A DNA stretch of 63,999 nucleotides, the filler included, from Circinaria calcarea (Eukaryota), in the NCBI GenBank assembly GCA_051942165.1. It is 8 parts of 8 records of this genome, joined end to end, with 100 filler letters (N's around TTAATTAATTAA, not from the genome) between each part and the next. Parts side by side here need not be neighbours in the genome. Positions count along the whole stretch, not along the records: positions 1 to 7,970 come from JAVECS010001202.1; 7 more parts are not named here. The stretch is one strand, 5' to 3'. The position numbers and the translations under genes are program-made. Shown here in pieces: positions 1 to 63,999 of this stretch (positions are counted from its first letter, which is position 1; each line of letters starts with the position of its first letter). A model generated the notes under the pieces. The model saw only the letters and a program-made list of their open reading frames with translations. It made no database searches and was not told the DNA's origin.

Positions 1-1
1 A

Positions 2-760
2 GATCCCGCCAACGATGACACCCCCCGCGCATTCGCCCGCCTCATGGCATTCACCCAGGGCATCAAACCCCGCCCAGGCCTCGACGACGGGATCATAAAG
101 TCCAAGAAGCGAAAGCGACTAGCCGAACCTTCTGAATCCACAGCGCAACCTGCAGACCCTGTCAAAAATCCCAAAATTCCACACATCATGCCCGGTGAGA
201 GGATGTCCGATTTTGCCGCCCGGGTAGACGCCGCATTACCCGTCTCCGGGCTAATTGGAAAAGGTGGAAAAGGACTACCGGGTGTCAAGGCGCCACAGAC
301 GAAGATGGAGAGAAGAATGCAGCGGATGCAGAAGGAGTGGCGGGAGGTCGAAGCGCGGAGGAAGGAGAAACTAGAGGCGGCGATGGAGGAAGCCGAGGAC
401 GAAGACGAAGACCTGAAGATCAGCAGTCGGATACCCAAATCCGTTTCATCCAAAAAGGGTAAAAGGCGAAAAGATAGTGATGACGAAGATCCATGGACCG
501 CAGTAGGGAAACCTCAAAGTGCACAAATTACGTCTGGGGGCTTAGTCGGTCTACACGATGTCGTGCAAGCACCCCCGCAGTTTTCAAAAGTCCCAAAGAA
601 CAAATTTAAGATCCAAAACGGGGCAAAGATCAATGTTCTGGATGTGCCGAGTACGGCGGGGAGTCTGAGGCGGAGGGAGGAGCTAGGCGAGACGAGGAAG
701 AGTGTGGTAGAGGGGTATCGGCAGATGATGAAGGTGAGGAAGGGGAGTGTTGTTGGTTGA
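2..760 (+). CDS. Conserved fungal Lys/Arg-rich coiled-coil protein (CCDC137-like), 5'-truncated at the window edge
   Basis: The frame is open from nt 2 (DPANDDTPRAFARLM...). Motifs DDTPRAFARLM, IMPGERMSDFAARVD and DVVQAPP match a conserved fungal family as I recall it. The ends with SLRRREELGETRKSVVEGYRQMM. Confidence 0.65.
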   Translation, partial: DPANDDTPRAFARLMAFTQGIKPRPGLDDGIIKSKKRKRLAEPSESTAQPADPVKNPKIPHIMPGERMSDFAARVDAALPVSGLIGKGGKGLPGVKAPQTKMERRMQRMQKEWREVEARRKEKLEAAMEEAEDEDEDLKISSRIPKSVSSKKGKRRKDSDDEDPWTAVGKPQSAQITSGGLVGLHDVVQAPPQFSKVPKNKFKIQNGAKINVLDVPSTAGSLRRREELGETRKSVVEGYRQMMKVRKGSVVG

Positions 761-1714
761 GGGTACTTGGACCTATGGAGCCAGGGAAGGAAACTGCAGG
801 GCTGGGATATTCAACGTGAACGATGATGATCCGCATGGTAAAGGTCCCCCTCCCCAACTTTAGTGGCATCCACGGCATGATCTCACTTTTACTCTGAGTA
901 TCCAACACTTGAATCTGGCATTTCGAATGTCTTTGAGCTATGATGTGCAACGTGGTTGAGCCGCGGAACGCCTTATATAGAACAGAACCCACAAATAAAG
1001 TTCCTCTTCCCGCCATTCCCTTCTCTTTCCCCGACCCCCCTCATACTTTCACCATTCTCCTTCTCCTCCATCCACACGTCCTCCCCAGTCTTACCAACCC
1101 TTCCAAGGCCAGCAACTCCCATCCCTAATCCCAATCAACCTTCCCATGGGGGATCCCGTTGTCTGTGTACTTTGGTAGATATTTTATGAAAGGAGTTCAG
1201 TGGAATTGGAGATAATGCATAGTTAATCATTTTTGTGTTCACTTTTGAGCTGTGGAATGGAGAGGAGATTAGGTTGCTGCTGTAGGAAAGAGAGGGGGAA
1301 GAGAAAAGGGAGCAGGGGTGCTGTACGACGGGTGATGTAGGAGTGAAGAATGGGGCAGGGTACGGGGAGAAGGAAGTGGGAGAACCAGAAAGTGTGGCTA
1401 TTACATTGCATATTGGCATAGAGAGGGGGTAAAGGAGAGTCGAGATTGATAAATCAAGTGGGAACTCTGTGATAGCTGGAGTACAGTCATATGTTCAGTT
1501 TTTATTGCGCAAACCAAATTAAAAGAGAAGCGTGGTCTGTAATTCAGATCTCGGTAATACAGGAGGCAAAACTGCTAAGCCTGTCAGACCATCTATTCTA
1601 GCGTGCCAAGTCTCGAACTCTCTTTCAACGACCATCCATCCGTACACGCCTGCTCCAGAAATTGAATCCACAATCCAACATCACCGTTACCATAGCCGGA
1701 GACCTTCTTATATA

Positions 1715-2000
1715 CATAAGGGTTATCTGACAAAGCAAACAATCCGGGGATCTTTATTGCTTGTATCTCTTTTTCTCCGTTCCGGAACCTTCTGCCGGCT
1801 ATCTAGGAATTTTCTCACCAGATATCGCTATTCTTGCATATTTCGCTTTCTTCTCCGCTGCAGTTCTTGTCGCCTCGTCTACGGCCTCTTGTTTCGCCTT
1901 GGATTCCGCCTCTTCGGCTTTCCTCTGCTCCTCGTGACCTGGTCGGCTTACGTCAGCCCCAACACTATCCCCCGGTATATCTCCTTTTGAAAGCTCAGCT
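1715..2000 (-). pseudogene. Array type-A 3' fragment, frameshifted
   Basis: EEQRKAEEAESKAKQEAVDEATRTAAEKKAKYARIAISGEK...IKIPGL aligns with EEQRKAEEAEGKAKQDAADEAIRIAAEKKAEHVKMVMSGEK...IKIPGL. Confidence 0.7.
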
Positions 2001-2649
2001 TTTAAAGCAGGAGGAAAAAGAAAAGCAAATAAAAAGTAAATTGATAGCCTAGTAACCGTCTGCTATTATATATTTATCTGTTTTCTTGTTCTATTTTCAA
2101 CTAAAAATTCCTTTCCATCGCTCGGGTTTGGCGGAGTTCTGCTTATAATCTAGATATACTTCGTTTGGCTAACAGAAGTTCTTTCTTAGTCTTTTCTAGT
2201 TTCTCCACCAATGCCTGGTAATTTTCTGCCATCTCTTTACTGGCCAAGTTGGACGCCTTTCTTAAGTTAACCATGAATTATATCACGGCTACTTGACGTT
2301 CCAAGCTATCTTTCACCACTTTCTGAGCCTCTTTCTCCCCTGGGACTTCCGGGAGCTCACTCCGGAGTAGAAGGATCTAGATATACCCAAAAAAAAATGA
2401 AAGCTTCTAGTTGCAGAAGCGAGTGGAGAGTTCAACAATAGAAGAGGGTGGTTACTTTTGACGCATGCTGGTAAATGCTGCCAAATTCATACCAACGGAA
2501 ACGAAACCTTTAAACGTTCTCTTTCGGTGTCACTTTCCATGGGCGTCCTCCCTTTCGTTTTTTTAAACCGGTGCGCAACAGCAATCTAGTTGCAAAAGGA
2601 GACAAATTTGCTACTCTTTCTTCATCCTGCTCGTTGTCGATCACTGGAT

Positions 2650-3480
2650 GAGCACCGTTGCAAAAGCCAGTTATCTACCCGTCATCAAGCTCATATATAG
2701 GGGGGTTAACACTATTCCAGCTTCCCATCTTTCTTTTCTTCCTTATCTCGTCTGTCATCATCTTGCCTTTGCCTTGAACGCTCCGCTCCCTCTATCTCTT
2801 CTTCCTCCTCGTTATCGTTATCTTCACTTGTTGGACGCGGTGGTTGCGTGAACGGCTGCTTGCCTTTTGCAAGGTCCCGAGCCGTGGGCTTCGGCTTCGT
2901 ATTTTAGGTGGTGGCGGAGGGGGGTTCATCCGGATCCGCGACTGGTATCTGGGCGACTTCCCCTGCGTCGGCATGGGGCCCTTTGCCAAGGACGAATATC
3001 ACACTGTATAAAACTATCATCAGCACTATTCTCTCGTATACATCACACGCATTGTGCGTACTCCTTATACATATACCCTTCTCTTTTGGTCATGTCATGG
3101 TTTGACATGATCACTGCCTCCTACATCAATTTTAACCTCTTCCTAACCCACGCATCCAGTTTTCATCATCAGGGCGTCCCGATCTATAAGGAGCAAGGCC
3201 TTTGTCGCCTTCGACTTGTGAAAGGTTTGGGTGCCTCCTACCCGCTTAGCCGATCTTTCCGTTTTATTCTCCACGTCGTTATTGGTCTGGATTTGGAGAT
3301 TCCAACACGATGGCTTATCCGGAAGGACCTCCGCTGTATGCTAAAGAAAGAATAAGCAGAAAACTAACGGCTAGGGATGTAAGGGACTTACCCTCCGGCT
3401 ATCGACATGATACATCTCCCCCTGCAGCGTAGCAGGCCCCCTTACAAAGCCGTCGAGTCTTATCATATATACAACAACTG
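2650..3480 (-). pseudogene. Array type-A degenerate copy
   Basis: M*EAVIMSNHDMTKREGYMYKE^gtacgc (TAG at 3123-3121, donor at 3061) matches VWEAVAFPHVAAPVPRGYMNNE^gtaagt, with the same phase-2 intron. Boundaries are approximate. Confidence 0.55.
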
Positions 3481-3494
3481 TCTCTGTTTTATCC

Positions 3495-4000
3495 TTAGAA
3501 GAACGATAATCTGAAGAAGCTTCGTTGTTCTTGATGATCGACCCAAGAATATCTAGAGAGCTTTATACCCGTGATATCTATAGACTTTCTCGGACCAGAA
3601 GTTGGATCTGCCAGTAGTTCGCCGTCTTCTTTCGCCGTTCCTTTATCGGCGACCACTGAGAACATTAGCATCCGGAGAACGAGGTTAAAAACCTGGAACG
3701 TACATTTTGTCTTTCGTGAGCACGGTTGCAGCTTCACTGTTCCACGAGGGGCCTCCCTTGGAGCCTGCTCGACTACCTCGTTCTGCGGTTCTATATTGCC
3801 TAGTGAACAAACGTCACGATCCTGTGATGAGGACTGGACAGAACTGTACTGATCGACGGCCTCCAAGCCGACTTTGGTTCTTGCTGTGACGCTCCGAGGT
3901 GTCATCACCTTCATCCATCAGTTGTACAGCCCCTGCTTCGTCGGCATATAGACTTTAGGGTCTTGAACGATGCATCAAGACCCGACATCATAACTTTGTA
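3495..4000 (-). pseudogene. Array type-B copy 2 with an in-frame stop
   Basis: IVQDPKVYMPTKQGLYN*WMKVMTPRSV (TGA at 3920-3918) aligns with IVQDLKVYMPSKQELDDSWMEVITPWSV at about 5790-5710. Confidence 0.6.
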
Positions 4001-4237
4001 AGCTAACGGTATGATCATATAGCTGTGTGGATAGGATTCGTGATGACTCTGCGCCTGGATCTGCAGAATGTAGAAAAAGGGCAAATGTGAATACATATTA
4101 CAAATGCTCTACTTGCTGTTTGTAGGCCCCCAATAACTTCGCGCAAAACGATTAACATCTCATATATAACGAACCCCTGAAGCGAGGAAAGTTTTCAGAG
4201 ATAAATATGTGCTGGTAAGTTATCTTCCGCTTCATCT

Positions 4238-5150
4238 TCAAATCCTTAGGGTGCGCCACCCTATACTCCCAATATGCTTCCGTGTCCGCCACCTTCTCTT
4301 GTCTTCTTCATCCATCTCTAATTGGTAGCCGGTTTTCCTCGGCTTCGAGATCTGGTCTGCGACGTCATCGTCGTCCTTCGTCTGGCCAGAGGCTTCCCCC
4401 CCAGGCTTCTGCCCCGGATCTGCCTTTTTCACCACGGTGCCGCTGAGACAAGAAAAGGGACTGTCAACGTTCGCCAGCTATGAAGTGGGTCTTGCTTGCT
4501 CGGCAAATAGCCACCCAGAAATAGGGCTGCCAACATGCCAGGGCTTGGTGATGTGCACAAACACACCCCGGAGAGCAACCGAGTTCGGTTCATCGATACC
4601 TTGTGGTCGGTATTCGATGAGCAGTGTGCAGAGAGTTGGCGTCGCACTCGAACTCTTCGAGTTCGCCCGCTTGATTTCAAGGTTGGGGTTTTTCGGTTTT
4701 AAGTTAACCTGGACCTGAATGTTCCGAAATGACTTGCCCTGGTGAAGCCTTCAAGAGAGTTATACATACAACTTCTAAGAACAGGCCAAGAACGTGCGGG
4801 ATGCTGACGGCCTCCCATACCTTCCTCGTCACTTGAGCCGAAGAACCATGGAGTGCGAAGCTCGAATTTGAGTTCGCAAAGTGCGGCCGTGAATGCCACC
4901 TTCTGAGGTAAGTGGCACTATACACCCTGCCAAAAGTTTATCATCTGATTATCAGTAAGCTCATATATCTAACGTCTTATTCTTTCATTGCTTAGCCGCC
5001 TTCTTTCTTATTTTAATGCTACTTTGACAGCAATCGCATGTATATTCAACAACCGAAAGCACAGTACTAATACAATAAAGAGGAAGTTTGCTTACCTGTT
5101 TATATCTTGCCATATATGTTTACGTTCTCCTAAGTGTCATCGCTATCACC
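4238..5150 (-). pseudogene. Array type-A degenerate copy
   Basis: HFANSNSSFALH...RKVWEAVSIPHV matches HFANSKPSFAIL...REVWEAVAFPHV of the intact copy. The reading frame is fragmented. Boundaries are approximate. Confidence 0.55.
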
Positions 5151-5409
5151 CGACCTCACAATGATCACGCATGACAGGGGCCTTTAGCTGATAGTTTATC
5201 TCAAAAACAGCTAGCTCATCTAAAGATAGTTATCGCAGCAGATATTTACACACATGGGTATTGTTTCAGACAAAGAAAAGATATGCCAAGAAAAACGTCT
5301 CCCCGTACACACGTATTCCACGCTCACAGTGATTCTCCAAAATTTCAGAATGACAAACTCCGTTGCACGCAAGGTACCCAACCATCATGATATGAGGCGG
5401 ACCCTTTCA

Positions 5410-5885
5410 CGCTGCGTTGTTCTTCTTCTGTATTTTGTCGAAATTCTTCGAATACGCTGCCTTTGTCATCTTCCCGAGTTTCTTGGGCTTTGGTTCCTCG
5501 TCCGAGTCTCTCTCGTGGTTGGCCTTCTTCGTCACCTGCTCCTGTGCCCGTCGTGCCACTTTTTCCCATTCGGCGTATTCCTTTCGGAGGCTTCCACTAC
5601 AGTACTAACGATTGATTAGCATTGGCCAAGGCGAAGTTGCCGTTACGGTGTAAGCAGGGAAGGGCGATATGCGTTTACTCATTGAAACAGGAAACCTTGC
5701 TTCTTGCCCGCCACGCTCCAAGGTGTTATCACCTCCATCCACGAGTCATCTAGCTCCTGCTTCGACGGCATGTAGACTTTTAGGTCTTGGACAATCAAAG
5801 TTGCTACTGTTGGCTCCGAATGCGTGGAGGTTCCTCGCTTCAACCCACTAAGGGCTGCAACAGGACATTGCCAGTTGACTTGCAT
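5410..5885 (-). pseudogene. Array type-B copy 1, apparently frameshifted near the splice donor
   Basis: Reads IVQDLKVYMPSKQELDDSWMEVITPWSVAGKKQGFLFQ*, then a GTAAAC...TAG intron-like segment and a Lys/Glu-rich tail. Paralogous to 3495-4000. Confidence 0.5.
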
Positions 5886-6650
5886 CTGGGTGTTGATCTA
5901 AATCCCCGGTTGACAGGTGGGGTGCTGTCACAAAGGTACGTCAGATCTCGGGGTTAAAATTATAACTGAGATGAGCGGGTGGTTGAGAAACTGAAACTCA
6001 CATTCTGTCGGTCAATCCTTCGATTAACATCATATATATAATGAATGAACGCTTCAGGCGAAGAGAGTTTTTCCAGAGATAAACACATATTATAAGCTAA
6101 AAACCGCAAGTAGGCAAGCGAGTGCCTGCTAGCAGAGGCCATATATCTGTCGAGAAGCCTTTTGGAGTCGAGTGCTCTAGTGTCAAGGTAGCATTGCTGT
6201 TAGTATATTAACAGCCATCACATACTGCAACAGTCTTCAAGTGAGTAAGGGGTCCCCGAAGTTACTTGGCCGTTGCCGATAGTTTCAGCCAACTCCAATA
6301 AATAAAAGCTGAGAATCCAGTAACAGGTTGTTGCAAAATACTGGCACCCGGAATCGCATGTTAGATATAAGCATGTAACCCTTTTTTTTAAAAAAAAAAA
6401 AAAAAAAGAAAAATCCAAAGCATCACCGCATTTTATATATTCCCAATATCTTCACGCATCATCAATTAGGCTTCAGATGAGAATATACGCCGAAGATAAG
6501 CGGCCGTTGGTACAACAGCTATCTCAAGCACGCTAATATGCTGCGAGTGGACATTCTAGATAAAAGAGAGAGGTATATAGAAGAGGAAGTATTTGCCACT
6601 CAATCCCATTATCATATACAGGTAAGCTGTCCAAGAAAGCAAGGGCGTTT

Positions 6651-7660
6651 TTATCCAGTCTGCTCAAGTCCGGGGATCTTTATTGTTTCTTTTCTTTTTT
6701 CCCCATCGCGGAATTTTCTGCCGGCTCCGTAGGAACTTTTTTCCCCAGACATTACCATCTTTACATGTTCCGCCTTCTTTTCCGCCGCGATCCTGATTGC
6801 CTCGTCGGCGGCGTCTTGCTTCGCCTTGCCTTCCGCCTCTTCGGCTTTCCTCTGCTCCTCGCGATCGTAATCTTCAAGGGCGGCCGGTCCCTGCGTGGCC
6901 AAGACTTCCTGCCGGACCGCTTCCTTCTCGGCACGTCTCGTCCGTATTTCCGCCTCTTGTCTTTCCCTTGTGCTCTTTACTTTCTCCCTGGAGGTCATCC
7001 TCCGGACTTTCTGCTTCTTGGCGGCGTCCTCCTTCTGCGCGTTCGTCGACTGTCCCTGTTCGAGCAGGGTGTGGCCATGGGGGCTGCCGCCTCTGACCCA
7101 CGATTCGCTAAATCTGATTTTCAGTGACTGCCCTTCGGGTGCGGTGAACAAAATAGTACCCTACTTACTCGTTGTTCATGTACCCTCTCGGTACAGGTGC
7201 TGCGACGTGGGGGAAGGCGACAGCCTCCCATACCTCTCTCATGAGCTCTGCTCCGGGCTCAGCACCAACTTCTACAAGGAGAATTGCGAAGCTCGGCTTC
7301 GAGTTTGCGAAGTGCCCGCCCTGGCTGCCCGCCTCCTTCCGCTTCCGTTTAGACAAGTGTTGACTCTTCGTCTCCGGATTCAACTGGATCTGAAGATTAT
7401 AACACATAGGCTTCCCCGGCCGCTCGGTGGTTATCTATGCGTGGGACAGGTACCCAGGGGTGATCAGTCCAGGATACAAGGGGGGGGGGAAAGCGACATG
7501 TGTCAATCTGTCCCCCCCGGGCCTTACTTACATTTTGTATATCGATTCGATAATGGTCTCCAGCCGTCACCGAATGATTACCGTTCCAGAAGCCGGTAAT
7601 CTGGTCGTCGGTGAGCTCATGTCGGATGAAGGATTTCAAGGTATTATGTTGCTGAACCAT
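6651..7660 (-). CDS. Orphan protein (type A of the array), 3 exons, about 285 aa, charged coiled-coil C-terminus
   Basis: Exons 7660-7532, 7434-7169 and 7113-6651 join in frame through GTAAGT...TAG and GTAAGT...CAG introns (7531-7435, 7168-7114), merging three separate ORF-track entries. The true start may lie further upstream. Confidence 0.65.
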
Positions 7661-7970
7661 TCGTGGGGCGGAGTGCTGACGTGGTACACTTTTGAACGAT
7701 TAGGTCTGCTTTGGAGGGGTTTGGAGAGGGGGACTATGGTACGCAAGCCGTGTATTGTTCGAGACCGGATGTACTTGAAGGGGACTTTGAAAGGGATAGA
7801 GTGGGTACTGTACTGTTGGTAGGAGGGGGCACTGGATGGTTGGAAGGAGAAATAGAAGAAAAAGTTCTTTTGAATGGTTTCGAAGTGTAAAATGTTAAAA
7901 CTAAAAGGATGTTTTGTTTGGTGGGGATGGGGGTAGGGTGTGGCCCAAATATATAGCCAAAGGATGATGA

Positions 7971-8070
7971 NNNNNNNNNNNNNNNNNNNNNNNNNNNNNN
8001 NNNNNNNNNNNNNNTTAATTAATTAANNNNNNNNNNNNNNNNNNNNNNNNNNNNNNNNNNNNNNNNNNNN
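7971..8070. other. Artificial contig-joining linker (44N-TTAATTAATTAA-44N)
   Basis: Palindromic six-frame stop spacer flanked by N runs. Confidence 0.98.
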
Positions 8071-8905
<835 letters not shown>

Positions 8906-9839
8906 TTCCGCGGGATGGTGTTCAAGTCTTTGAGTATAAAGAGTCCGATTGACTTCAGCCAAGCATTATTGTCGCGGCACAGTCAGACTTCCCTAGTGGT
9001 TCCGGACTATCCTCAAGAGATATTGGTGGCGAATGACTTTAATCGATCAATCGATTCTCTACCTAAAGGCTGAGACACTAGATGGTAAATACGCCTGAAC
9101 ATGCTCAGAGCTACTCAGAATACTTGATTCAGTGTGGCGCTAGGTTGCTAAGCGATAATAGCCCCACCAGTTTTTCACGCTCTGCGCAATAAAGCCTTGG
9201 CACAGCGTATGTAAGATTACCTGTGCGGGGAAGTCTTCGAACCGGCCCCTTTGTATATTGAATGAAAGTTGGGTAGACAGCTGTTTTAACTTCCAAAATA
9301 TCACGAGCGGATCTGAAAATCCCGAGGTCAGTGAGCGAAAGTACACGTTGGCCCCATTGTGGTCCTTGACCCTTTTCGGACAAGTTGCAGCTCGGGAAAC
9401 AAGAATACAAGGCGGGAAGCAAGGCGGGAAGGAAGTCGGAAAGAGCATTTGTCAGGATGAATAATTGTCCACCGTTGCTGCATGGCCCTGCATCGGTCTT
9501 CCCGCGACGCTGATGAGCGGTGTATCCGAAGGAGTCTCCAAACTCGGGATGATTGGTAATAGAGGTGAAAACCACCCCTCCCCAAGGCGGAACGCTTCCT
9601 CACATATTCCCAGCACGGTACTCGATTGGAATGCCAAGGTAGGGGACGAGGAACAGTCCACTGCTCTAGACCCATACGATGGTCTTAATAAGTTACAATC
9701 GGATGTCCTCCACTCACTATATCTACTCCGCCTTTCCTCTTGCTTTTCCTCTCCATCCACCACATAAGTTTTCACTCAAAAGATCTGCGCGGACTCCCAA
9801 GCATACTGCCACACCGAGTAAGACACGCCAGCCTGCACC

Positions 9840-10584
9840 ATGACAAAGGAAATCACTCTCTTCAGCCATGTCCAAGGACCCAACCCTTGGAAGGTGGCCA
9901 TTATCCTAGAAGAACTTGGGCTCCCTTACAAATCCGAGTTCATTGCCAGGGAAGACCACCACACCCCGGTGCTCGAGAAACACAACCCTAACGGCCGGTC
10001 AGCTTTCTTCATGAATAATCCCGTCATCTTCCTCCATGTAGGGAAACCTCTCACTGACTCTCCCTAGTACTCCCGCCATTCATGACCCCAATACCGGCAT
10101 TACCCTGTGGGAGTCGGGTGCCATTATCGAGTACCTAATCGCTGAATACGACAACGAACATAAACTCTCCTTTACTTCCTCCCCGGAAAAGTACCACGCC
10201 CTGCAATACTTGCATTTCCAAACGTCCGGTCAAGGCCCCTATTTCGGCCAGGCAGCCTGGTTTCTCTATGCCCATCCGGAGAAAATTCCTTCGGCCCAAG
10301 ACCGCTATGTCAAAGAAATTGATCGCGTGACGGCGGTGCTGGATGGAATTCTCACTGACAAGGAATACTTAGTGGGCGGAAAATGCAGTTATGCGGATTT
10401 AGCCTTCATTAATTGGTATCAGTTTGTACCGATGGCTGATCAAAAGGCGGCGGAGGAGGGCAAGGAAGGCTTGCAGCTTGAGCAAAAATACCCCCACTAT
10501 GCCAAGTGGATGAAGACAATGTTGGAAAGGCCGGCAGTGAAGAAGGTGATGGCAGACAAAGCGGAGGCTGGTAAGCAGCAGTAG
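9840..10584 (+). CDS. Glutathione S-transferase, Ure2p-like class
   Basis: Motifs GPNPWKVAIILEELG, NPNGR^TPAIHDP, LWESGAIIEYL, QGPYFGQ and YADLAF. Intron at 9998-10067. Confidence 0.93.
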
Positions 10585-11060
10585 GTGATTGTCATTGACG
10601 GCCCGCCTTGCTCTCGGATGGTATTATGAGTTAGACTGTGATGATTTGGTATCCAAATGCTCATCTTCCAAATGTATCGGTGTAAGGGTCTCTCAAATAT
10701 CCTAGATTGGCATTGCGGAGACGAAACCCAGGGGGCACATTGCCAGCATATCTGGATGCCTCTGCTAAGAAAAACATCTTTTAATCCGTTGACGCGGAAG
10801 TGTCGTGGCTATTATCAGACTTTCACTAACGGGGAAATCCCATGAAAGGGGCCCTTGAATCTTTTCCTTAGCTAGAAGAGCGGTCAGATAATATGTTATA
10901 AGGTGGCAAGTGACTTTAAATCGGAACTCACTTCTCCCGCAATGACATCGTGCCTTGAAACTTCTACTCCCATAACTAAAGGTTTGGGCGAGCTCGCATA
11001 GTGTAATATATATATCATTTCTGATGTCTGTTCGAAGGAGCACGTTTATAAGCATATATT

Positions 11061-13117
11061 TCAATCTTGGTAGCAGAGGTAACTTTGGCGGCGGATAAGC
11101 GCGTAATTCAGTAAGCCTTCAACATTGCGATGTTGTCTCTCTATAGCCAAAGATAGAGGTGTCTCTTTGGCCCTGTTTTCTGTCTCGATTCTGGCTCCGT
11201 GGTCCAACAACACTCGTACCACGCCGATTCTGCCCCGCCGGGCAGCTTTGTGGAGTGCCGTATCCAGATATTGAGTCCGGAGTTCGACGTCCGCCTTCCC
11301 GTCCCTTAATAATGATTGCGCCACTGCCTCATGTCCTTTCTCGGCCGCTATGTGCAGCGGAGTCCAAACAGCATTGCTGAGCCCCGAAGATTCCCGGTAA
11401 CATGCCTTGACATTGGGGCCGGCGCCCATCTTCAGTAAGAACTGTACCAACGTCGAATGGCCACCAAAGGAAGCATGATGCAGTGCAGTCCACGTTGTCT
11501 TATCAGTTGCCTCTATATCTGCCCCCTGCTCTAAGAGTAATCGCACCACCGGTACATGACCTTCCCTGGCTGCCTCGAGCAGCGCTGTCCTTCCAGATTC
11601 GTCGGAGCTTTCAATATCTGCCCCATGGTCCAGGAGCAATCGTACCACCATTTCAAACCCATTTGACGCCGCTGCTTGTAGAACTCTTTTAGATGATGAA
11701 TCTGCAGTGTTCACGTCGGCACCCCATTCTAGCAACAGCTGTACAGCTGCTTCATTCCCTTTGATTACAGCGCTATTAAACGTTTCACTCCTCACGACAG
11801 CACCGCTCCGCAGTAGTAATTCGACCATGGTTATGTGCCCGTGAGCAGCTGCTCTGTAAAGTGGTGTCCTGTGAAAAGAGCTACCTTCCTTGATGTTTGC
11901 CCCTTTCTCCAGGAGCAGCTCCACAACCTCAATGTGCCCCATACTCGCTGCTATACACAGCGGTGAATCTTCACCCCTTCCTCTTTCTATGTTGGCTCCT
12001 ATTCTCAGCAGCTCTTGTACTTTTGGTAGATTCCCATCTCTCGCAGCATCGTACAGGCTATCGTCCAAACCGAAAGCTCGGACAAGTAAGGAAGTCAATC
12101 GCGAGGCACGCTTGGATTTGCCATAGACCTTAGGAGAAACCTTTGGACCTCGGACTGTTTTACTCCGGGTACGTCTGATTGCAATTTTTTCTATTGGTCC
12201 CTCTAAAGTTGTGAATTGCGTAAGTTGCGGATTATGCAGATTTAAAGATCCTGCATCAGAACCAGCCGGTGGATTGAACCCCTCTGCGTTGATTTGGCTA
12301 GCAGACGAAGACCCTAGCTTTTGAATGGCCTGGCCTGATCCATTTCCAACATGATGAGTACTTGAAACGGTATCGGGTTCTGCATCAGGTATTTCTTCGT
12401 CGAAAGCTCCGGTAGCTATGGATTGCTTAAACCACTCAATGATAAAGGTTTTGTTAGCTTCAAACGCGGCCACTGTTACCCCGATATCGTCCAACTCTTT
12501 CCGGATACTACGCCAGATCTCTTTCTCGTCCGTGCTTAATGATTCCACTGTCTGATTACTAATAACCGAGCCTTCATGTTTCCCATCTCGGAATTCTTGC
12601 AAGAACTTGTTGAGGGTTCTTTCAACCGTAAGCTGAGATGTGCTAATGTATCTATGGTTAGCTCATGCACGACTAAGATACTCATTTAGTAATACCAGGA
12701 ACCCGTAAGGAATACATTGACACCCTGCCTGATAAAAGCCGTAAGCAAAACTGTATTCGATGTTAATCGGGACCGCAGTTCCGCAATGTTCTGCAGCCCC
12801 CATCCCAGCTGATCCCATGCTCGTTTGCTTTTAGTATCAAGACTCTCGTACTTTTTGATAAGATCTTGTAGATCTTCCAGAATACCTTCATAGCCGTCCT
12901 TCAGCGTTGAAAGCCGTGCGGACTGCGCAGCGGATATACTTCCATCATCTCCATCAGACAATATCTCTCCGACTTCCTTAAGAACCGCGTGCAAAGACAA
13001 GACCTCGAGGAAGATGTTGCTGAAGCTCCCCGGTGCGTCCTTGCATGATCGGTAGACGTTCCACGCGAGGTGTCCAACGGTGATGAAGTCGCCTATGGAA
13101 TAGCCCAAACTAACCAT
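11061..13117 (-). CDS. Fungal HeLo-like/SesA-type N-terminal domain plus ankyrin-repeat protein (no NACHT)
   Basis: The N-terminus GYSIGDFITVGHLAWNVYRSCKDAPGSF...EVLSLHAVL is typical of the fungal STAND N-terminal domain. A WRSIRKELDDIG helical block is followed by about 9-10 ankyrin repeats. Predicted intron 12728-12643. Confidence 0.85.
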
Positions 13118-14394
13118 GAATTTGCACTGGGAGAGTCTGTAATATAGTCAAATTCTGGCTTGGGCTCAGCGGAAGCCAATGTACTATATAACGTAACGGA
13201 CAGAAACAAAACAAGGCTGGGAAGAGAGAGACCAAGTCGTAAACTTGAAAACGGGCAGCGCTACGGTGACGATACAATTTGAAGGAGGCTTGAGAAAGGG
13301 CTACACATTCTGTGAATCCTTCTAGATCACTATCGGGTATGATTGTAGGTTGGGATTCAGCCTGATGCACAATTCCCACGAGTACGAGGTCGATGTGACG
13401 AGAATTCTCAACTGACTTGGGAGTCCAGGGAGCGATTCCGAGCACTATTGGCACCGACCTCGTAGTTCTCTCCAGGAAATCATTTTACAGGATGAAGTTA
13501 CGGAAATGATAAGAGCTTACTCCTACTTACCAATAACTAGGAGTTGTTCTAAGTTCTATACTTGGCATGGAAACCCATATCGCGTTGTGGAGCTTAGTCA
13601 GCACCTGCCCATATTTAGTCTTCCCCACCACTTAGACTTAGCAACCACCAATCAACCAAGTTACCCTCCATAGCATAGTCCCTCTCTGCATAGGGTTACA
13701 GCGTGTATCCTATCTACCCAAAGTCGCAGTTCAGAAAGGGCGCAGATACAGAGCGTTCCTCCCAACTTATCTCTAGTCCGAATCCATTAATGACTTAGCG
13801 GGATGACGCAAAGGTTCTTTTGATTGCGTGGGTCGTGTGTTCGGAAAGGTGGGGGAAGAGCAGGGTGGTGGCAATAGCGATTGCGTATAATTTCTTTCCC
13901 ATCACTAGATTCTGAGATAGCCGAAGACACTCCCAAACAACTACCACCATGGTGGACGCCCGAAGGCTGAGTTGACTAGGGGCCTAAGGACGTTATACGC
14001 GCAGAGATCCCTGAAGTTTGATAGGTTCTCCGTGGGCGCATACAAGTGTTTATGTTGATCGGTCGCATCTTGGCTTGCACGAACCAGTTGCTGGCGTGCA
14101 CACCGCTCAGTCCGCATAAGCTCCCCACCCGGGGAAGGAGTCCACATTATGTCAAAGTTGTGACTGGTTGCATCAAATGCAACTTGAGATGGAGGTGCTC
14201 CATTACAAGCCTCCGGGACCAGGATGCTCGTCAGATAGGTACCCGCCAAAGTGGTTGATCAACATGCAAGTTAAGGTAAGTATCAGGCTCCGCAGGTGAC
14301 CGGCGACTAACTGGCTCCTTTCTTCCTTCGTCCTTCCCCAACCATCCTCACCCTCCCCCCTCCGCCCCCTGGAGACCGTTTACAAGTCGTGGTC

Positions 14395-14465
14395 ATGGAT
14401 GTGGTCAACGGTCACGGCTATCGTCGCGGTCACGGTCATAGTCACGGTTACGGGTCATGGTCATG
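14395..14465 (+). repeat. Degenerate hexamer repeat (GGTCAY)n
   Basis: ggtcacggct...ggtcacggtcatagtcacggttacgggtcatggtcat. Confidence 0.6.
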
Positions 14466-14469
14466 AGGC

Positions 14470-15060
14470 ATGTATACCGAAGTTTTTAGCGTATAATACA
14501 GGGGTATTATAACCCGTCTGATGTATTTTGGTGATTTTGAACAGTATATTATAGGCGAAGGTATATTATAGGAAAATTAGCGTAAAAAGAATTTTTTTTT
14601 CGAATGGCAAAAACCCACAGAATAAGGAACCCGTCCATTTTCTCATACAAAATGTAAGGGCTCTACCCGAGAACCCCTACGAATCCTACGGGTGAACTAT
14701 ACACCGAGGTCACGAGGTATTGGTTTAGCGAGAAAGGTTTTCCTCGCGAAGCGTTACACGAGAATTCTTTAGTAATAATTCATACGCTATACGAACCAAT
14801 TGAGCACATTATCACACAGTTTACCGACCCTTATTCGTAAGATCATTATACTACTCGTAAAGGATCCTTACAAGAGCACGCAGCATAGCATGGAAAGAGC
14901 ACGTAGTATACCAGTCCTCTGTATATGCGTAGAGAGCATATAATTGAGCATTTTACGACCTTCTTAAAAAGGTAAGAGCTATGGTAAGGCCAAAAATGGA
15001 TAGAAAGCTAGGCCGAAAAGCGTAAAAAACTAAACCCTTTACGGCCACTTTAAGTATTTC
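14470..15060. mobile_element. AT/TpA-rich ORF-less segment, possible RIP-degraded transposon relic
   Basis: Abrupt shift to TpA-rich sequence, a duplicated GTATATTATAGG, and no ORF of 60 aa or more in the track. No transposase motif was recognised. Confidence 0.4.
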
Positions 15061-15617
15061 GCTGCAACTCCAGCAGAATTTTGCTCGGTTCGGACAGGGT
15101 CGTGCCCAGATTTAAACCCTTCCACTCATTCTTCGTTTCAGGGCATGCGAGTCTGTGCTCCGCGCACTGCGAGGTTGCCTTTTTGCCTTTTTGCGGGAAG
15201 CAGGATGCCCGTAGCCTCCGCGGAGCCTCACTATGCCAGGAAAGGTATGGTAGGGACACTACTGCCGCCGCTCGGTTTGGTAAGCTAGCGAGGATGCCTA
15301 CGTACCGGAAGTTCGCCATAGGGCAACCCATTTAAGGCGATTATTGAGGTTAATTCTAGTGGCGCTTTAAATCCGTATGCCATCTCAATCAAATCAACTA
15401 CATTTTGCTGCAACACCATATCATGATAACTCTTATGATCCTTTATCATCCTTGCTATGGTAGGTGTCATTGAGGTGCAGAATCCAGTCCACTAAACATG
15501 CATTCCGTACTCTGGTTTTGTACATATAGCTCATAGAATCCCCAACGTCTACCTTATTCCCTATCTCTACCAGCTTCATTTCAACCTCTATTTCCCTTGC
15601 ACCGCGATTATTACATA

Positions 15618-16040
15618 ATGGAACTCGCCGGCTTTGACGACTATCCTGAGATATTCGAGATCGACTGGAGCTTGGATCCCCTAGGCATCGCTACCACACC
15701 TCACAGGGATCCTTCCGAGCATAACATGGCCACTCCCATTTCGGCCCAAGACCCTTCTAGCCCATCCGCCTTTAACGACGTGGAGAAGGGAACTGTAGGA
15801 GTACAGTCCGGGGAAGCATCACAGAGCCCTCCCAAGCTTGCCTTCGCGCTGCCTCCGCCGTTGACGCCGACAGATGATAGGCAAGCAGTCATGCCATCGA
15901 GTCTAACCCCAGAGATAGAAGATCAAGCCAGTCCCGAGTCGAAGCGGCGACCACGTATCAGCCCGGCCAAGTGGGAGCAGATCCGACCTGCCTTTACCGC
16001 TCTTTATCGAGATCAATACAAGACCCTTGCGGAAACGAGA
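15618..16040 (+). CDS. Clr5-domain protein, 3'-truncated
   Basis: A disordered N-terminus is followed by AKWEQIRPAFTALYRDQYKTLAETR, which fits the start of the Clr5 domain (W..hk..i..LY....ktL.ev). Confidence 0.7.
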
Positions 16041-16140
16041 NNNNNNNNNNNNNNNNNNNNNNNNNNNNNNNNNNNNNNNNNNNNTTAATTAATTAANNNN
16101 NNNNNNNNNNNNNNNNNNNNNNNNNNNNNNNNNNNNNNNN
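16041..16140. other. Artificial contig-joining linker
   Basis: Same 100-nt spacer. Confidence 0.98.
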
Positions 16141-16142
16141 AT

Positions 16143-19100
16143 TCCCCTTTTCTTTGCGGCTTAGGTCTTGCCGGCTCAGGTCCAGATACTTACATTGCTA
16201 AAATCTGTATGACATATCTGAATTTCGATGATTTCCAGGAAGGTCCCTGTGGTTCCTGGCAGGTACTAGCGGAGCGGAAAGGCATGTATCCTTTTTACGA
16301 CTACGCCTCGCGTAACTGGCACACTCACATCAAGAGCCAAGACGATATCAAAAAGGGTTTCCAGGTGCTTAGACATCTAATCGAGCCTCGATCTCCCAAA
16401 TTGTTGTCCTGGGGGGAGGCAGCCGGGATTAAAGACATACATGCAGCGAACAACGCCATTGACCTCGCAAATAAGGCTAGTATAGTATGGCTTGCTGGAA
16501 TCGACTTGGGAAACACTCTATTCACGAGAGAGCAAGTGGAGGCGGCCTCTGGAAACCTAAGAAATGGTTACGAACAAATAGAGACGGTTCTTCAAGCAGG
16601 CACCGCAGCTATCACCAATGGGGCTAAAGAAGCAATAGCGAGAATTGGTAGTGAAAAGCTCGTCAAGCTCTTGCTCGAAAGTTATCCCGACACCCTGATC
16701 ACAAAGTCGATGCTTTTTGCAGCCGCAGCGAATCAAAAGAATGGCCGCGATGTTATGAAATTACTACTTTCCGCATGTGATTACGACTGCAGCGAAGCCA
16801 TAACAGACCTGGTCATAGAGGCTGTGAAGAATCCTGTCAGCGGCAAGGAGATCCTAGGACTATTGTTGAACGTGGAGAAGTTTAATATCACAGAACGTGC
16901 GGTTGTCGAAATTATACGACACTTCAAGCGAGACGATATAGAATCACTGCTGGGTGAAAGAGATGATGTTCATATCACAGAGGATATATTTACGGAGATA
17001 ATACAACGATTTGAGCCCAATGATATAAGAGCCCTGCTAAATGATTGGGATAGTATCAAGATCACGGAAGGCATGATTATAGAAACAATACAGCTGTTTG
17101 AGCTCAAGAAAATTGAAGCGGTCCTAGGTGAATGGGATGATGTCAAGATCACAGAGGCAGTAGTAGCCGCCGCGACAGTTCAGATGCCCATCGGCGTGAA
17201 GGTTATAAAACAAGTACTGAGCAAAGATAACCTGGAAATTACCCCCAGCGCCATGGTGGCAATTGCTAGTACGTTTGAAGTGGAACTAGTCGAGTTGCTG
17301 TTAGGCAGACATGATACCCAAATCAGTGATGAGGTGGTAATAGAATGTGCAAGAAGATTCGATGCTAAGATTGTAGAGTTATCGATGGAAAGGAGAATGA
17401 ACATGCGGATTACAGAAGCAGTAGTGGAAGCAGCGGTCTGCAACCTGGGATACGCTAAGGAAGTGCTAGACTTACTCCTAATTAGAAGCGACATCCAGAT
17501 CACAGAATCATTACTAAAGACGGCAGCAGGTCGCGACGAGGAGGTAATGGCATGTCTTTTAAGCAGAGCAGAGGTCAAAATCACTGAGGCAGTGTTGGAA
17601 GTAGCCGCGAGAAACGAAGAACATGGCGGGGAGTTGATGGAGTTGCTGCTAAACAGAAGCAATGTGCCAATTACAGAATCGACAATAAAGGCGGCGGCAG
17701 GCAATGAAAGGTCCGGCATGGAGGTTTTATGCACGATCTTAGGAATCCGGGGTGTGATAGACGTTCATATCACAAGTGTGGTATTGGAAACAGCGGCTGG
17801 AAATAAAAATCGAGGTGATGAAATGATGCAGTTATTGCTAGGCAAAGATGATTCGCAAATTACAGACATGGTTTTGGCAGCAGCGTATTCTAACAAGCTA
17901 AGGGGAATCTACGTCATCGAGACGTTGCTAGAAAAATGTGGCATCTATCTCCTTGAACGGATAGACAAGTGGGTAAATAAGCAGCCCAAGCTGGTGAAAA
18001 AAGAGGCAAGCAAGGCGCTCGAGCAGGTAATGATAATTGCAGCATCCAAAGGGCATGAAGACACCGTAAAGATGCTGTTAGAGAACGGTGCTGATGTTCA
18101 AGCGGAGCTGGCAGGTTCTCATATGACTGCGCTTCACTGTGCCGCAAAAGAAGGCCATGAGAGAGTAGTGAGGCTCCTAATAGAAAGACGTGCTGATGTT
18201 CAAGCGAGGGAGTTATCCTCTCGCAAGACTGCGCTGCACTTGGCCGCTGCAAGGGGCCATGGACCAGTGGTAGACCTGCTACTGTTCAGTGGAGCCGATA
18301 TCCGAGTGGAGGAGGCAGAGTCTCGCAAGACAGCACTGCACTTTGCCGCAGAAGAAGGCCATAAGGATGTGGTGGAGCTGCTGCTGAAAAATGGCGCTGA
18401 CTTCCAGGCAAAGGATAAAGACCAAAAGACGGCGTTAGATTGGGCATTTACAAACTATCAACTAGTGGTGATGGAAGTTTTATTGGCGCAAAAAGCAAAG
18501 GAATATCTTGGACGACTTACATTGCCCGAAATACCCACCTCAGACTTAGGGCTAAATAGCCTAATGCAGCTCATGGTACATAAGAGACACGCTATTGTGG
18601 CAACCAGAAAAGAAGCGCCCATATTACATATGGTAGCTTGCTCCGGTAACAAGGGGACGACGCTTCAACTACTGCACGAAAAGTTTGATCTCAACGCAAT
18701 TGATGACTTCGGGACGCCGCTGCATTGGGCGGCCCGTGCCGGAGCCGAGAGTGTCGTTCGGCTCTTGCTAGATATGGGTGCTAATATCCACGCAAACGGT
18801 AGATTTGGGACGGCCCTACACTGGGCAGCTCAAATGGGTCATCAATTTGTGGTGCAGCTTTTGCTGAAGAAAGGGGCTGACGTTGCAGCTGTGAATTTCT
18901 CGAAAGAGACCGCTCTGCACTTAGCGGCGTGGAACGGGCATGAAGCTGTTGTACGGGTGCTTGCGGAGAGTGGTGCTGATATTTCAGCAACGTCCTCTCA
19001 CGGAAACACAGCACTGGATCTCGCAAGAAAACGACCACAACGGATCGATATCGATACATCAGCTGTGGAACTGATGTTGTACAATATGCTCCCCTCCCAA

Positions 19101-19187
19101 AACCTTCGCAGAGCCCACCCAGAGGCTAGAGACTTTCATAAGCTCTCGATTAAGCAGACCAAGCCTCCGTTAGTGCAGGATTGTTAG
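16143..19187 (+). CDS. C-terminal part of an NLR-like (probably NACHT) protein: post-NOD helical region, ITExxxxAAAxN repeats and ankyrin repeats; 5'-truncated
   Basis: The frame is open to the contig start. YIAKICMTYL...YPFYDYASRNWHTH is the usual post-NACHT signature. There are more than 10 ITEAVxxAAAGN-type helical repeats (DUF7104-like, from memory), then two ankyrin blocks. Confidence 0.85.
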   Translation, partial: SPFLCGLGLAGSGPDTYIAKICMTYLNFDDFQEGPCGSWQVLAERKGMYPFYDYASRNWHTHIKSQDDIKKGFQVLRHLIEPRSPKLLSWGEAAGIKDIHAANNAIDLANKASIVWLAGIDLGNTLFTREQVEAASGNLRNGYEQIETVLQAGTAAITNGAKEAIARIGSEKLVKLLLESYPDTLITKSMLFAAAANQKNGRDVMKLLLSACDYDCSEAITDLVIEAVKNPVSGKEILGLLLNVEKFNITERAVVEIIRHFKRDDIESLLGERDDVHITEDIFTEIIQRFEPNDIRALLNDWDSIKITEGMIIETIQLFELKKIEAVLGEWDDVKITEAVVAAATVQMPIGVKVIKQVLSKDNLEITPSAMVAIASTFEVELVELLLGRHDTQISDEVVIECARRFDAKIVELSMERRMNMRITEAVVEAAVCNLGYAKEVLDLLLIRSDIQITESLLKTAAGRDEEVMACLLSRAEVKITEAVLEVAARNEEHGGELMELLLNRSNVPITESTIKAAAGNERSGMEVLCTILGIRGVIDVHITSVVLETAAGNKNRGDEMMQLLLGKDDSQITDMVLAAAYSNKLRGIYVIETLLEKCGIYLLERIDKWVNKQPKLVKKEASKALEQVMIIAASKGHEDTVKMLLENGADVQAELAGSHMTALHCAAKEGHERVVRLLIERRADVQARELSSRKTALHLAAARGHGPVVDLLLFSGADIRVEEAESRKTALHFAAEEGHKDVVELLLKNGADFQAKDKDQKTALDWAFTNYQLVVMEVLLAQKAKEYLGRLTLPEIPTSDLGLNSLMQLMVHKRHAIVATRKEAPILHMVACSGNKGTTLQLLHEKFDLNAIDDFGTPLHWAARAGAESVVRLLLDMGANIHANGRFGTALHWAAQMGHQFVVQLLLKKGADVAAVNFSKETALHLAAWNGHEAVVRVLAESGADISATSSHGNTALDLARKRPQRIDIDTSAVELMLYNMLPSQNLRRAHPEARDFHKLSIKQTKPPLVQDC

Positions 19188-19552
19188 TGTAACTACATAT
19201 TAGAAGGTGCGATGTTAACGCAGAGGAACTGCATCGACCTCAATACAAATTGCATAGTAGCATGAATCGAGTGGCATGAGGCCAAATCGTGATAGCTCTG
19301 GCCGCTACTCTAACTTTCCCATATCTTAGCAATCGAACTGCGACACATCCCAATACCAGGTCACAGTTTCTGAGAGCAATCGCAAAATGAAACTCAAGAT
19401 TCTGATGATTCTATCCGTTCCCGCTTCCAAGCAGATAACAACGATACCGCAAACGCCGTCCTTCTCAGACACCATAGTATTGTAAAGGGTAAAGCCAGCC
19501 CCCAACAATAGACCTCTAGGACGCCTGCGAACCCCGCAAATGCCACCCCAGA

Positions 19553-19870
19553 TCAGCGGCGCGACTTCGGCTTCGACTTCGACTTCGACTTCGGCTTCGA
19601 CTTCATTGGGTGACATTTAGGTACCGCCTTAAGGACCGGCATACCACCTTTGACGGCTCGAGTCCCGAGTTTCCCGTCGAGTTCCAATGGTATGAAGCGG
19701 CCTTTGAGTGGGTGTTCGCCGTCGAATCGTATGAAGAGTTCGCGTCCCACCTCCGATGGCATGAAGCGGGCCTGGAGTTCTCCTTGGGCTTTGGATGGGG
19801 TGATAAAGGCATTCGTCACGCGCAGGAAGAGAAGAATGAAGGCGGAGGTAGTGGCCTGAAGAAGCTTCAT
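19553..19870 (-). CDS. Small secreted protein with repeated F...LxxR units; 3' structure uncertain (possible GTATGC...CAG intron)
   Basis: Signal peptide MKLLQATTSAFILLFLRVTNA, four units ending LQAR/LFIR/LKGR/LGTR, and a TATA-like TTATAAA on the minus strand at about 20025-20031. Confidence 0.6.
   Translation of the reverse strand: MKLLQATTSAFILLFLRVTNAFITPSKAQGELQARFMPSEVGRELFIRFDGEHPLKGRFIPLELDGKLGTRAVKGGMPVLKAVPKCHPMKSKPKSKSKSKPKSRR
19562..19604. repeat. (CGACTT/CGGCTT)n hexamer microsatellite
   Basis: About 7 units read directly; may lie within an intron of the secreted-protein gene. Confidence 0.85.
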
Positions 19871-20190
19871 GGTTGCGGTTTGGAAATTTGGGTTGAGAGA
19901 GTCCGAAAACGTTATGCCGAAGAAAGCGGCGGTTTGATTGATAATAGGTTCTCTGGTATTGTTTTTGTGTTGTTGTTGTTGAAGAGGATGATTCGAATAT
20001 CAAGAACAGAGGGGACAGGCTACCTTTATAAACAACAAGTCCTTCCTACAATTTATTGCTAACAGCTATGCTACCTATGTGACCACCTCGGTTCGTCCTA
20101 TATAATCCAACACAGCTATCTTGGGGCTCCTAGAGACTAAGCGGTGGTTATCAAGCTAACCGTTGGATTGCATTGGTCAGGTCATCCTTT

Positions 20191-20374
20191 ATCCTACCCA
20201 ATCCAATCTATCCAAAACCTAACGGCGACTTTGTTTTTAAAATCCGGTTTTTCCCTTCATCATATTCAACCTAATTTAATATTTAGGTCGGGTTCTGGGT
20301 TGGATCGGCTGATTAAGGCTGGATCAAGTTTCAAATCTTTAAAGCCCCGACCCAGTTGATGGATTGGGTTGGAT
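20191..20374. mobile_element. MITE-like relic with imperfect terminal inverted repeats
   Basis: ATCCTACCCAATCCA (20191-20205) vs TGGATTGGGTTGGAT (20360-20374) gives a 14/15 inverted match around a noncoding, AT-rich core. No TSD identified. Confidence 0.4.
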
Positions 20375-20998
20375 TGAAAATTGATATTGAATGCGTGGTG
20401 TTAGGGAAAGATGGATTACTCTGGCAGGGCGAAGCTCGGGAACATGGTATAAGCTAGCAAGCGAATCCCTGCTATCCCCCCTGTGGCAGGCGCAGCCTAT
20501 AACAATTGATTTGTTCCATCCAATCCAACAGCCAGTCTAATTACCAAGCACGATTCCTTGGAAAGGGCATTGTCAGATAGCAGAAGAGGCTTTTTGTTGC
20601 TATTTATCCCGGCAGCGATATGAGTGTCGCTGTACTGCCGGGTCTGAGTTTGATATCTTCGGATCCTGGTGGAAACCAGAAGAGTTATGGGAGGTGTTTT
20701 CCTGGTTGGATCCGCAGGATCTAAGTATGGTAAGGAGGTCTATATAAGTCTTTGTATTTTCCACTTAGTGAGAAGCTTCATACTCAACTTCAAATATTAT
20801 TCTTCATTTGCTACTTCCCGCCGCAATCTCTACAGCGACCTTTTCATATTACATTAGACAATACCCTCTTATCACAATCCCTCTTATCACAGTTCCTAGG
20901 AAACACCTACTGGTATGGAGCTTCTCCTTCACTTTAATCGTTGTTGACATGGCTAACAAAGAAAGCCATCCTAAGATTTCAAAGAGTCGTCCAAAACT

Positions 20999-21244
20999 AT
21001 GCGTTCCACCGTAATCCTCGCCATCACGTTTGCTGCGATCGCAGCCGCCATACCTCATTCCGATCAAAGTTTAGAAACGAGGGCTAATCCCTGTTGTACC
21101 ACTCATCAGGATTGTCGAGACGCTGGTTGTGGGCCGAGATCGGAATGTCGTGGCATGGGCTTTGGTGGACAAGTTTATAATGTTTGCCTAAGTTCCCTTG
21201 GTCAAGGCGGTCAGGCTTCAATTTGGGCCCTCTGTGATGTCTAG
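20999..21244 (+). CDS. Small secreted cysteine-rich peptide (pre-pro-peptide)
   Basis: Signal MRSTVILAITFAAIAAA, pro-region ending LETR, and a mature region of about 53 aa with 7 Cys. TATATAA lies at about 20741. Confidence 0.75.
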   Translation: MRSTVILAITFAAIAAAIPHSDQSLETRANPCCTTHQDCRDAGCGPRSECRGMGFGGQVYNVCLSSLGQGGQASIWALCDV

Positions 21245-21539
21245 AAGGAAGGCGTAGCATCTTTGTATACCAGACTCAGTGAGCAATTAGACATTTCGAA
21301 ACTTGGGCGTTTATCAACCCAGAAATTTTTTTTCCAAACGGCCGCACTTACAAAGATTAAACGCGGCCGGATAGATACGATCATTATGCTGACGAGGCTG
21401 GTTGGGCCCAGTTATCAGTTATCAGATAAGCTTCAGAATGAGGCTGTAATTGGTTTGGCTTAAGTAGCGAGCAAACCAACGAACGAGAAGCAAGGTGTAC
21501 TTCACTTTGACCATAACGGAATGTTGAGTCCAGGAAATG

Positions 21540-22672
21540 GAGAGAGTCTTGCAGCCATCCAGGCCTCGTCTTGACCAACAAACACTGCTTTCCCCGCCAC
21601 GATCCACGCCATCTCCCTGTTCTAACTACTAACCTTTGCCTGACTAAATTACCTCAGCCAGCCGTTCCATCCCTACTGCATCCTCGATCAGCTGTTCGGC
21701 TTCTGGGCCCGATATGTCGGGGTTCACTGAAAGGGGCCAAAGGGCTGTCCGGCGAGATGCACCTAATCGCAGGAACTGGACGGCGGCAGGGAGGATGAAT
21801 GCATTTCGTCCCATTTCAACCGTCGGCGAAGGATGAATGTCTGTTGGGATGGTTCTAGGTGTATGATGCGTATGATGTCGTTGGTCTAGCTAGCTCATCG
21901 GGTTTATCGTTTCGATTCCGACCCTGCTGCTGCTATGATCAGAGACGGGTGTCTCCGACAGAGATTCAATTGTCTTGATAAGCGGCGTGACAATCCTGGA
22001 TTCAATGGTGAGTCAAGATTTAGACTAGCTGTAATGCTCGAGAGCCTTCATACTCTGGTGGGAGTCCTCGCCCAATTCTCTCGGACACGACATAGGATAT
22101 CTGAGCTCTTGTTTGACGTGTCTCGGGAGTCGTCCAGATATCGGTTGCATCGAACTCCTGCCAATGGAAAAACCGCCGGGTCCTGGGTATGGCAGATTCA
22201 ACTGGTCAGCTTACAGAGCAAGTGCGTCAGGCTTCCCGAGCGTACGTAGAATTGCACCACGCACTCAACGGCCTTGTTTAGATCAACGGCCTTCAACGCG
22301 TAGCTAAGAAGGCGAAGATGGACCAGATCAAAACTTCCATGATATCTCGGGGGGAAGGGCTTGGTCACGTCGTGAACAACGAAGTCGATGCCCGGCACAT
22401 CGTCCGGAGGAAATTGCTGTGCCGAGATATCAAATCCCACCAACTGAACGTCCACGCGACTTTTGGTTCGGGCTTCCGAGACTTGCGGAGAAATCGCGCA
22501 GCCATACTCCAGTGCCTGTTCCAATATCCGCGATTGCATGCAAACCTTGGCGCGGGATCGAAGGATGAAGCAAGTGCCCTGATGCTAGAGCGCAGATGAA
22601 TTCATGCTGGACATGAAGCCGTTTCGACTCTTCATAGTCTCTACTTAGCATGTACGCTTCTTCTTCGGCTAT
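21540..22672 (-). pseudogene. LaeA-like class I SAM-dependent methyltransferase, disrupted
   Basis: Motifs YMLSRDYEESKRLHVQH, IADIGTGTGVW, LVGFDIS, FDLVHLRLL and PGG..WQEFD. The probable start is ATA (22672-22670) and there are several frameshifts. The 3' end is approximate. Confidence 0.8.
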
Positions 22673-23156
22673 GACGGATGAGCAGGTTTTGGTCCGATGG
22701 AAACCTTTTGCGGTTATATAAACACTGACAGTTCCAGCAAGAGCGGCGCACAAGCCCCTCGCCCTGAGACCGAGCAGTTATCGAACCCACGAGGGATAAA
22801 CATGCATGATCTACAGGGCAGCCGACAGTTGGCTCGGCAGCTCCGGTAACTTCAGATGCTACCGAATATCCTCTTGTTACCTATCGGTCTTTGAGTACGA
22901 ATATGATGTTCGCCCATCGGGCAGGAGGTCGGGGAATTTATAATTGCTAAAATGCGTGCCTCAGCGGTGATGCCGCCACTTGAACCTCGTGCCGTATGCA
23001 AACATCCTCTGGAGGGTTACATTTGATGATATGCAAAGTGTTTGGTTCATTCTCGGCCGCGCTATATGTCCCTGGGTTTCTCGACCTTTTAAGTCATACT
23101 TCTCTTTGCCATGACACGTTATAGCTGTCTTGATTACCCGCACATAAGCCTCTACT

Positions 23157-24103
23157 ATGAACCGACAGGATGAACAAGATGATAGGTCGTACCTTACAGT
23201 GATAGCATTCGCCTTCTGCATCGCAATAACCGTCATCGCGGTGAGTTTACGGCTACTGGCCAGGAAACTTCATAAAATCCCGCTTGGTTCAGACGACTAT
23301 TTTATAGCTTTGGGAGCTGTAAGTCATTCCGCTCCCTATCAATCCGGGACATGTCAATTCTTTACTAATAATCGATAGCTCTTTACAATAGGCCACGCAA
23401 CCGTTTATCTATTCAGTGAGTTCCCATGATGCCTTCCCATTGGCCATGACTATCAATGCTGAGAATGCCCTTTCAGCAAATAGGTTTGGCAATGGAAGGC
23501 ACATTTCTGTCCTCTAGCTTAACGATATTGTGAGCTATTTTAGGGTCCGTGGCTTTACCTTAGTGCCTTTCTCTTCTCTATATTTTCTTACACATTCAGA
23601 CTTTTTACGTTGCTGAGCAGCTGTACGGATTGGCGGTAACCACAATCAAAATCTCTATCCTCCTATTTTATCGGAGGTTGTTCACTACGCCTCAGTTCCC
23701 GAAATAGACCAATGTTGTTGGAGCCTTGGTGGTCGCATGGTTACTCACCAACAACCTACTTACAGCTTTTCAGTGTACGCCGATGCGGAAAGCCTGGCAG
23801 ATCAATCTACTAGGTCAATGTGTGAACCCTCTTACCTTCTTGATTGTAATCCAAGTTCCCAATGTTGTTTTGAACATGGTGATCCTGGCATTGCCGATAT
23901 CAATGGTATACCGGCTTCAGATGTCGAAAGCCCATAAGCTCAGTGTCGTAGCAGTTTTCTTACTAGGTGGACTGTAAATACTCCTGAGCCCCTGCTTTTC
24001 CAACTAGGCGGGCGGTTACCCCAGACGCTAATTAAATGCTAGGTCTATAATCATCTCGATTATACGTTTAGCAGTCTTAGCGAGCGAGGACTTAACGGAC
24101 GTC
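23157..24103 (+). pseudogene. PTH11-like (fungal rhodopsin-domain) integral membrane protein with in-frame stops, 3'-truncated
   Basis: Motifs AVSLRLLAR...GSDDY, FGNGRH, IKISILLFYRRLF, FQCTP.RKAW and ILALPI. TAG stops at 23515-23517 and 23705-23707. Confidence 0.85.
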
Positions 24104-24203
24104 NNNNNNNNNNNNNNNNNNNNNNNNNNNNNNNNNNNNNNNNNNNNTTAATTAATTAANNNNNNNNNNNNNNNNNNNNNNNNNNNNNNNNNNNNNNNNN
24201 NNN
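24104..24203. other. Artificial contig-joining linker
   Basis: Same 100-nt spacer. Confidence 0.98.
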
Positions 24204-25099
24204 CTGCGTCGCCTGCATCACAGATCCTTACTGCAAGGCCTCTGAGTTTTTCTCCGTGCCGGCGTCTGATCAGGTGAGTTGTACGCTCGACTATGGCGAT
24301 TCGAAGACGAGCTGTAGTCTCGAGACTGTGCATGTGACGATTGGGAAGGGAGGGATAGGGTATGAGCAGAGTTTTAGCGGGGGCAATTGTGGTGGGAGAT
24401 TGGTTTTCACTTATCAGGGATTCTGAGTTCGTTTGGTTTTTGCATCCGGTGCAAGGGGAAGAAGATGATAGACGATTCGCTCAGTTAGCTATGCGGCAAT
24501 AGTCGGAATCATAAAGCATTAGGAACTTAGCATATGCGACCCGAAAGAACCTCCCCGGGAGTATCAAACTCCAACTCCGAAGAACTCCCGGCCTACCTGC
24601 CATCAGATACGTCTTTCTGGTCCTCCCAGGAACCTATATTCCTATAAACCCATTCTAACAGATAGACAATCCCTCACGGAGATTCCAAGGTCTTTGTTTG
24701 CTCCGGGTGATTCTGCCCGAAACGTTCCTAATCCCCTAATCCCCAGTCAATTTTGAGCCCCCAATTTGATAATTAATAAATTGATAAATTGATAATTGAT
24801 AATTTCAAGGTAAGGTAAGGTAAGGTAATGTATATACCCGGGGACCTTTTTTTCCTGGGATTGGGATCCGGAAAACAACGCGGGTAATAAATACTGGGGG
24901 GTATGTGGTATGTTACTTGTAGATGTTACTTGTTAGTTGTTACCTGTATTATGAGTTTTTTGGATTTGGATTTGGATTGATGGGATTTTACAATACTCCA
25001 CCTTCCACTTCTGCTTCTTTTATTGCTTTCTTTCTCATTTCCACCCCATTCTTTTCATTTGCATTTTGATTTCGATTCGATTTCGTCCAATGTAATTGG

Positions 25100-25180
25100 G
25101 TAGCACCAGCACCAAGCACCAGTACAAGCACCAGTACCAGCACCAGCTCCAGCCTAGTCCTAGCCCTAGCCCTAGCCCTG
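25100..25180. repeat. Compound microsatellite (CACCAG/TACAAG)n-(CCTAGC)n
   Basis: Read directly, downstream of the CBS/PB1 gene. Confidence 0.75.
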
Positions 25181-25468
25181 GTTCTAACGAATTACATTTC
25201 ATACTCATTCCAGATTTCTTTTTTCTTAGGAAAAGCCCCGCACAGACGGGGATTTCTTCTTGTGGGAAAATTAGGTAGTATACACTCCCTTCCCCTCCTC
25301 CTCCTCCTCCGCCCTTCATTAAACTACCCACGGGAAAAAGGCAGAAGCAAGTGCAAAAAGTGCAAACAGCAAATAGCAAACGCAAGAGCGAGAACAGGCA
25401 AAGGGTATCAATCTACGCCACCTTCCCCCCCTTCTCTTTCAACTTCACATCTCTACCGTTTCTTCCCC

Positions 25469-27684
25469 TTATTTCTTCGTCGCCCTCCCCATTGCAAAAA
25501 CCCCCACCACCACCACCGCCACCGCCACAGCGACTCCAGGTAGGAGAATCTCATTCGGCACCCCCGCGATCAACCGATCCTTTTCCTTCTCCTGCCCCTT
25601 TCCCCTTTCCTTTTCCTTCACTCCCCCAGTACCTTTCCTCTCCTTCTTCACCGGCGTCGCCATCTCCTCTCCTTCGTCGTCCTCCGCACCTGCCACCTGT
25701 TGGCGCCGGCGCTCCCGCACAAGTGAAGCCGGTGGCGTGAGGGGTTTCGCAAGACCAGGGCGTGGTTCTAGGGTAGCCGTCATGGGCGCTTTCTGCGGAT
25801 CGTGCACAAAAAGATCGACCTTGTCCCTGTGACTTCTTCTCGCGAGGGTGATGGCGTCGAGGAGGTCCGTGTCATTGGTGATACTGACCGTGTCGCCTTC
25901 GTTGTCAAGATAGCTGAGCGCGTACCCCTTCAGCCCCATGGTTCCATCTCGGAAACTGGCAGGGCCGCCGACGGCGTCAATTTCACCGCCGAGTTTGGCG
26001 GTCACAGAAGCGATGAGTTCGGTCATGCCTTCGGAGGCGATGACCTGGAGTCTATGGACTCGTCCCGAGGGTGCTTTGAACTTGAAAGGGAAAGGCACAT
26101 CTTCTGGTGAGGCGGAGGGATGATCGAGAAGTTCGGAGTGGGAATCATCCCCGCCGTTGTGGGAGGCAGATTCGTTGGGAAGAACACTATCGACGCGGTC
26201 TATAAGGGGTCGGGAGGATTGCTCGAGGGATACCAATGAGCGATGGCCTGGCGTGTTCACGCGGTGGTGGCTACCTCCATCGGAGATCATCGATTCGGTT
26301 TCGTGGTCCAAGGAAAGCCAGAACTTATTCCAGGCTGGGCCCTCCGCGTCGCCAGTGGACATTGTGTTTATCTAACCTCAGTTAGCTCAGAAGGTATATG
26401 AGCGTTGTTAGAAGGTGACAGACTTGTTCTAGTGTAGCATATGTCAACTTCAAGACATCGACCATTCCTACGATTTCTCCACCGTCGTTTATAACTGGGA
26501 GGTTCAAGTAATGACCATCTATGGAGAATCAGTATCAATCATTCGAGGTTATCGCCTCGACCTCTTACCATGCATTTTCCTCAATGCAGCCTGAATGCTC
26601 ATGTCCATCGGGGCAAAATCCGGATGTGGAGTCATGACTCTAACGACGCTGCAGGTTGCCGGATCCAACCCAGGGGCTATGACACGGAGGACAACATCCT
26701 TACTGGTAAATATACCAGTGATTGAGCCTTGATCTTGAACTAGAACAGCTGTTGTATGATTCTCCTTCATCAGGCTTGCAGCCTCTTTCACAGAGGTTCG
26801 GACGTTAACGGTTGTTGGGGGTAGGCCTGTGAGCACCGATTCGAGAGTAGGCCCAGACATCTTCTGTCTCAACGCCTCCACGTATTGTATAATCTGCTGT
26901 GGCTGACTCGCTCCCAGCTCGGATTGAACACCCTCGAGTGCATCATAGAGCTTCCGTGACGAACTGTATGCCCGTTCCAGCTTTTCCATTGCATCGTAAA
27001 AGCACTTTGTGATGTCGAGAATACCAGAGATATCCTGATTCTCGTCCATGACAGGTAAATGCCTAAAGCCCTTTCGCACCATCAAATCTAAAGCATCTGT
27101 AGCGCTGGTGTCTGTTCTGGCGCATAGAGGATTCTTGGTCATTATTTCCGAGATCATCACATCTCTTGCTTTGACACCTGCTCCAACCACCCGGAATGCT
27201 AGGTCTTTGGCTGTAAAGATACCGGCGATCCGATCCTCATCGTCCGTGACAAGGACACAGTCTTCCCTCTTGGCAGCCATCAATTGAGCAGCCTCGGCAA
27301 CGCTGGTGTTGGGCTTGATCTGTAAGGCCTGACTAGGCTTCAATGCGAGGACTGTTCCAGGCGGCGCCTTTCGCGTGTGTCGGGCTCGAGATGCGCTGCC
27401 CTTTTTCTTACTGAGGTCGACCTCCATTTTCTTTCGGATTGCCTACGCGGTTGCAGTCAGAAGCTGTAGACATTAGGTGTACGTGGAACCTCTACCTCAT
27501 CTCGTTTGGATTGTTTCTGCCGGCTCGCACTCAGGGTTGATAGGCCTCCTTCGCTCTGCATCGTAGAAGGTTGAGTTTCCAGTTTCGGACGGGGGATGTT
27601 CGAAGGACTGTTCTCAAAGACAGGTAACTGGCCCCTTGCTTGCCCGCGGCTGGGAGTTGCTCTATAAGTACCTGCGGCAGACAT
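25469..27684 (-). CDS. CBS (x4) + PB1 domain protein with a C-terminal membrane anchor (Mug70-like)
   Basis: Exons 27684-27496, 27442-26569, 26518-26424 and 26371-25469. CBS motifs GIFTAKDLAFRV and FRHLPV; PB1 motif FKFKAPSGRVHR...LSYLDNEGDTVSI; hydrophobic C-tail. Confidence 0.92.
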
Positions 27685-28048
27685 GATGAAGCCGACTTGG
27701 AGTGGCGTGGCGGAGAAGTTGCTTAAGAACCCGTTTGGATAGACTACGAAGAATGTAACACGCAGATAGATCCCATTCCGATTCACTCAATAAACTCGAT
27801 GTAAATAGAACTAGGAATATTTAAAGTTTAGCCGTGATCTCGATTCCCTGAATTAGATTAGCGCGGATCAAGCGAGACTTACCCCTGCAATTGTGCGGAA
27901 ATCAGAAGGAACGTCGAAATTCAATTTCAAGGGACGAAATCGCAAGGAGACATTCAACAACTGTCGTTTGAATCGTCATTTGTAAGGAACCTGTAAGGGC
28001 CTCTTCTACCTCTGATAACCAACTGACACTGGCTAGGTTGTTGCAAAA

Positions 28049-28667
28049 ATGGTCAAGAAACGAGCGTCCAAGTATGCGATAACCCTCCCCCCATCGCACT
28101 CCAGCACAAGAGAGTCGAATGCTGACCACAGAAATCCAGTGGACGTAACAAGAAAGGCCGTGGTCACGTCAAACCCATCAGATGCTCCAACTGTTCGAGA
28201 TGTACACCCAAGGACAAGGCGATCAAAAGATTTACTATCCGTAATATGGTGGAGTCTGCCGCTATTCGTACGTCTGCGTGTTCTCTTGAGACGATTCTGA
28301 GGAATTATTCGGTTCAGGTTTTCAGGGAAAATAGCATCCACTAACATGTTCTTTGCGAACGTCAGGTGATATCTCTGATGCCTCCGTCTTCCCCGAATAC
28401 GCCGTGCCGAAAATGTACCTGAAGCTACAATACTGCGTCTCGTGCGCTATCCACGGCAAGATCGTACGGTAAGTATTTAGGAACAACTTAGGAGGAAGCC
28501 CACCTACGGATATCAAAAGTGTCGAGACTAATTCCGATCTCCTTTGCAGTGTCCGCTCACGAGAAGGTCGCCGTAACCGCAATCCCCCTCCAAGGGTCCG
28601 GTTCAACAAAGATGGGAAAAAAATCAACCCGCAGCAGGCCGTTGCTGGTAAGGTAATTCAGGCATAG
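28049..28667 (+). CDS. RPS26: 40S ribosomal protein S26 (eS26), 4 exons
   Basis: Spliced product MVKKRASN^[43 protein letters not shown]^[34 protein letters not shown]^[10 protein letters not shown]... Confidence 0.97.
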
Positions 28668-29847
28668 ACATGAGGGTTCTTAGGTGGATCAATGCTACAT
28701 GGGACATGCTACATAGCTCCAGACAGTATCATGCAATTCTTTTGAACCAAACCTACGTTATCTCCTTAAAAATGTGAATACCCCCGTGATATTCCTATCT
28801 TCAACTACACGCGGATCCAGCGTGCTCATACTCTAAATACAAGGGAAGGCAGGCTAGCCGTATCTACAGGGGCAATTGACATAGGCTCTCCCTCATCTAA
28901 ACGCCATGTTCCTAAAATCTTCCAATTCATTCAAGAAAATCTAACTGGAGTGCTGCGCTGGCGAGACCACTCGTCCGCGACAAGGTTGTGAATTCCTTCT
29001 AGACGTGTGCTCATGAAGACCAGGGTATTGATAGGGGAAAGAGGTATACAGTGCTGTGTAACATGACATCTTTCTGTCTGATAATGTAGGTCCGTGCTAT
29101 TGTGAGTTCGTGGTTGTTTGGGCTAGCGTTCCAGGTAGGAGATTAGGAGATCAGGGAGTGGAGTTCATCTAGTATCTCAAGAAGCATCGCTTGCCACCGG
29201 TCGGCCCATCCGTTAACCCAATCAAGTGTCTAAATCCTCTGGTACTAGTCGGTAGCAAAGTGGTGGGTACCTGTTTACTTGTAGCACCGTGCTCTCGCCG
29301 TTGCCACCTGTGGTTCGCAGACGTAGAATTCTCCATCTGCCCTGGTTTCTCTATTAGCCAAGCGGTCTTCGTCCAGCTGGGGAAACCGAGGTCCAACTAT
29401 GCCAGTCGATGCTGCCTAATTGATACCCCTTGCATCTAATGACGAATCAAGCCAAATTGGCGTTTCTATCTTGGGTTAGCTCCGAGTAGTTCCTACCCAG
29501 AAGGTCAACGCCGAACCGCAGGGTTGACATCGCTTCCATCACAGATAGCCAAAACTGTGGCTCGAAGCTCTAAGCTCTGGCCGATATCTCCGGACAATTG
29601 GATATTCTGACTCATTCGGATGACTTCGGTTCTTAGCGTCGTTAGCAGAAATCGGGTCGATGACGATGGTAGTAGGCACTAGTCTTTGGTACGGTGGAGT
29701 TTAGTAGAGCAATGGAAGGGTCAAAAGCCACTGAAATTAGTGGAACGGAACAATCGCACTTTCGAGGTCGTCTTATATGACCTTCGACCCCATCCACCGC
29801 TACGATGGCTATTCCAGGCGCATCTCTCGAAGAAGGCGACCATTGCT

Positions 29848-31818
29848 ATGGCTTCAGTTGTCTGGGCTTTAACCCTACTCGCAGCTTTGGCTGCAGGTGC
29901 TCCGGCTGATACGGGTTTGCCAATCGTCGACCTTGGCTATGTGAGTTCCCTATCCCTACCCATCAGAGAATATTGTTTGGGTATTTCGGCAGCTGACATG
30001 CCTTCAAGGAACGCCATCAGGCTATCAGTCTTAATGTCCGTTTTGCCCGCCGGACAACTCGTCACTTGCGCTCACTCCAAATAGACAACGGGGGGTTATT
30101 ACAATTTCTCGAATATTAGATACGCCCAGCCACCAATCGGGAACTTGAGGTTCGCAGCGCCGGTGCCTCCCAAGGGCAAAAGCTCGGTCATCAACAATGG
30201 ATCTGTAGGAGCCATATGTCCTCAGGCACTTCCCGTCTGGACAGCCATAAGTGCTATCTTTGTTCCAAAATACCTCACTGGACAGCCCTTTGACCTTGCC
30301 GCCACCGAGGCAGCCCTTGCCAATTCAAGCAGCTCGCCCCCGGCAATTGACCCCCGAACATCAGAGGACTGCCTGTGAGATTAACGCAACGTTAAATGTG
30401 TCAGAGAGTGTCTGCTAACCAAACTATAGTTTCTTGGATGTCATTGTTCCCCAGACAGTCTTCAAGAAACAACCTGTACCTCAGATTGCAGGGGCTGCCA
30501 ATCCGAACGCCTTGGCGCCTGTGATGGTATGGATTTATGGCGGTGGGTACACGCTTGGCGAGAAAAGCTTACCAGCATATAACCCTACTGGCTTAATCAA
30601 GGCTAGTCAAGTCAATGGGTCGGAAGGTGTGATTTTCGTAGCTTTAAACTACAGGGTTCGTTTACTCCGAGTCCTATTCAAGAACCTAGTATCCTAACAC
30701 CTAATCTAAAGCTAGGTGCATTTGGATGGCTTGGCGGTCCCACCCTTCAATCAAATGGTGTTGCGAATGCGGCGCTCTATGATCAGCGTTTAGCTCTGCA
30801 ATGGGTCCAGGATAATATTCATCTCTTTGGGGGAGATAAGACCAGAGTAACGGTCTTCGGCGAGTCTGCCGGTAGGCCTCATCCCCATTGCCCCCAACCT
30901 CTTTCCTTATACTCATATTGTGTAGGGGGAGGCTCGATCATGCATCAAATCACAGCTTTCGGAGGTCTTGCAGGTCCCGCTCCATTTGCCCAAGCGGTTC
31001 TCCAATCCCCTGCTTTCCAAAATCGACCGGGTAGTTTACAGCAAGAGGAGACCTTGCAAACCTTTTTGTCTCTACTCAACGTCACAAGCATCGAGGAAGC
31101 GCGTCAGCTGCCATCCGAAGCTTTGATAAAGGCGAACGCGCAACAAGTTGGAGCGTCTACTTATGGTCAGTTTAGCTACGGTCCCGTCGTCGATGGTCTT
31201 TTTGCCCCTGCTCTTCCTGGACGCCTCTTACTACAGGGATCTTTTGATAAGAATGTCAAGGTGATGGTGGGCCATAATGCTAATGAGGGACTCATCTTTA
31301 TCGACCCTGCTATAATGAATTCCACAGACTTTGCGGAATACCTCGCCATTTCCTTCCCGGATGCCTCGGCTGGAACACTGAATTACATTGAAACCGTTCT
31401 CTATCCCCCAGTTTTCGATGGAAGTTTTGGATATACGTCTGAGATCCAAAGAGCGAACCTTGTGTTATCCGAATCGACCTTCACTTGTACGACAAACTAC
31501 CTGAATAGAGCTTTTCGAAACAATACGTTCGCATATCAATTCTCTGTCGGTCCCGCATTACATGGGCAAGACGTTCCCTACACCTTCTTCAATGGTCCCA
31601 ACCCTGAGGTTCTCAACCCCCAAATCGCCCTCGCCCTCCAAGATTACATTACCAGCTTCGTTCAGACCGGCATCCCAAGCGGCGTAGGCCTTCCAAAGTT
31701 CCCGATGTTCGGCGGTGCCAGCCTGAATATCAATTTCAACACGACGGGTATTTCTGTGATTACGGATCCTACGAGCAATCCGAGATGTCGGTGGTGGCAA
31801 AAAGCATTGTATTATTAA
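29848..31818 (+). CDS. Secreted type-B carboxylesterase/lipase, multi-exon
   Basis: Signal peptide, then LPIVDLGY, NIRYA.PP.G.LRF, SEDCL, VMVWIYGGG, FGESAG^GGS (catalytic Ser), NANEG (Glu) and LHGQD (His). Confidence 0.95.
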
Positions 31819-32160
31819 GCAGTGTACGCGATTCGGTACACTCCGTTGTTATTAACATCTCAACTCTTCCACCTTCCTCCACTACCTTATCCGTGAAATC
31901 TCATCTCTCAACCATCTTTATAAATCATCCTTCTCGGCAGAAACCCCTCCCCCCTGGTTCCTTATCCTCTCCACTTCAGTTCTCCTTCCCCTGTCCTTCC
32001 CCCTTCTCCTCCCCTTCCTACGGACACGCTTTCATCTTAAAACCACCCATCCAAATCAACCCCCCATTTCACCTACTCCCAACCTTTCACCTCCCCGAAA
32101 CCGCTTTTAACCCCCCCCCCCCAAAAAGGAAAGAGAAGAATTACGAATACATCACCGCCC

Positions 32161-32260
32161 NNNNNNNNNNNNNNNNNNNNNNNNNNNNNNNNNNNNNNNN
32201 NNNNTTAATTAATTAANNNNNNNNNNNNNNNNNNNNNNNNNNNNNNNNNNNNNNNNNNNN
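32161..32260. other. Artificial contig-joining linker
   Basis: Same 100-nt spacer. Confidence 0.98.
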
Positions 32261-33591
32261 CTGAGGATCCGATGCACGCCCCTCAGCTCCTCCATCCTCC
32301 TCTTCGCACCCTCCGCCTTCTCCGCGCTCCCTTTCCGCAACGTTTCCGTCCGTTCCAGCCAGCGGGCCAACTGCCGCTGCAGCAGCGCCTCCGTCCTCTC
32401 CACCTCGCGAACATTATTGCCCCGCTCCGAGAGGGCGTCGCGCCGTCTGCCCGCGTCGAGCGTCTCGACGTCTTCCTTGTGCAGCTCGGCCGCGACTTCG
32501 TCGAGCACTTTGGTGCAGGAGAGGACGTCGGCGGTGACGACTGAGAAGGTTTCGCCGCTGGTGTGGAGCGCGCGCGTGCGTTTCTCGAGAGTGTCGATGT
32601 GAGATTTGTCCCGGGCGAGGTTCTCGGAGAGCTCGGTGAGGTTCTGCTGAAGGGCGGCGGATGATTGCATTGCATACGGCCGAAGTTTTTCTGATTCCTG
32701 GCGGAGGAGCAGACCGCGTTCGAGGCGGTCTTTGTCAACAAGAGCTAAGCGCTGTTTTTCGGTTCTGACCTTTTCCAGACGCGCCATCACCCGCTCCTGG
32801 CCCTTTTTTAGTTCTAAGAGGTGATCCTTCAACTCTTCGTTGACTTTTAGTTTTTCCTTGACCTGGATTTCCATATTCTTGCGTTCGCGCTTCATTTCTT
32901 CGAGTCGGGCTTCCATGTCTTGGTTCTCGGTGTAGAGGGCGTCGATGCGGGCTTTGGTGGTTTCGGCTTTGTTGAAATGTTCGTCTATCGTCGCTGTCTG
33001 GGATTCGCGGAAGCGAACAAAGTTGATGATGTAAGAGAAGATCTTGACGAGGCGGTCGTGGGTGGGTTTTAAGAGGTCGGTGAAGGTAAAGTCGGTGATG
33101 CCGCACTGAAAAACAAATGATTAGCGATCCGTCTTATTTATGCGTATGGGAGAATAGTCCTGACCTCAACTAGTAGCTTCCTCAGCGCCACGTAGAAGCC
33201 CATCAGATTCCTTGTGTCGGCAGGTACAATCTCCATGTGCTCTCCGCACACATCCTCCGCTGCTGCACGCATAGCGGGTTCAATCGTTTCGCGTGTTGCA
33301 TTCATGAGGAGTTCGGCAAACCACTCGAAGACTTTCTGGATCTGCTGGGGGTTTGGCTTCTGCAGGTCTTCGGAGGAGAATTGAACACCGATATCGCTGA
33401 TACATCCTGCGATTTCTCGATCAGGCTGTCATACCGATCAGTAGAGTACCGAGAGTGACAAGACGGCGGTATGAGGGCTAGAGTACCAGGCGCATGAATG
33501 CATCCCCGTCATCCTGTTTTGGGCGGTTTCGCCCCCCATTATTCTGGCTCTGAGAACGGAACTGTTGACTTGATCGACCGTTGTAATCCAT
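32261..33591 (-). CDS. NUF2: Kinetochore protein Nuf2, 3'-truncated
   Basis: DAFMRL^[13 protein letters not shown]...DLQKPNP...[34 protein letters not shown], followed by a long coiled coil. Two introns. Confidence 0.93.
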
Positions 33592-34945
33592 TGCAAGCGA
33601 AGAATTTACACACTTGATGGCAGTTGAGAACTTGAAGTTTGGTAAACAAACACGATCCGAAAAGGACTAGTTTGAGAAAGGGTATCTCCGGAGAAATCCG
33701 GCCCGCGGCTTTACTCCTTACCAGCCAGCCACATGCGAGACGACGTCACTGGCTGTTTGAGGAAGCCACACTCTCATGCTGTACTGCAAATTCTGGTAGA
33801 CTAGGCCCCTGTGGTACCCGTGGAGGCCTGATCTCAGACAAAGCAGAGTGACTGCTCATTCGTCCTTCATGTCGGTAATATTGGTACTGCTAAGAAAAAC
33901 CGTGGTCGAGTGGCGTTACTCCGTGATGCTTGGGTGAACTTTGAAGGATTCTAGTTTAGCCGTAGGAATTGCCTTGGCTGCTGGCAGCCTTTTGCGGGAT
34001 GATCACTTCTTGGGGTCCTTTGCCACCATCCACACCTTTCAAACCCTAAGTTGGAGAACGCAGATCCTCTCCGACTCAGTGGGTAACCCTCCGAACAGAC
34101 CCTTCTCGAACAGACCTCGCTGCGACCGTAACGGCATCGTTACTGGCCACCATGCAACTTTCCGTACTGCACACGAGATGTCAGGCATCTCTGACATCTA
34201 CCGGCATGAGTGGCGTCGTCTGGCTTCGGTTCCTATTCGGACGGGACGAAGGAACATGTCCATCCAATCCGGGAGCCTTTTGAGACTTCCGTGTCCCAAT
34301 TCCCCATCTTCCCTCTCGAGTCTTAACTGCTGTCGGCGTAGTGCCAGCTCGCTAGTCTGCTATGCGCGATTAAGCTATAATGACGCTGGCGCCGATGATC
34401 CGATCCGGTCTACTTCTTCTTCAGCCTTCGTCCCCAAAAAGTGAGACCCTCCGAGGTAACTCGATCTTTTCCACGCCCTTTAATCCTTAGGCCTACCTTA
34501 CTCCCCCCCCTCAGAGATTCCCACTCCCCTGCCTTAAGCCACTTTGTGCATCAGATCAGATCAGATCATGCGACATTCCATCTCCTGACCACCTAGCTGC
34601 TCTTCCATTTCATACATCTGAAGCCACTTCACCAACCATTCTTTCCGACTTTGCAGCACATACAGCATTCGCTCTTTCACGGTCGCAAAACCAGCTTGTC
34701 CTCGGTTATTTGCCTTCTGGACGCCCTATGCCTGGCTAATCACAGGACTACCTCAATCACGCGTATGAGAGATCGGGGCCCCCTTGCTATTGCTCCTAGA
34801 TCATTTGATTGCTTCCGAACCATAGCGCGCCACCGGCACCATTGGCCAGACAATTAAGCTGTCGACGTCTATCCTATGTTGGCGCCGGGGGCGGCGTCGG
34901 GTCAGTGGAGGAGAGTGTTTGCGCAAAGGGTCAATTGACAGGACT

Positions 34946-37582
34946 ATGGCCTTTTGGCCCTTTGGCCGCAAGAAGAAGAATTCGACCAACTCGAGTTTAG
35001 GGAATCGAAGCCCGGATAGATTCAAAGGGAAAGCAGCGGAAGGGGCAAGGATCGATCCCAACCAAGCCATGGCTGAAATCAACGCATCAGGATTGGAGCG
35101 GAACCTTGGCTCGAAGGGGAGCAAGTCTGGGAAACGCAACTCCGCGAGAAAACTGTCCAAAGCTCGATCAAGAACACGCGTCTTGGAAAAAGACTCATCG
35201 GTGCCTGCTGTTCCACCGTTACCTCAAAATGTGGTGGGAGCAACTAATTGCGAGGAGTTTAACGAGAAAACAGCTGTGATCCCAGGGATGAAGCCATCAA
35301 TACACGACCTCAATCAAACACCTTCCCGAGGTGATATACCTTCGTATTACTTTCAAAATCCTCTATCAAACTCAAGCCTTCAGCCCGAAAACTTTACGTC
35401 TAAATTCCAGGCGCCAACCCTCCATTCAAATAAAAGTATTTCCGACGGCAGTCTATTAAGACGGAAGTCGAGTAAGAGAAAGGCCGACGATCAAGCTCGA
35501 GAGCAGGAAATCAGGGCTATGAGCTCTGCCATACCCATACCCATACCCAAACGCCCAATGTCTCATGCAAGTGGGCTACTTGCACGGGAAAGTAAGCGAG
35601 TTCCGGGTGGAATAAATCGTCATCGGGACAGACCAATTTCTGAGATTTCTATACCGGTTCCCGAGTCCATGCATTCGACTGTATCTAGCTCGGCTGAGGG
35701 GCACAACTTTATGATTAGTGCATTCGATGCCTTGTCTCCGCGCCCAACTATCAGGTATTCTGAGAATCCTCGCTATGCTCTTCACTCGGATGATTTAGGA
35801 ACTTCCAGGACATCAACGCGGAAGGAAAAGCACCCTCCCATAACAGAAGCGCCGTTCAACTCCAAAGAGAGGATCAATGATCTGGCTGATGATCTTGACG
35901 CTTCGACCTTGAGGGCGCTTATGGATCGGGATGAGCGGCGGCGAGAAAAGAAAAGAAAATCCGAGCAGGAAAAGTCACAGCGCAGGCTGCAAAGACGCTC
36001 CGAGAGACAAAAGAGGGAGGGGAAAGATAGTCAGCAGATGCCGTATGAAAAGGAAACCGAGGTCAACGGGTCGGGGATGGGTGATGCTTCCAAGCCGCAA
36101 CAGCACGAGAAGGACAGCCCCTTTACCATGGCTAACCAGAATGGGGCAAAATCCCCAGATTCTCCGAATTCACCACATTCTTGGTTACGGGATGCATCGA
36201 AAGAGAACTTACCGCCGGAAGACCCTTTCAACGACCCCACGGCTGAATCGCGCTTTGAAGAAGCAACACCACTTAGTGAGAAAGATGAACCAGTCCTTGA
36301 AACTGCAAAAGCTATACGGCTGTCGCAGGGCAATATGTCACCACCTACCTCGCCTAGGCGGTATCCACAAGGTCCATCAAATCTGTCGATGCTTAGCGAC
36401 TCGGCATCACGAAGCACTCCAGATATTCCGGCGCGTCGACAGCCAGATACTACGTTGAGGGAGTCTGATACAAGTGGCAATATAGCCGGCAGTTGGACTT
36501 CCTTTTTCAAACGGGGTGGAACAAGAGCCAAACGATGGTCCGCTGATCAAGGTCGGGCAAGTCCTTCGGAGTTCTCCAATACTTCCAGAGAGTCCTTTGC
36601 CAGGCAACAACTCCCTCCATCCGCTTATGCTAGGAACGTCCGCGCACGATCGGGTACACCAGTCCGCACTCAATCCAAGTTCAGAGAAGACCTCCCGGAA
36701 CTACCCATCTCACCTCCAATCTCTCGTGTACAATCACCGGAGTTACAGCGTACACCCGGGACGCCCGTCATCGATGCATTGACACCCAGCTCAACTCGGC
36801 CTTTATCAGAGATACATCCTGCTTTTCGTGAAGAGGTAGCTTTAAGTCGACATCAGTCCGTGCGGGAGCGGTCCCCCGATGGTCCTTCACCTGCCATACT
36901 TTCTCAATCTCTTGCATCCGTTGATTCTGAGGGTTCATGGCTGTCCGGTCGACCACCCAAGCGATCTTCCCAGCAGGCTAATCTTTTGCGCGAGAGCGCA
37001 GGTTCGCTACGCCAGCGGCTCCGAGAACTGGGTAATTCGGAAGAAAACCTTGACAATGCAGACGACGGATATTTTACCCGTTTGACCCCGGGTACGGAAA
37101 GTGGCCTTTCATCCCGTCAACCGAGCTATTCCAAACGCAAGGTGAATAGAGTTGAAGATGTCGATCCCAACCTCGTGTCGCGGTCGTCGCTCGCAATCCA
37201 CACCGAAGGAGCTACGCTGCATGGTGATGTTGCACGTTATCCTACAATTATTCGCCGAAGCCCTCGCATCAAATCGAGGGAGGGATTACTTGATGACTTT
37301 CAGGCTGGCGAGGAGTCTCCCGGCTCGGCGTATTCCGGTGATTCGCCTACGGGAGATACCCTACATGATCAAGGACCAGAATCCGAGAGATCATCGGTTC
37401 ATGAAGCAACGAGCGTTGATCTCGCCAGCAAAGGGCGTGTGAAGCGTATGAGTGCTGGTAGTGCCAAACTTCTCGATCTCCCTCCGCGCTCATCCACCGA
37501 ACTCAAGCGACTAAGCTCCAACTCGGCCGAGAAAAGTCCCCTTGGTGCGCACTTTCCAACGGAAGGATCGGAGCTGCCTTGA
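34946..37582 (+). CDS. Conserved Pezizomycotina Ser/Pro/Arg-rich, largely disordered protein of unknown function
   Basis: Single ORF of about 878 aa starting MAFWPFGRKKK, with conserved-looking islands (DALSPRPTIRY, IxDLADDLDA..LR.LM.RD.RRRE, QSLASVDSEGSWLSG). Confidence 0.85.
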   Translation: MAFWPFGRKKKNSTNSSLGNRSPDRFKGKAAEGARIDPNQAMAEINASGLERNLGSKGSKSGKRNSARKLSKARSRTRVLEKDSSVPAVPPLPQNVVGATNCEEFNEKTAVIPGMKPSIHDLNQTPSRGDIPSYYFQNPLSNSSLQPENFTSKFQAPTLHSNKSISDGSLLRRKSSKRKADDQAREQEIRAMSSAIPIPIPKRPMSHASGLLARESKRVPGGINRHRDRPISEISIPVPESMHSTVSSSAEGHNFMISAFDALSPRPTIRYSENPRYALHSDDLGTSRTSTRKEKHPPITEAPFNSKERINDLADDLDASTLRALMDRDERRREKKRKSEQEKSQRRLQRRSERQKREGKDSQQMPYEKETEVNGSGMGDASKPQQHEKDSPFTMANQNGAKSPDSPNSPHSWLRDASKENLPPEDPFNDPTAESRFEEATPLSEKDEPVLETAKAIRLSQGNMSPPTSPRRYPQGPSNLSMLSDSASRSTPDIPARRQPDTTLRESDTSGNIAGSWTSFFKRGGTRAKRWSADQGRASPSEFSNTSRESFARQQLPPSAYARNVRARSGTPVRTQSKFREDLPELPISPPISRVQSPELQRTPGTPVIDALTPSSTRPLSEIHPAFREEVALSRHQSVRERSPDGPSPAILSQSLASVDSEGSWLSGRPPKRSSQQANLLRESAGSLRQRLRELGNSEENLDNADDGYFTRLTPGTESGLSSRQPSYSKRKVNRVEDVDPNLVSRSSLAIHTEGATLHGDVARYPTIIRRSPRIKSREGLLDDFQAGEESPGSAYSGDSPTGDTLHDQGPESERSSVHEATSVDLASKGRVKRMSAGSAKLLDLPPRSSTELKRLSSNSAEKSPLGAHFPTEGSELP

Positions 37583-38845
37583 TCCTCTACTGGCTTATGG
37601 AGTCCGGTTACATTTTACATCCCGGTCCAGCTGGAACCGGGTTCTGACTTCTCCCATGACAGAAGATACATGAACGTAATCACACTCTCTATACCCATTT
37701 ACGCATCCTACAGAAACCTTGCTGTTGTTTGGTGTGCACCATGTAGCGGAAACCACTGATTCGACGGTAGGGATCGGGTGAGGTTTCCTGGGACGCGATG
37801 AGTTTTACATGATGGGCCAGTATTCTTCTTCTACTCAAGCGCAATAGAGCAAACGAACTGCATCCACTGCATCGAAACGGCGCCGACTTACTGGCTCAGT
37901 CTTGCTTGGTGCATACTTGCACTTGCTCGTTTTGGGAGAGTATCCTTATGGCAGGAGTGTCGGCCGTCTCTTCAGGCGTGCATGTCATGATTCTGTACTT
38001 GTAACCGTAGCAAAGACCAGGCCGTTGCTTGCAATGTCTCGATACAAACGCTGCATGATTGTTGAGCATGATACCCTCTTTTAGATGCATTTGCATTTAG
38101 TTGTGATGTTTCACGTACTGCCGTGACCGGTGATCAGACAGAGACGGCAAGTCAATTCCACCAAGCATTGCTTGCATCTGGCTACAAATGGCCGTGTCAT
38201 TTGGGGGTCTCATCTCAAGGTTCCACTGTAATTATGTGACCCTTTTAACCGTCATCCCCATTCTCGATCTTGATAGAACTGCATGATGTGATTCGATACG
38301 CAAATGATGCCGCCCACCCCCACCATCTAGATTGCGTGCGGAACATCCCGCACAAGATAACTTTTTGTAGATTTGACAGGCATTTGGAAAAGACCATTCG
38401 ATTTGTTAATCTGATGAGCCTCCTCTATACCTCTTGCTCACCAAAGGACTCCAGGCTGACTGATCACGCAATAGCCGAGGTCCTCGAGAATCAGCCTTAT
38501 GAAGCTCTGTGATTCCAAATCCCGTTAGCCTCGCACCCGTTCGACGGACGCACTCGATTCTCCCGCATCTGCCCTGCGTCATCGATGGCCCCATTCCCCA
38601 TTCCCACCCTTTGGTCTTTGTAACACCAACCAGCAATTCGATTAATCATTCACCAGCACATTCCATCATCCCCCTCCCATCCATCCAACCCTATAAAATA
38701 AACCTCCCGCCACTCCATCATTCTGGCTTCCGCACTCACCTTCAAAAACACCTTATTCACGACTGCACGATTCACCCGATCCCCATTCGCAGCTCCCATC
38801 ATCTCCCATACCCAACTTCGATTCTTTCAAAACACAGCAGCCAAG

Positions 38846-39472
38846 ATGGCGACAAAAGCCGGTGTACACAACCTAACCAAGTACGTTGACTCGGCCCTTT
38901 CGTGTATTTACATTTCACTATGATTACATTCACGTCTTCTACTGCTCTATTGGTAGGAGGACTACAGGGCACCGCCAGACGCTTTTTACCCTATTCTATT
39001 CCCACCAGTACCTCCATATGATCAAGAGGTCGAAAGATTAAGCATCGCTAACATTCCTCTCTTTGAATAGCATGGATGAATTCCAAGCAGCCAAGTCAGA
39101 AGGTAAACTCATGGTCATCGACTGCTACGCAACATGGTGCGGTCCCTGCAAAGCCATTGCACCAAAAGTTGTCGCGTAAGTCTCCTCGTCCACCCATCTC
39201 ACTTCACTCTCGGCCAAAGCCTTCCTTGTAGTTCTCTCCTTGGAGATAATACTAACCTTATTTTTCCCAGTTTCTCCGACAAATATCCCGATGTTCGCTT
39301 CTTCAAAGTCGACGTCGACGAAGTCCCCGACGTAGCCCAGGAACTCGGCATCCGCGCCATGCCAACCTTTGTCCTCTTTAAAAATGGCGAGGAAGTCGCC
39401 AAAGTCGTGGGGGCAAACCCTCAACAGTTGGAAGAGGCTATTGTAAAGGGGGTAAAACCACAAGAGGAATAG
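38846..39472 (+). CDS. Thioredoxin, 3 exons
   Basis: [12 protein letters not shown]^[31 protein letters not shown]...[29 protein letters not shown] active site. Confidence 0.96.
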
Positions 39473-40204
39473 TAGGGTACATGGAAAGGGGCGTTATGTG
39501 TGGGTGGAGGAAGAGATTGAGATGGGAAGGGGTGAGGGATTGGACATCTCTTTACCCATCTTGGCGGAGATGTAACCAAGATCAAATTAATTACCTGACC
39601 ACTGAGCCTTTTTTCTTTTCCAGTCAGACAAATGAAGCTTGCTTCAGAGCTTTATCCACCTATGCCAAATCCCCATGATCCATCCCACAGTAAAACAAAA
39701 CTACTTTTCTCCCGCTTCTCTCCCTCTCAAGTACATGTCATTTCGCCCTGGCTCTCTCGTTCCTGATTTCCAATACTCCCGCTATCTCTCTACGGTATCC
39801 CTCCCCTCCCATACCGCCTCATAGATCAAGGACTCCCCGTCTTCTCCAGATCTTTTCTTCTCACCTCACCTCACCACACCTCACCTCATCCCCGTCCCTT
39901 CCCCTCTTTTCATTCCCCTCCATTTCCTCTCTCCTTTCCCTTTCCCTTTCCCCCCTGCACTGTGGACTGTGGACTTGTGGACGGTGGACTGTGGACTGGA
40001 CGTGGGCTTACTAGCAAAATTACCAGCTCTCCCTCTCCCGAAAAACCGGACAAGCGAGACAAGCCCCTTCCTTTGCTGCACCCCCTGTTGTGACGTGTCG
40101 TTTTTTGGAGTTTCTAACCCGGGAGGGACCTCGAGATTCGCTTTTTCTTTGTTTCTTTGAGCTTTGAAATAAGAGAGAAAGAAGGGGAAGGGGGGGGGGG
40201 GGGG

Positions 40205-40304
40205 NNNNNNNNNNNNNNNNNNNNNNNNNNNNNNNNNNNNNNNNNNNNTTAATTAATTAANNNNNNNNNNNNNNNNNNNNNNNNNNNNNNNNNNNNNNNN
40301 NNNN
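40205..40304. other. Artificial contig-joining linker
   Basis: Same 100-nt spacer. Confidence 0.98.
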
Positions 40305-41497
40305 ATGTGGGGCCGTTGGTCAAGTATTCGAGTACGGGGCTGCTGGCGGCGTATGCGCCAAGTGTGTCGGATTTTGCAAGGAGGAGGGGGTGGCGACGAA
40401 GTGGTTTTGGGTGTGGTGAGATTATGGGTGGTTAACTGGGGAAACGGGGGCGGTAGTATATAGGATGGTTGGTGCGCCTCTGGCGTAGAATCTGGCACAT
40501 CAACGGCTGGCTGTATATCCGGGAATCCGCGGTTCGACGCAACATATCTCAATGTCCACAGACTCACCCTCATTTCATATAGAAATTCGCTCCGTCTAGG
40601 CTGTGGAAATGGCTAGTCCCTCACTGCCGTTAATTGGTGCATGAGATTATCTCATCGAACTACGATTTTGTTGCTTTCGATAGCACGTAGCGTAATGCAA
40701 AGGAAAACAGGTGTTGCCCTCATCGCCTATCATTCAGGCGAGAGCTTCCCGAGTACCAAGATCGTGAAATCCCGACATGAACAGGTCTATGGATTTGAGG
40801 ATCTGGAGTAAGTTGTTCTGTCTCGGAGACAATTAAAGTTCCGTCAAATCCACCTGGGAATGATGGATCATGTGACGGACGACGCATGACCTCGCATGAC
40901 CTCGCATTCGAAAACGTCTTTTTTATTCGCTACACCTTCGTAAAGAAAGTAGCGAGTACCTTTCACCTTGCATCACATTTTTCATGCCAATGCTGTCGCT
41001 GCGTCCGTTTGAGCTATTATGAGAAGAGCTCTTAACATGGTGATTAGGAGATATCCCCCTAGGATAACCATAGCTTTGAGGAACCCGTAATTTGTTAGCG
41101 GAGTATATAGAAATCATCTTCTTGATATTTGCATGGTGACAAAGCCAGAGAATCGCATGAGTGGGCAAGTGTTTGTAACAAAACTATCAAGAGCTTTTTC
41201 CGAGTCAAGTCTGGAGATGTCAAGGGATACGTCTACCAGCCAAAAAAAGGCAGCCTGCAGTTGTTGCAATTAAAAGACTATAATAGTAACACATTAGGAA
41301 AGAATGTTGACGGAACCAGCCATCGTAACGCTATTGAGACCTGCACGAGTACACCATAGATGGTATAGTACCTGTTTAACGCCCCGCTAAAACCGAATAG
41401 TCCTTCTAATCGTGTCCCGTATTCTTGCTTGATAAAGACTCTGTTAGTACACCTGGCCGTTGCGAGAGGCTTGGCGTTCCAGTAGAGCGGCGGCATC

Positions 41498-42222
41498 TCA
41501 GTACTGGATCTGAATCACGCCGAAGATGGTCTGTAAAGGCGGATCCTCGTTCAGCCAGTGTCCTGCTTGCCAATCTTTGACGCGGAGCTCGTTTATTATT
41601 TGCTCGTCCGTAATGTTCGAAAGTTCCTTGAGTACAGATTATCAATGGACATACGAGTGAATGGTCAAATGCATCACTCACTACCCTCAAGTCATTCTCC
41701 GCTTGCTGCAATGCCAGCATGTGACCCGCATGAGGTTTCTGGCCTTGGAGGATCGCATTCCGGCAATTAACCCATCGCATAGCTGCGACGGCTCGTAAGT
41801 AGATTTTCTGCGCGTGAAATCGCCGTGCACTGGCATCAACTAGTATGCTGGTTTGTTTCAGCGACGTTCATAAGTGGAAGTCTCCAGACACTGGGTTTAT
41901 TACCGTTGAAGCTGACGCTTGGTTTGTTCTCCTGGGCTACTAGGAACATGTAAAGAACCGGTATCAAAATGCTGCGACAGAAGGGCTTGTGCTTGGTGTG
42001 TACACTGGCGAAGGATCGCATAGCCGGTTTCGTAGTAACTTTCCGGGTCTGAACAGGCTTGAAACTGAGAGATCAAGTGTTGCAATGTCCGAAAATCGTT
42101 CATCACTTCCGCAACCCGCATCGCTCGAGCATCATTCACTGCAGCACAAGTTAGCAAATTCGCACGTTCGCATGGCCCTTCAATGGTCTTTGATTCGGAG
42201 ATGTCCTACATCCGTCAGCCAT
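41498..42222 (-). CDS. Conserved fungal helical protein of unknown function, 4 exons
   Basis: Spliced product MADGL^NDARAMRVAEVMNDFRTLQH...GYAILRQC...QLQR^ILVDASARRF.AQKIYLR...^ELSNITDE...GHWLNEDPPLQTI, with GT-AG introns. Confidence 0.8.
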
Positions 42223-43116
42223 TAACTTAATACCCGTGTATAATTCAACAACACTCTTGACTAAAAGACACTGAGGCTTGGGAGTATCGCTATGAGGCAG
42301 TTCCCGACAGCCTATATAACGTCCCCAGATAGCCAGAATAAGGAGTCACATCTTCAATGCAGTGGTCCATAATCCATTAGAATTATGGTGGCTGGCTGAT
42401 ATACCATGGTTCAACACCGGCGAGTATTGAGCAACACTGCAATAAGTTAGGAGCCATCATGGTGATGGTGTCGCATAGGTGTGAGCAGAAATGTATGGAT
42501 GAACATCCAAGCTGGAAGCTGATCGGTGATACGAATGGACAACGATAGTGATGAAATTGAAGATTTGAAAAGAGAAGGAGAGGCTCGTGGTTGGTCAATT
42601 AGGGTTCGAACCTCAGCCGCAATTTGAAACGCCGGGATATTGCCGAGTCCTCAAACGGACAAGCGCCTGCATGGCAAATCGACGGGCAAATCGACGGGGA
42701 TAAAGCCGATCGCCGAAAGCACGAGGTCTAACCCATGACAGGCGGTCCATTCCAGCTGGAAACGTCAAGACGGGAACGAGTAAGCGAAACCCTTGCGGCC
42801 TGTGCTAAAGTTAGGTTGGAAGCTCGGGCGCAACGATTGCCATTTCCATGTCACAGTTAAGATGATGAAGCAAGCCACTTGGAGGCCATCAAGGCCGGGC
42901 AGCCAATCGGACGGTAAGCAGTAAGCAAGATCTTACCAAATCTGCATGCTCGTCAATCTATCACTACGGAGTAGCCAGTACATGCAAAAGGTGTCAGGTA
43001 GTCTATGCAGCGTCAGCGGCCCCATTTGGCAGCAATCGGAGGGAAAACGTGGGCCCCCTGCACAGCGCAACACGGTATCGACTTGACCTACCACAGTCTC
43101 TGCCAAAAGCCACAGT

Positions 43117-44168
43117 TTAGTCCTTCTCGCTGATGGCCTGTAATCTCTCCTCTATCTCATCCTCGCTCAGCGCTCGGAACGCTGTATCCGTCTCTCCCTT
43201 TCCTCCTACTCTAGGACCCCCAACGATGCCAACCTCTAATTCGCCCTTCTTGAAATCCACACTGAGAACGGTGCTTAAGGTAGAGATTCCTAATTCGACC
43301 ACATCCTCCCAACTTCCCTCCGCACAGTCCTTGTTCTTCAGCTTCTTTTCAAGATGATTTAGGGCCTCCTGTTGCTTTGGACCCGACGCAGTGGCTTTGT
43401 AACCGACATAATATCCTGCAGGGTCGCATTTGTAAAGCTGCGGACCATACTCCGAGTCGACTGATATCAAAGTGGTGGCGACACCCAAGGGCCGCATGTA
43501 GGCCTTGCTTCTATTAGCGGCGCATTATTGCACACTGTATCAGGATCGCGACTCACCCTTTGGGTGTACACCTGGCTGATGTTCGCCAAACGCTTTGCCA
43601 ATACGTCACAAGGCATCTCATAACCATTTTTGTATCTGAACTCAGCAGCTTCACCACGGGCTCTATCAACTGCCGATCGGGCATCTGCTATTGAACCGGT
43701 CATCACGCAGCCAACGGAGGGTGACAGTTTGAAGACGTGGGAGACGGAGGAGGGGTCGATCAGCTTGTCCTATGACACTCAGATGTATTAGAGTTGTGCC
43801 TGTACCAATCGGGTGTATGACTACTCACAGGTACTTTCTTCTGTGATAATACAACCGCACAATTCTTTCCTCTTACTCCAACTGACATTATGTTCGCCGC
43901 CGTGATGGCCTTGAACGCATATTCTGGTCGCATGTAGGAGTAAGTCCAAAGTACTTCATGATAGTACACCTGGCGGATCCAAGCAGACAGGCACAGCTTG
44001 ATTCTATAGGGGTGTGGGAAATGATCGGGGGACGCACCAACTTGATAAAGTCTCCCCTGGTCGGAGAAGATGGTGATATGCCGGTCAAAACCTGCGCTGC
44101 CTAAATGTTGGATACCGTTCAGCTGTCGGACATTCGCAAACCAAGCAGTAGAGCCACTGACCGGACAT
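43117..44168 (-). CDS. SCL1: 20S proteasome subunit alpha-1 (PSMA6/SCL1), multi-exon
   Basis: [17 protein letters not shown]^EYAFKAI, SQKKVP^[52 protein letters not shown]. Confidence 0.96.
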
Positions 44169-44470
44169 TGTTATGGTTGAGGCAGAATTTCAGAAGCTAT
44201 TATCAGCCAATAGAACAGCGGAAGAAGCTTCTTTCACTTATGTAGAGCGTCCGACTACTCTTTTCGAAATGCGGCTTTCACTTCCTGTAGCTGAATCTAT
44301 GTACTCCGTACGTATCTCTCCACGCGTAGGCGTTTAGTTGCCTGAGAAGCTTGGACATCATCGACCAATCAAGCATTGCGCCGACATGCCGAGGGTCTGC
44401 AAGGCTGATTGATTGTTTCTTACCGCAAGAATACGGGACTTCACCAGCTATGTTGCAGACTTCCTAACAT

Positions 44471-46558
44471 ATGTCCCTGGGAAGTCGCGTTTATTCTAGT
44501 AGAACACTGGCTGCCAGTCAAGCTGCTGTGATCCTTAGGGAGCCACTCCTTTTTCTGTATCCACATTACTTTCCATTCTCCACATTTCGAGGCTCCCATA
44601 CAGCCGTAGCAGAAGATCCCCAACAACACAGTCCTGCTTCAGCATTCGAAAGTCTCCACAGCGCTTCTCAACATGCTCGAGTTATACGCGAGAATGACAC
44701 TTCACTCAAGTCCACCGGATGGACAGCACATGGAAAACGACCTTCATACAAGAAGCCCAAGCCATTACCCCCGTTATCTAACAAACCCCATGAGAAAAGG
44801 ACGTCGATTGGGGAACCTAGCATGTCGAAGGAGCAACCATCTAAGATTCGGGCAGTCGATGTTGATCTGTCATCGGAAAAAGACCTTGAAACCCCCAGAA
44901 CTGCACATCTACAGAAGAGATTTAAGATGCCGTCCACGAAGGTCCGACGATCAAAGGTCCGTGCCCAAAGGGCAATGAAGCATGAAGAAGATAAGGCTGC
45001 AGCAAATAGCAAGCTCAAGGATAAAGGGATCTGGTCATATGATTGGAGAATCCCGCTCCAGGCGCTCGAGAAGTGTTCTCAGTGCCTAGGCAGTGGTGCT
45101 GAGGTTCCCGCTGCATCTCTTCCTTCGATTAGGCGTTTCATCCTTGGCGAAAAGCCCCAGTATCGTCAGGTGCAAGTGAAGGACATACCACGCCCGCAAG
45201 TATGGTCGGCGTCTACTTTCACCGCCTATGTTGAACATCTCACTCAATCCGCAACCAGCCGACACATGAATCGATATCTGTACGCTGAAGGACAGTCTCA
45301 CGTTACAATCGTAGAGAGTACCCTGAAGATGCTTTTCACCCATTCATCACTGAGGGGCCACCTAACAATTAGGTCGTTCAACGAGGCTCTTGTTTTCTTT
45401 TATAAGCATAACATGATTTCCAGCGTCCGCATGTTCTTCACACTGATGGAAAAGCTGCACATGGATACTTCCGCAGAAACCTTTAACATCATGTTACGGG
45501 GCGCTTCATCCAGGAAAGACCTGCATAATTTCACTTTTCTATTGCGTACCATGATTACGAAAGGGATTAGGCCGACTGCAGACACTTGGATTGCTTTGAT
45601 CGTGGCCGTCCATTCGAAGGCTGCAAAATTATGCATTGTTCGCAGTATGCGAGAAAGAGGATTTATGGACCGCCGAAGGATCGTCAAGAGTGTATTGAGC
45701 CACCTCCTACCTCCAGAGATTGTAAGCTATGTAGAAAGTGGACGGAATATTCCGACCCTTTTCCAAGATCTTGATCGAAAATATGAGCCGGGTTGGCTCT
45801 CGGTATCGGCAGGAAATCAAATGTGCCAGAAGCTAGGCGAGAATGGCTTGATGCCTGAAGCTCTTGAGGTCCTTGATCTCATGGTTGATCGAGGTTGTTT
45901 ACCTGACAAAGTCACACTAATGATCTTTCTTGGTCATTGCAGGAGACAGAGAGATATGGGAGGGGCAAAACAGATCCTTGACTGGTTCCATAGCATGTAC
46001 GGCTTGAATCTCAAGGAAGATGTACTCGACATCCTTTTCACATTGGCGTGGAGATCCTGCTACTACAATTGTTGCAGGGTCATTTGGCGGGTAGCATGTG
46101 TCCATGGAGCTGTCAGCTATAGAATGCAGCAACTCGTGATGAGAAGCCTTATTCGCAACACTCCAGAGCAGCCTCAAACACGTGCACAGCATTGGATGAA
46201 GTCCATCGGGAAGGTAGTTATCGGCATTAACCTACGCACTACTCATGATGCAGATGATCTTGGAATGGGTCTTGAGATAATGAAGAAATTGGTGGATAGG
46301 GTAGAGTCAGGAATTCAACGGGCGGCGTCATTGCGGCTGGCAAAGCTCATGTTGGTTCAAGACCTTGAAGCTGCTAAGCAGTTTGATCTGAACGGAGTAT
46401 TCACAGGACTTCTCGACAAAGCCTTGGACCTTGACAGGAAGTGGGGACTTGGTAATATCCATTCAGCCAAGTCCACTCTGTGGAAAGTCCAGAATGCCAT
46501 AAAGGTGGATGTCATCAGGAAGGGAAAGAATCCATTGCAATCCAGAGGCGAAAGTTAG
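44471..46558 (+). CDS. Pentatricopeptide-repeat protein, probably mitochondrial
   Basis: PPR-like motifs TFNIMLRGASSRKDLHNFTFLLRTMITKGIRPTADTWIALI and MVDRGCLPDKVTLMIFL; basic, Ser-rich N-terminus. Confidence 0.8.
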   Translation: MSLGSRVYSSRTLAASQAAVILREPLLFLYPHYFPFSTFRGSHTAVAEDPQQHSPASAFESLHSASQHARVIRENDTSLKSTGWTAHGKRPSYKKPKPLPPLSNKPHEKRTSIGEPSMSKEQPSKIRAVDVDLSSEKDLETPRTAHLQKRFKMPSTKVRRSKVRAQRAMKHEEDKAAANSKLKDKGIWSYDWRIPLQALEKCSQCLGSGAEVPAASLPSIRRFILGEKPQYRQVQVKDIPRPQVWSASTFTAYVEHLTQSATSRHMNRYLYAEGQSHVTIVESTLKMLFTHSSLRGHLTIRSFNEALVFFYKHNMISSVRMFFTLMEKLHMDTSAETFNIMLRGASSRKDLHNFTFLLRTMITKGIRPTADTWIALIVAVHSKAAKLCIVRSMRERGFMDRRRIVKSVLSHLLPPEIVSYVESGRNIPTLFQDLDRKYEPGWLSVSAGNQMCQKLGENGLMPEALEVLDLMVDRGCLPDKVTLMIFLGHCRRQRDMGGAKQILDWFHSMYGLNLKEDVLDILFTLAWRSCYYNCCRVIWRVACVHGAVSYRMQQLVMRSLIRNTPEQPQTRAQHWMKSIGKVVIGINLRTTHDADDLGMGLEIMKKLVDRVESGIQRAASLRLAKLMLVQDLEAAKQFDLNGVFTGLLDKALDLDRKWGLGNIHSAKSTLWKVQNAIKVDVIRKGKNPLQSRGES

Positions 46559-47355
46559 CTACCAACCATAGCAACAGCTCTGACGCTTTACGCTGGACTG
46601 GAGTCACTGAACTAATAGTGCCTACGCCTCAAATTTCCATATCCTACCTTCTTGCTAGCTTGTCCGTTAACCGTTTGTAAGGATATCTCTCTATTTATTA
46701 AAATACCAGATAATCCACACTGTTCTTCAGTTAATACAAGACTTGTACTGGTTATGATTGGAACTGAAGGTTCTTGAAGCTGTATATCACTGTGTAGAGA
46801 CCATTTGTGTGTAATGATTACTGTGGAACATTGGACACTGATACCGTGCTGTACATATCTCATACAAATAGCTAGCGCATATGTGCTACTTATCTACACC
46901 AGATTTAATCCATATTTGCAGAGGTGGCTCTGTTATGTGTCATTCATTGGGTTTGGTTTTCCCAAATGCTTATACATTTACCCGCACCTTGAACAGACAG
47001 ACTTAAGCGAAAATGCCAATAAACAAACACGAGAGCTAGACCCAACGCGACACGTCCGGTATATGATTTCGCTCACCTAATAACAACGTTCACCAAACCA
47101 ATCAATCAACACAGAGCTAAGCCCTACGCAACGCGTTTGACTCACCACCCAGCCTATAAATTCGCCACCCATCCACTTTTTGGAAATTCGCCACCTCCTT
47201 TCCAATTTTCGCCAGCATTTGATCATGTCGACCATAAACACCCCAGAGACACACGGTACCAAACGTGCAGCCGACGAAGAGCTCCCTATGCGTGGCGCCA
47301 AGCGAGTGGATATAGAGTTCTCTGCCCCCGGGGCTACGGCCCTTGCCGGTGAGTG

Positions 47356-48243
47356 ATGTCCGCTTCCGGCACCGTAGCGTCGATTAACCGAGACTCTCTG
47401 GACACTGACATGTTGGTGTTTACCGAGCCAGACGCGTCCAGCCTTTCAAGCACCATAGTATCAACCCAGTCAGACCCCAGCGTCGATACCATCATGGTAT
47501 CAATCAACGAAGACCCCATTACCCCTAACGCCATGGCGTCTGCCCATCAAGACCTCATCGTCTCTGATACCGTGATGTCGGATGCCGACCAAGAGGCGTC
47601 CAGCTCCACCATCGTGGCCCCTACTACCTCTGTCTGCCGCCCTCTGACTCTCACTACCATCCCCATGGAAATCCGCTTGCAAATCTACGCGAAGCTCCTC
47701 CCCTCCGGAAAACTCTACTATCTCCATCCGCTCGCCAAACACCCACGCAAACGCAACGCCGCCGGCGAGCCCATCCAGCTGCCCCACATCCGCCCAGAGG
47801 CCCTCACGACGCTCTCTCTTGTCTGCAAGACCTTCCGAGACGAAGTCCCGCGCGCTTTCCTGGCCCAAAACGCCTTTTCCTTCAACTACAAGTCGGCCAA
47901 GGGCCTGATGCTCCTGCAAGCCTACGACCAGTTCGGCTACCTGAAGAGCGTGCGCGCCACGGTCAATTTCAGCGCGGGTAACGCGACCGAGGCGACCGGG
48001 GCGATGGCGGCATATGTGCGTCTGCTGGCGCAGGGTTTGGGCAAAATGCAGGCACTGGAAGAGGTGTGCTTTCGCGTGCATGGCGGGATTGTGCCAGGGG
48101 GCAATGCCCAGCTGGATGCGATTGTGAACGCGATGAAGGGGTTGAAAGTACTAACGAGTAGGGAGGGGTTGGGGGTGAAGGTGGATCTTGCGAGGGGCCA
48201 CGAGGAGACGCGCGACTGGTTCATGCGGTGTTTGGGCTTGTAG
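47356..48243 (+). CDS. Hypothetical protein with an F-box-like motif
   Basis: An acidic Ser/Thr N-terminus is followed by LTTIPMEIRLQIYAKLL and LSLVCKTFRDE...F...N.F.F, typical of fungal F-box-like orphans. Confidence 0.6.
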   Translation: MSASGTVASINRDSLDTDMLVFTEPDASSLSSTIVSTQSDPSVDTIMVSINEDPITPNAMASAHQDLIVSDTVMSDADQEASSSTIVAPTTSVCRPLTLTTIPMEIRLQIYAKLLPSGKLYYLHPLAKHPRKRNAAGEPIQLPHIRPEALTTLSLVCKTFRDEVPRAFLAQNAFSFNYKSAKGLMLLQAYDQFGYLKSVRATVNFSAGNATEATGAMAAYVRLLAQGLGKMQALEEVCFRVHGGIVPGGNAQLDAIVNAMKGLKVLTSREGLGVKVDLARGHEETRDWFMRCLGL

Positions 48244-48248
48244 GGGGG

Positions 48249-48348
48249 NNNNNNNNNNNNNNNNNNNNNNNNNNNNNNNNNNNNNNNNNNNNTTAATTAA
48301 TTAANNNNNNNNNNNNNNNNNNNNNNNNNNNNNNNNNNNNNNNNNNNN
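48249..48348. other. Artificial contig-joining linker
   Basis: Same 100-nt spacer. Confidence 0.98.
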
Positions 48349-48966
48349 GGGGAAAGAAAGGGGGGCCAGGCCAAAGCAGAGGAAGGAGTAATAAAGGGGG
48401 AAGGGGGAAGGGGAACTCGTTCATTCATTCATTGTCCTCCAAATAACAAATAAATAAATAACGACGATTTTCTCACCAGAGGCGGCCAGCGGCCTGCAAG
48501 TGCAGTGAAAAGGCGCAATGGGGTGAACGGTGAACGGTGAACAGGAGGTTATGTGTGGCTTGTAAGAGGGTAGGGTAAGTGAGTTCTTCGAAGCAGGGTA
48601 CCATAAGGGTAGAGGGGGAGGGTCAAGGTGGCGTCAAGGTGAGGAAGGGAAAGTTGAGAGTCCGGATAGCGGCGGCTTTCCTTTTTCCACATGACCCGGA
48701 AGAAAAAGAGTCAAGGGGTGTCCGAGTCGGGTGCTGTGGACGATTGTGGAACGAGGGAGAATAGAATATCGTGATCAAGAAATCTCAATTCATATCTTTG
48801 CAGGGTATAGCCAAGCGCATATTGTAATCTAGTTGTATTGCCTAGCCTAAGATTGCGACAGATAATCACAAGATATCCAAAACGAACGTCCGAAAGCCCG
48901 ACTTCCGTGTGCCAATGCCCATTCTCCGCCTCACTGACACTCCCAAGGAAAACCTCCCCCTCCCTT

Positions 48967-50979
48967 CTATCCCGTCTTAAAGGTCTGCTTCTCGGTGCTA
49001 AACTGATCCTCCTGATGCCTCACTTCCAACCCGTTCCCCTCGATACTTCTCCTCATGACCCCGGTCTTGGGTAGTCCCGTCTCCGGATCCACGACCGAGT
49101 GACCACGCTGTGCGGCTTGCACCAAGTCCGGGTTCTGTTCCTTGAGGATGGCAAAGTTCCTTTCGGCTTCCCAGTTCCAGATGGAATCGGACGCGAAGAG
49201 GAGATTCATTTCCTCGAGGGTGCGCTGGTTGGATTCCGGATAGAGGGCCCAAACCATAGGGAGAGTTATGGCGTTACAGGCGGCGAAAATGTAAAGGGTC
49301 TTTTCGTTGATAGCTTCGAACATAACGGGGCAGAGGAGACCCTGGTCAGCTGTTAGTATGAATGTCTTATGTGGTTATATGATCTCAGAATTCGCACCAG
49401 CCACGCGTTACCAATGGACCATCCAACAACACCCCATGCGTTACCCTTGGCACGGACTTCCAAGGGGAAGATCTCGGCAGGATACAGCCATGGCACGGTA
49501 AGCCAGGTAGCGCCGAAGATGAATGTGAAGATGTAGACCATCGCCACGGCAGCGGCACCGTATTGATCGGCTTTGCCAGTGTTGCCGCCGTCTCTAGCGT
49601 CTATGCCGAGGCGAGAGAAACCACCGGCCAGGAACAAGACGATACCTTGGCCAATAGAACCCCAGTAAAGCGTATACCGGCGACCGATACGATCGAGGGT
49701 GAAGACACAGATAAGGGTGGAGAACTAGGGTCATGTTAGTTATTGGCCGTCGATCGAATTGCGTCGATAGAGTATACCATGTAGAAAATATTGTTCAGAC
49801 CGGAGATCCATTGAGATTTCTTCGCAGTGATTCCAGCAATCTCAAAGATTCTTGGCCCGTAAATGGTTACGCCTGCAATACCAATCCACTCTTGCATGAT
49901 CTGCAGCCAAACGACGAGCTGAACGCGGCGTCCGGTATGAAGTTTCCCTGAGCCGATGCCGAAAAGCATATGAAAGTAGGATTGACGTTTAGCAGTCTTG
50001 CGCTCAAGTTCGGCGATATTACGGATGTCCTGGAATTCAGCCTCGGCTCTGCCTGCATCTGCGCCGGTCTCACCACGGAGGCGCCCAAGGATATAACGGC
50101 TTTCTTCTTCTCGGCCGACCTTTACCAGCCATCGAGGGGATTCTGGGAAGTACCATACGATTGCAAGAAGAAAGAGAAGAGGGACGATCTGGAAGGCAAT
50201 TGGGAACCGCCAAACAAACTCCGAACGAGAAGGACCCCCGTCTGCGGGCGCTCCGTAAAACGAACACCCGCTGAAGACAACGTTAGACAACCTTCGACAC
50301 GACGGACCACGGAATCCGAATCGACTTACTATTCAAGCCAGTAGGCCACAACAACACCGAAGATGTTGAGGGTGAACTCTATAGCAATAAATTGGCCACG
50401 AGAGGTATGCTCAGCAGTCTCGGTTGCCCAGACAGGAACAACAGCGTTTAGGATACCAGTTCCCCAACCGTTGACCAGGCGAGCTGTCTCAATCAGCAAG
50501 GCATGACAGGAAGGCATTGGGTTGTGTCTTACAGCAGATCATCCAGGTGGAATTTTGTGCAGAGGTTTGCAGTGTAGCACCGATGATTGCCCAGACAGTA
50601 CCAAGAGCAATGGTCTTGATACGGCCATATCTATCAGCGAAAGAGCCGCCGATGAGACAGCCAATAAGAGTCCCGAGATAATAGACGGAAACCTGGGAAG
50701 GAAAGAGTCAGCCGAGAATTTCTCCCCATCATGTTTTGCGTTGCTTACGATGCCACCCTGGAGGAGGGATCTCTCGATGAAGGGTTTTTTATTGACTTCA
50801 TCGTAGTAGCCAAATTTCATCGTGTCCTCGTAGTAGTTACGAGCTCCATTGACACCACCCATCATCCCCTGATCGTAACCGAAGAAGAAGATGGCCAGAC
50901 CGGCCACGCAGTTGATGGCAATGAGAAGCTTCCGCTTCTCCAGCTTGTGCACCACATTGAATCTCGAGATTTTATCCAT
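48967..50979 (-). CDS. MFS sugar porter (STL1-like), multi-exon
   Basis: Motifs FFFGYDQGMMGG, DRYGR, WRFPIAFQ, PESPRWL, LDRIGRR, WLYPAEIFPLEVRAKG and YPESNQRTLEEM. Confidence 0.95.
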
Positions 50980-53900
50980 GCTGACGGAGCCCGAGTGCTC
51001 GCGGGATCGAATATCAGATTAGAATGGAATGAAGTAGAAGGAGGCCTCCTCGCAACCAGGGGAAGAGGTAAAAAGGAGAGGGCAGATGGGGAGAAAGGCT
51101 TCCCTCCAACCGGCAACGGGCTGGACCTTATATAAAGCTGATAATACTCTCTCCCAACAGAGCATAGATCCGATCCGTGTCGATCCCTGTCCTTCCACTA
51201 CCGTGCCCCTACAGCTGCAGAGGGAGACTCGAATGGGTCCATCCAGGTGGCAGGACAGAATAGGCGAGGCGGTTCGGCCAGGGTGGAGGAAGCGCGAAGG
51301 AAGCTCAGACGGACGGCGATTGGCCGGGCAAGGAGGATGAGTACAGTGGTCGGCAGGAACAGCGCACCCATCATCCTGGCGGTTTGTCAATGATGCGCAG
51401 GCGCGAAGAGGGCCCCGCATTCGCATTCGCCCTCAACCTCGTCCTCGTCGTCGTCCTCGCCCGCATGGGTCTAAGAAGATGGAAGAGGATGGAGCTTCCC
51501 TGTTCGTGGAGTCGCATAGATACCTCGAGCGTCTCAATTTGATATCTCTCTCTGCCTCCCCCGGTGTCTCGGCATTGACAGAGGCAACGCGGCTTAGTGA
51601 GGACGTGAAGGAACTTCCTATATCCCGTGGTCCGTTGAAGCTATAAGCGCTGGACGCTGAGTCGTTGGGAAGGCGTTCAGCTACACCTGGTCCGGTTTAG
51701 TCGTCAGCCCTTGTGGAGTAGTCAATCGCCTTACCCCACTCCCCCTTCTCCCTTCTCCACTACCGACCGAAAGGAAAGAGAAAACGGACGGGGATCCACA
51801 GCGGAAAAGCTTCTGGAAGTCTGCATAGAAGGATGACCAGCGATTCCGCTAGCGATTACGGAGTACCCCAGGCCGGCAGCAACGACGGTTCTCTTGTCGA
51901 TCTCCAGTGCCCCGGTCGTCGCGCAACGTATCAGGGCCACTGATCCCCCCACACCACATCCTCCATCCCATAAGCTTAAAGGGACGATCTCACCTTTGAC
52001 GACATTTTCTCAACCGACTATTGTCGGGATTGGTCAATGGAACGGCCTCTAGAAGGCTTCTCGAAGGTCACGTTCGGCTCTGGTGGTGGAGCTGAGGTGC
52101 CAGCCCCCCAAAGGGCCTCTTCGACTCCACGACTGGCTCTGGCGGTCTCCTGCTGATGCATCTCATCATTCATCGCCAGTTCTTGGATGTCAAAGGATCT
52201 CCTCTGGACGCCGTAGCAGTGCCAGAGCGTGTCCCGGACTCGGTGGCGGGAAGCCGCCTGACTGATTGGGCTGGTTCGATTACGTCCCCATTCTCCTTGC
52301 ATTCGACGTCCTCTCTCTTTGCCTCTCCCCTCCCTCACAAGAGATCCACACAATTGTCGAGGTTGAAATTAGGTGGCCGCAATAGCGCTTCAGCTGCAGG
52401 CCCTCTCGTTATCCAAGCAGTCGCCGCCATCGCATATCGCGCAGCATGTAAGATGATGCCACTTGCCAGGATGACGGCAGTCGCGTTGCATGATTTGTAA
52501 TGTCCGAAAGGTTAGAACTCGCGCTGGAATTGGATCCGGCATCCCCTTTGGACGAAGCTTTCGACACTGTCAAAGAGCGCGTTGCTGAGCAAAAGATTCA
52601 TCTCCAAACCTTAATGGCCATCCTGGAACGTTCCGTCCAGCAGCCTTAGTTTCATCGCCGGTTTGGGCTGAGTCACGGAAAACGGGAAACAGCATCGATA
52701 GGCGCCCTTGTTCTATCACCTTCATGCGGTCGAATGGTTTCCCTCGAAGCCAACAAACTATGGAAACGGCATAGAATCGATGCAGCAGGAATTTGCCTAC
52801 TGGAGCCTGGCCATGTGATGATGGAACACACTCTACTCAGCCATCACTCGTCTAGGCTCTCGTGCGCATATCTCGCTTCCGAAGTGGTGGGTAGGGCTTT
52901 TCCTCCGTGTCGTGCTTTGTCTTCAGTCCTGCCCTATGTTCAGCATGGAGAAAAAATCCGGTCTCCCTACGGTAACGTATCTCATATAGGACATATATAT
53001 GAACCATACCTACAGTACAGGATGTTACAAATTGCCCATTTTGCAAGATGGTTGGCAATGATCGTTGGAAGTCTCAGGCTGTACCGAGTACAGCGGATGC
53101 GAATGTAACCCTACACTTGTCTTGCAGCTTCCAAGTCGACGCTGTTACTGGTCATTCTTGGCTCTTATCTCTAACCGGTCCTCTCTATCTCCGGATCAGT
53201 ATCTACACCATCTACTCAAACCCACAGCTCGGACGCGATTTGTGAGGAACATAGTCTCAGGAAAATAGTAGTAATCGGGATTTACAGGGGTTCTCTGGAG
53301 CCTTCCGACTCAGCTTTGCTCCTTTTTTGACCGAGCTGCATCAAGTTGACAGATCCAAGCTCCTAGGTTCCAGCTGAAAACTTGAGTGCATGGACGCACT
53401 TTTCGAGCACCATCGTTTCCTAAGTAGATGGTAGGTCTATTTATGGTTAACTGGGTGTGCATTCAACCCTTCCAGCTTGGCACATTGATTGTGTCTTCTT
53501 CTGGGCTTTAACCGTGAATCCGGACTCTAGAATTTGCAACGCCCTCGTCTTGAACTGCTTGCTGACATTAGAAGCTGGCCAGTTAGTCTACTCCCTTGTC
53601 GCCCGATTTTTCCTTACTTGTTAGGCAAAGTCCAATCCAAACAGGCGTAAGATGTCAGCGAGAACTTGATGATCACGGCGCAGTTAAGATTTAAAGCACT
53701 GCCACTAATACGTATGGTATGCATTATCTTGGCCTTTGCCTCCTTTAGCGACCATGGCTACCTGCAATGAAGACACCTTCCAGCTTCGAGCAAGCCATAT
53801 CTCACTAGCCTTTGGCGGCAGTAGTGGAACAGTATCTTGAGTTCGCCTTACCTCGTATATTCCAATCGAGGGCTAGGGACTTCGTTTATGGGGGTAAACG

Positions 53901-54952
53901 CCGGATATCCACGTGGATGATGGTCCAGAGTGTCGGTAGCTCTCACTAACAGTTCCAGAGTTCTGGCTGCACTACGACGTTGGCAAACTACCCCGATGAA
54001 CAAGCGAAGATAGGCAGGAAGAACTAATGTTTGACTGGACCAGCAAAACTGTGCAGCATCGTATGTTCAGGGCCGCGGCACTACCTGCTTCCAAGCGGAT
54101 GCGCTCAAAATTGTCTTGCTCGGCTGAGTGCCGGGGGTGACTCAAGAGCGGTTCATCCCTCTGCTTACCTCCCTTTTCTTATATGATCACGCAGGTAGAT
54201 CATGTTCCGTGTCTGCTTCAGGATGCCGTTCAGATACCTAATGTGGAAGCCAGCCACCGAGGAAGCATGGTGCCGGATTATGGAAGCAATCAAAGCGACA
54301 AACGTGATCCACACTGGACTCCCGGCGTGACGGAACCTCCTTACCCAAACACAAAGTTCCAAAGATCAACAGCCAAGCCTATGTTACTCTCCCGCTTCTA
54401 CTTGTCCGCCTTTTTGTCAGTTGGGTAATGACAAATATCAGAAGAAGCGGATTGTAAGAGGAGCGCTATGCCACTCCATCTGTGCCGTGTTGAGTAGTTC
54501 TTCCGTCTGGAGGCTGGTTCTAGGTAGAGCGGTGTAAGTGTCACCGCTTCTCCTCATTCTTTTTTGACGCGGTCAAGGGTCAGCGACAGGATTTCTTGGA
54601 GATACAATCATAGGTGTGCAATTGTCGATTATGGATACGGTCATGACGCAGTCTTGACTAAATGGCTATCTGTTTACTAAACCTAGCTGTTAAACAGACC
54701 CAGATCCTTTCGAAGCTCTTTCCAAACGATCTAGTCAGACTCATGCAAACTGCTGTGCAACACTTCAATCGGCTGGCTCCGACTTTTTCTCTCAACTCAA
54801 GATCTAGCCTTTGAAAACTGACAAACACCGAGTACGAAGCAGTCAGATCAATCCAAGACTTTCGTATTGACCACTCACATTACCTCGTCTTCAACATATT
54901 CCAATTACCGTGCGCAACTAGGTGCATATATGTCCTCGACCATCCATATTAG

Positions 54953-55468
54953 ATGAAGATTACAACTTTCCAAATCAGTCTCGCCCTCTTTCTCCTTATC
55001 CCATGTCTCCTTGCTGCCCCCACCACTCTAAACCCCCACTTCCCACCTAACCTCCTCTCACCTCGCAACGTTCTCCACTGCTTCCACGACAGCACCGACT
55101 CCCGCTTCGCCACCCTGGTCGCCTCCGACTGCACCAAAGCCGCCCGCAAGATCCTCTGCGGCCGCGACATTGTCCGACAAATGCCCTTTTCCTCCCGCCA
55201 CGGCGTCCGCGTTCCCCGCGATTGGCGGCACGGCAGCTGTATGATCGCCATCGACATCATGGACGAGGATGATCCTACGGAAATGGCATCGCTGGGCGAA
55301 GTCTTTAACCGGGCGATGCAGCTGATCAGTGAATGCGTGTTGCATTCGCGGTGGAAGTATGGCGGTAGGACGACGGTCGGCCGGCATGATCTGTTGCATC
55401 TGGCTGTTTCGGGCACGTTTGGAGAAAGTAGTCGATCGAGGGATCCGGCGAGGTGTTTGGCGCCGTGA
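54953..55468 (+). CDS. Secreted Cys-containing effector-like protein (KP4/Ecp2-like pattern)
   Basis: Signal peptide, pro-region ending LSPR, and the pattern C...DC..A...I...P..W..GSC.I.ID...A..LI..CV....GG...VG. Confidence 0.75.
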   Translation: MKITTFQISLALFLLIPCLLAAPTTLNPHFPPNLLSPRNVLHCFHDSTDSRFATLVASDCTKAARKILCGRDIVRQMPFSSRHGVRVPRDWRHGSCMIAIDIMDEDDPTEMASLGEVFNRAMQLISECVLHSRWKYGGRTTVGRHDLLHLAVSGTFGESSRSRDPARCLAP

Positions 55469-56290
55469 TGAATGAGCAGGTGGACATATTGTTGGGTGGG
55501 GGGGAAAAGTGGAGATGAGAGCGGTGTCAATGCTTTTTGCTAGTAGTAATGCAATTTTTGGGGGGGAGGAGGGGGTTTGCAGAGATGTAAATTTTATAAC
55601 TTCAAAAAAGGCAATCAATCATAGTTAGTTATAAGCACGCAATTTGCTAAGCCGTCTGTCTTCTTTGTATCCCGATTTAATTCACCGCCACCCATTCCTC
55701 CCCTCCTCAAACTCAAAACTCGACCTCACCCCCATCCATCCACATCCACATCTCCCCCTCCTTTTATCCATTTCTTTGCTTTCCTTTCCTAAAAAACCCA
55801 AACCCAAACCCACCTAAAATCCCTAATCCCTAATTCCTATTCAGATATTCCTATTCATATTCCTATTCAGATATTTAAATAAATCTCGCCAAACCACCAA
55901 TACCGTACCGTTACCATACCCGTACCCTTAACTTCCCTAATCCTAATCCCTAATCTCGTAGTCTCGTAGTCTCGTAGTAGTAAGTACGCGCTCCGCCCGG
56001 AGGAGTCGGGGGAGTCGGGGAGCGGGAGATGTTGCGAATGCGAATATCGGAGAGAGAGAGATGGACTGGAAGGGGGTGGCGGAATCAGAGTTATTCAAGA
56101 GGAGACGAAGAAGAGAAGAGACGAAGAACGAAGAAGAGAGGAGAGGAGAACGAAGACGGGGGATTTTGGATATTAAGAAAGAAAATCGGGGAATTGGGGA
56201 ATGCTTTTTTTTTTGGAAAAAAAAATGGTGGAGGTGGAGGTGGTTGGAGTAAGGAGTAAGGAGTAAGGAAAGAACGGCGGGGAAGGGGGG

Positions 56291-56390
56291 NNNNNNNNNN
56301 NNNNNNNNNNNNNNNNNNNNNNNNNNNNNNNNNNTTAATTAATTAANNNNNNNNNNNNNNNNNNNNNNNNNNNNNNNNNNNNNNNNNNNN
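56291..56390. other. Artificial contig-joining linker
   Basis: Same 100-nt spacer. Confidence 0.98.
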
Positions 56391-56764
56391 CCCAATTCCA
56401 GGTAGCGTCGATATATGTCTTGGGGGACAAGGAATCGCAACTCACATTCTGCCTCGTCTAGCTCATCTTCCATCATCTCAAATACCGCGCTCATGTCCAA
56501 GGCGTGTGCATGTTCGATTTTGAATCGGAGAAACGTGTCCCACGCTGCGTCAATCTGCTCGAGTGCCTTCACCAGGGTAGTTGTCGCTGTTTCTTCTTCG
56601 CAGACGAGACAGATGTGAGGGGCAAACGTTTTGGGTCCCCAATTGGGGAAGCGGCATTCTGTGCAACACCGAGTGGAGGTGGAGGCAACGGTATGCCCAC
56701 AGTAAAGGATGTGATATGTTCCGACGCAGCGGCGGGTGTCGATGTCCGGAGCGAACATGGACAT
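56391..56764 (-). CDS. Hypothetical protein with an N-terminal Cys/His cluster, 3'-truncated
   Basis: MSMFAP...C-x8-CGH-x8-CC-x2-C-x14-C-x2-C, then an acidic helix. The upstream part of the ORF-track entry contains a TATA-like TTATATAA and is probably promoter/UTR. Confidence 0.6.
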
Positions 56765-57369
56765 GTTTGCAAGATAAGGGGGTTGGTGGCTGAATATGGT
56801 GGATGAGTTAGCAAGCAGGGGGTTAGCTCGACTGTCACGACTTGTTGGGTTGAATTGTCTTGGTGTAGGGCTTCTTGAAGTGATGTTATATAAAGTAATG
56901 CTGAAAAGTGTGGAGCTGTCGATCATCAATTTCCAGTAGATAGAGGTATTTATATTCCCAATAACGTCGGATAAGACTCGTGAACAATGCCATTCAATGC
57001 TCTTAATCCTTATTGGTAACAATGCCTTTGTCCAAGCTCACAACAAAGAATCGTTTATCCTCTAGATTGTTCGAGCAGCCCTAGACTGTGTTAAGCGAGA
57101 TACCATTGTTGATCGAATACCTTTGTATCGAACAGTGCTGTACATTAAGATGCCAAGCAAAACTGGAAACACGGAGGACGAAGTAAAAGGATGCTGGAGA
57201 TGACCACACATGAAAAAAGAGTGTTGATGAGAGCTTTAGTGAATGTGCCATTGGCCTTAAACGCAAGGAGAGCCAACCAGTCGTAACCCCATTCATGCCA
57301 CCACAAATGCATCCTATGTTAACATTACAAATAAAATTTATCATTACACTCAAAACGCAATCAAAAAGT

Positions 57370-58802
57370 CTAAACCTCTCTCCTATAGAAAGTTTCAGTA
57401 TCAGATCTTTCATGGATGCAGAAAATGAACTTACCATGTCATACCAGGCCTTTCGACCTTTGGGGTATGGACAGCATTCCTGTCTGCAAAGGGATCATCG
57501 TCGTCTTCCTCTTCGGCATCGGCCTCTTCTTCCTCACTGTCGTCCTCCCCATCCTTGCCATTTGCGGGTGGTATGGCAATGAACCCCGGACGCGGCGGCT
57601 TTTTTGGAGATTTGTCATCCCCAAAACTAAGTCCTGCTAGATGGTTATGCACCTTTCCATGCGTCTTGTCCTTCGAAGTACCCGCAGTGTCATCATTCAC
57701 CTCGTCATCCTCACTGTCGCTGTCATCGTCAACACTTTTGTCGAGGACTTCATACGCGATAAGTGCGGTAACCAGCTCGTCATTGGCATGTATCAAGCTG
57801 CCGAGCCACTGCTCGCTCTCTACGTGCTGAATATAGCGTAAGATCTGGCGACGAAGAGTCTTACAAGTCTCAAAGCGTTTCGCTACTTCTGCATCTTCAC
57901 TGACGCGCTTGTTTTCTCGGTTGATGAGTTTCATGGCGTTCATGAGATTGGTGGTAGCTACCGAGGAGGATGCAAGTGTCTGAAGGAGTTGCGGTTTCTC
58001 TTTTTCCAGGTTGAACGGTTTTGGTGCCTTGGCCTTTATCTTTTTGCCGTGTTTATCGTAGATTCTCTTACCATGCTCATCATATTTCGAGATCCCTTGC
58101 ACTGGGGGCCCAGGGAGAACTGGACCAGCAGATATAGTTACCGGCTTCGAGGAGGAAGAAGATGAGGCCGATGTTGGGGAGGTTAGGGAACGCCCGGATC
58201 CTCCTTGACCAGGGGGCAAGCCACTATGTCCATGCTGTTCCTCTTCCTCTTCAGCTTCGGCGTCCGTTTCTTTGATGACTTTCGAATTCTCTTGTCTTAG
58301 AGGTTTCTTTCGCTGTGGAAGTTGCTTATACAGGGAAGCAATACGTTCCAGACCAGGCGTGGATTTGTATGCGATTGCCCATTGTCTGAAAAGGACCGAA
58401 CACTTCTCCTTGACTTCATTATCTGAAAGAGAATCCGTCGCCGCTACACGTAAACGCTCAAGCAAAGGTTCGTCGGCGAAAGCGCGTTGAAATCGAGATC
58501 CGGCGTTCTGGATCAAGCCATCTAGAATGCTCAAGGCACGAAGCTGTCTATGTACGTCGCCGTATTTCCTGGGTGGTAGAGTCAATAAAATTCCTAGTGA
58601 CAGGGTTCGATCGGCGTATCTACAGCTTTTTGCGGATTGCCCGCGCAGCTTCGGTAGGACCAGTACTTTGCAGTCTGATCACTTCAATCAAGTCCACTAT
58701 ACCACTGGAGTCTTCGACTTCGTATTGCTCGCTTGTTAGACGCTCCACTTGAACAGTGACAGCCGAGTATGGTTTCTGGTGAGAGTGCCAAAAGTTAGAC
58801 AT
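57370..58802 (-). CDS. LSB5: LSB5-like VHS/GAT endocytic adaptor, 3 exons
   Basis: KPYSAVTVQVERLTSEQY...GPTEAARAIRKKL^KYGDVHRQLRAL; GAT motif LRRQILRYIQHVESEQWLGSLIHANDELV.AL; DPFAD motif; last micro-exon W^REV*. Confidence 0.9.
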
Positions 58803-59778
58803 ATTGCAGCTTGTGTCTTGCACAAGGAGAAGAGTAGAAGTCAGAAATAAACCTCCGAGAGAAGTCTGCCAAAAGGGCGAATAGCATGCAGGTATGGTTG
58901 AGATTCATGTAACGTCCTCCACTGATGAATGCTCGCCTAATGTGTCATATGGCCAAGCATAAAATGAAGATGACCAAGGAGTAGGACAAGGATGATGGCA
59001 CAATCAAGCAACCGCCCAAAATCAACCGCCAGTGATGATTGCAGCATCAACACCTGGATGTCTTTTACAGTTCCTTGCAACGCCATCATAACAGGTAGAT
59101 ATTTTGTACTTACAGACGAGCCTGAAAACATGATGCCGTTGTAGTCGAGCCCTAAGCTATTATTCGAGGAGCTATTGAACGAACTCGGCCGGCCTCTAAT
59201 AGTAAGACACAATGAGAGCTCCAGAAGATACTTGTAAGTACACTCATCCACCTGACGATGCTAATCTGCTCTCTTCTAGGCTCCAATCACGGAGCTTAGC
59301 GACGAGGGCTCAGCCTCAGGAGTGACGACCGTCAACGAAACAACCACTGCGGTTCAGAACAATCTTTGTGGTAGCCCAGTTTCTGGAATCGCAATACAGT
59401 CTCTGGCTATGTGTAGGAACTGGAAAGGGATGGAGATAACGAACAAAGTCCTTTGACTGGGCTGAAGGTCGGATGCGGGCTAGTGGGGTATTCTATATGG
59501 TATAGGTAGAAGAAATTGCCGAAGGGTCAGAGCAGGAGGTGACCACGTGACGTCTCATCTGCTCTCCATCACGAATTTAACCAAGTCGAAGCTATCGAGC
59601 CTGGAAACCGTAGGAGATGAGATGATATCCGCTCGGTGAAGGCTTAGGCTTGGCACAAGAATGTAGCACAGCGCATATGGCTCTCTAGTTTTACAGGGGA
59701 TGGGATCTCGAATCTTTTGCGAATGACCATGCCTGCCGGGGGAGTGTCACACGAGCATGAGTAAGGTCGTCAGGAATT

Positions 59779-61994
59779 ATGGTTAAGGTCGTGTCATATG
59801 CTAAGAGAACGTACAGCTCAGCTGATGTCGATGGACTCTCATTTCCAGGGACTTGTAGCTTCACCCCAATCAACCGGCATACTAGTCTCCCATCAGATTC
59901 AACCTCAGTAGACAGAGCTGATCCAACGGCGATCCAGGAAGATGGACCGCCAAAATCACGGTCCAAAGCTACAGCCAGAGGCAAGAAGAGAGCAGCGAGG
60001 CACCAATCTGCACCTTCAGTCACAGTCAAAAAGCCGAGGAGAGTATCCCAACCTAGAAACCCGAAAAAGTCCGAGAAAGCCAGTGACTGGGTGAATCGCG
60101 AGATCTCACAGGCTTCCGTCCCAAGTCCGAGCATCGATGCAGACTTCAAGGCAAGCAAGCGAGATGACCAAGAGGAGGCTGTTCCGGTGCAAGCAGCAAA
60201 TGTAGGTGCTACAGGTTTCCCACAGACGATGCGTAAGCTCGACGCATTTCGAAATCAGGCCGGAGAGCAGATTGGTTATCGCGAATGCCAATCTCACTCA
60301 TGTCAGGATGTCTCCAGAGACCAATGTATCGTAGTGGCGGAATCAACCAGTGAGCTAGTCGGAGCTGATGCCATGGAGATCCACAAAGGCTTGACAGATC
60401 AAGATGGTAAGTCGCATAAGAGATTCAAGCAGGAGTGTGGTTCTGAGCAACCAAGACATGAGTACTCGCTCAAACTAACCTATCCTCAAGAAACAGACCC
60501 TGAGATTGTGCCGGATCCAAGGTCTCATAAGTCCACTCATGGTATGGAATGGCCGACTGCAAGCGGTGGATTGTCTCCAACCGAAGGTGTCGGCGATCAG
60601 AACCATTGTATTGATACCACAGGCTCGTCAGTAGCTGAGAAGCCTTTCCCGGAGGTTGCTCTAGCGGCGCTGTCGAGGAAGTTATATATACCTGGAAGGA
60701 TGGAAAGTAATGTATTGGGTAAGACGATGGATTGTCAGGAAGATGATGACATCCATGCAAGCTTAATACGCAAGGAAGAGCTCCACTGGACCAATATAGG
60801 TACGGCCAATCCTGGGTTGGACTAACAATCAACAACTATTCAATTCGTCCAACTGATATAAATGCAGCGGAGAAAATGTCTAGTCCGACTGGACAACATG
60901 CCTGTGAAGAGACTGATAATGAATACCGTATCGACAACGAAGCTATGGAGGATATGTTGGATCTACTGGCTGTCCAAGAGTCATTCGAGCCACCATCTAG
61001 CCTACATATCCCATTTGACGACAATTCGCAGACTAATGAAGTCTATGATCCACTACTTCAACATTCGAGTCCTCCACCTAGAAGAAGTATACATACAGTA
61101 CTTCAAAATGGGAAACCTGTGCCCATAGATGGTCAGACCACCCTTGATGCCATATCCTCAATTTCCATGCGCCATTATTCTTCTCATCAAACTTCATCTC
61201 TAGACAATAAATTACACGGCACTATCTGTCTTAACGAAGAGGCAGAGGACGAGAATTATCTTAGTGACGAAGACGAGCAAGATCTCTTGATTCTAGCAGA
61301 TGGAATGACCAGCAATCCGCAAAAACCCTCCATTACTGTTACTCCTTCACATTCATCCTCCCCGAAGCTACAATGGAATCCGCCAACTTTCTACAAACCA
61401 AGTCAACCGTCCTCATCATCCACAATGACAACCGTACCTATGCCCACTCCACCCCAATCGTATTCGAGGCCAATGTTACCCATATATCCGCCTCACGTCT
61501 TAGCCCTCGACGACAAGGGTAATCCCGTCCCGTTTGCTCGCCCAGCTTTTCGAGATCCCATTCGCGATCGCTCTCCTATCCTTGGTCTCTCCCGTTCCGC
61601 GGTACTCCGAACGTGCTTCCGCATCGGCGAAGCTCTCAACGCCGCATCGTCCGCATTCCAAAATAACATTGATATTGTAATAGAGCTTTACGCGCGGATC
61701 ACATACTCGAAAAGAGATGCCAATGGGTTGAAACAATATTTTCAATTTGCAGACATGTTTCGTGGTGAACTTCCGCCATTCTTGAACGGGACTTATGATG
61801 TTTGGAAAGGCTCTGATTTATGGGAACTCGACTCTGGCAAATTCCTCGGTGAAAATGGTAAAGGCCAGATCGCGAGGGCAGTGGGAAGAATCAAGAGGGA
61901 CGAGAACACCAAGTCGTGGAAAATGACGATTCTGAACATCTGGAAAGCCAATTGGGACGACGTTGGTTATGCCAAAGGTGTTGTCTGCGCATGA
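59779..61994 (+). CDS. Disordered protein with a conserved C-terminal beta-rich (OB-fold-like, possibly SPATA22-like) domain, 2 exons
   Basis: Intron 60800-60867 (GTACGG...CAG) joins the 348-aa and 372-aa ORFs in frame. C-terminal block RDRSPILGLS..VLRTCFRIGEAL...IELYARI...KQYFQFAD...RAVGRI...ILNIWKANWDD. Confidence 0.75.
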
Positions 61995-63031
61995 GGCAGA
62001 ATTACAAAGCAGACCTGTCGAGCAGACATCGGAGAGCTGGCTGGAGGAGAACTAACGTATTGCTATACATCTTGCTACTAGCCCCAGGGCTTACTAACTA
62101 TGACAGTTACTAATGTATAGCTTAGTATGACTGTCAGAAGTGGTCTGCTGGCCAAAAAGCTTTGGGTAAGCCAGGGAAGATCTCTTATTTCATAACTTTG
62201 TTGATATGCTAGCCTATCTCTTTAACGCAGGAACTTTTGCAAGCTTCCGTATCAGTTTCTTATTGTGGTCATCCACCCATGAAATGACCCAAGTAAACCA
62301 AAGCGGACGAGCAAAAGCCATGGCCGAAACTGGTGCTTATAACCATACATGACTTTGCACCTATGAGTCAGGCAGCATTACAAAGTCTTAAAGGTAATTG
62401 CATCATATCTTTACAAACCTGTTCTACTTCTAGCGTTCACCTGGTGCTGGCCGTACCCAGTTACCTCCCATCAGCAGCGACTCTCGCTTTGCAGAATTGG
62501 ATATAGCCGGAGGAGCAGACTAAAGCGACACTCTCAGAATACTAGTTTGATAATTCTAAGCGCTCTGGGAATTACTCATGGAGTAATATCCGGCTCTCTT
62601 CGATCAGCCATCACTCACTTCTCCGAGGAGTGCATAGGTATTGGCCATATGCACGAATCGATTGGTGCATCTGCTATATATACTCAGCTAGCGCCTGATG
62701 ATTGGCGAATGTCTACTCGCGGCCCTGATTTACTGCACCCGCATTGTGCATGGAGCTATTGATTCTTGGCAGATCTACTCAAGATCCAAATTGCAGCTCC
62801 CTATGCGCTTCAGGTTACTCCTATCGTTTAAGAATCTATACAATCTCTTTCAAACGCAACCTGCAATTAGTTTGTCATGAGTTAAGCATGAACACAAGCT
62901 ACCCCTCATCCTATATGTAACTATGGACACCGAGTTCGTCCTTTACTGTATAAGGTTGCGGTCATCACTCCTCTTTGCCATTGTCTTCCTTAATCTCTGT
63001 ACTCTCCTTCATCTAGGACTGCATCGCAACC

Positions 63032-63818
63032 ATGCGTCTCAATGCTATTGTAGGCTTGGCTGCTCTGGGCTTTTCGCTCATCAGCGCCCAAAACCTTACC
63101 GCATCTGAGGACTTGTTCTACAACAGACTTCCTGCATGCGCGGTGAGTAGCATAATCTCTTGCGAAGTCAAATAATAAGAACGTCCAACAAAAGAGCTGG
63201 CTGACTGAAACTCCAGTCTCCATGTTACGGCCCTGCGTTCGCAGCCAGTGATTGCGGTCGGATCGACTTTGACTGCATCTGTAATAACGAGGCTTTCAAC
63301 AACAGCATCGGTGCTTGCCAGCGAGCATCATGCAATGGGGTTGAAATACAGGGTACGTTTTTCCCTGTCCACCAGAATACTTCCCACCCTCCGTATCCCC
63401 TGTGTTCTCCCAAACCTCCTTCTCCGTCCCGCTCACAAATGCTAACACGCATCATCTTTGCTTTACACACCAGCTCTCACTTCCCTAGTCTCCATCATCT
63501 GCTCTCCCGTCGGTGGCGTCGCCAGTACCCGCTACCCCACTCGATACCCCAATATCCCCGCTTGCGCCGTAAGTCAACTACTCCCTCCCTACCTTGCTTG
63601 CCAACACAAACCCACCCACCTTTTCTCCTTACCTTACCACCCAAGACTCACAGCATTCAATCTAACTCCCCGTGCTTTCTAGAATAACTGCAGCTCCACC
63701 GCCCTCGCTCTTAGCGGCTGCGACCCCCAGGACGTCAAATGCGCCTGCACCAACCCAGGGTACCTGAATGTGTACGGACCCTGCGTCCAGGCCGTTTGCA
63801 ACGAGACAGATCGAGCTA
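63032..63818 (+). CDS. Secreted protein with at least two tandem CFEM domains, 3'-incomplete
   Basis: Spliced product MRLNAIVGLAALGFSLISAQ...LPACA^SPCYGPAFAASDCGRIDFDCICNNEAFNNSIGACQRASC...^...IC...IPACA^NNCSSTALALSGCDPQDVKCACTNPGYLNVYGPCVQAVC. Confidence 0.88.
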
Positions 63819-63999
63819 GTGAGTAATCTCCGCACCTTCTCCCCCCTTCCCCCCCACCCAACTTGGGGAAATGCAGACTCCCGAATATATATAAAAACAT
63901 ATCTCCCGTTTGCTGGTTACTAGCGTATTGCCCAACGAAGCCAGCCAAAAAAGAATACATATTTTTCCACCTTAATCCCCCCCTGCTTCGCCTTCCACT

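Follow-up and report, generated by a model that had tools for sequence, protein, structure and literature searches.

A tandem cluster of one undescribed protein family, probably in decay, in the lichen fungus Circinaria calcarea

Introduction

In multigene families that follow the birth-and-death model of Nei and colleagues, paralogues are clustered in tandem and pseudogenes are scattered among them. Other described systems combine gene turnover with genetic conflict. The wtf genes of Schizosaccharomyces pombe are poison-antidote meiotic drivers which encode multi-pass membrane proteins and give rise to two overlapping transcripts and isoforms from one gene. The Spok proteins, spore killers of Podospora and relatives, comprise several hundred residues and carry nuclease-like as well as kinase-like domains.

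Here, we present the analysis of a window of 63,999 nucleotides from the lichen fungus Circinaria calcarea, composed of eight contigs joined by N linkers. Positions 1-7970 represent one whole contig (7,970 bp) of a C. calcarea MAG and are followed by the linker at 7971-8070. The original prediction for this contig described a tandem array of an orphan two-gene module (A and B) with one surviving copy.

The locus resembles birth-and-death families in its same-strand tandem paralogues of different ages, in the traces of purifying selection, in its disabled copies and in the presence of a near-intact gene A as well as a fully intact paralogue (P0002) at another locus. Unlike the described families of this type, it has no match in Pfam, the PDB or the protein atlas. 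With wtf it shares a lineage-restricted distribution, many pseudogenised copies and the lack of a recognisable enzymatic domain, but it contains no transmembrane-like coding segment and has neither sequence nor fold similarity to wtf. Similarly to Spok, the family is fungal and lineage-restricted, with several copies per genome and a coiled-coil-like segment; however, the protein has a length of only 268-283 aa, and none of 13 family proteins reaches any Pfam gathering score. It differs from fungal het genes in lacking a HET, NACHT/NB-ARC, prion-forming or similar domain, as A, B and the 112 contig ORFs gave no Pfam match. Finally, the predicted order of three strands, basic loop, fourth strand and helix is reminiscent of single-stranded nucleic-acid binders of the PC4, PUR-alpha and Whirly type, but this is a resemblance and not membership, with no significant fold match and no sequence similarity.

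Results

About seven diverged units or fragments of one three-exon gene are arranged head to tail on the minus strand between approximately 7660 and 1705 (Table 1). Gene A comes first and is separated by a spacer from B; next come an A-type fragment and a third-type core (4481-4750), the two being fused, and then B', A'' and a further A-type unit (2697-1705). All significant same-strand self-similarity falls within 1705-7660. At E<=1e-3, blastn detected three non-self pairs, namely 6669-6864 with 1743-1937 (78% over 196 nt, E 4e-39), 5694-5795 with 3871-3971 (78% over 102 nt, E 7e-17) and 6021-6083 with 4149-4205 (76% over 63 nt). Further matches were obtained by nhmmer between A and 4755-4902 (E 2e-8; E 1.7e-8 for the fragment), between 2756-3367 and the collinear A segment 6809-7480 (E 7e-7; 6.6e-7), and between 2638-2698 and A 7564-7624 (E 1e-3; 1.3e-3), and the similarity was also borne out by ORF blastp and tblastn. 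The proposal of a tandem array shaped by duplication, divergence and inactivation is upheld by blastn, ORF blastp, nhmmer, tblastn, profile searches and dN/dS. The identity between units ranges from 78% at the DNA level down to similarity recognisable in protein only, and at least three diverged subtypes are present. Alternation of A and B holds approximately, but the third-type core and the fused A-type fragment break the strict order. The term two-gene module is not supported: A and B are members of a single family, the array contains a third subtype and strict alternation is absent.

ORF blastp, nhmmer and profile search detected no array copy in the remaining seven contigs of the window, and a supposed neighbouring gene at 8100-8900 is located on a different contig beyond the linker. 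Only 310 bp of contig remain upstream of A, so the array could extend further and could include additional intact copies.

The units have a short 5' element in common, TATATGA, the place of which is taken by CGACATGA in A. This heptamer occurs seven times on the minus strand of the contig and never on the plus strand; from its eight occurrences in the rest of the window (55,929 bp on 2 strands), about 0.6 would be expected on the contig by our own arithmetic. It is homologous to coding sequence in A. In the spacer, the element is followed by approximately 580 bp of AT-richer DNA (GC 0.41) with a T/A homopolymer tract, for which neither family similarity nor a profile match was found.

Table 1. 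Features of the array on the first contig of the window
Feature	Position	Strand	Description
Unit 1, gene A	6651-7660	-	NCBI Q9187_005286, protein P0001, 268 aa
A exon 1	7532-7660	-	
A intron 1	7435-7531	-	7390-7531 in NCBI model
A exon 2	7169-7434	-	
A intron 2	7108-7168	-	phase 2, GTAAGT
A exon 3	6654-7107	-	
A stop	6651-6653	-	
G4A6 homopolymer	6737-6746	-	A shifted +1 relative to the family
Spacer	6037-6650	-	starts with conserved unit-start element (TATATGA at 6618)
Unit 2, gene B	5407-6142	-	outside-only profile E 2.2e-17, best match of the window
B intron 1	5898-6001	-	
B core exon	5682-5897	-	ends in TGA 5679-5681
Unit 3, A-type fragment	4791-4967	-	fused to unit 4; tblastn E 0.027 and 6e-6; nhmmer E 1.7e-8; N-terminal profile E 0.042
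Unit 4, third-type core	4238-4750	-	outside-only profile E 2.2e-10
Unit 5, B'	3495-4166	-	blastn 78% over 102 nt; nhmmer E 1.6e-13; repeat families D2, D9, D13, D14
Unit 6, A''	2712-3469	-	outside-only profile E 1.1e-10; collinear with A, nhmmer E 6.6e-7; blastp 40% over 53 aa
Unit 7, A-type pseudogene, array end	1705-2697	-	nhmmer E 1.7e-26 and 3.5e-28 (tail), 1.3e-3 (exon 1)

A family profile was built from 10 outside homologues without any row from the window and used to search 2,447 window ORFs. Four of these matched: B (E 2e-17), A (1e-16), A'' (1e-10) and the ORF 4481-4750 (2e-10). The next-best value (0.36) belongs to A's own exon 1, and all remaining ORFs are above 3. Because this outside-only profile recognises both, A and B are, judged from sequence, members of one family and not two different genes. 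This agrees with the earlier view of A and B as old paralogues with a shared core motif, which in both ends at the same phase-2 intron.

Of 1.84 billion cluster representatives, 12 match the core at E<=1e-3. One of them (P0014) is named as Ptychographa xylographoides, so the designation as an orphan does not strictly apply. This species belongs to another order of the same subclass, both named species being Ostropomycetidae. The family was found in lichen-fungus genomes and metagenome contigs and, going by the named records, occurs only in lichen-forming Lecanoromycetes. Many outside ORFs end in ..KE at the point where a phase-2 GTAAGT donor would read GAG TAA, which argues for a conserved intron position, and the introns keep both position and phase from species to species. 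The expectation that no known domain would be recognised proved correct: in Pfam searches, 0/12 queries, 0/13 family proteins and 0/112 contig ORFs reached the threshold, and neither a PDB sequence search nor a search of the protein atlas gave a match. The family itself is undescribed.

Gene A is open once its three exons are spliced, as had been predicted, and tblastn of P0001 found all three to be 100% identical. The upstream intron 1 acceptor at 7434 from the original prediction is better supported than the NCBI acceptor at 7389, because the segment added by it is conserved in outside homologues; the alignment to the outside-only profile starts at the first residue of the ORF 7168-7434 and spans all of it (E 1.3e-16). 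The resulting protein has 283 aa instead of the 285 aa proposed. It is matched by the N-terminal profile with E 1e-22 and by the tail profile with E 5e-68. At the G4A6 homopolymer, the shift of A was measured against P0002, P0003 and unit 7, and the last approximately 30 residues are frameshifted. Frame 0 of the A tail corresponds to the C-terminus of P0002, and unit 7 retains the P0002 frame. The ancestral C-terminus can be read in another frame of A, where the tail profile (from P0002 and P0003) matches the out-of-frame ORF 6683-6751 with E 2.5e-8. This frameshift could be an assembly error. The notion of one surviving copy is not supported as it stands: A is the only complete reading frame within the contig, but it carries the +1 shift, and P0002, an intact paralogue with 92% identity to A, is located on another contig of the same MAG.

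In gene B, a candidate shortened exon 1 (6002-6142) was recognised by eye only, and the N-terminal profile gave no match to B 5963-6199. From our reading of the sequence, the stop at the end of the core is created by one extra T ahead of the conserved GA/GT donor; the tail ORF 5410-5604 is still open in the ancestral phase, and B carries this single lesion. Its annotation depends on a rescue splice (P0004, 116 aa, 5885-5733 joined to 5604-5410) which, as the comparison of P0004 with the window ORFs revealed, removes the conserved end of the core. In the tree, B is placed with the outside protein P0005 (82/75) and not with A, with 1 of 12 inner branches being well supported.

The lesions in units 2-7 comprise stops, frameshifts, deletions and one fusion. 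Unit 3 consists of an exon-1 motif (4924-4965) followed by a stop and of a core fragment (4791-4883) with a 6-codon deletion. Unit 4 has an ORF (4481-4750) without an exon 1 of its own, an intron-2 donor changed from GT to GC (donor and acceptor read from the sequence) and a tail ORF in phase (4241-4477). Unit 5 combines a start element (4149-4205) similar to 6021-6083, a B-type core remnant with an in-frame TGA (3867-3972) and a downstream mosaic including an exon-1-like donor patch (3698-3716). Unit 6 shows exon 1 (3392-3466, followed by GTAAGT), a core remnant truncated after the central strand (3146-3340) and an acidic/basic tail ORF (2715-2903). Unit 7 has an exon 1 (2638-2697) in which CAG is changed to TAG in frame, a middle part decayed beyond recognition, and a tail with 3' flank (1705-1939) containing an in-frame TAG; this tail is also matched by the tail profile (E 4.8e-17) and by tblastn. 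A supposed B remnant at 2480-2600, likened to 3670-3750, could not be sustained, since the similarity amounts to a 26-nt patch reached by 2/500 shuffles. The sequence directly upstream of it, 2697-2640, is the A-type exon 1 with the in-frame TAG of unit 7, the Smith-Waterman score of which was reached in 0/500 shuffles.

Pairs of units which can still be aligned gave dN/dS values of 0.16 for A and unit 7 (41 codons, binomial p 7e-4; 13 differences each at 24.8 synonymous and 98.2 non-synonymous sites), 0.18 for A and unit 3 (31 codons, p 3e-3) and 0.25 for B and B' (26 codons, p 0.04), the segments being short (26-41 codons) and picked as still alignable, a choice that biases dN downward. From these values it appears that several copies were once working genes.

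The AF2 model of P0009, calculated from a 15-row family alignment (pLDDT 82.5, pTM 0.79), predicts a beta-beta-beta-(basic loop)-beta-alpha domain, to which two helices at the N-terminus and two strands at the C-terminus are added. The basic loop is of the KRKRK type. Residues 139-236 of the A tail are predicted to be helical (pLDDT ~90). A search for a known fold with Foldseek against the PDB returned 0 matches at E<=1e-3; the values were E 0.15-1.5, probability <=0.38 and TM by query <=0.31. Chains of PUR-alpha (PURA), WHY2, a PC4 homologue, SSB and Borrelia Pur-alpha recur among these weak, non-significant neighbours. The order of elements in the model fits beta4-alpha. For the PC4-homologue chains, TM by target is 0.50-0.59, but TM by query only 0.29-0.31. 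The coding parts contain no transmembrane-like segment: the maximal 19-residue Kyte-Doolittle mean is 1.0-1.1 in P0001, P0002 and P0009, no coding window reaches 1.6, and the sole window that does, in P0008, is located in a read-through intron.

Discussion

The locus is probably a tandem cluster in decay, made up of a single protein family and originating from ordinary gene-family turnover. Its ancestral unit would have been a three-exon gene, with an exon 1 ending in ..RIDxQ at a phase-0 intron. Exon 2 would have encoded the core (NLQIQVN, basic loop, KPTVATLLVE, W..V..P, G.L..E) up to a phase-2 GA/GTAAGT intron, and exon 3 would have completed the fold, with a long K/E/R/A-rich helical tail added in some members. 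Concerning function, the predicted beta domain with its weak fold neighbours, the KRKRK-type loop and the charged helical tail lead us to a tentative and rather doubtful proposal, a small soluble protein that acts inside the cell, probably in the nucleus, and binds nucleic acid or chromatin.

An origin from a mobile or satellite-like element, either as its cargo or as its remnant, e.g. by Helitron-type capture or as a non-autonomous element, would account for the second locus, i.e. the 92%-identical copy on another contig, and for a contig broken at both ends, the shortness of which may reflect assembly breaks at repeats. The sharply conserved heptamer at the unit starts could be read in the same way, but it is homologous to A coding sequence. 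Moreover, 0/112 ORFs of at least 40 aa on both strands of 1-7970 match Pfam at E<=1e-3, so the contig harbors no transposase, reverse transcriptase, integrase, gag or helicase, and the TE protein that might have overturned the original prediction is not found. The 15 inverted pairs are all <=27 nt long and 78-93% complementary, and no unit is flanked by any of them. The units keep their introns and are thus not retrocopies, the encoded protein was under purifying selection, and RIP, the usual mark of fungal repeats, is absent. This origin is accordingly improbable.

A genetic-conflict locus, that is, a spore killer, meiotic driver or allorecognition system with duplication and loss driven by an arms race, is very improbable. 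It was suggested by analogy with wtf, Spok and allorecognition genes, and by this likeness to driver families the tandem turnover with pseudogenes, the second locus (P0002), the narrow taxonomic spread and the lack of a known domain might be taken in its favor. The long, tailed A-type and the short B-type, consisting of the core only, would then represent poison and antidote; a short isoform is conceivable, as the core of B is intact and its tail was lost by a single lesion. The analogy is not supported. No transmembrane segment, kinase, nuclease, HET, NACHT or other Pfam domain, and hence no defining feature of a known driver or het family, was detected; the measurable dN/dS of 0.16-0.25 is well below 1; and A and B are one family instead of a toxin and an antitoxin of different kinds. 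Ordinary lineage-specific families, too, commonly form tandem arrays with pseudogenes. A selfish system specific to lichen fungi, e.g. a spore killer with antagonistic tailed and tail-less, core-only paralogues, is likewise very improbable; if it existed, recurrent sweeps and suppressions would have left the dead copies behind. Nothing yet points towards a conflict locus.

That gene callers over-interpreted non-coding repeated DNA or a MAG mis-assembly is scarcely credible and largely refuted by outside profile, AF2 fold and dN/dS: a full ORF is present in A only, and for both A and B the NCBI model relies on a splice site not favoured by the family comparison, but four cores are matched at E<=2e-10 by the independent profile of outside sequences, the introns of different species agree in position and phase, synonymous differences are in excess, and the family alignment yields a confident fold (pLDDT 82.5).

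In the decaying cluster of one family, which we prefer, the units would have been born by repeated unequal crossing-over, and several copies would long have been held under purifying selection, as the dN/dS of 0.16-0.25 suggests. Copies would then have been lost singly, by point stops, indels of 1 nt, internal deletions and, in one case, the fusion of two neighbouring units, and probably not by way of RIP. RIP is indicated by TpA/ApT above ~0.89 together with (CpA+TpG)/(ApC+GpT) below ~1.03. The contig values are 0.82 and 1.16, similar to those of the other seven contigs, and no array segment jointly reaches both thresholds. Upstream of A and outside the array, 7661-7970 is the only segment in which both thresholds are passed (1.12 and 0.95).

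Repeat structure of the array

The cluster at 7660-1705 on the minus strand is a real, decayed tandem array of a single undescribed protein family of lichen fungi and is ordinary in kind. A blastn search of positions 1001-8000 against the whole window (E<=1e-3) yielded three non-self pairs, all on the same strand and all within the contig at 1-7970, and further pairs were obtained by nhmmer with each unit as query (see table). ORF-level blastp and a tblastn search with P0001, the protein of gene A, agreed with these pairs, and nothing similar to the array was found in the other seven contigs of the window by blastp, nhmmer or profile search. These significant same-strand pairs, confined to one contig, largely bear out the repeat structure described in the original prediction; that the array is an artefact is a weak reading.

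Coordinates of array units, similarity pairs, profile matches and linkers in the window
Feature	Position	Strand	Observation
Unit 1 (A)	7660-6651	-	
Spacer	6650-6037	-	unit-start element first, then ~580 bp without family signal
Homopolymer tract	6380-6415	-	T(~22)A(8), within the spacer after A
Unit 2 (B)	6142-5407	-	core intact
Unit 3 (A-type fragment)	4967-4791	-	exon-1 motif, then stop; core fragment with 6-codon gap
Unit 4 (fused to unit 3)	core 4750-4481, tail 4477-4241	-	donor GT changed to GC
Unit 5 (B')	4166-3495	-	core with in-frame TGA; mosaic downstream
Unit 6 (A'')	3469-2712	-	exon 1 and first half of core left
Unit 7	2697-1705	-	A-type exon 1 in which a CAG has become TAG; A-type tail with in-frame TAG
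blastn pair	6669-6864 and 1743-1937	same strand	78% over 196 nt
blastn pair	5694-5795 and 3871-3971	same strand	78% over 102 nt
blastn pair	6021-6083 and 4149-4205	same strand	76% over 63 nt
nhmmer pair	A and 4755-4902		E 1.7e-8
nhmmer pair	A 6809-7480 and 2756-3367		collinear, E 6.6e-7
nhmmer pair	A 7564-7624 and 2638-2698		E 1.3e-3
Outside-only profile match, B	5682-5897		E 2.2e-17
Outside-only profile match, A	7168-7434		E 1.3e-16
Outside-only profile match, A''	3146-3340		E 1.1e-10
Outside-only profile match	4481-4750		E 2.2e-10
N linkers	7971-8070, 16041-16140, 24104-24203, 32161-32260, 40205-40304, 48249-48348, 56291-56390		form N44-TTAATTAATTAA-N44

In unit 2, an extra T ahead of the conserved GA|GT donor creates a TGA at 5679-5681, and the tail ORF is still open in the ancestral phase. 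The middle of unit 7 has decayed past recognition. A B remnant had been proposed at 2480-2600 from its resemblance to 3670-3750; this comes down to a 26-nt patch that was reached by 2 of 500 shuffles, as against none of 500 for the A-type exon 1 just upstream.

The 5′ part of each unit is marked by the motif TATATGA. The minus strand of the contig at 1-7970 contains it at seven places (6618, 6036, 4967, 4166, 4021, 3469 and 2697), where by our own arithmetic about 0.6 would be expected, and the plus strand at none; the remaining 55,929 bp have eight copies, both strands together. The homologous place in A reads CGACATGA and is coding, so the motif belongs to the conserved sequence of the unit; that it is the end or the target site of a transposon was ruled out by this homology and by the lack of terminal repeats. 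A mobile element as the source of the repeats is likewise a weak reading, since a Pfam match at E<=1e-3 was found for none of the 112 ORFs of at least 40 aa on both contig strands, so that no match to a transposable-element protein, of the kind named as counting against the original prediction, was seen, and the 15 inverted pairs (<=27 nt) include neither terminal repeats nor any pair flanking the units. In addition, a search of the whole window against Rfam gave no matches.

A and B belong to one protein family

A core profile was built from window ORFs and P0002, an A paralogue encoded on another contig of the same MAG, and searched against 1.84 billion cluster representatives, of which 12 proteins matched at E<=1e-3 and three at E<=1e-10. 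Apart from P0004, which is a model of gene B itself, the matches are members of the family from outside the window. One of them, P0014, is annotated as ‘hypothetical protein MMC19_006578 [Ptychographa xylographoides]’; P. xylographoides shares its subclass with C. calcarea but belongs to another order. ENA records are the source of P0007 and P0008. Several database proteins of the family (P0005-P0008, P0010 and P0013) result from ORF calling in prokaryote style on eukaryotic contigs; they run on through intron 1 or end at the donor of intron 2, so that their lengths and termini are artefacts. Several calls end in ..KE, exactly where the GA|GTAAGT donor reads GAG TAA, which shows the phase-2 intron position to be conserved across the family.

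A second profile, made exclusively from ten outside proteins, matched four of the 2,447 window ORFs (see table); the next best was the exon-1 ORF of A (E 0.36), with all others above 3. As one profile matches all four cores, the supposed two gene types are subtypes of a single family, and the core at 4481-4750 is a third subtype. A tree was computed from 15 rows over 89 columns, leaving out P0001, P0003, the B gene model P0004 and, from unit 3, the A-type fragment. Its sole supported grouping was A with P0002 (97/97); B was placed with P0005 (82/75). The array had originally been taken for an alternating two-gene module and a possible genetic-conflict locus comparable to wtf, Spok or allorecognition genes. 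It was over-read as such, and we found no positive evidence for a conflict locus.

Word-indexed homologue searches returned three, two and three rows. Those parts of the literature on the C. calcarea genome, P. xylographoides and lichen metagenome MAGs that were available to us, approached without a motif-directed search, contained nothing on the family, and absence from print is not claimed.

Gene models of A and B

All three exons of A were recovered at 100% identity by tblastn with P0001 (268 aa), and its introns have GTAAGT donors. The acceptor of the NCBI model at 7389 lies 45 nt downstream of 7434 and loses 15 conserved residues including the start of the NLQIQ motif; with exon 2 beginning at 7434, these residues are restored. 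The upstream acceptor is better supported, because the outside homologue P0008 has a near-identical stretch ahead of its NLQMQVN motif and because the outside-only profile aligns the ORF 7168-7434 from the first residue with high posterior. The 7434 acceptor of the original prediction was thus retained, with the product corrected from 285 to 283 aa.

From the G4A6 run at 6737-6746 onwards, the frame of A is +1 relative to P0002, P0003 and unit 7. Another frame still spells out the ancestral C-terminus, and a tail profile of P0002 and P0003 matches there with E 2.5e-8; the shift may be either a genuine mutation or an error of the assembly. P0002, whose identity to A is 92% within residues 1-125 and 91% within the tail, resides at a second locus, so the description of A as the one surviving copy holds for the contig at 1-7970 only.

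P0004 (116 aa) agrees in every letter with a gene model of B, starting with the Met at 5885 and joining 5885-5733 to 5604-5410 (minus strand). It passes from ..WME straight into the tail ORF through a GTGATA donor, thereby avoiding the TGA at 5679-5681 and losing the core's conserved W..V..P..G.L end. This model is probably the rescue of a pseudogene by a gene caller.

Evolution and decay of the copies

Synonymous change is in excess in the alignable copy pairs. For A and the tail of unit 7 (41 codons; 13 synonymous differences on 24.8 sites and 13 non-synonymous on 98.2), dN/dS was 0.16 (binomial p 7e-4), for A and unit 3 (31 codons) 0.18 (p 3e-3), and for B and B' (26 codons) 0.25 (p 0.04), all measured on short segments picked as still alignable, by which dN is biased downward. 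Despite this choice of segments, the synonymous excess in pairs detected at the DNA level says that the copies coded for a constrained protein over much of their history.

RIP was ruled out as the inactivating mechanism by negative indices (contig TpA/ApT 0.82; (CpA+TpG)/(ApC+GpT) 1.16), which are like those of the other contigs. The GC content is 0.55 in the intact gene versus 0.40-0.51 in decayed units and spacers. With the synonymous excess and the negative RIP indices, the simplest account would be that the units multiplied through repeated unequal crossing-over, that the copies were long retained under purifying selection, and that they were then lost piecemeal.

Predicted fold and possible function

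No known domain had been recognized in the original prediction, and this was borne out: no exon ORF, no family member and no other ORF of the contig reached the Pfam threshold, and none of 13 family proteins attained a gathering score. A conserved housekeeping family was not encountered either. Sub-threshold Pfam matches to MMR1, TAF4 and Med21 fall on the charged tails and were set aside as compositional. A PDB sequence search with the family profile gave no matches at E<=10, a protein atlas queried with P0001 and the outside member P0009 gave no usable match, and no transmembrane segments were found in the coding sequence.

The AF2 model of P0001 (8-row alignment) has pLDDT <50 over the N-terminal 125 residues and was kept out of the fold search; it contains a confident long helical tail at residues 139-236, with K, R, E, D, A and Q making up 72 of 100 residues. 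For P0009 (146 aa), a 15-row family alignment resulted in a confident model with pLDDT 82.5 and pTM 0.79. In the predicted order of elements, a pair of short helices precedes three strands; a basic, disordered loop and a fourth strand come next, and a helix and then two short strands close the fold. Foldseek found no match to this model at E<=1e-3 in the PDB or BFVD. Chains of PUR-alpha, Whirly (WHY2), a PC4 homologue and SSB recur as weak PDB neighbours (E 0.15-1.5, probability <=0.38); these are all beta-sheet-plus-helix binders of single-stranded nucleic acids. Considered jointly with the charged tail and a loop of the KRKRK type, these neighbours hint, rather doubtfully, at a putative small nuclear nucleic-acid- or chromatin-binding protein.

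Significance of the array

To our knowledge, very few genes of lichen-forming fungi have been studied. If our reading is right, the array is of modest interest: it shows cleanly, and on a small scale, how a gene family arises and dies away in such a fungus, and it flags an undescribed protein family whose fold is confidently predicted and lacks a significant match among solved structures. There is also value for annotation: the NCBI models of A and B appear to splice out conserved residues, and prokaryote-style calls on lichen metagenome contigs cut family members short at the intron. Far greater weight would follow only from a role in drive, incompatibility or symbiosis, of which there is no indication here.

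Surroundings of the array

The window consists of eight separate contigs in descending order of length, from 7970 down to ~7600 bp, and features on opposite sides of a linker are not physical neighbours. The array lies wholly within the first piece, 1-7970, which is a complete contig and encodes ‘MAG: hypothetical protein Q9187_005286 [Circinaria calcarea]’. C. calcarea, a lichen-forming member of the ascomycetes, belongs to the Pertusariales (Ostropomycetidae, Lecanoromycetes). Upstream of A the contig ends after 310 bp. At its other end, the 3′ part of a gene running off the contig start (2-757, plus strand) converges on the array end; its open frame of 252 aa is K/R/E-rich and reaches the threshold of no Pfam family, the match to Med21 (E 0.004) falling short of it. 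Both flanks of the array (1000-1500 and 7700-7970, minus strand) are C/T-rich, of low complexity and without family similarity, and may be promoter or intergenic sequence.

The other seven contigs carry ordinary fungal genes that are not neighbours of the array, encoding GST, ankyrin-repeat, PB1, CBS, carboxylesterase, Nuf2, PPR, sugar transporter, VHS/GAT and NUDIX-type isomerase proteins. Two large ankyrin-repeat proteins, unrelated to the array, are encoded at 11064-12662 (minus strand) and 16143-19184 (plus strand); in the latter, DUF7104 repeats precede the ankyrin array, an architecture reminiscent of fungal NLR-like proteins.
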